Source: Saccostrea cucullata (taxonomy: Eukaryota). Taken from it: a stretch of DNA of 64,000 nt. The position numbers and the translations under genes are program-made. The notes under the pieces were generated by a model. That model had not been told where the DNA came from. It ran no database searches and was given only the letters and a program-made list of their open reading frames with translations. This document shows, in pieces, positions 1 to 64,000 of the stretch (position 1 is its first letter; each line of letters begins with the position of its first letter). Where the stretch lies: NCBI RefSeq assembly GCF_032062105.1, contig NW_026932430.1, positions 62,001 through 126,000 of the forward strand, written 5' to 3'.

Positions 1-12450: not shown

Positions 12451-15400
12451 CTAACTGAATTCCCTGTTCCTGAGTACCATTGGAGCGATCAGTGTCCAGA
12501 GATACAGGACCACACACACCCAGGAGGACACGATCTTCACCCACACCGAGGGCATGTTGGCATTCAGTGTCTTGAAGTCAGAACTTGGGCTGTAAAAGAA
12601 CATTTGTAGAGTTAATACAGTCTATACTACATGTACCATCTATTTACAGGTAATTCAGTTTGTTAATACATTAGAAGGTAGCCCCAACCCCAGTTAAGAA
12701 ATCTCTGTCTGTTTATTTCATACATATATAAAAAAAAAACGCAAAACAAAGTCAAAAAAATATTTTTGGCCACTCCTGTACCTGTAGGCAAGTCCATTCA
12801 TATTTGAGAGTGAAGATTGATACCAGTATATAAATTTGACCTTATCTATACATGTGCGCATGTCCATAGTCAGGCATTTGTAAGCATGTCCAGATTGAGA
12901 CATACATTTGACCCATTCTATATGCCTGTTGGTAAATCCAGATTAAGACATACATTTCACCAAGCCTGTGTTTAACTGTCAGTCCAGCAGTCCAACATTT
13001 TATTCAGCTGTACTTGTTGGTCCATCAAGACTTGAGACATTATATTATGAACTTGGCCTTACTTGAGCTAGTTGATCTGCCAAGACTGAGACACAAACTT
13101 GACCTTCCCTGTTGATTAGTCCTGACTAAGACACAAACTTGGCCTAACCATACCGGTTGGCCAGTCCAGACTGAGATATAACCTTGACCTTACCTGTACC
13201 AGTTGGCCAGTCCAGACTGAGATATAACCTTGACCTTACCTGTACCAGTTGGCCAGTCCAGATTGAGATATAACCTTGACCTTACCTGTACCAGTTGGCC
13301 AGTCCAGACTGAGATATAACCTTGACCTTACCTGTACCAGTTGGCCAGTCCAGACTGAGATATAACCTTGACCTTACCTGTACCAGTTGGCCAGTCCAGA
13401 CTGAGATATAACCTTGACCTTACCTGTACCACTTGGTCAGTCCAGACTGAGATATAACCTTGATCTTACCTGTACCAGTTGGCCAGTCCAGACTGAGATA
13501 TAACCTTGACCTTACCTGTACCAGTTGGTGAGGGTCATCATCACGTAGAGTGATGCCAGAGCCAGCATGAAGTGGAAGAAAGAGTAGCTGTAGGCCACAC
13601 CCTCCTCTTCATTGTCCCACACATGTTGTTTCCCCTTCTCCTCATCACCAGAGTCAGAGGCACCTGTAAACAAGTAAACAAAGCACCTGTAAACAGGTAA
13701 ACAAGGCACCTACAGAACATGTAAACAAAGCACCTGTAAACAAGTAAACAAACATCTGGAAACAAGTACACATGTAAACAGTCATTAGCACTTCGTTCTT
13801 TTAACCTCTACATCGAAATACTGTAGAAGTACTTTTTTCCACAGGGTCATAATTTGCGGAATCTCAATTTCTGTTTAATCCGTGGGTAGAAAATTATGCA
13901 GATTTCTTAGACGGTCACTAAATGCTTTATATTTATATTAAGTACGCCTGGACAAATTTCCGCGGAAAATTTGTGACCGTGTACATAGCGTAGATTAATA
14001 CCACATGGAAAAAAGTATTCTACAGTAGCTGACTGAAACAAAAAGTGTACTGCAGGATAGAAGCTTCATTATGACAGAAGAGTCCAGCTATAACATTAAA
14101 GCTGTTTCGCATTTTTCCTATCTGGTAGTTCTATCATTATCAGATCAATATACTTTAAGTTTTATGACAAGGGAATTAACGAATCATGGGTTTATGTGCT
14201 AGTTTTCCATAAATAACACACTAAATGAGAAACTACGTCAAAGACAAAGAAAGAGCCTACTATACGTGCTGACAGATATTCACAAAAAATGAAAGAAAAA
14301 AAATTTAAGACACAAAGACATAACAAAAAATACATGAATCTCTAAAAATTACACACCCCTTCCAATCAGACTTTGATAAATTAAATGTAATACAGTGTAT
14401 ACCATAATTTGAAAAGAAATTTAAGTTAACAGTACTGTGGTATTCAAAATCTAAATAGATGGGAGTCAATTCAGTAACTTTCTGGTTAAAATATTAGATG
14501 TCACGAAGCATACACTGCTTAAACACATGCTTAAATTATTCAAATTTAAATTTCAAATATTATAACAAATATTATAAACTTCAACATTAAAGTAAAGGTA
14601 TTAAGATTAAAACTCAATATTTCAGTTGCTCTTGACCTGAGAATTATTTTATTATATATACATGTTACATTTATGTGAATTGAGAGAACTGACTGCATTT
14701 TATTATCAATGAAAATGGCTTTATTTTATTTATAAATTGAGCATATTTATCAACAGTGTCTGTTCTACTTCTTTCTAATTTAATGAAATATACTTCAAAG
14801 ATCTTTCTTGCAACTTGATCCAGACCATTGTGTGATAATTTCTGACAATATTTTACAGAAATTCCTTGTCCACAGTGGTGATAAAAACAGGCAGCTGTTG
14901 CAGAATTATGTTCTTTTATGAGATTCAAAGGTATAAAATCTACTATACAGTGTTTCAATGAGAAACAAATCTCAAATTCTCGCCACAATACGAAACTGGA
15001 AGACCTCAAAATTTCTAAAATAAAAGGCAAGTAAGCACAAATTTTACTGAACATTTACTCTACGATTTATAAAGTGCAAGCACTTCCATGACCTGAAAGT
15101 AGCATTTTAAATATATATAACATATACAAGAAATGCTACAATTAATCAAATTTACCGCTTTCTGTTAAAATTGAAAGCTGCCTGTTTTTTTTTTTCAAAT
15201 AGATTACAATTTAAGTATAGGGAATACACATTTTAATGCTTCGAGAGTAAGTACAAGTATATTTATGTGAAGTAAGGATATGTTCTCAACACTGACCAAA
15301 CTCTTCTACTCACCTTTATAACTGTCCCCTGTCAATTCCAAATACCATATACAAACAATTATAGCATGCAATTCCTAATTTATTTATAATTATCTTGTAG

Positions 15401-18400
15401 TAATTCAGTATAAAAATTGCATTATTTATGGCATTTATGCATTGTGCATTGCTTGTACTTGTTTGTTGATTAATACTGTAAACCAACTTTTATTCCCATG
15501 TGAGAAATATTCGTGAGTTTAGCAACCTACTTTTATCCACGAATATTAATCACCGTGAACCAATAATTTTGATAAGAATTTGTAGGAAATATTTCCATGG
15601 TCGTGAAAACTAATTGTAACAGATTGATTTCAAACTAACGCATCGCGAATAAAAGATGACGCAAATAATAGTTGGTTCACAGTAAACCTGGGAATTGTAT
15701 AACAAATCACTGGTACACTACCTCACTATGGGTAAAGTTTCATGTCATATAAAAACTGAACTTAAAACCTTCCAATATCTATTTTATTTCTAAACCATCC
15801 CTGTATTTTTTTTTAACAAAAGACTGTACAATTCTAACTTTGAATGTATATGCACAGGAAACATATTATACAGTGTACATGTAATACATGTCTCCAACAT
15901 AGTTCTATATCAGGGTATCGTCATTCTTGCAAGTTAATGTATACATATAATGCATATTACTTTATTCTTTAAAACTGGAAAAAAAGAGTTAAAAGCAAGC
16001 AATGCTTTGCAGATGGAAAACATTCGTGTATATTTTTAGTGTAAAAATGCATTGTCAAATGTAACTGTGAAACACAAGGACAATTACAACATCCATAAGA
16101 CAAGACTTTTATCTAAGACCTTATAAATGGAATGCATGCAATGCTTGCAATCTCTGAACCAAAAATTTACTCAAATTCAAATAATAATTTTGAGAAAGAT
16201 CTAGTTTAGAATCAAAATGAAAATTTTAGCATGAACATCTTTCTTTTAGCATTACATTGTACATTCATACCATCAATAAGTCGAGCATCACCTAAAATTT
16301 AGACAAAATATCATTCAAGATATTTAAAAATGTCCCTATAATCTAAGCAAGAACTTGTTGAGAATGTTATCATTTCTACCTCAATAACTGGATTTAGAGT
16401 CTCTTAACATAAGATCAGGAATTTTATTTATGTTCATTTATGAAATTATATTTGCCCCATACCTGAATCAGCCTGTAGAACGGTTCTTTCGGACATTGTC
16501 AATTTTCCCACTTGGCTGTTGCTGGAGGTACGGATGCTGTAAAAGATAATTATCAATGAGTAACACAAACCTGTAAGATAATCAGAGGGGGTGATATTCC
16601 AAGGGAGAGAACTCTTTGGAGAATTAACTGACCTAGAGTAGAGCACGGCCAGAATCCACAACAACAGGCCCAGCAGACTCTGGTAGTCAAAGCTGTTCTT
16701 AACATAGTCCCCACTGTCTGAAGCTGTCAGGGTGCCATTTGTAAAACTCAGGTTAGGGTTGCAAGTTGTGTCTAAAATGTTTGAAAATGAAAACTTAATA
16801 ATAGACAATTAAATAGCTATAGTACAAATCAATGCAGGTTGCATAAATCATCTAATAATACTTAGTAGTAATTCAAAAGAAAATAAATTATGAAATTTCT
16901 ATATGCATGTTTACAGAAAAAAGAAACACACCAGGAAGTATATCCAGATACATATACATGTATTGTTACCACTAGAAAAACAATTGATGATTTGGAACTG
17001 TAAGTGAATCAGTTGATATAAAACATCATTGAAAGGAATTAATTTTATTTTGTTTGCATGATTTTTTTTTTATAACTTGTTATAGTCCTATGCTTGTGTG
17101 GGTGGGTGGGAGGGGGTTAGACTGTATACCTGGATTGTTTGACATGGCAGACCAGGTGAGGTACATTATGTACAGAGTAATGATTGAGGACTGCAGCAGG
17201 CCAGAACGAGGGTTCACTGAAAAAGATATTACCAGTAAATATTCATAAAGTTAAACATAAAGATGGAAATTCTTTTTAGTTGCTGAACTTTTATTTAAAG
17301 AAGTCTTTAAGATGAATAAATCTTCTAACCATCTTGGATTTTGGGTAAAATGGCTATGACAGAAATTGCGACAGCCAGGATCAGATTAAAACTGATGAAG
17401 AATTTGTGTAAACCACAGCTCTCAGCCTGTGAAGAAAAAATAACAAGCTCCATTACTGTGTACACTGAACTGACACATGGAATACCATGTGCTATGCATA
17501 TCCTTAAAAAGTCAGAAGTATGAAGAGAAAATACTTCCTCTATGCACAAAAATAAGCCCTTGAACAGAATTGAATGACTTAAACAGTAACAAATTCCTGA
17601 TTGAGTAATGCATTTGAAAATTCTGAGAGTTTAGTCAAACACTTTTTTTTTAACATAATGTATAAACCAAGGATTTTACCTCAGAACATATGTATACATG
17701 TATGTGTAAATACTATCTGGTTTAGTCCCTCATTTTATGATGTCCTTTTCCTTTCAATCATACAACTCTTTCTCTCTTGCATGTATGTTTATAGTGTTAA
17801 CTATATACATGTACATATGTACAAATATGAGAATACACAGATTAAATATACTTACACTGCCATAGTAGACATAAAACAGGACAACTGCCACAATGGCCAG
17901 GGTATAAAACAGGAAGGTGAAGAACAACAAGCCTGTAAATCAAATATAGAACAGGTAATTAACACTCTCTGTAGGCAAACTTTTACATGTAATGACAAAT
18001 TAATGAGCATTAGGTACATATCAGTTGACTTGTCCAATCATTTACAAATAAGTATGAAGTTAGTGTATAATTGGAAGATGTAGCAAGATTTCAGTTTCCT
18101 GAGGCCAGAACAATTTTTGCTGAAGTGAGTATCTCTGATTTTTCAGCATTACTCGACAATAGGGACAAAAGTTTAATTATAGAGAAGAAGTTTCTGCATT
18201 TATCAACCAAAGTTTTTAATTTATTTTTACTTTTCAATTACATACTTGTACTTTTGTATTATGACATAAAAATGGCAATTAGGATTGAAAGCATGCAAAC
18301 AATGTTTTGAATGTTTTGAATTACATGTAAATATTTTCTAAAAGTAAGCATCTAAAATACAGCAAGGGTTCAGCTTACCAAAATAATAGCATTTAGCTTC

Positions 18401-21400
18401 TGTTTCCTCGTATTTCTCCACCCAGCTCTCTGCCCAGCCATGCGCGAAGTCGATCAGGAGAATCAGCTGGATGATGATGAAGAGGAAGGCTCCAATCAAA
18501 CCAATGTACATCCAGGCTGTAATCAAACAACCAATCAGATCATTCCACAGATAAATAGCCTTAAATCAAACCAATGTACATCCAGGCTGTAATCAAGCAA
18601 CCAATCAGATCATTCCACAGATAAACAACCTTAAATCAAACCAATGTACTTCCAGGCTGTCAATCAAACAACCAATCAGATCATTCCACAGATAAATAGC
18701 CTTAACACATCAGTGTATAGGTATAGTCTCTTGTAGAAAGGGCTTCTTACCATAATAAAACAGTATTAAGTGAAAATAATTCTAGAATTTCTTGTAAATG
18801 TCATAATTTTTATTTTACTATAATTTTAATGGAGTCTATTTTATTTGCAATATTTTTTGTAAATCACATATGTGTAACAATGTTTGGTAAATAATTCCGG
18901 ATAGGCAATCTTCTTATATTTGGGTCCGGCTACTATTTGTATATTACGTAATTTCCGCCCAGCATCTTTGTACATCCTAACGTGAACGAAAGAACGATAA
19001 AGTTAAAACTTAGCGACTTGGTCAGGAGAACAAGGTAATTAGCAATTATGTATTCATATGCTCATAGTAACGTTTAACGTCCCTGATCTTGTTAGTTAAT
19101 GTTTCTGATTTTACATATTTATAACGATTACTCTGTATGTAGAGCATTTTTGTACAAGCATGGCTAGTGTGGTTTTATACATGGCGCCATTTTGACCCAC
19201 GTGTAGTGAAATTTTGATTGATAATTATTAGTCCCATAGCAGTTTGTATTTTATATATCATACCAATTTAATGATTAAATAGAACTGACTTATTATGTAA
19301 ATTATCGGTTGTGAGATTATTTGTTGTGCACATGGAATTTTTGTGTCATGATTTACTTAGAGTTATTGCCCTTTGTACGGTAATGTAAGGCAAGGCGCCA
19401 AGTTTGTTTACATGTTTTAAGTGAAGTAGCAAAGTCATATTTTCTGATTGTCACTGGTAATATTTTATTGAGATTAAGTAATGAATTAAATTAAACGTAT
19501 AGATGTTATTCATATTACATATTACTAGTCAATTAGCTGATATTATTGAATATTGAACTCTAGTCTACATGTGTATGTATACCAAAGGGTCATCTTAGTG
19601 CATGTTTGTGTACTTAATGTAATTTAGATTTTCTTGTTAATTATTACTGATAAATTTTGTATTTGTTTTACAGTTCTTACGTTGATGTATCGTTGATGTA
19701 ACCATCCTGAACTAATAAAGACATCATCAGTATATATGAACGTTCCTTTTATGACCAAGCCACTAATAGTAAGAACTTGACTTCAGTCTCATCAAGATGT
19801 CAAAGGTTGATGACAAAACAACCCCGGATGGTACAACGCCTGATGTTACGGATACAGCTAATGGTACAACATCCAGCGAAAACTATGATACAACGATGAA
19901 TAACGAAAACAACGAACCAGTGAATAATGAGACACAACAAACGACAAACAAAGACACTTTACTTGTGGGACAGAGGAAGTCTGAACAGGTACATAAACCC
20001 ACCGACCGAATGTTAGATTACATGGACCAGGAGTCTAAGAGACGTGAAAAGAGGATTCAATTGTGCTTCGATCGATGGAAGTTCAAGGTCAGAGAGTGTA
20101 GACAAAATGTGAAAATAGAGTCCAGTGAAGAAGATCTTGGAAACATGTTAGACGAAATATTGAAGCTGGAAAGAGAGGTCATAGAGGCTTTTGAACATTT
20201 GCGTAATTCATGTAGTGCACCACACCAAAGTGTAGTTCGGAAAGTGGACGCTTGTGTTGCTATTTCTAAAGACATAACTCATCTCATCAATGAAAAAATC
20301 TCAGGATTTGAAGACACCATAGACAGTCGTAAAGGTTTAAAGCATAATGAGTATGCTAGGTCTGTGTTTAGTGACTTAAGTTGGTCTAGTGTCTCGGAGA
20401 GTGATTCGATAAAATCACAACTGTCCTCAAAGTTCGTGGATGCCCTCGCAGATGTAGCAACCAAAAGGGTAGAACTGGAGTCGATAAAGAAAGAAGAAGA
20501 ACAGCAAACAAAGTTTGAAGCACTGCAAGAGCAACAACGAAAACTACTAGAAACTCAGCAGCGGGAAGTGAGAAAATTGCAAGCAGAGAAATCAGTTGCA
20601 ATGGCAGAAGCAAGACTTAAGGCCTACTCGGATTTGATGCAGGGGGATGTGAACATTGCTGCAGCCACAAGCAGACGTCAAACTGAACATGACACTTCCT
20701 TTAGAAGACGTCCAACTGACCCCCCGGCTGTTACGACTATTGTTAGCCACCCTTCGATTACACCAGTCGTCACGTCTACTACTCGTCCTACCGTTACACA
20801 CACTGGGAGGTCTACGTATACTCTATTCAACCCACCTACTAACAACGCTACAGTCAACTCGAACAGCACCACAAACGATGATTCTACAACAAGTATCTTA
20901 GCAAAGGTGTTTGCGGACTCAGTGAACCTTAATAGACTACCTATACCTGAGCCGTCAGTGTTCACAGGAGATCCACTTAGATTCGTAGAATGGAAGACAG
21001 CCTTTCATGCATTGATAGAACGTAAAGGCATTCCTGAGCAAGAGAGACTATTCTATTTGAAGAGATACGTGGCGGGTGAAGCACTACAGGCCATAGATGG
21101 ATTCTTCTACAGTGGAAGCAGCTCTGCATATGAAAACGCCAGACAAGTCCTGCAGGACAGATACGGACACCCATTTGTTATGCAGAAGGCATTTAGGAAG
21201 AGACTAGAGAATTGGCCCAAAATCACAGAAGGGAATTCAAAGGCTCTCAGAGATTTTGGAGACTTCCTACTAGCCTGTCAAGATGCAACGCCTCAGGTTC
21301 CAAGCCTTAAAATTCTGGACGACTGCTCTGAAAATCAGAAACTATTAAGCAAACTTCCTAATTGGGCTGCACTGCGTTGGAATCGTCAAGTTCAAGAAAC

Positions 21401-24400
21401 TATTGACTCTACTGGTGAATATCCATTATTCTCCAAGTTTGTGGACTTCGTCGTAAAGGAGGCTCGCATTGCTTGTAATCCAGTCTCGTCAATCTATGCG
21501 CTCAAGGACACTGACACTAAACCTTCAAGAGAGCACAAAAACTCGAGTTGCAAAGCAAATGTCCTCAACTCATCAGCACAATGCAACGGGAACTGACATG
21601 AGACCCAACTTATGTGATTATTGTGAGAAAGAAGGACATCCCTTGTTCAAGTGTGAGAAATTTATTAACTTGTCTATTGAGGATAAACGAGTGGTAGTGC
21701 GTAAGAAAAACCTGTGCTTTGGATGTCTACGCAAGGGCCACAGAAACAAGGACTGCAAGAAGAAGCATACGTGTGGTATCTGCAAGGGAAAACACCCAAC
21801 CTGCATGCATGAAGATGAATCACCAACAAGAAAGCAACAATTAGAGGTCAAGGAAGCCAGTTCCTTTCGTGTGAGCAGAGGATATGGTCACAGCACTCCA
21901 TGATCGTTCCGGTGTGGCTTTCTGTTCAGGAGAACCCCTCGCACGAGATATTGACATACCGGTATGCTCTCTTAGACACACAAAGTGACACTACCTTTGT
22001 GCTAGACGAAACGGCTGCTGCCTTGCATGTGAATAGACAACCAACACGTCTCAGCTTGTCTACCATGACCTCACAGCACACTATCATTAACAGTTTCCGT
22101 ATACAGAACCTGAGAGTGAGAGGGTTCAAGTCTACGGAATTTGTGACAATAGACAATGCATATACAAGAGACTTCATTCCTGCGGATCGCTCACATATAC
22201 CTGAAAGGAAAACTATAATGTGCTGGCCACACCTGAAGGAGCTTAGCAATGAACTACCACCTCTTCAGTCATGTGAAGTTGGACTCTTGATTGGATACAA
22301 TTGTCCTCAAGCTCTTGTACCAAGAAGAACTCTAACAGGAAACGAGAACCAGCCATATGGCATCCAGACACTGCTTGGTTGGAGCGTGGTTGGATACACA
22401 GATCGCACAAACTCGGACGTTACTGTTGTTTGTCACAGAACTTCAGTGAAGGAGCTGCATAGCTGTACACCCAGGGATGTCATAAAAACTTTGGAGAAAG
22501 ACTTTGCTCATGACAAGAATGAAGATATAAAGATATCTCAAGATGACATCGCCTTCCTTAACTTCATGAAAGAAAACATACAGCAGCATGAGGATAAGCA
22601 TTTGGAAATGCCTCTACCATTCAAGGAGCGACCCTCCCTGCCCAACAACAAGTCACTTGCATTGATTCGCTTAGATCATCTGAAACGAAAACTTAAAAGA
22701 GACCAGACATATCAAGAACATTACAAGACTTTCATGAGAGAAGTATTGGAAAGAGGCGACGCCGAACCAGTATCGTCAGATGGTGTCAGTGGAAATACAT
22801 GGTATATCCCACATCATGGTGTTTATCACCCGAGGAAACCTGGAAAGCTTAGAGTAGTTTTTGACTGTTCAGCAAGATTCAAAGAGGCTTCATTAAACGA
22901 ATACCTACTGACTGGTCCGGATCTAACAAATGCTTTGACTGGGGTTCTATGCAGATTCAGACAACACCCTGTGGCTGTCATGTGTGATGTGGAGAAGATG
23001 TTCCACCAGTTTGTTGTACATGAAGCAGACCGAGACTTCTTACGACTCCTATGGTGGGAGGATGGAAACTTGGATGCAGAACCCAAGGAATATCGTATGA
23101 GAGTACACCTGTTTGGAGCGCCTTCCTCCCCAGGATGTGCTAATTATGGACTCAAGTTCTTAGCCAAAAGCCAAGAAGAGCAACTTCAAGCTGCATCATT
23201 CTTTATGCAGAATAATTTCTATGTGGATGACGGGCTCACCAGTGTTGAGACAGAAGAAGAAGCTATCAAGTTAATTCAAGATGCACAGATTCTGTGTGCC
23301 AATGGTGGATTGCGTCTACACAAATTTATTTCCAACAACAAGAACGTAATAAATTCTGTTGCTGAATCAGAGAGAGCGGCAGATGTTAAAGACTTAGACC
23401 TTTCACATGAACAATTACCTATGGAACAAGCACTTGGTATAAAGTGGAACATTGAAGAGGATGCATTTTGCTTCAAAGCTGTCGACCAGAATGCATCTCC
23501 TACTAGGCGCAGTATGCTATCCATTGTAGCATCAATATTCGACCCATTGGGATTTCTCTCCCCTTTCACACTGACTGGGAAACGAATACTGCAGGAGATG
23601 TGTCAAGGTAACATAGGATGGAATGACCCTCTACCCGCAGACAGACTACTTGAATGGGAAGCTTGGATCAAAGATCTACAGAACCTTGATCTCATCAAAG
23701 TCCCAAGATGCCTCATACCAAGTGATTTTGGCAAACCGAAAACCTTTGAGCTGCATCATTTCTCGGATGCAAGCACAAATGGCTATGGACAGTGTTCTTA
23801 CCTTAGAGTTGTAAAGGGAACGAAGGTACATTGTGCTTTAGTTATCGCAAAGGCAAGAGTAGCACCTCTAAAGGTTGTAACGATACCTCGCTTGGAATTG
23901 ACAGCTGCAGTATTGTCAGTGAAGGTCAGTTTATTTCTGAAGAGGGAGCTGAATCTACCTATCAACAGAGAATACTTTTGGACAGACTCTAAAGTGGTGC
24001 TTGGCTACATCAACAACGAGGCTCGCAGGTTCCACGTATTTGTTGCAAACCGTGTACAGATGATAAGAGATGCAACAAAACCTCATCAGTGGCTATACAT
24101 TGAATCTGCCAGCAACCCAGCCGATCACGCCTCGCGTGGACTGCGTGCATCTGAAGTTAATGATTCTTCATGGTTGACCGGCCCTCCATTACTATGGCAG
24201 TCCATCATTGAAAGCAAAGGTGTTGAAACAGAGTTGCAACTTGGAGACCCTGAAGTAAGATCTGCAAGAACTCTATGCACCAAAACAAAGGCTCATTCTA
24301 GTATCCTTGACATTCTGTCTCGATTCTCATCTTGGACCAAAATGATATCCTTCATCGCCAGAATGCAGAGACTCGCCAATGGTGTCAAGGGAACCTATCC

Positions 24401-27400
24401 ATCAAATCCGATTGAAAGACTTCAAGCAGAACAAACTATCATCAAACACGTTCAACATGAAACCTTTCAAGATGCTATCAGCGCTCTCGAGAAATCTGAA
24501 GGGCTACCAAAGTCTAACTCCCTGAAACCCCTAGAGCCTATTCTACAAGATGGGATACTTTGAGTCGGAGGCCGACTGAGGAAGGCAACCCTGTCTGATG
24601 CTTACAAGAACCCAATAATCTTACCCAGAAATGGTCATATCACGCACTTGATTCTTTCACATGCTCACAAGGAAACCTTTCATCAAGGAAGAGGAATTAC
24701 CCTGAACAAGCTCCGGTCTCTTGGCTATTGGATTGTAGGAGGAAGTAAGACAGTAGCCAGCTACATATGTCAGTGCGTTATATGCAGGAAGTTGAGACGA
24801 CCGACAGAGACACAGAGAATGGCAGACTTGCCCAAGGAGCGTATGGAACCATCTCCGCCTTTCACATATTGCGGTATGGACTGTTTCGGCCCATTTATTG
24901 TGAAACAGGGACGGAAGGAAATAAAACGATATGGGTTACTATTTACCTGCATGTGTTCTCGTGCTATCCACATTGAGATGTTAGATGACATGTCTACAGA
25001 TGCGTTTATCAATGGTTTGCGCTGTTTTATCGCCATTAGAGGAACTGTGCGACAGTTGCGCTCGGACCAAGGAACCAATTTCATTGGAGCTAAGAATGAG
25101 TTTCAGAAAGCACTCAACAAGGAAAGAATATGTTCATTCTTGGCAGAGAAACACTGTGAATTCGTGTTTAACGCGCCCAGTGCTAGTCATACAGGAGGTG
25201 TATGGGAACGTCAAATAAGAACCGTCCGTAACATACTCAATGCCATACTATTACTTTGTCCTGGAAGACTAGATGATTCCTCACTGAGAACCGTATTCTA
25301 TGAAGCGATGTCTATTGTAAACGGTCGCCCACTAACGGTTAGTGAGATAGACAACCCAGACTCACTGAAGCCGCTTACTCCGAACCACATCTTAACTGGG
25401 AAGACCACTTCTCCCCTTCCCCCTCCTGGAGAGTTCGTGAAGGAAGACATATATGTCCGTAAACGTTGGAGACGTGTACAGTACCTTATGGAACAATTTT
25501 GGTCCCGTTGGAGACATGAATACTTGGCTCAGATCACCTTACGACAGAAGTGGCATGGAGTTCGTCGGAACATCAAGGAAGGTGACATTGTTCTGGTGAA
25601 GGACGTTGACCTGCCACGCAACCAATGGCCTCTTGGTAGAGTTGTCGAAGCCAACCCAGATGATGATGGTCTTGTACGGAGAGTCAAGGTGAAAATGCAG
25701 TCTGGAGTTCTGGAGAGAACAGTTCATAAGCTTGTGCTACTCATTGCAAATTAATGTAACTGCTATGTTATAGTTGTATGTTGTATTCTAGACGATATGT
25801 AGATTGCAAGCTTAACACCTTTATTGATACTTTGAATGTCTAAAATCATGCTGATTTTGGTGGGAGTGTAAATGTCATAATTTTTATTTTACTATAATTT
25901 TAATGGAGTCTATTTTATTTGCAATATTTTTTGTAAATCACATATGTGTAACAATGTTTGGTAAATAATTCCGGATAGGCAATCTTCTTATATTTGGGTC
26001 CGGCTACTATTTGTATATTACGTAATTTCCGCCCAGCATCTTTGTACATCCTAACGTGAACGAAAGAACGATAAAGTTAAAACTTAGCGACTTGGTCAGG
26101 AGAACAAGGTAATTAGCAATTATGTATTCATATGCTCATAGTAACGTTTAACGTCCCTGACCTTGTTAGTTAATGTTTCTGATTTTACATATTTATAACG
26201 ATTACTCTGTATGTAGAGCATTTTTGTACAAGCATGGCTAGTGTGGTTTTATACATGGCGCCATTTTGACCCATGTGTAGTGAAATTTTGATTGATAATT
26301 ATTAGTCCCATAGCAGTTTGTATTTTATATATCATACCAATTTAATGATTAAATAGAACTGAATTATTATGTAAATTATCGGTTGTGAGATTATTTGTTG
26401 TGCACATGGAATTTTTGTGTCATGATTTACTTAGAGTTATTGCCCTTTGTACGGTAATGTAAGGCAAGGCGCCAAGTTTGTTTACATGTTTTAAGTGAAG
26501 TAGCAAAGTCATATTTTCTGATTGTCACTGGTAATATTTTATTGAGATTAAGTAATGAATTAAATTAAACGTATAGATGTTATTCATATTACATATTACT
26601 AGTCAATTAGCTGATATTATTGAATATTGAACTCTAGTCTACATGTGTATGTATACCAAAGGGTCATCTTAGTGCATGTTTGTGTACTTAATGTAATTTA
26701 GATTTTCTTGTTAATTATTACTGATAAATTTTGTATTTGTTTTACAGTTCTTACGTTGATGTATCGTTGATGTAACCATCCTGAACTAATAAAGACATCA
26801 TCAGTATATATGAACGTTCCTTTTATGACCAAGCCACTAATATTTCTGTTTCAAATTATACTTCTATACTTATCATCTAATGATATAAACAAGTGTTTTC
26901 ATTTTCCCCTCAAACATTAGCCAATGTTACCCCTCTGAATCTGTATAAAAGCATACCATGCATTTAATGGCAGTTCCTTTAAAGAATATGAAGATTTTTA
27001 TCTAACAATACTATATAAGGCAATTCAAGAAGCAGAGTATAAAACATTTCTTAGCATCTTTTTAAAAATAAAATTTGTTAAAAGAAAAAAAAACATTTAA
27101 ATGATGTGTTGTAAGATAAGTACTTACCAATACCAAATTCTCCTCTAGGAATGAAGAAAGCTCCAACACAGATAGCAATTAGAACGAGAATCTTAATGGC
27201 CCAAAAACTGAAATTAAATTTTACAATCATGTATATCAGCTGTATATCAGCATGTTTATTTGAAAAGAAGTATGAAAGAAAAAACTTCCAAGTGTACATC
27301 AAATTTTTATCTTCATCTCATCTACTACCTATGTACCTATCAGTAGATTAATTTAACTGTCCTTACTTTGTCACGGGGACTACAGATACGTACAATACAG

Positions 27401-28320
27401 AATAAGAAGAATCACAGTTGATTCTTACCCGTTTTGGACGCCAGATCTGGGGTCTTTAGACGACTTCACATTGATCATTATGAGGCAGAACAGGACAAAA
27501 AAGCCCGCCATGGCGAAGCAGATCCTGTATACGGAGAGGTACCCCACCACATCACTACAGTTCCGACCATCACTGTCAATCACTGTTACTCCTTGAACCT
27601 TGTAATCTTTACAAAGCGCTGGAATCTACAAAAATATTTTATGCTATATTAAGAATTCAGTATTACATACCCACATTTTGAGTCATCACAGTCAAGAGAC
27701 CATGAAGAATGATCAGTGTGGAATTATGTTATTCTATGAAGTTTTAAATTATAAATCTGTCAGAAATAAAATGTACCTTCTCTAACTCGGTCTCTAGCCC
27801 AGGAATAAGGAAGAGACTGGCAATGACAGTGCCAGCAATCAACAGAAGAGAGTATGCGATCCTAGAGGCTGTAGAATTTTTACAGGATGGACAGGCAGCA
27901 CAACAAAGACTGCATGCAGCACTGCCGCAACAACAGGCCAGCTACAATAGGAAATACGGATCTAACTAAATTCCTTCTATAACACAAGTATTTACTCTTC
28001 TTGAAACTAAGTTCTTATGGTACATTAGAAAAACTTCATTATTTGAGTGATGAACAGTGAAATATAGGCCTATCATTTCTTTATTGTGCATATAGCTACA
28101 GTGAACAAGGGACGGCTGCCGACTGGCTTCTTTCGGGAATATTTATCGTTTTTTTCCACTTTATAAAAGGCAAATACATTTGTCATATCTAATCAGTAAT
28201 GTATTAATGGAGATAAAATTCCATAATCATGTTAGATTGTTGATATTATTTATAGAACACCTGTCAAAATCAAAATGAAAGACAAAACACGATACACACC
28301 GAGCCGATGATACAACCCAT
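12451..28320 (-). CDS. SERINC: Serine incorporator (SERINC/TMS1 family) multipass membrane protein, 453 aa, 12 coding exons
   Basis: Exons 28300-28320, 27777-27941, 27429-27625, 27128-27207, 18379-18516, 17856-17932, 17330-17426, 17130-17216, 16633-16771, 16463-16536, 13516-13663, 12451-12589 (1362 nt, GT-AG, in frame). Motifs: [110 protein letters not shown]. Confidence 0.97.
13145..13528. repeat. 46-bp minisatellite (about 8 copies, degenerate copies back to about 12830) spanning the SERINC exon 11 donor
   Basis: Unit ccttacctgtaccagttggccagtccagactgagatataaccttga at 13188, 13234, 13280, 13326, 13372, 13418, 13464 and 13510. Confidence 0.95.
13660..13780. repeat. 23-bp tandem repeat (about 5 copies) spanning the SERINC exon 11 acceptor
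   Basis: gcacctgtaaacaagtaaacaaa at 13660, 13683, 13706 (variant) and 13730. Confidence 0.9.
13819..14027. mobile_element. Short TA-flanked MITE (CTGTA...TACAG); related copies near 15474-15684, 44422-44621 and 47031-47263
   Basis: tactgtagaagtacttttttcc ... ggaaaaaagtattctacagta. The related copies have tactgtaaaccaact..ggtttacagta ends. Confidence 0.65.
18494..18704. repeat. 70-bp tandem repeat (3 copies) spanning the SERINC exon 5 acceptor
   Basis: ccaggctgt at 18512, 18582 and 18652. The unit includes 23 nt of exon 5. Confidence 0.95.
18793..19768 (+). repeat. 5' LTR (TG...TA) with putative internal intron 19035-19673 and AATAAA near 19714
   Basis: Direct repeat of 25867-26842 with about 3 substitutions by eye. 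Donor caag|gtaatt, branch-like tactgat, acceptor ttttgtatttgttttacag|. Confidence 0.95.
19797..21903 (+). CDS. BEL/Pao Gag (capsid region plus three Cys/His zinc knuckles), frameshifted near 21580
   Basis: [24 protein letters not shown] capsid motif in 19797-21596. [24 protein letters not shown] and [13 protein letters not shown] lie in the +1 frame. Confidence 0.9.
21900..24563 (+). CDS. BEL/Pao Pol: aspartic protease, reverse transcriptase and Pao RNase H; ends at a premature TGA
   Basis: ALLDTQS (protease); [36 protein letters not shown] (RT); FSDAS, TIPRLEL, WTDS, NPAD (RNase H). GIL*VGGRL replaces the usual GILRVGGRL. Confidence 0.95.
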   Translation: MIVPVWLSVQENPSHEILTYRYALLDTQSDTTFVLDETAAALHVNRQPTRLSLSTMTSQHTIINSFRIQNLRVRGFKSTEFVTIDNAYTRDFIPADRSHIPERKTIMCWPHLKELSNELPPLQSCEVGLLIGYNCPQALVPRRTLTGNENQPYGIQTLLGWSVVGYTDRTNSDVTVVCHRTSVKELHSCTPRDVIKTLEKDFAHDKNEDIKISQDDIAFLNFMKENIQQHEDKHLEMPLPFKERPSLPNNKSLALIRLDHLKRKLKRDQTYQEHYKTFMREVLERGDAEPVSSDGVSGNTWYIPHHGVYHPRKPGKLRVVFDCSARFKEASLNEYLLTGPDLTNALTGVLCRFRQHPVAVMCDVEKMFHQFVVHEADRDFLRLLWWEDGNLDAEPKEYRMRVHLFGAPSSPGCANYGLKFLAKSQEEQLQAASFFMQNNFYVDDGLTSVETEEEAIKLIQDAQILCANGGLRLHKFISNNKNVINSVAESERAADVKDLDLSHEQLPMEQALGIKWNIEEDAFCFKAVDQNASPTRRSMLSIVASIFDPLGFLSPFTLTGKRILQEMCQGNIGWNDPLPADRLLEWEAWIKDLQNLDLIKVPRCLIPSDFGKPKTFELHHFSDASTNGYGQCSYLRVVKGTKVHCALVIAKARVAPLKVVTIPRLELTAAVLSVKVSLFLKRELNLPINREYFWTDSKVVLGYINNEARRFHVFVANRVQMIRDATKPHQWLYIESASNPADHASRGLRASEVNDSSWLTGPPLLWQSIIESKGVETELQLGDPEVRSARTLCTKTKAHSSILDILSRFSSWTKMISFIARMQRLANGVKGTYPSNPIERLQAEQTIIKHVQHETFQDAISALEKSEGLPKSNSLKPLEPILQDGIL
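24564..25754 (+). CDS. BEL/Pao integrase (same frame as Pol, after the nonsense codon)
   Basis: H..H..CVIC zinc finger; [15 protein letters not shown] and GGVWER catalytic DDE; PLTPNHIL; WPLGRV..DGLVR C-terminal motif. Confidence 0.93.
   Translation, partial: VGGRLRKATLSDAYKNPIILPRNGHITHLILSHAHKETFHQGRGITLNKLRSLGYWIVGGSKTVASYICQCVICRKLRRPTETQRMADLPKERMEPSPPFTYCGMDCFGPFIVKQGRKEIKRYGLLFTCMCSRAIHIEMLDDMSTDAFINGLRCFIAIRGTVRQLRSDQGTNFIGAKNEFQKALNKERICSFLAEKHCEFVFNAPSASHTGGVWERQIRTVRNILNAILLLCPGRLDDSSLRTVFYEAMSIVNGRPLTVSEIDNPDSLKPLTPNHILTGKTTSPLPPPGEFVKEDIYVRKRWRRVQYLMEQFWSRWRHEYLAQITLRQKWHGVRRNIKEGDIVLVKDVDLPRNQWPLGRVVEANPDDDGLVRRVKVKMQSGVLERTVHKLVLLIAN
25867..26842 (+). repeat. 3' LTR
   Basis: Near-identical to 18793-19768 and followed by the TTTCT TSD. 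Confidence 0.95.
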
Positions 28321-28694
28321 CTTCTTTCCCTTCTTTTTCTCCTTGATACTTCTTTAAAACCTTTCTAAATGTTGTGTTTATAAATATATCAGGTATTTAT
28401 GATCATATGATAACAAAAGGTGATTAGTCAGAAAATGGTTCCTGTTTTGTTTACGAAATGGCGCATAAGAAACTCTAACATTTAGAACCGATATGGAAAG
28501 TTGTTACTTTCCCGGATTTTTTTCCAACAATCCAATACAGCAGGTTAAAAAATGTCCAATATACATGTAGTTTCATATTAGCTTTAAAATGTTGATACAT
28601 TTACATGTCTTTTAACCCAAAAAAGAGAAGGGGAACGTATTTTTTTGTTATCTTTGTTGAAGAGCACACACAGAATGACTGATCGATTGATTGA

Positions 28695-28696
<2 letters not shown>

Positions 28697-28757
<61 letters not shown>
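28697..28757. repeat. (AAAT)n microsatellite
   Basis: Direct reading. Confidence 0.95.
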
Positions 28758-28759
<2 letters not shown>

Positions 28760-28944
28760 GCTTTTTAAAAAATATACTGGGTCTTCAATCTTTTGAGTGA
28801 TATATGGGGCTTTCTTAGATGATGATAATATTAGAATGTGATAATTAATCTGCATGTGTACCCACCCCTCCATCAAACCTACCTAATCCAGAAGACAATC
28901 TGGGGTCTTGTTTTTCACATAGGCACTCCACATCTTAATTCTTA

Positions 28945-29228
28945 AACAAGATGTGTTTGTGAGACACTATGCGCCCGGCGGCAACAAAGTTCGAGAAAGC
29001 TATTTTTAGCATGTAGGTCACAGTCAAGGCCACAAGGTCATTGACCTTGATGTCATTTGAAAAAGCTTAATTAGTGGAGTATGCACACCAAATATGAAGT
29101 CTCTATCTCTCAAAACTTATGGCGAAGGGTTATGTTGACAGCAGACAGACAAACAGTATAAAAACAGACAGACAGATAGACAGGACAAAAACAATATACG
29201 CCCTCGATCTATCGATCCGGGTGCATAA
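28945..29228 (-). mobile_element. Short Helentron-associated element
   Basis: aacaagatgtgtttgtgagacac hairpin end, aaggtca/tgacctt motifs, (cagac) microsatellite, gcataaaa end. Confidence 0.55.
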
Positions 29229-30190
29229 AAATAATAAATCTTCTATACTATAAACATAACAAGGCATGCCTTGTTATGTTTATAGTATCTATAGAAGATA
29301 TATTATTTTTTAACAATTATGATGGATTGAATACCGGGTAGATATGATGTCTTCACTTCATACAGATTGAACTATAATACCCCTCTTTTAGAAAAAAAAA
29401 TCTGATGGAGAGAACGATCATAAGCGTTTATGCCTGCTGTTCAATCCACTTCAATGAATAAATAGAAGACTCGTATTTTATAAACTAAAAGAATCTGATT
29501 CAATGTTAACATGCATATATACATATATATTTACTTGTTGATCACCCATGAACTTTATTCCCGAGCGAGAATTATTTCAGTTTAATTCAGGGCGGAGCGG
29601 GAGCGGAACAGGGTGGCGAACAATCGAGGTCGAGTGAAAAATCATTGCCAAAGGAAAACAAGCAAGTTCAAAGAAGGTGGTCCCCGATTTCGGTGTCTTC
29701 GTATTTTTATGGCATATTTTGTCAAATATGAACGCTCTAGCTATCATATGTCATTGATTCAAAAGAAATCACCACAGTTAAAATTTTCAAAATTAGGTCA
29801 AACATGAAGGTCAAAGCCAAGAGGTCAAAATTCATAGCATGTTCGAAAATATCGTGCACATCTTAGATACATGAAAGCCCCATTTCTTCTAATTTTTTTT
29901 TTAATTTACTTTAAAAATTATAACATTACTTTGAATTAGTCACAACTTTTGAAAGAGAAAAGATAGGACTTTCATAGCTAACTTGTATTTTACCAATGGC
30001 AAGATATTCCTAAATGAATTATGACTTTTGACCCTGTGACATTGACCTTGAAGTTAAAATTTCTTTGCAAGTTGCTATAACACTTACATTTTAAGCTTTA
30101 TAACAATGTTATGATTTTATATAATAAAATAAATATTTGTAATATAAAAACAAACAAGCAAAAACGCTAAACATTAGCACACATTGCTTA

Positions 30191-30291
30191 TGCCCTGTTC
30201 ACACGGAGAGTTTAATTCGCAGTAAATTAATGCGAAGTAAACTAATGCGAATCAAACTAATGCGAATTAAACTCTCCGTGTGAACAGGGCA
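30191..30291. mobile_element. 101-bp MITE (PIF/Harbinger-like) with 16-bp internal repeats
   Basis: Perfect TIR tgccctgttcacacggagagtttaattcgca / tgcgaattaaactctccgtgtgaacagggca, flanked by TTA and TAA. Confidence 0.75.
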
Positions 30292-31233
30292 TAAAATAGG
30301 CTGCTTTCAAAACTCATCTGCATGACATTTCTCTGGTAATTTTTCCTGGAACATAGGCTATATTTATATATAGTGAGACATCCAACGGCAGCTTGGCTAG
30401 ATATTGATAAACCCCTTTTTTCTAGGAAGACTGGCAATATTTGTTGAGACAGGACACCAAAGAACTTTTGGGAAAATAAATCGAAGGGGAAAGTCTGGCT
30501 ATGAGAAGGGGGGGGGGGCGGGGGGGGTCTTCCGTCTTGCAATGTCTTCCGGGAAAGTCTCACTTGTTAGCTAATCTTCCAGGAGAAAACTCTTTTTTTT
30601 CCTGGGAAGTCTCACTATATATACCGGATACCCTGGCTTTTGTGCTGGGGATCACAATATTCCGGGAGGGGGTCTCAATATGAGAGAATAAGACTCACTA
30701 TACAGCACTTGTTATGGATGCCAAAGTATTACGTGGTATTGAGAGATATGATGGACACATCGTTCTTCGTTTCAGGGACATGGTCACTATCGCTGTGTTG
30801 CAGGGTTAACCTCCAAATCAGTGTACACAAAATTGCGGACAATAAACAACAAAAGTTTGGTTTTGACACCACTTTAAATTGAGACATTTTTCTTTTCAGA
30901 TTAGACAAATGATCTATTTTCAGAGTAGAAATAGAGTTAAGCAGTAGCAATTTTGTCACCTGCACGTATAATTGTCTTTCAGATTTGTGATTATAAAACG
31001 GAGATAGTCTTTAGTTTCATATGAATTTTTATTGAGCCATTACATTCAAAATATAAGGATAGGAAAGGCCGTTAGGCGTTTGTCCAACTGCTCTTTCAGC
31101 TTCTGGAATGTACAATAAGAATTACAAAAGGCAATGTTTTATCAAAATCAACACAGACCAGTAAGAATACAATGTAAATCATTATATTTTTTAGCTAGTG
31201 ATTTCAGTGAATGACCTACCTTTTTCAGTATTT

Positions 31234-32023
31234 TTAGACATTTCTGCACATACACCTGTTGTCAATACAATGCCACTCAGAATCACATGTTCCAGAACAC
31301 TGGTCTTTGCTTGTGCATCCTTTGTACGTAAAAAAATGTATTGTGTTTTAGTAAAGAAGATCGCAGAAGTGCNNNNNNNNNNNNNNNNNNNNNNNNNNNN
31401 NNNNNNNNNNNNNNNNNNNNNNNNNNNNNNNNNNNNNNNNNNNNNNNNNNNNNNNNNNNNNNNNNNNNNNNNNNNNNNNNNNNNNNNNNNNNNNNNNNNN
31501 NNNNNNNNNNNNNNNNNNNNGTAGAAAGAACTATGGAAATCGAAGCCAGATGTAAGCCACCGATCTCCTCCTTTTCCAGTATTTTTTTTTTAATAATTAA
31601 TATTTTTGACCCCCCCCCCGGTATGATAGACAACACACCTAAATTACTTACTGTCAGACATTGAGGGGTTGCAGGTACATAGAAAATGATTGCAGTCGAC
31701 TTGGTACCCAGAGTCACAGGTCACGTGATCACAGTCTGCATCAGAAAAGCATCTCTCAGATGCAACGAAAGCTGAAAATAAATATATCAAATTAAAGAAA
31801 TCTTAAAAAATCTGAATTATTTATCACTTTTTAATAATATAAAATTTTAATTTTAAGATATGGCGAAAATAATTTTGTTTTCAGTTTTCATTGAACCTAT
31901 AAAAAGATGATTTTATATTCTATTATTTTATTAAACCTATATAGACAATTCTCATGCCTATAGTAGTAACACTCCAGTAGACTCACCAACAAGAGCACAG
32001 AAAATGATCAGACATTTCATCAT
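31234..32023 (-). CDS. Secreted 12-Cys peptide, cvSI-like (MEROPS I84) serine protease inhibitor, 80 aa
   Basis: Exons 31987-32023, 31652-31771, 31234-31319 (243 nt, phase-1 GT-AG introns) give MMKCLIIFCALVAFVASERCFSDADCDHVTCDSGYQVDCNHFLCTCNPSMSDRCTSKDQCSGTCDSEWHCIDNRCMCRNV*. It has a signal peptide and two 6-Cys modules ending CxC. TATA-like element at 32061-32070. Confidence 0.85.
31373..31520. other. Assembly gap (N run)
   Basis: Run of N. Confidence 1.
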
Positions 32024-33176
32024 GATTGGTGATACAAAATGATCACTAACTGGACAGTGCTTTATATATATGGACATGAAGTAATGAACATGATGAATGA
32101 ATGTCACGTTAACACGGAGAACTGTGATAAAGATATTATAATAATTTTGGAGGACATGACAAAAACACTAATCTTGGGATTATATCGATGAGTATAGTAT
32201 TTACTAACCTTCAAGAAGCTGCGTAAAGTGTTATTCATACATTATCAACCTTAACTTCCAAAGAATTTGAAAAATGGAACTTAATGGGACTCGAAAATCA
32301 AATTTCGAGGGGGAGGGGGTGGTGTCTTAATCTAAATCCTACACTTTAACTTTTTGGCCAGTTTCTTTTAAAGGAAAGATTATGCAAACAAACTTTAAAA
32401 AAAAAATCTTGAAATTAAAAACGGATGATTCCAGAAAGTTTTTATATGTGAGAAAATATTTTAGAAATTTATATTGTATATAATTTACGCATTATAAGTT
32501 AACAGAATTGTGTATTACAAAACGTTAGCATGGTTAGTGAAAGGCTGTGTAGTACAGAATAAAGAGGAATCGGCTGTGGAAAAAATGAAACCTAACCCTG
32601 CACTTTCCACACAGAAGAGGATTTTCAGGTTTGGAAAATTGTTTTCCTTTTTCTGTAGGCCTAATCTTTTCAGGTAAATCACAGGAATCTTTTTTCCTTG
32701 TTGACCATGCTGACACCCCCTTTCCAAAAAAATCCTACGTCCCTGTAGTATTGCTATTAAGTTGTCCTTTATATATATATATACACTCTCATTGCTTCTT
32801 CTACCCCATTAAAAAAATAATTAAACCCACGCCTGCGACAACCCAGATATCATTGCCTAGATATACCAAGATATACCAACATTTTTATCGGGATCGATGT
32901 ACATATAAGAAAAAAAAATACCGGAAGTTTCTAATGAAAAGCTGGCGGGAAGGGATCCAATCATTGGATTTGGACCAATGTTGACATTGTAGGCCTAAAT
33001 GTAATTGTTACAAGCTGGGCAATAAACGGTACGATCTTTATGTGAGTAGCATAGAATGTTTTATGATAATCACGAGATTTGAAATATTTTATAGAAGAAT
33101 AATAAAATAGCATAATGGACTCGGTAAAAAGAAAGTTAGCGCTGATGTGTGTCGAAGAAACAAAGCTAGATTATTC

Positions 33177-35372
33177 CAGGTCTGGTACAATCACTAGATT
33201 TAGCTACATAGCTTGATTTACCTACATAGCTTTATTTACCTACCTGAGGTAGCTTTATTAAGCTACCAAATTGATTTATTTCTATTAAACAGTTAAAAAA
33301 CATTTTTCTCAGGGTGAGCAGAAAATCTCATTTTGATGCAGTGATCGTTTTCACCTTTGAACTCTGACATCTGAAAACAACTCATGAAAAAATCCCTCTT
33401 GGAAAAATGTCTTTTTCTGAGCAATTGCAATCAAAGTTCTAAAAGTTTTGGGGCTATGTATGACAGTTAGTACAGTTACTCCTTGAATGAAATGACAAAA
33501 AATCCAGTTCCTGTTAACACGATAACAGGTCGGTAATACGTTCTATTTCCACTATTGAAGAGTTATAGTTCTTAGGCGCTCTTTTGTGAAAAAGTAGGAG
33601 AATGTACAAATCTCGCGGGATTTCTGGGACAAACGTAACATAAACATAAACAGCATGTTGAATGTCGATGAACAAATACTAACAAAATGCATATGACAGG
33701 TCCAGCACAATCTCTTGATTAAGCTATATAGCTTTAAAAAGCTATATAGCTTTATTAAGCTATTCAAAATAGCTTGATAAAGCTATTTATATGCTATTTT
33801 TCACAAAAACGTTTTTTGAAAGAATTAAACAAAAAGTCGCAAATATTTAACTATTCATATATGTACTATGGACTATCAAAAATACAACCTAAATCATAGA
33901 AAGTTCTAACATTGCTGCTGTTGAATACTTTTAAGCAAAATATGAATTTCGATTGTTTGAGTAACTGTGTATGCGGTGAGGCGTGGGTAAGTATGATTGC
34001 TTCTCATTGTGCTGAACTGTTACTAATCAATTATCCTGTTGGCCATAACTGGTCTCCTTTATAATTTCATTCAAGAAATAACTGTGTGGTCACTCATCAA
34101 TAGCCCCAAAACTTTTAAAACTTTGAGTACAAAGTCTCTCAAGGAGACGCAATTTGGTGAGTGATTTTTACATGCCTTGTATTCAGAAGAGTACAAAGTT
34201 TAATATTTCCACTGCACCAAGGTGCGACTTTTTGTACATGTTGAAAAAATAACACATTTTAGAAAAAATTCTGAGAAAATAGCTTAATCAAGCTATTCTG
34301 AATAGCTTAATAAAGCTATATAGCTAAATCAAGCTATATAGCTTAATCAAGAGATTGTGCCGGACCTGTATGAAATATTTTATTGTTGTGGACTTTATTT
34401 AAATCAAGAGTAGAGATGACAAGGAAATTAATTTACATCTATTGGCGATCGCATGTATCTATTTATTGTAATGGTACATTTAAAGACAATACACATAACT
34501 CTGAAATGTCTTCTTTTTTTAATGGACGATAAAGTTAGGGTTTTCGCTTTCTTTCATATGTCTTTTAGTTCTTCTATTCTTTGGTTAGAATGACAAATGC
34601 ACGAAATATTTAAAACTGGATTGCGACTGGCATGTTTTCAATCGCATCATCTCGGGTCTTTCCGTCAGAGGTCGGAAAAACAACCTCGAATGTATTAAGA
34701 TCACCGGATGTTAGAAATTTATACATTTCCTGTTTATTCAGTATAGGATATACGGAGTTAGAAATCCCTTCTATAGTATATTTTAGGTAATATCATTAAT
34801 ACATTGAATAAAGTTAAACTCCCTATTCTACAGATAAAAAGTCCCCATGCATTTATTTCAAAGATCGTGAAAAGGGAGTGTTGTCATGGTGTCTACCATA
34901 TACATTCAAGGTCGTTTTTCCGCTAGTCGGAAAGGCCCGAGAAGTTGCGATTGGCATGTTTTGTGTTATCCGCAACGCCATGCTGTCCCAGTCAGACGAC
35001 CAAACGCGCCTCTAATTCTGAAAAGTTCACTAATGGAAATACAACGTATTATTCAGCACAATGTGAAGTAATCATACTTAGTCATGCCTCACCGCACCCA
35101 ATAGATAGGACAGTTAACCAAACAATGGAATTACATGTTTTGCTCTAAATTGTCCAAACGCAGCAATGTATAAACTATCTCTGCTTTGGATTGTTTTTTA
35201 AGCCTCCCTAGTATAAATATCAATAGTCATTTAATTGCGACTTTTTGTCTCTTTATAAAAAAAAGAAATCTTTTGAAAACTTACCTTGAAATAGCTAATT
35301 AAAGCTACCTGAGGTAGGTAAATAAAGCTACGTAGGTAATTCTACCTAAGTAGCTAAATCTAGCTAAATCTA
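33177..35372. mobile_element. CAGGTC-TIR DNA element (same family as 3230-5389) with nested elements
   Basis: Left TIR caggtctggtacaatcactagatttagctac. The right part, 35120-35372, matches 5133-5372; the extreme right tip is missing. Confidence 0.65.
33697..34368. mobile_element. Nested related MITE with 5-bp TSD TATGA
   Basis: tatga|caggtccagcacaatctcttgatt ... aatcaagagattgtgccggacctg|tatga. Confidence 0.8.
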
Positions 35373-35893
35373 AATATGATTATAAACAAAATGGTGCATG
35401 CACAACCCTTGCCCATCCTAGACCTAAATCTGACCCTAACAGTTGAATCATAACCCTGAGCCTGAAGGCTTACATGTCGATATATCTCTAAATTTGAATT
35501 GAAAGCCAATGCAAATGTTTTCTTCCACTCAGGTATAAGTTTCTGTATAAATTCTGCTTCAGAATATATGAATGCAAAAATGAAATCAAAATTTAAAGTA
35601 CAAACTACAGCGATTTTTTTCCACCCATTGGGAAAGGGTCCGGTGCCGGTTCAATTGGGAAAAATAACATCAAAGAAGAACAATGAGAATTTTCTCTCAT
35701 TTAATCAAATAAAACGTATTTTGCGCTTATTCCAACTAAAATTATCTATTACTACGTGTTTTAAAGAATAAGCAACAAGTACTTATTGCTTTTTTATCAA
35801 TGTCCCATGTTTTCCACATTTTCATGCTTTCAATTTGTCAAAATGTATGATACTGCACTATTTAGTATTTGCACCACAGGTCCTGCCAAATTA

Positions 35894-37564
35894 GGCCTAA
35901 ATTAAAATTTTGTTTGTTTGCCCTAAGCCGACCGACCCACGAAAATCAGCCCGACTCAAAATATTTTATTATACTTTTCAAATACAAATTTTTTTTATTT
36001 GATTTGTTTCTTATCCGTTTTTTTCTTGGTTACATAAAACCATTATTAGGTCATTTAAACACGTTGATTTTCCTTTTCCTCAGTCGCCTTTTGATGATTG
36101 TGATTAGGAACTGAATGAAATGGCGGTAAGAAATAACATTCACAGTGATATATTTTATCTTGTTGATGAATGCACCTACTCCCACGTTCATAAAGTTAAG
36201 ATGATTGTCGGTCGTTGGAAGCTCTTTGATGCTACTAATCGATTTCAAAATAAATGTCGCCGACATATCTGACAAAAAATACAATTGTCATACTTTAATT
36301 TTATTACCAAATCTAAGTGAAAAGAGCACAAAAGTAGCTATAAATGTTGAAAACATCGTCATGCTTTCAGCCTTGTTAATATTTTGATCGCCATGATTAA
36401 ATTTGGGGTCAGACTAATAACAGGAAACGGACAATATTGCAAGGTTTTACTATACTAAAGAAAATATTTTTCGGCTAGACAATGTGGAAACGTAATTAAA
36501 ATAAGAAATAGAAGTCTTACTTTTAAACAACAACTTAAAAAACTTGTAATCCCATTAATAAATACAATAAATGGAAGGTGGGACTAATATCAGTAATATA
36601 CCCATTTAATGGAATTTTAAAAAAAAATAAATTCCCACTGTTTCATTATATTGTTTAAAGTAAACAAAATATTATTTTCCATTTTTTAAAAGAAAAATCG
36701 ATAAACATTTTTGTATTGTCATACAAAGATAAATATACAGCTTATAGTATATACTCGATTCTCATTATATCGCGGGTTTCTTTGTATCGCGGTATATTCC
36801 AAAAATTCGGATACATAGCCTATATTCTTTTTTGTTGATGGAAATCTGTATGTCGTCTGAATGTTTACTTTTTTGATGATTAAGAAGTATGGAACATCCG
36901 TTTGAAAAAAAATATTCATAAAAAACGTAATTTCACAGATTTCCAGTGCCGTTTTTATTATGTTTAGACCATTAAATTTATAACCTAGTAAAAATTTTAA
37001 TAAAATTCATCTTTTAAAACTGTTTAGTTTGTACAATTATTTATTTTTCATGTAGAATTACATCGTAAAATCAAAAATTAAAATTAACGTCTATGTCAGC
37101 TAGAAGCACCCATGTTCTCCCATACCGCGATACAATGAGACTCTCCAACTTAGGAGGTAAATAAGACTTCCTGTTTTAAAAATAGACAACAAATTAAACG
37201 ATGCAAGCTTGGAAAATAATTTGACACTAAAAAGTTAGGCTATAGTTAGAATTATAAATATCATTTGACAGAAGTTAAATTAAAAATTTGAAATTATACT
37301 TTTTATGCAAAAGAATTAAGTACCGCGATATAATGAAACACCAGTATACCAGATTTGTTTAAGTACTAGAACTAGTAAATTTTGTTCCATGAAGCAAAAG
37401 TTCCAATAACATAGAATATGAACCCGACAGTATTGATTTTCTAAAATTTTAATAGTAATTTTATGTCAAGAAGAAAAAAAAAAAAAATATTTTTCCTACC
37501 TACCTACCCATTGCTAAAAATCTGGGTCGGTAAATGGCAAACAAACAAAATTTTAATTTAGGCC
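35894..37564. mobile_element. Non-autonomous DNA transposon with GG termini and TTA TSD (Zator- or Harbinger-like)
   Basis: tta|ggcctaaattaaaattttgtttgtttgcc ... ggcaaacaaacaaaattttaatttaggcc|tta. It contains another TA-flanked MITE at about 36750-37349. Confidence 0.8.
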
Positions 37565-37863
37565 TTACGACTTTCTCTACTTTAGATTTAAGCGGAAGTG
37601 AAACAATTAGTCAACTTTTACATTGTTTTATTTAAAAAGAAATACAATGTCATCATAGTCTGATGCTTCACAGTTGAATTTGGAATTTTTGGTCACAAAA
37701 TTAGGGAAAATTAACGTTTTTGGCATTGGGAATGGTGCCGTTTGTCGGTACCAGTTATATAAGGAAAAAAAACGTTGAACAATAAAAAAAGTTCTGCTTA
37801 GTATTATTCAAAATTCCTCAACTGCTTTTATTTTTGAATTTTATTTAGGAAGAAAAGGAGACC

Positions 37864-40800
37864 ATGGCTCAGTTTGCTGTAATTGAGCAAGCTAAAAAAT
37901 CCCTGAAGACTGTTCAGGAGTACATCAAAGTGGGCATGGAAACCACGCTAGATGTCGCTCAGGATTTCGCAGACAGTAAAATTGGTCAGTGTTGTTGAGT
38001 GTATGTTTGTTTAACATTGTGAACCAATTGTTGTGCATGGTATACAGGCATTCTTGTGTGGTATTACATATTGCATGAGCATTAACTGCAGCATATACGC
38101 TTTGTATTACAGACATGAAAAAAAGATGCAAAATTAATACCGGTAATATAGTGTTTCATTTTTGTTTGTCATTTTCTTTCTCACAATGGCTCTTTAAAAT
38201 GAATGAATATTGGCCACTTAATTTGAAAATGCTCATTAAAAATGAAAGCAGTGTTGTCTTAGTCCAATTGACCTTCATGGGTTCCCAATCACTGCCATCA
38301 GAAATGACCATTGCATAAAGTATCTTTGTTAAGAAGGTTCAGTCTGACCATCTCATGGCACATGTAGACATACACACAATGATAAATTTGAAATCCAAAA
38401 TGTTTCATGCAATGGCATCAAAATTATCCTTAGCTCTGACTGGAAGTTTAGTAAATACTACACAACTCATTGATGTTAGGTATGACCAATTTTTAATTAT
38501 GAAAATTAACAGAAAGCTTGCAATGAATTTCAATTCATTATAAAATGAAATTCATCTAAAGCTCAATTATACCTTTGTGCAAAAGTTTTTTCCTCAAATA
38601 AATCAGAAATACAAACTCAATTAAGAAATACGAATCCTTTTTTTGTGTTGAAATTTCATTAAGAAAGCCTATTTAATTTCAGAGAGTGAAAAGGAGATAG
38701 ATATTCTGAAGAGTGTGATGAAGGACTATGTACAAATGGAGAGAGATCTAGATGATTTCATGAACAGCGTAGAAGATGTAACAAAACAGGTACGTATTAC
38801 GTCATGAACAGTGTAGAAGATGTAACAAAACAGGTTTGTGTTTGGTCATGAACAGCGTAGAAGATGTAACAAAACAGGTACTTGTTACGTCATAAACAGT
38901 GTAGAAGATGTAACTAAACAGGTTTGTGTTACGTCATGAACAGTGTAGAAGATGTAACTAAACAGATTTGTGTTACGTCATGAACAGTGTAGAAGATGTA
39001 ACAAAACAGGTACGTGTTACGTCAGGAACAGTGTAGAAGATGTAACAAAACAGTTTTTGTCTCGCCTGCGACGAATGTCGCGAAGCGAGACATAGCGACC
39101 ATAGATTCCGTCGTCGTCGTCGTCGTCGTCGGCGTCCAACTTTTGGTTAACCCAAATGTCAAAGTTTTATAAACTGCAATAACTTTCTCAAATTTTATTC
39201 AGTCTTCTTGAAATTTGGACACAATATTCAGTATGGATAAAAATTTATATCCCAAGTATGATTTTGAAAAAAAAAATTCAAATTTTTCCGTATTTTTTCC
39301 TTAAGTTGGACTTAGTTTTTTCATGATAATTTATGGTGAAGACCTATATTCCAGCAACTATAAGTTATAGGGATATGATAATTAGTCAGTGGATACATCA
39401 TGGGTAACCACAAACGTCAGTACCAGAATTAGGTCATCTTGACCTACATTTTTCTGCATGAGTGACTTTGGTTAAATTTTTGGTGGAGGTCCATATCTCA
39501 GCATCTATAACTTATAATGGCATGATGATTTGTCATTGTACAGGTTATAAGTAACCAACAACATCAGTACCAGAATTAGGTCATTTTGACCTACATTTTT
39601 CTGCATGAATGACTTTGGTTAAATTGATAATGGAGGTTCATATTTCAGCAACTATAACTTATAGTGGCATGATAGTTAGTCAGTGGATACATCATGGGTA
39701 ACCACAAACGCCTGTACCAGAATTAGGTCATCTTGACCTACATTTTTCCGCATGAGTGACTTTGCATAAATTTATGGTGGAGGTCCATATCTCAGCAACT
39801 ATAACTTATAGTGGCATGATAATTTGTCAGTGGATACATCATGGGTAACCACAAACGCCTGTACCAGAATTAGGTCATCTTGACCTACATTTTTCCGCAT
39901 GAGTGACTTTGCATAAATTTATGGTGGAGGTCCATATCTCAGCAACTATAACTTATAGTGGCATGATAATTTGTCAGTCTACACATCATGGGTAACCAAC
40001 AATATCAGTACCATAATTAGGTAATCTTCACCTACATTTTCTGCATGAATGACTTGATACATATACAGTGGATTTGATTTCAAAATGCAAGTTCAAATTA
40101 TTGCGACTCATAACACGTTGCAATATTCGCAATAATAAAAACATCACAATAATTTGTGAATTTACAGGGTATATGTATATATATATAAATGCCAATATAA
40201 TCGCCAAGGGATTAGATATTAAGTCAGCTGTTCCATTTCTTTATTATTGTATTTTTGAGTTATTCCTTCTGAAATGTCAATAAATGCTTCAGTTTATCAG
40301 ACAATCATTTCTTACTAACCACAGCGACAGCAGGCGAGACACAGGGTTGCGGGCAACCCTTACGTACTTTTTGTTTAGTCATGAACCATATAGAGGATGA
40401 AACAAAAAAGGTTCATGTTTAGTCATGAACAGTGTAGAAGATGTAACAAAACAGATCAACTTAGTGATCACAATCTGTTCATGAATTAGATCCTCATCAG
40501 AAAAATTATTTTATAAAAGAGATTTCCATTAAGGAGAGTCGCCCGCCTGGCGCAGTGGTTAGATCATCTGCCCTAGAGTCACGAAGCAAGGAGTTGATCC
40601 TTAGGTTTGGGGTTCGAATCCCACTGTGGGACATGGAGACCGTTCTTTGGATGAGACTGTATAAACCCAGGTCCTGTGTCGCAGTAAGTGTTGGCATGAA
40701 AAAGATCCCTCCTTGCTCAATGGCCCTGACTGCCCCTGAGGTCACGGATATAGGACAAAATTTGCAGCTCTCCACCGGCAAATGGTGGTGTCTCCATATG

Positions 40801-41891
40801 AGTGAAAAATTCTTGAGAGGGACATTAAACAATACACAATCCATTAAAGGAGGGCGCAATATTGCACATTTCATATCATGAAGATTATCAATGTCTTAAA
40901 GTGTTTTGATATTTTTGGAGAGAATTCCATGGACTAACAATGCCCTTCCATTATTAAATATTTCATTTGTTTGACAGGCTGCACAATCACAGGAGACTGT
41001 AGATTTGGAGGAGGCAGTGGAGGGAAGGTTACAGGTCTATAAGAGCAAAAGTCAGAAGGTTCCACTCGAAAACCATGAGAAATACGTGGACTTGGCTGAG
41101 AAAATTACAGAAATACTTCATCCAGGTAAGTATGTATTCATGGTTACTGATTAATGGTCAAAATGTAGTAGTTTCGTAGGTCACATGTGATCTGTGACTT
41201 TCATTACTGGGGTATTTTCTTTTTCAATTCAGTCACATGCAGCTGTGTATCGATGGTGATTTCATCAAGTTTCTTCCCTATAGTTGTAGCATTGTGCCAA
41301 ATTGCATTTTAAATTTTTTTGCTTAGTGCACAATTTTGAACATGTAAATTGTACTATGAGTTTGTCACCTTTAGTTGTTGAATTGCGTATACTGCAAAAT
41401 TTTTAAACATGTGAATTATATTTCTGCTTTAACAGACAGACAGGTAGACAGTGTGCCTCAGACCCCAGCCTATACTGGGGATGAGGAGATGGTGTTGACC
41501 CAGACGGACGTTAACACCAGGTGTCCCTACACAGGAAAAGACATGGTCCACCCTGTCAAGAACCGCCACTGTGAACACAACTATGACAGGGAGGGGATTC
41601 TACACTACATCAAAACAAAGAAGAATCGGGCAAAGTAAGGCAATCGTTTTCATTCATAAAATTTTTTTATTGAGATGTTAGGGATCTGGAAATGTGTAAA
41701 GAAACCCTATGTTAAATCTAGGGATCCATTTAATGCAAAATTAAGTGTAAATTTTTCCTGTCAGATGTCCAGTGAGTGGTTGTATGAATGAGAACCCAAT
41801 CCAGAAAGAAGATTTAATAGAAAACAAAGAACTAAAGAGATACATAGACCGAAAACTCCGCTCAGAAAAGAGGACAAAGAAGTCTAGTTGA
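37864..41891 (+). CDS. NSMCE2: E3 SUMO ligase NSE2/Mms21 (SMC5/6 complex), 233 aa, 5 coding exons
   Basis: Exons 37864-37984, 38683-38789, 40978-41125, 41436-41634, 41765-41891 (702 nt, in frame). Helical N-terminus followed by SP-RING: GDEEMVLTQ..TRCPYTGKDMVHPVKNRHCEHNYDREGI..KCPVSGC. Confidence 0.93.
38758..39053. repeat. 44-bp minisatellite (7 copies, 2 more at about 40378-40455) spanning the NSMCE2 exon 2 donor
   Basis: tcatgaacag(c/t)gtagaagatgtaacaaaacaggt.. at 38758, 38802, 38846, 38890, 38934, 38978 and 39022. Confidence 0.95.
39054..40367 (+). mobile_element. Helentron-associated element with an internal 147-bp tandem array (about 5 units)
   Basis: SubTIR tgtctcgcctgc / gcaggcgagaca; (gtc)n microsatellite; 3' hairpin agggttgcgggcaaccct; taccagaattagg at 39421, 39568, 39715 and 39862. 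Confidence 0.85.
40537..40839 (+). mobile_element. tRNA-derived SINE
   Basis: A box tggcgcagtgg, B box ggttcgaatcc, conserved core ggatgagac..aaacc.aggtcc, tail aaacaatacacaa. Flanked by tccatta(a)aggag direct repeats. Second copy at 47295. Confidence 0.8.
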
Positions 41892-43769
41892 TGTTAATAT
41901 AAGGGACTACCACATAGTGTTCATAGTCTATGTCTGACAGTGTTAACCTTGTGCAGTTATTGGAATTCATAGGGTGAATGAGAATGAAACATGTAGCACA
42001 AATGTGTCAGTATATTTATTAGACAAAATGTTCTGAGCTTTACTCCCAAGTCAAACTGATTTTATTTTCAACTATTTTTTTTATGAATAAAGAGTTGCAT
42101 CCCTTATTGGATTTAAGAAGTTAGTGTAAAGATTGAAGAACATGGACTTTTAAAAAATATGTAAGAACTTGACCATAAACAACTTTTTTATCCACATTCT
42201 TATCTACGGACACCAAAGAGCAGAAAGTACAAGTACCCAGTACTTACCGGGTATTATTAGTTTATCAGTCAGTTACTCCGGACCCTTCCAACAGAATTTC
42301 CTGAACCTTTGTTGTTAATAAACAAATAATGTTTAGATGTGCATATTCACAGAGAAATTCTGATTCAGTTTTATCTAGGAGTTCCTGTGGAATCATCATT
42401 GATAAAATTGTGGTTAAAGGTGACCCACAAAATCCATAAACAATGGTCCCCCCACTACCTCTGTGCACATTTTATCTACCAGGTAAATTCAGGATATCAA
42501 GAATTTGCATCATACCAGGACTGAGATGATTATGATTCCATGTGATAATGTCTTAAATTAGAATTTTTCTCTCATAGTAATTGTTAACTGTAGAAACTTG
42601 ATTAACATCAAGAAACAAAATTTATTATCAGTTTTATTGATCAAAAATACAATGGACAAAACCTTTCATAATAAATGCAAAAAAATATCACAACAAATAA
42701 CTACCCTAGTGTGAATGCATGTAATAAATGAAAAAAAATTAAAATACTTTCCACACCATGTCAACTGTAGACAGCTTTCAACAATGATCAACATGTACAT
42801 GTATATCTTTAAATTATAACATCTTCTCGATGTTTGGATCAGTTCAAACACACAATTTCAGTAAAAGAATAATACTGAAGAACATTTTAAATAAAATTTT
42901 TAAAATTAACTAAATTTAATACTGCTAGAATTTGCACCCTCAATTTTTTCTTGTTTTCTCTGAGTAGCTAAATTTTTACTTAATGAACATTATCATGGCA
43001 ACATCTTTCTATACTAATTAGGTAAAGAACATAATACTGAGACAAGGTTTTTGTTTTTGTAATAATGCTGAAGTTTTCTGTATAAAACATAGAAATAAGA
43101 CATGACATATATCACATGTAAATCTGAATGATGAATTATGACAGCTATTTCATTATGAGAAACTAAGGACTAAAATTAAGACGAGTCCCCTTTTACCATT
43201 CTGACATGACAAGACTCCTTGTTAAAAAACACACTGAATGAGTGGTTAAGATATTTTTGACTCAGATCATTGAATTTACATCTAAATTTGATTCATTATT
43301 TTCATCATTCTAATCTTTGAAATTGATAGAGATTTTCTTCATTAGTTTATAAATAACTACACTACTTAATCCACCCTCTGTATTCTATGACTTAATTGAC
43401 AGGTAAAGTGAAGAACAAGTTTTAAAACTGAAAATATGATATATGGCAAGAAACCACAAGATAAGTTTAAAACATTCTGGTAAAATAAACTAAATACATA
43501 ATACTGAAATGTTGCTCTTAAATCACAGAGAATTTCAATGAGTAAACATGTAAGATATCACAGCCTAATAAATAAATAATACAATGTACATCTATAAAGT
43601 AGCTATGTTGGCAGGATAACATGTAGAATACTATTCTGTGATTATTTTTAAAAATCTTGAGCATTTTGAAAAAACGTATCATCTTTCAATAGTATCATTG
43701 AATTAATTTAAACGAAAAATTCACCAGAAGCAATCAAGGATGACATCAATTTAACAACCATAAGGTCTT

Positions 43770-46700
43770 TTACACTATCTTTTTAGCCCTGACTTTTCTA
43801 GGGATAGGTACACAAAGTTCTTCTACTCGTGGAGTAGCATGAGCCCTCCTGGCTGCCATGGAGACTTTGTACGGATCGTAATCGTCTTTGATCATGGTGC
43901 GACTCCGTGGCCGACACAGTTGTTGTAGCCGGAGGTTAGCGATGGCCTTCAGGGCACTCTCGTCCACCTGCCACTGAACCGGCTTCTCCCCCACAAAGCG
44001 GGGGTGGTATTTCTTGGGCTCCGCGAGGGACTCTACGTGTGGAGTACACTGGGCGGTCTTTGCAGCGGGGGCCACTGGGTTGTATTGACCCCATGATGTT
44101 GCCAAGGTGATGACCCCAAACTTGTCGCGATCCCTCCTATCTTTTGGTTTGGACAATGTTTCTAATCTTTCTGTAGGGGTTGCTTTTGTGGCTCCATCGC
44201 TTACCTGTCCAATAAAAAGTTTATTAATGAAAAAGTATACATGTAGTACATTGCCTAAATTATGTAAGTATGCATTTACACACATTCCATGTGTGTTAAG
44301 GGGGTGAGCAAATTGATAACTATCAATAAAAAGACCTATAAAAATGGTTAGAATAGACACTTAAGACTAGGGAAAATATAACATTAATGATACACAAATA
44401 CTATTTATGGTAGATTTAATGTACTGTAAACCAACTTGTATTTGTGTAAAGAAATTTTGCAAAGCCTCACCATAAATATCTCTTGCCATGAACCAGTCCT
44501 AAAAGTCTCTGTTTCTATTGACAAAAGATCCAAAAGGCTTGATTTTGAAAATTAATATAAACTATTTTCCCCCTGTAAATTACAAAATAAAGTCATCACA
44601 AATAAAAGATGGTTTACAGTATATTAATATTGCTTTACAGTACATGTACTGTCATGTATACCAGTACTTAGATAAAAGGTGACCAAAATAAGGATGCTTG
44701 TAATATATAAGTTCTCTTGCTTTAGAGAAAGTATTTTTTAACATGAATAAACTTTGCATTAATTGAAAAAAAATCTTTCATTAAAATAAATCGGTTATTA
44801 TGTTATACAGTTGAAAGTTTCAAGTTCAATAAGGTCAAGGCCAATATATTGTCACCCTTTTATGAAAGTGAAGCATAATCTTGTAATTAATAACTACTGA
44901 AGCTTTATAAATCAAATAGTACTTATTTACTATTCTGATGACAAAATGAAAATATTTCATGATACAGTAAAACTTGTATAATCTAGATATTGTGTATTCT
45001 GATATCTTGGCTAATAGGTGGTAAATTTTAGCCCCTTTGAGTAAATTCAAATGTAAAAATGGCTCCTTATTAATAAGAACTTCCTTTTGAGACTTTCAAT
45101 TAAATACCAGGTAATGATTTATGAGTTATCCTCCCTGTCTGAGGAGCAGTTATCCTTAAAGCACATTTACTATTTTATACAATATTTACAATAGCATTAT
45201 GAATATGTAATGCTCCTTACATCCAATTCCACTGAATGAATTCTACCCAGTGGAAAACAAATACATTTTATTAATAACTATATTCTTATGTAAATTCACT
45301 GCAAAGTCTAAAGTTTATAAATACTAATATATATATATATTTCCTCCTCCATTTTATAGTTACATTAAGCATTACCAACATCATAAAACCACAAGCGATT
45401 ACAATGGGTTTCTTTCTCCCATACCCTGTAATCAAATGTGGGATTTCGATGATTAAGCATTATATAAGCAATATCAATTTATCAAGCTACCAAGTCCTGG
45501 TTATACATATGAATACATACTTGGATGAGTGGCATCTGAAAGACAATTTTACCATTGCAGTGGGTGATTATTTAAACAATGAATTACACATTATTTATCA
45601 CAAGAAATGTTTCTGATACTTGTAAGTTCCCTTAAGGCAATATTACATAGGATCACTTTTACATGTAGAATCCTGGAATGATTGACTGAAAAATAAGGTT
45701 ATCTAGTACTAATTATGGGCAAACATGCCAAGTTTGATCCCTGTCAGGCCTCAATATTTTTAGGGGTTATCTACCTCTTTGAGGGAACCAGTGTACCAAG
45801 TTTGATTAAGCAAATGGTTCTCAAGATACATTTATTGAGCAGACAATATATTCCAAGACCTGTTTGGCCTGTGCCCTTTGACTTTGTGACCTGAAAACCA
45901 ATAGGGATCAGCTACTCCCAAGGGAAACATAGTAATGTTTGTCAAGCAAGAGGTTCTTGAGGTCAAAGAAGCTTGACCCTTGATATTTCACCTTGTGACC
46001 TCAAATTCTACTCTGCAGGGGGGAACCAATGTCTGTGAAGTCAAGGACTATAATATACAGTAAAACTCGCTTATTACGAAGTCAATGGGACTTGTGAAAT
46101 TACTTCGCTATATCCGTAATTCCTTAAATCCGTTAAGTAATTAATAAAATTTATGTAATTTTAACCCAGAAAACTTCGCTATATCCCTTTTCGCAATATC
46201 TGTGTTCTACAAATAAATATAACTATTTTCCAGTATGCAGAGAAAAAATTGTATTAACAGAAAAAAAAATCCAGAAATTTTTAAAATAGATTTTCATTTT
46301 GTTGTTTTAAATCCGTTTACACAAAGGGAAGTTATTGACCTCTAAAATGGTTACTATGTATTTTCTTACTTCTAAATCAACAAAACTTAACTAAAAATTC
46401 CAATCTTTGAATACTGAATAATGATCTAGTCAAAATTGATGGTCCAACACAGCTGGTACATTGTATTCCTGAATTGAAAAGGCAGTGATGATAATATGAT
46501 ATATTTCTGTTGAGAGTACACATAAATTACCCAACTACAGAAAACAGGTAAGGTTACTTATAAAAAAAATTATGAATTAAGATTGATTGATTAAATGATT
46601 GACCGATTTTAAATTGCTTAATGCTGTGTTCAATCATTTATGCATAAGAATAAAGATGCTTATATTTGTTTCTGAAAATTAATGATACACACTGTCATAT

Positions 46701-49700
46701 AGGCGGTCCTGTCAAACAGATAACGGGGGTGGGGTTCTTTGTGTTCACTGAGCGCCACCAGGCGGGGCCCTGCCTCTGCCTTCTTAGCCCCATCACGTAC
46801 AGCCCAGATAGGGGTGGGTCTGGAAAAGGAAAAAAAATACAGATAATCAAAGATTACAAAGCTCCTCAATGAATATCTGTACGGCAAGTCTCATCTCAAT
46901 TTTTTTTTTGGGGAACTTGAAATCAAAATCCATGCAAGTTTGGTATTGGTATTATATACAGGTACCAGCACCAAAAACCTAACTCATCTTGAAAATACAA
47001 ACCAGATTGATTGCAATTTAGTAAACAAAGTACTGTAGAATCATTATTGTTCGTGGGGGACCAATGTTCGTGGCTTTCATGGGTAAACATGACCCACATA
47101 TTTACATCCCCACGAATGTATATACAAACAATTATTTTATTATTTATCAAAAGTTAAAATGCAAAATAGAACTTGTTATCAACGAAATTACGTCCCCTCG
47201 AACCAGAAAATTTTTGGCTTCCCATCAACATTGACCCCCACGAATAAAACTGATTCCACAGTAAGTCTTTTATCCAGAGTAAGTAAGGTAGTGGTTGCCT
47301 GCATGACACAGTGGTTATAACGCCTGCTCTAGAGTTGCGGAGTAAGGAGTCGATCCTTTAATCGCAGGTTAGAATCCCACCGTGGAACATGGAGACCGGT
47401 CCTTGGGATGAGACCGTATAAACCAAAGAACCATGACACAGTTAGTGCTGCCATGACAAAGATCCCTCACTGCTCAACCGCCTTGAGAGCCTAGTATAGG
47501 TCAAATTTGCAGCTCTCGACCGGCAAGTGCTGCCTGGTATCTCCATATAGTGAAAAATTTCTTGAGAGTGATGTTGCCAAACAACAAACAGACAAACAAA
47601 GTCTGGTAGTGTCCAATATTAGATATGTTTATTCATAACAGGCCATATAGTTATTCTGGGATACAGCTACACCAAGAGGTACATGGAAATGGACTTGCCC
47701 ATTAAATCTAACTTCTCAAAGTTCTCAACTTGGAAGTGTAGGTCAGATCCAGCATTTAAAGCAAGTCTGGTAATCTCCTTCACTATATGCTTCATCCGTG
47801 CAAGTTTGGCTTAGAATGGGCTTGCAACTATTTGAGAATGGGCCTGCTTCTAACACCTTTAACAGCACACCAAAGGCCTATGCCAAAACTAATGCCAAGG
47901 GTATAGCATAAGTTTATCTCAACTTAGTCGAGAAGTACACTAAAACTAGAAATATGTCCATAGGACATGAATGCTCAGCCGAGGGTATGTTAATAGTAAA
48001 TGCTGCATGAAAATTTGAATTTGTGTATAAATTTCAGAATGTCTTGAATAGTGATGCAGTTGAATTGCTTACATCAGTATGAATCAGTATATGAAGTTTA
48101 ACACTAATTTAAGAAAAGTGAGGTCAAAGTCAAAAAAAGTCAAGGTCAAATGATGATGCAGTTGAATAGCTCTCATCAATATGTATCAACATATGAAATT
48201 TGATAAAAAAATATTATGAATGGTTTCTTTAAAACTGAGTTAATCACAATTTGATAAAAGTGAGGTCAAAGGAAAGGTCAAGGTAAAAATAATTTTGATG
48301 CAGTTGAATAGCTCTCATCAGTATGTATCAGCATATGATGTTTGATAAAAATATCTTGTATGGTTTCTTAACTGTGCAAAACACTAATTTAAGAAAAGAG
48401 AGGTCAAGGTCAAAGGAAAGGTCAAGGTTAAAAATGGTGATGCAGTTGAATAGCTCTCATTAGTATGTATCAGAATATGAAGTTTGATAACACTATCTTG
48501 AATGGTATCTTTAAAACTGAGCTAAACACTCATTTAAGAAAAGTGAGGTCAAAGGTCAACATATGAAATTTGATAAAAAATATTATGAATGGTTTCTTTA
48601 AAAAACTGAGTTAATCACAATTTGATAAAGGTGAGGTCAAAGGAAAGGTCAAGGTAAAAATAATTTTGATGCAGTTGATTAGCTCTCATCAGTATGTATC
48701 AGCATATGATGTTTGATAAAAATATCTTGTATGGTTTCTTAAAAACTGTGCAAAACACTAATTTAAGAAAAGTGAGGTCAAGGTCAAAGGAAAGGTTCAA
48801 GGTTAAAAAATGGTGATGCAGTTGAATAGCTCTCATTAGTATGTATCAGAATATGAAGTTTGATAACACTATCTTGAATGGCATCTTTAAAACTGAGCTA
48901 AACACTCATTTAAGAAAAGTGAGGTCAAAGGTCAAGGTCAAAAATGTTAAAGCAGTTGAATAGATCTCATCAATATCTATCAGCCTATGAAGTTTGATGA
49001 AAATATCTTGGATAGTTTTTTGAAACTGAGCTTTGAACTGAGCTAAACGCAAAGTGTGACAGACGGACGGAAGACAGACATGACAAACACTATATGCCCT
49101 GGCCATATTCATGGCGGGGCATAAAGAAGATTAAACTAAATGGTCATTCAAACTTGGTTGTGTAAAGCTCAGGGTTTGCTAGGAACTGCCCACCTGCCCT
49201 GTGACATCACTTTACCTGTCTCCTCGCCAGCCATGCTGATTAGGTGTGCGGTGTCTGGCTAGCTCCTGGACCCGGGCACTGGCAACTGCAATCACAAAAT
49301 ACACCATTCAATCTTTATCATACATTACTTATCAATGAAGTTAATCAAACTTATTGTATTTTGATTCAATTTATATTTATAATAGCCTGAAAAAAAGTCC
49401 AGCTAAGTATCCTTTTTTTTAATAGTGGAAAAAAAATTGACACATTTACCTGAAAAATCAGGTTAAAAATTTGATAACATATTAATTTCAAAAGCACAAT
49501 ACTTATGTCAATATAATGTTAATTCATGTTCAAAACTCAGCATTGGTAATTAATAAAATCTGACTGAACACTTACAAGCAAGCTTGAATGAAATCATTCA
49601 GTATGATACAAAACTTCATAGGCAAGGTGTTAAAATATACAAAGCACACTCAGATTTAATTAAATCAAGTCTTTTAAATTGTGTGCTGAACTTAAAGAGT

Positions 49701-62649: not shown

Positions 62650-63560
62650 GATGTACGAAAGATCTGTGACAGATGTCTGACAGGTGTGCAATAGATGTAA
62701 TCCGTGTGACACAAAGTCTGACAGTTGTGTGATAGATGTGTGACAGTTGTTTGACAGATGTGTGACAGTTGTGTGATAGATGTGTGACAGTTGTGTGATA
62801 GATGTGTGACAAATGTGTGACAGATGTGTGACAGTTGTGTGATAGATGTGTGACAGTTGTGTGACAGTTGTGTGATAAATTTGTGACAGTTGTTTGACAG
62901 TTGTGTGATAAATGTGTGACAAATGTGTGACAGATGTGTGACAGTTGTGTGATAGATGTGTGGCAGTTGTGTGACAGATGTGTAACAGACGTGGGAGAGA
63001 TGTGTGACAGTTGTGTGATAGAAGTGTGATAGATGTGTGAAAGTTGTGTGACAGATGTGTGACACAGATATGTAATACATGTGACACAGAGGTCTGACAG
63101 ATGTGTGTTAGATGTGTCACAGATGTGTGATAGATGTGTGACAGTTGTGTGACAGATGTGTGGCACAGATATGTAATATGTGTGACACAGAGGTCTGACA
63201 GATGTGTTATAGATGTGTGACAGATGTGTGATGGTTATGTGACAGATGTGTGACAGTTGTGTGACAGATCTGAAAGATGTGTGAAATACGACAGGTGTGA
63301 TGGATGCCTGACAGAAATAAGACAGGTGTGATGGATGCCTGACAGAAATAAGACAGGTGTGATGGATGCCTGACAGAAATAAGACAGGTGTGATGGATGC
63401 CTGACAGAAATAAGACAGGTGTGATGGATGCCTGCCAGAAATAAGACAGTTGTGATGGATGTGTGACAGAAATAAGACAGGTGTGATGGATGTGTTACAG
63501 ATCTGAAAAATGTAGATGTGTAGAAATGTGTGAGAAAAGTGTGATGGGTGTTTGACTGAT
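62650..63560. repeat. Low-complexity minisatellite (tgtgtgacag[a/t])n with an embedded 31-bp tandem repeat (about 63290-63495)
   Basis: Direct reading; 31-bp unit gacagaaataagacaggtgtgatggatgcct. Confidence 0.9.
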
Positions 63561-63624
63561 GTGAGATCTCATACATGTGTGGAAGATGAGTGACAGATGC
63601 ATATCTATCAGACGTGCATGTGGT

Positions 63625-63990
63625 AGATATACAATAAGTAATTGTAAGAACAGATATAGATGTACAATTAGTAATTGTAAGTACATATATAGATGTACAA
63701 TTTGTAATTGTGAGTACATATATAGATGTACAATTTGTAATTGTAAGTACATATATAGATGTACAATTTGTAATTGTAAGAACAGATACAGATATAGATG
63801 TACAATTAGTAATTGTAAGTACAGATATAGATGTACAATTAGTAATTGTAAGTACAGATATAGATGTACAATTTGTAATTGAAAGTACAGATATAGATAT
63901 AGATGTACAATTTGTAATTGTAAGTACAGATATAGATGTACAATTAGTAATTGTAAGTACAGATATAGATGTATAATTAGTAATTGTTAG
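63625..63990. repeat. 33/39-bp tandem repeat
   Basis: gatgtacaatt(a/t)gtaattgtaagtacagatata repeated about 10 times. Confidence 0.9.
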
Positions 63991-64000
63991 TACATAATAG

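Follow-up and report, generated by a model that had tools for sequence, protein, structure and literature searches.

The predicted leader RNA of a BEL/Pao retrotransposon in Saccostrea cucullata can pair with the end of U5 through a helix (helix A) that is kept in distant relatives by pairing and not by sequence. We consider it fairly probable that the leader thereby clamps a predicted self-primer beside the primer binding site (PBS) at the start of reverse transcription, standing in for a tRNA. In retroviruses, a host tRNA primes DNA copying. The helix would be a variant of self-priming, and the comparison among relatives supports this strongly. All duplex and fold energies given below are predictions.

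The host element

The retrotransposon spans positions 18793-26842 (plus strand) of the window, which is the whole 64,000-nt stretch analysed, and helix A lies within its 5' LTR. The parts of the element are as follows.

18788..18792 (left) and 26843-26847 (right), no strand: target-site duplication, 5 bp
18793..19768 (+): 5' LTR, 976 nt, TG..TA ends; three differences from the 3' LTR, none in the helix arms
19773..21596 (+): gag frame with DUF1759, first ATG at 19797
21457..21903 (+): Cys/His-rich zinc-knuckle-like stretch in another frame, without Pfam match
21819..24563 (+): pol frame with weak RVT_1 and Peptidase_A17, in-frame stop at its end
24564..25754 (+): integrase frame with Integrase_H2C2, rve and DUF5641
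25859..25866 (+): purine-rich tract, abutting the 3' LTR
25867..26842 (+): 3' LTR; it still has both arms and the intron

The BEL/Pao features found by Pfam are a gag with DUF1759, Peptidase_A17 and an integrase that comes last and carries DUF5641. In structure, the element has direct LTRs, a target duplication and a purine tract, and its ends are TG..TA rather than TG..CA. The closest protein is from Saccostrea cucullata (99% identity over 76% of the query region), and the next are from oysters (85-88%). Since the LTR copies differ at three positions only and the 5-bp target duplication flanks them, the insertion is young; the coding region of this copy is broken, with several frames and an in-frame stop before the integrase.

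The LTR end was placed at 19768: the two LTR copies are identical through 19768/26842, the 5-bp duplication flanks 18793 and 26842, and two contigs of run X1 diverge into unrelated sequence at 19768. The U5 arm of helix A (19752-19766) had been taken in the earlier note as the last bases of the LTR, which in fact runs 2 nt further. LTRs ending in TA (19767-19768 here) account for 1 of the 27 in our test set and were also seen at L041:121-122 and L050:431-432; the Saccostrea insertion is nonetheless young, with its duplication intact. No Rfam covariance model matched within 18700-19900 at E<=1.

Elsewhere in the window, 232-nt tandem units at 6123-6710 include two odd tRNA-like calls on the minus strand (6147-6219 and 6379-6451) and are perhaps SINE-derived. 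Tandem arrays with periods of 166, 46, 70, 44, 147, 142, 11, 31 and 33 were also observed together with inverted-repeat pairs, as is usual for bivalve genomes.

7946-8743, 13059-13610, 18487-18697, 38714-40062, 48047-49069, 62650-64000: tandem/inverted-repeat regions

Helix A and the predicted self-primer in the Saccostrea element

The features of the leader, the LTR end and the PBS are listed here.

19010..19024 (+): leader arm of helix A
19025..19028 (+): leader arm of extension helix B2; 2-nt bulge at 19029-19030
19031..19034 (+): first-exon part of the predicted self-primer, 4 nt
19035..19673 (+): predicted LTR intron, 639 nt, GT..AG with pyrimidine tract; splicing absent from reads
19391..19405 (+): second 13/15 partner of the leader arm, intronic; unpopulated in folds, likely chance
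19674..19680 (+): second-exon part of the predicted self-primer, 7 nt; its last base pairs with the first post-LTR base
19714..19719 (+): AATAAA poly(A) signal, 55 nt from the LTR end
19752..19766 (+): U5 arm of helix A
19767..19768 (+): terminal LTR dinucleotide, not part of helix A; 2-nt hinge, first bases of the template
19769..19779 (+): PBS, 11 nt, complementary to the predicted exon junction, without a TGG start
19781..19784 (+): downstream arm of B2

The two arms of helix A form 13 of 15 pairs, as had been claimed, and both mismatches are A-C on the plus strand. The claimed order of leader arm, junction, U5 arm and PBS was likewise recovered, and so was the 639-nt GT..AG stretch at 19035-19673. 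Nevertheless, the case for helix A from this element alone is only moderate, because shuffled LTRs often match and a second match exists in the real LTR. Of 200 dinucleotide-shuffled LTRs, 123 contain an inverted match of 13/15 and 4 contain one with at least 6 G-C pairs; for the 202-nt predicted spliced leader, the corresponding counts are 30 and 3 of 2000 shuffles. The second match (13/15, 6 G-C pairs) joins 19006-19020 to the intron at 19391-19405; the intronic partner was unpopulated in all 12 unspliced folds and is likely a chance match. None of 458 sliding windows from this locus outdoes the true leader window as a partner of the LTR end, and the comparison with 500 leader shuffles gives p=0.004. 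Among the 40 of 79 read variants listed, none lies in either arm.

Joined together, 19031-19034 and 19674-19680 form a perfect complement of the 11 nt that follow the LTR. Compared with the 3' CCA end of tRNAs, the part of the tRNA considered here, the PBS does not correspond, as GT stands directly after the LTR. The match to the element's own RNA, 11 nt here, has 10-13 nt in the 27 elements of our set, which were chosen on this feature, and exactly 11 nt in 19 of the 27. The base after the predicted primer end (19681 in the window) is G in 22 of 27 elements, a possible cleavage-site preference. Just 3' of the primer, 19681-19701 is a short tandem duplication, and contigs of X1 and X4 branch at 19688, which suggests copies without the duplication.

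The joint 19034-19674 was absent from the reads and contigs of four runs (24 listed), in which depth is very low. Raw depth is 14 reads in X21 and 11 in X22, and these reads run unspliced through the donor, as RNA from the 3' LTR or a solo LTR would. One contig of X4, a run whose RNA status is guessed, ends exactly at 19034, which is compatible with a splice branch and no proof of it. We infer splicing because many families have splice signals at this one point and because relatives without the intron lack it precisely. For example, the primer of L033 is split by a 235-nt intron, and L015, with 90% integrase identity to L033, is precisely without that intron. Similarly, the primer of L039 is unsplit in both LTR copies and its sister L053 carries the intron. 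When L015:4315-4680 is set beside L033:6181-6425, a GT..AG candidate intron is seen 1 nt beyond the primer end in L015, whose sequence after it resembles, by eye, the second exon of L033; the intron seems to be kept even where the primer is not built by it. In L021 (4129-5449), the predicted LTR intron has 1321 nt compared to 639 nt in Saccostrea, with the leader arm nearly unchanged. Across the relatives, no common TATA or initiator motif was apparent by eye.

Relatives of the element

Relatives were found with an alignment of the query and 14 homologues. The loci comprise 9 from genome contigs and 78 from metagenome contigs (the best 80 of 504 confirmed stretches), and the viral contig collection gave no relative. 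We scanned 65 gag-anchored regions, the Saccostrea window included, for a PBS starting with GT after CA or TA. A 10-13-nt spliced match at a plausible LTR end was present in 28 of them, and removal of seven same-family copies (L022, L026, L046, L051, L065-L067) left 21 elements; most other contigs begin inside the LTR or have none. Six more (L002, L013, L015, L039, L056 and L072) were added by hand from the positions of LTR and PBS, while inspection of L038, L050 and L080 gave no clear leader. The first 21 elements were picked blind to the helix, and in the six hand-added ones the best U5 partner was viewed together with the junction. L063, with a leader of only 20 nt, was omitted from the helix A tests, so that 26 elements were tested. 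The 10-nt matches in L057 and L083 were rejected as lying away from the LTR end, and an unanchored junction scan was discarded for its many false calls.

Identity of the reverse transcriptase (RT) to the nearest neighbour is 49-68% (20 of the 21 elements, with usable RT), save for one trio at 80-84%. L002, L004, L006, L068, L072-L075 and L077 form one clade (support 99/97 in the RT tree, with L006 and L072 placed by the integrase tree), called the negative clade below. Nine animal-type BEL elements (L001-L009) come from GTDB genome bins of prokaryotes, which most likely contain host contamination.

Conservation of helix A

As the arms are too diverged for alignment, a test of cognate against swapped arms was used instead of R-scape. 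In the first 20 elements, the duplex of own leader with own LTR end has -17.1 kcal/mol compared to -10.5 when swapped, and no permutation out of 100,000 equalled it; in the comparison with sliding windows from the own locus, the leader was in the top 1% in 10 and in the top 5% in 15 of the 20. For all 26 elements, the cognate leader/U5 duplex has -15.1 compared to -8.3 kcal/mol (0 of 50,000 permutations as good, p<2e-5), and the own leader is the best of 26 for 15 elements. Against leader shuffles, helix A is significant in 16 of 26 elements, and the split is sharp: 16 of 17 outside the negative clade and 0 of 9 inside. The only non-significant element outside is L016, and 15 of 16 distant relatives there are significant besides the Saccostrea element. 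Outside the negative clade, the cognate value is -19.2 compared to -8.6 for swaps, with six other window pairs null. A window further upstream shows a small cognate excess (-7.4 compared to -6.4, p=0.014), and so shared composition explains about 1 kcal/mol.

The same result was obtained with individual pairs. Among nine disjoint pairs that include a helix-positive element, cognate arms outdo swapped arms in eight, by 10-27 kcal/mol. The exception is the Saccostrea element with its nearest relative L021, where the leader arms are almost identical and the swap outdoes the cognate arms. The sisters L053 and L039 have a common PBS and quite different arms, each matching its own U5. Counting back from the LTR end, the fourth base forms A-U in 7 elements, U-A in 5 and G-C in 1. 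In four of the six hand-added elements, the leader is the best U5 partner in the whole LTR, and the other two belong to the negative clade. Helix A is significant in L015, L039 and L053, and in L033 the arms are complementary by eye.

In the negative clade (9 of 9 tested), the junction/PBS match is kept and helix A is not significant; helix A would therefore be dispensable for the priming scheme there. In one of seven tests, this clade gave a hint of pairing farther beyond the PBS (p=0.025; significance is lost on correction). In the swap tests, pretzel-type (p=0.87 and 0.58), U5-IR-type and local-hairpin pairings were null, as was U5 with the sequence after the PBS (p=0.51).

These data bear on the possibility that helix A is a chance match, or else what is left of an inverted-repeat element within the LTR. 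The frequency of 13/15 matches in shuffled LTRs and the second match in the real one speak for it. However, the helix recurs in 16 families in the same register and with unrelated arm sequences, at RT identities of mostly 49-68%, the control windows are null or reach about 1 kcal/mol, and no target duplication flanks the arms. The swap, shuffle and control-window tests largely refute this reading, and we regard it as scarcely tenable.

Strand, register and the extension helix B2

In a strand-neutral count (Watson-Crick-defined helices with symmetric gaps; 18 elements, L006 included), 16 G-U, 4 A-C and 7 other mismatches were found (p=0.012). The excess of G-U over A-C indicates that helix A is selected as plus-strand RNA. 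A count of 25 to 4 from plus-strand folds was set aside as biased, and the neutral count is preferred. The Saccostrea element is an exception with its two A-C mismatches, because of which its duplex is stronger on the minus strand (-22.3) than on the plus strand (-14.3). One could therefore imagine that the pairing acts on minus-strand DNA, in strand transfer or end protection, where the Saccostrea mismatches become G-T. The minus-strand duplex is also the stronger one in L016, and the swap test passes on that strand, as it does for any Watson-Crick helix. We nevertheless hold this to be very improbable, given the strand-neutral excess across the 18 elements and the cleaner helix of the nearest relative L021, with no A-C and one G-U.

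Helix A comprises 9-20 bp, on average 14.5, and is often interrupted by an internal loop; its first pair lies 31-40 nt before the primer 3' end. The last two LTR bases are unpaired in 17 of 17 elements (all of the 18 but L006), with exactly two free in 9 of 18, and the helix edge tracks the LTR end with an SD of 1.5 nt. These positions support a register fixed relative to the PBS and primer end. The docking proposed in the earlier note therefore came through the conservation test: the helix is kept with changed sequence in relatives, on the plus strand and in a fixed register.

Past the 10-13-bp primer core, the relatives usually have a small primer-side bulge followed by 3-6 pairs with bases just beyond the PBS (B2). 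A first, looser test based on energy gain gave p=0.08 (0.054 without close kin). B2 has at least 4 bp in 16 of 27 elements compared to 23% of swaps, in a register chosen after viewing the data, and this holds without close kin; in the six added elements, its lengths are 5, 6, 5, 3, 6 and 4, compared to 2.9 for swaps. Helix A lies within 3 nt of B2 in 14 of 17 elements without using its bases, and loses at most 2.8 kcal/mol when B2 is retained. B2 is likely real, if less firm than helix A. As helix A adjoins B2 and the primer helix, almost all of the last ~32 leader bases would be paired.

An alternative role in RNA processing should be weighed at this point. The helix could hide the downstream element of the poly(A) signal in the 5' LTR, giving full-length RNA, or bridge the intron and thereby confine splicing to the 5' LTR copy. 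In 12 of 18 elements, an AATAAA or ATTAAA precedes the LTR end by 51-89 nt, and the helix covers the possible site of a downstream element; in addition, U5 would be cut off from the 3' LTR transcript, which would make the helix specific to the 5' end, and helix A is predicted in unspliced RNA. On the other hand, the helix edge follows the LTR end and not the poly(A) signal (SD 12 nt), helix A runs directly into B2, which pairs past the PBS, and the helix is kept in L039, with its primer unsplit in both LTRs, and in L015, with its intron past the primer. We judge a processing role to be quite unlikely.

Folding and pseudoknot topology

The earlier note had described an H-type pseudoknot that becomes compact only once the intron is removed. 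The crossed order of the stems holds. In a classical H-type pseudoknot, the middle loop is very short and the stems are stacked; the geometry here is not of this kind, with a middle loop of 71 nt (19681-19751) and links of 0 and 2 nt. As for the intron, helix A reaches a probability of at least 0.8 in 9 of 12 unspliced compared to 8 of 12 spliced nested folds, which differ in their chosen end points, and it is kept in L015 and L039. From these folds and its retention in relatives without a primer-splitting intron, helix A is independent of splicing, contrary to what had been supposed, and only the tight junction with the full primer helix depends on it.

In nested folding, helix A usually wins over the PBS helix, whose probability is at most 0.29-0.31 in 12 spliced folds, while the forced helix A form and the forced PBS form are equal at -34.5 kcal/mol each. 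Summed, both helices would give about -43.5 kcal/mol before any pseudoknot penalty, a gain of about 9 over the PBS form, and the pseudoknot penalty is of similar size. These values could also be accounted for by a two-state switch, in which helix A and the PBS helix form in turn, or by pairing between two packaged RNAs, with no single-molecule pseudoknot in either case. In a switch, helix A might form first and bring the leader close, or might withhold priming until packaging; pairing in trans needs no threading. However, switches usually share bases, whereas the two arms here share none: helix A stops at least 2 nt before the PBS in 17 of 17 elements and gives up little energy when B2 is kept. 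The ~9 kcal/mol left when helix A is added to the PBS form, before the penalty, point the same way. We think such a switch or trans pairing unlikely.

Coexistence of helix A and the PBS helix is favoured by their non-overlapping arms. The geometry would be that of two ~15-bp helices side by side, with 0- and 2-nt links and a 71-nt loop. Each stem is longer than one helical turn, so that an uncut single molecule would need its 5' end to thread the loop; threading would be easiest with the cap close to 19010, and pairing between two RNAs would avoid it. Of the structured initiation complex claimed to dock the leader at the PBS, the docking is backed by conservation, strand and register; both helices may or may not form at once, the nested forms being tied.

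The proposed primer clamp

Our preferred reading remains that of the leader as a clamp for the predicted self-primer. Transcription would start upstream of 19010, and splicing of the intron would join 4 and 7 nt into a match to the PBS. The last ~32 leader bases, whose complementarity is observed and whose folding is predicted, would then pair three times: with U5 (helix A, ~13-16 bp), with the bases after the PBS (B2, 3-6 bp) and with the PBS itself (11 bp). A cut after 19680 would free the 3' end, probably made by the element's RNase H, by analogy with Tf1. Helix A and B2, which contribute about -16 and -4 kcal/mol beside the -13 of the core, would keep the piece bound to the template after the cut, until the reverse transcriptase displaces helix A after two bases.

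We favour the clamp on account of the cognate pairing, the register tied to the PBS, the G-U excess, B2, the retention of the helix where the intron is absent or moved, and the precedent of ASV and HIV-2. Counted against it are the lack of a splice in the reads, the clade without the helix, the non-significant L016, the A-C mismatches in the Saccostrea element, the L021 swap, the tie of the nested folds, the threading that one uncut molecule would need, the non-significant first test of B2 and the broken coding region.

Comparison with known systems

Tf1 primes with its own first 11 bases, cut by RNase H (PMC7175516), and for the Tf1/sushi group a pretzel of three duplexes is described, in which the additional duplexes are formed with LTR sequence that lies downstream of the primer (bioRxiv 10.1101/2022.12.06.519325, PMC4600332). 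Like Tf1, Tf2 and Tj1 as described there, the Saccostrea element has no tRNA site, an 11-nt match of its own RNA to the PBS and extra duplexes flanking the primer/PBS helix. Its proteins, however, are BEL/Pao and not those of a Ty3/gypsy chromovirus, with no chromodomain match, the extra duplexes in Saccostrea and the BEL elements use sequence upstream of the primer, unlike those reported for Tf1, and the primer of the elements studied here is usually split by an intron. The Tf1 primer is, by these accounts, the very 5' end of the transcript, whereas the conserved pairing in our elements reaches 31-40 nt upstream of the primer end, which argues against the same arrangement.

The T-psi-C arm of the ASV and HIV-2 tRNA primers is reported to pair with U5, and the PAS/anti-PAS model of HIV-1 is reported to be disputed (both in PMC3185550). 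Our elements resemble these tRNA-U5 contacts in that, judging by sequence comparison, U5 pairs in crossed order with primer sequence lying upstream of the end that binds the PBS. They differ in that the primer would be the element's own leader, and in that the helix has 13-16 bp compared to the 8 given for PAS, is free to vary in sequence and lies 2 nt from the PBS. In Ty1, a 5' pseudoknot near the PBS affects reverse transcription, and the primer contacts exceed the 10-nt PBS (PMC3592414). The predicted BEL structure is similar in placing the RNA 5' end in a long-range pseudoknot near the PBS and in its extended primer contacts; Ty1, as described there, is tRNA-primed, with stems of 7 bp, neither of which is the primer helix, and has no intron.

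The main text of the BEL/Pao surveys PMC554778, PMC3118150 and PMC6238403 does not deal with the priming of reverse transcription in these lineages: the terms 'PBS', 'primer binding' and 'tRNA' are absent from it. A search over titles and the beginnings of abstracts in a limited literature collection returned no BEL/Pao self-priming or leader-U5 helix, and an earlier description in print may exist.

Significance

Conservation of pairing rather than sequence in this helix argues, independently of the junction/PBS match, for a leader that docks as RNA at the PBS. This matters because the PBS match could partly maintain itself if the primer templates the PBS, while helix A and B2 could not be copied in this way. 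If the clamp holds, transcription should start upstream of 19010, and the primer piece should measure 32 nt or more. The leader is a short RNA open to direct probing, and the negative clade provides a natural comparison. More tentatively, and with less than even confidence, a wide aquatic branch of BEL/Pao may build its own substitute for a tRNA: a capped, spliced leader of ~32-40 nt that would grip both sides of the PBS as two near-equal ~15-bp helices with 0-nt and 2-nt links, knotted until cut, and that the reverse transcriptase would recognise, cut and extend. This would be a third initiation architecture beside tRNA priming and the Tf1 pretzel.

Follow-up and report, generated by a model that had tools for sequence, protein, structure and literature searches.

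How an LTR retroelement primes minus-strand synthesis when its primer binding site (PBS) lacks the TGG that pairs with a tRNA end is the question raised by a BEL/Pao element in the window, the 64,000-nucleotide stretch of Saccostrea cucullata DNA that we analyzed. An earlier note on this DNA had suggested that the primer is the element's own leader, completed only when an intron inside the LTR is spliced out. We examined this suggestion in the window copy, its relatives in the same genome, related elements from other animals, and RNA reads.

The element is bounded by LTRs of 976 bp each, found as a direct repeat at a spacing of 7074 (3 mismatches, 99.7% identity; Table 1). Because these LTRs enclose a gag with DUF1759 and a pol with RVT_1, Peptidase_A17, integrase, and DUF5641, the element belongs to BEL/Pao and not to the Ty3/Gypsy lineage of Tf1 and sushi. 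The Pfam content of the pol and gag regions comprised DUF1759 (1e-10), Peptidase_A17 (4e-49), DUF5641 (2e-30), rve, and Integrase_H2C2, and the homologues also bear Pao domains. The best protein matches bear the name of Saccostrea cucullata, an oyster. An exact-protein database look-up of the window gag and two homologues returned no record. The window copy is defective: its reading frame leaves that of gag near 21457-21594, is regained near 21819-21901, and meets an in-frame stop at 24561. Both LTRs of this copy carry an 11-nt tandem duplication (GTTGATGTA+2; 19681-19702 and 26755-26776) that adjoins the proposed primer 3' end, and every other family copy has a single unit. Elsewhere in the window, positions 31373-31520 are a run of 148 N.

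Table 1. Features of the BEL/Pao element, in window coordinates
Feature	Position	Strand	Remarks
Whole element	18793-26842		BEL/Pao, LTR-bounded
5' LTR, 976 bp	18793..19768	+	Direct-repeat comparison
TSD TTTCT, 5 bp	18788-92 and 26843-47		Flanks both LTRs
3' end of LTR exon 1	19010..19034	+	Invariant in 22/22 aligned family copies
Exon-1 arm of second helix, CTTGGTCA	19017-24	+	
CAAG, exon-1 share of anti-PBS	19031-34	+	
Predicted spliceosomal intron, 639 nt	19035..19673	+	Splice-site sequence; donor GTAATT
TACTGAT, branch-like	19645-51		23 nt before acceptor CAG
T-rich tract and CAG acceptor	19655-73	+	
First 7 nt of exon 2, TTCTTAC	19674..19680	+	3' share of anti-PBS
Proposed primer 3' end	C19680	+	
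Remainder of exon 2	19681..19768	+	Would-be template of strong-stop DNA
AATAAA	19714-19	+	Inside exon 2
U5 arm of second helix, TGACCAAG	19752-59	+	
Primer binding site, GTAATGAACTTG-type 11-mer	19769..19779	+	Reads GTAAGAACTTG; no TGG
gag-pol	19797..25754	+	DUF1759, RVT_1, Pao 'Peptidase_A17', integrase, DUF5641
Polypurine tract GGTGGGAG	25859..25866	+	Directly before 3' LTR
3' LTR	25867..26842	+	Same intron-like segment at 26109-26747

The earlier note had placed a PBS without TGG directly after the 5' LTR, and this is what we found: G19769 is the first post-LTR base, and no TGG occurs from there up to the ATG at 19797. The element has no tRNA-type PBS, that is, one with a TGG start and at least 10 nt of a tRNA 3' end; its PBS is complementary to its own leader. 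The intron-like segment that had been described inside the LTR has all its letters in place, with CAAG|GTAATT at 19034/35, TACTGAT, a T-rich tract, and CAG|TTCTTAC at 19673/74. These are the sequence features of a U2-type intron (GT-AG ends, a donor near GTRAGT, a pyrimidine tract, and a branch-like site), as in 13 other families. Joining CAAG to TTCTTAC yields the exact reverse complement of the 11-nt PBS, as claimed, and the unspliced match is indeed weaker, at 9 nt only (19672-80).

How easily such a split complement arises by chance depends on the splice sites allowed. For the window element alone, shuffled PBS strings reach 11 nt with p = 0.012 when any GT/AG site is allowed and with p = 0.0012 when only strong splice sites are used; one unrelated PBS likewise scores 11 on the window LTR. 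Taken singly, the split complement of the window element is weak, suggestive evidence. Exon 1 gives only 4 nt of it, and the unspliced 9-mer could be enough. A 13-nt string equal to the PBS plus the next 2 nt also occurs at 42161-42173 of the window, in flanks without element similarity, as a chance match or a very old remnant.

In the S. cucullata genome, the window family is represented by some 40 matches to the 5' junction, at 68 to 100% identity. All of them keep the PBS, the acceptor with exon 2, and the U5 end, and the changes that fall within the helix are all compatible with G-U pairing. In alignments read row by row, the last 25 nt of exon 1 and the donor are invariant in every one of the 22 aligned copies, and many indels lie in both flanks. 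In the 5' LTR of one insertion (L012/L013, on contigs C12853 and C6242), exon 1 runs to 19034 and continues straight into the final 9 nt of U5. The missing segment, 19035-19759, has gt..ag ends and CAAG microhomology, the 3' LTR is full length, and this is the only such copy found. Because the standard reverse-transcription scheme cannot yield unequal LTRs, L012/L013 may be a later deletion or a recombinant.

A genome search with the pol region revealed many further BEL/Pao families at 39 to 56% identity. We took both ends for 14 further elements and could define LTR pairs in 12, resulting in ten sister families; the stretches taken for C2084 and C16783 held no usable LTR pair. None of the 11 own-genome families (the window's included) has a TGG-type PBS. 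In nine of the 11, a strong donor and a strong acceptor inside the LTR join into a perfect PBS complement of 9 to 16 nt; a donor counts as strong if it departs from GTRAGT at no more than one position, and an acceptor if it is a pyrimidine-rich YAG. The complements in the nine families measure 11, 12, 16, 15, 15, 12, 9, 11, and 11 nt, with offsets of 0 to 4 from the LTR end, and the per-family chance with strong sites is p = 0.0002 to 0.002. In three families (C12782, C22096, and C17580), exon 1 contributes 10 to 11 nt, compared with only 6 nt matched by the unspliced LTR. A different arrangement is seen in C2263 (LTR 164 bp) and C11541 (LTR 350 bp), at loci L075-L078, which have an 8-nt contiguous complement right after a pyrimidine-CAG and an AT-rich box about 25 nt upstream of it. 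No splice donor was found in these short LTRs, and C2263 and C11541 may represent a plain, Tf1-like variant of this system that does without splicing.

Homologues of gag and pol were used to reach contigs from other species. The joined exons are CAAG + TTTTTAC against GTAAAAACTTG in Mya arenaria, CGAG + TTCGAC against GTCGAACTCG in Betta splendens, TATAG + TTCCAC against GTGGAACTATA in Xenopus laevis (11 nt spliced, compared with an unspliced match of 12 nt), and AGAG + TTTCAC against GTGAAACTCT in Diadema setosum. On Logan contig L083, the donor reads TAAG|GTATTA, the acceptor is followed by TTCTTAC, and the PBS ends in A where the window has G, which amounts to a compensatory change in the exon-1 share (T:A in L083, C:G in the window). 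Another difference of this kind in the exon-1 share separates the C11760 family (G:C) from Diadema (A:T). None of these 5 elements from elsewhere has a TGG-type PBS, giving 0 of 16 elements overall. L084, with its LTR not defined, was left out of scoring, and there was no usable LTR pair in the stretches taken for Pinctada (L085) and Lingula (L103). L081 and L082, Logan contigs from two runs, contain a related element (gag 53% identical) with the same 11-nt PBS; the two share their first base, 40 nt upstream of the PBS, which would fit an assembly-graph branch at a poly(A) site.

In total, we detected the split complement in 14 families from six animal sources (oyster, Mya, Betta, Xenopus, Diadema, and the Logan contig). 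The comparison of PBS and splice junction across families that the earlier note had proposed was positive in these 14. With the families registered at the primer 3' end, each of positions 1 to 12 shows two to four Watson-Crick pair types, and there are no mismatches inside the helix of 9 to 16 bp in any family. This pattern is far beyond chance. The geometry is also consistent: in 13 of the 14 families, a poly(A) signal lies 9 to 161 nt past the acceptor, and the LTR ends 53 to 223 nt past the acceptor. A short strong-stop DNA with a repeat for strand transfer requires this spacing of acceptor, poly(A) signal, and LTR end.

Whether the predicted introns are spliced can be read from DNA copies. 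We searched the genome with 16- to 20-nt patterns of the predicted junctions or of the anti-PBS, and the intron-loss hits came from 20-nt junctions. The C12782-type junction has one exact occurrence, a solo LTR (L088) with its own 5-bp TSD, which aligns to positions 2-211 of the reference LTR and then straight into the exon 2 region. Two copies of the C22096-type junction lie 7.8 kb from each other on contig C10974, in what are both LTRs (L100 and L101) of a full element with the TSD TAATA, an intact PBS, and a pol match between the LTRs; in the alignment of each LTR, 1-187 is followed directly by 711-914. Contig C22404 carries two copies of the C12927-type junction, 6.9 kb from each other on either side of a pol match, and these are known by coordinates only. 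Reversed control patterns gave 0 matches at up to one mismatch in these three positive junction searches. The predicted splice sites are therefore used by the spliceosome in three sister families, and the spliced RNA has been reverse-transcribed and integrated.

The claim of a real LTR intron thus holds, through precise intron-less LTRs, for C12782, C22096, and C12927; for the window family, the genome junction search found no copy of the joined form, and it likewise found no intron-less copy for the C11760-family junction. Matches to the C17580 and C11194 junctions were rejected as unrelated repeats or chance. Intron-less copies are rare, which shows that the template normally has the intron of its 3' LTR in place. 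The retention that the earlier note had proposed is therefore correct as a rule and fails as a universal, since copies with both LTRs spliced exist.

RNA reads bearing on the window family came from three oligo-dT raw-read runs of S. cucullata (X20-X22), with 4, 10, and 20 reads over 18700-20500, none of which spans the joint at 19034. Some of the reads do lie over the intron; their source could be the U3 of the 3' LTR, unspliced RNA, or DNA. One contig run covers the LTR and may contain DNA. On the LTR, the X20-X22 reads over 18700-20500 map in either orientation, and several agree with other subfamily copies better than with the window copy. A loose read end at 19688 resembles an L003-type variant.

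In addition to the anti-PBS, exon 1 of the window element contains a segment complementary to U5 (19017-24 with 19752-59). A helix in the same place, with other letters, is present in Mya, L083, C22096, C17580, C11194, C12927, and Betta, making 8 families with the window's. It reaches 10 nt in C22096 (p = 0.003) and 9 nt in C11194 (p = 0.01). Formed together in cis, the two helices make up a pseudoknot. In the nested fold, the joined leader adopts helix 2, and helix 1 (anti-PBS with PBS) costs 2.2 kcal/mol more; this fold is uninformative (z = -1.1, local script).

We consider it probable that minus-strand synthesis is primed by the element's own spliced leader. The start of transcription, the cut, the priming, and its action in cis or in trans are steps that we infer as follows. 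The window LTR would hold a genuine spliceosomal intron, and transcription would start upstream of 19010. Removal of 19035-19673 from the 5' leader would join CAAG to TTCTTAC as an 11-nt anti-PBS, which would pair with the PBS beginning at the first post-LTR base, and the second helix would support this pairing. As in Tf1, a cut, here after C19680 and probably the work of the element's RNase H, would expose a 3'-OH, from which RT would extend through 19768-19681 to produce minus-strand strong-stop DNA. This DNA would transfer to the matching stretch of the 3' LTR, and plus-strand synthesis would copy the primer back into the PBS. Such rewriting of the PBS from the primer would explain why the two stay perfectly matched. 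The model gives no account of how the 3' LTR normally retains its intron, and we count this against it. With a little more reserve, we also favor a broader reading, in which a large and ancient BEL/Pao clade (oyster, clam, sea urchin, teleost, and frog) does without a host primer; the spliceosome would assemble the primer from two LTR exons, reverse transcription would be licensed by splicing, and each cycle would write the PBS anew from the element's own leader.

Self-priming could instead proceed without splicing, in the manner of Tf1, if transcription started at the initiator-like CAG|TT near 19672 and its first 9 nt paired with the PBS. The 9-nt contiguous complement is conserved in all copies of the window family, C2263 and C11541 have only a contiguous match with the AT-rich box about 25 nt upstream, and in Xenopus the unspliced match reaches 12 nt. 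However, a start at the CAG cannot account for C12782, C22096, and C17580, because exon 1 supplies 10 to 11 of the paired bases there, and it leaves unexplained both the compensatory changes in the exon-1 share and the invariant exon-1 end and donor. Moreover, because intron-less LTR copies exist, transcripts start upstream of the donor. We therefore find an unspliced start quite unlikely. The pairing of junction and PBS could also be real and serve regulation, by masking the PBS or the gag start or by sorting RNAs for packaging, with some host RNA as the primer. The gag ATG lies just 28 nt past the LTR end, and the nested fold of the joined leader does not favor helix 1, both of which would suit such a role. 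Yet the helix ends 0 to 4 nt from the LTR boundary in 14 of 14 families, where a primer must end, and no single host RNA fits because the PBS letters differ between families. A regulatory role with a host primer is, in our judgment, unlikely.

Searches for a host primer bear on this reading and on a related one, with a host tRNA, a tRNA half, or another fragment as the primer at 19769 onward. Exact matches to the 16-nt anti-PBS number only 11 in the genome, and nine of them are recognized as element copies, with no further copy recognized; one-mismatch matches in the genome search are no commoner than in the control, and no Rfam or tRNA match was found in the LTR. Copia-type elements do use an internal tRNA fragment, which gives the idea a precedent, but the lack of TGG, the covariation of the PBS with each family's own LTR, and these searches make it very improbable. 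The window contains a near-identical tRNA-like pair on the minus strand (6147-6219 and 6379-6451, 232 bp apart), with a 4-nt anticodon according to ARAGORN; the two are probably SINE or tRNA-derived repeats, and neither is complementary to the PBS. Chance complementarity from a flexible search would be in keeping with shuffled PBS strings reaching 11 nt in about 1% of trials for the window element alone (any GT/AG) and with the unrelated PBS that scores 11 on its LTR. It is hardly credible in view of fourteen independent positives with good splice sites, consistent geometry, and DNA copies spliced at the predicted junctions, and at the level of the clade the 14 families and the intron-less DNA copies refute it.

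Priming in BEL/Pao elements receives little attention in the literature that we consulted. The main survey of these elements (PMC3118150) never mentions PBS, primer, tRNA, or intron, and our full-text literature searches found no self-priming, LTR intron, or PBS described for BEL/Pao, in agreement with the earlier note, which knew of no description of splice-dependent self-priming in this group. Self-priming is already known in Tf1/sushi; Tf1, Tf2, Maggy, Skippy, Cft-1, and sushi-ichi, all Ty3/Gypsy, are listed as self-priming (PMC6934838). What is new is the proposed splice-dependent variant in BEL/Pao and its wide phylogenetic reach. Priming by the spliced leader would be a third route for LTR retroelements, beside host tRNA and the contiguous self-primer. 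If true, it would link retrotransposition directly to the spliceosome, and it would account for the failure of tRNA-based annotation tools to detect a PBS in such elements. The design amounts to a simple sequence rule, open to testing in the genome of any animal, and the intron-less LTR copies preserve a natural record of this process.

Tf1 uses as its primer the first 11 nt of its transcript, a contiguous stretch, and obtains the 3'-OH by a cut in the leader. The window element resembles Tf1 and sushi in that it has no tRNA PBS, about 11 nt of its own leader pair with a PBS adjoining the LTR, and a leader cut would give the 3'-OH. Unlike these Ty3/Gypsy elements, it belongs to BEL/Pao, and unlike in Tf1, its full complement appears only after removal of an LTR intron, lies inside the leader, and is accompanied by the exon 1-U5 helix; at least 25 conserved exon-1 nt upstream argue against the complement being the very 5' end of the transcript. 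HIV-1 and RSV are tRNA-primed, with a PAS/anti-PAS or U5-TpsiC contact besides the pairing of primer and PBS. The window element has the same two contacts in the same segment order (the primer's 3' end pairs with the PBS, and a segment farther upstream in the primer pairs with U5, immediately 5' of the PBS), whereas the proposed primer is the element's own spliced RNA and not a host tRNA. Copia and Ty5-type elements, which are primed by an internal tRNA fragment, also have a PBS without TGG and a primer 3' end made by cleavage, as proposed here. Their PBS matches a host tRNA and is common to families, whereas in the elements studied here the PBS tracks each family's own LTR. Finally, the host spliceosome acts on a donor in the 5' leader, as it does in retroviral leader splicing; however, the retroviral major donor lies downstream of the PBS and gives rise to subgenomic mRNA, whereas here the LTR holds both splice sites, upstream of the PBS, and the functional sequence is that of the junction itself.
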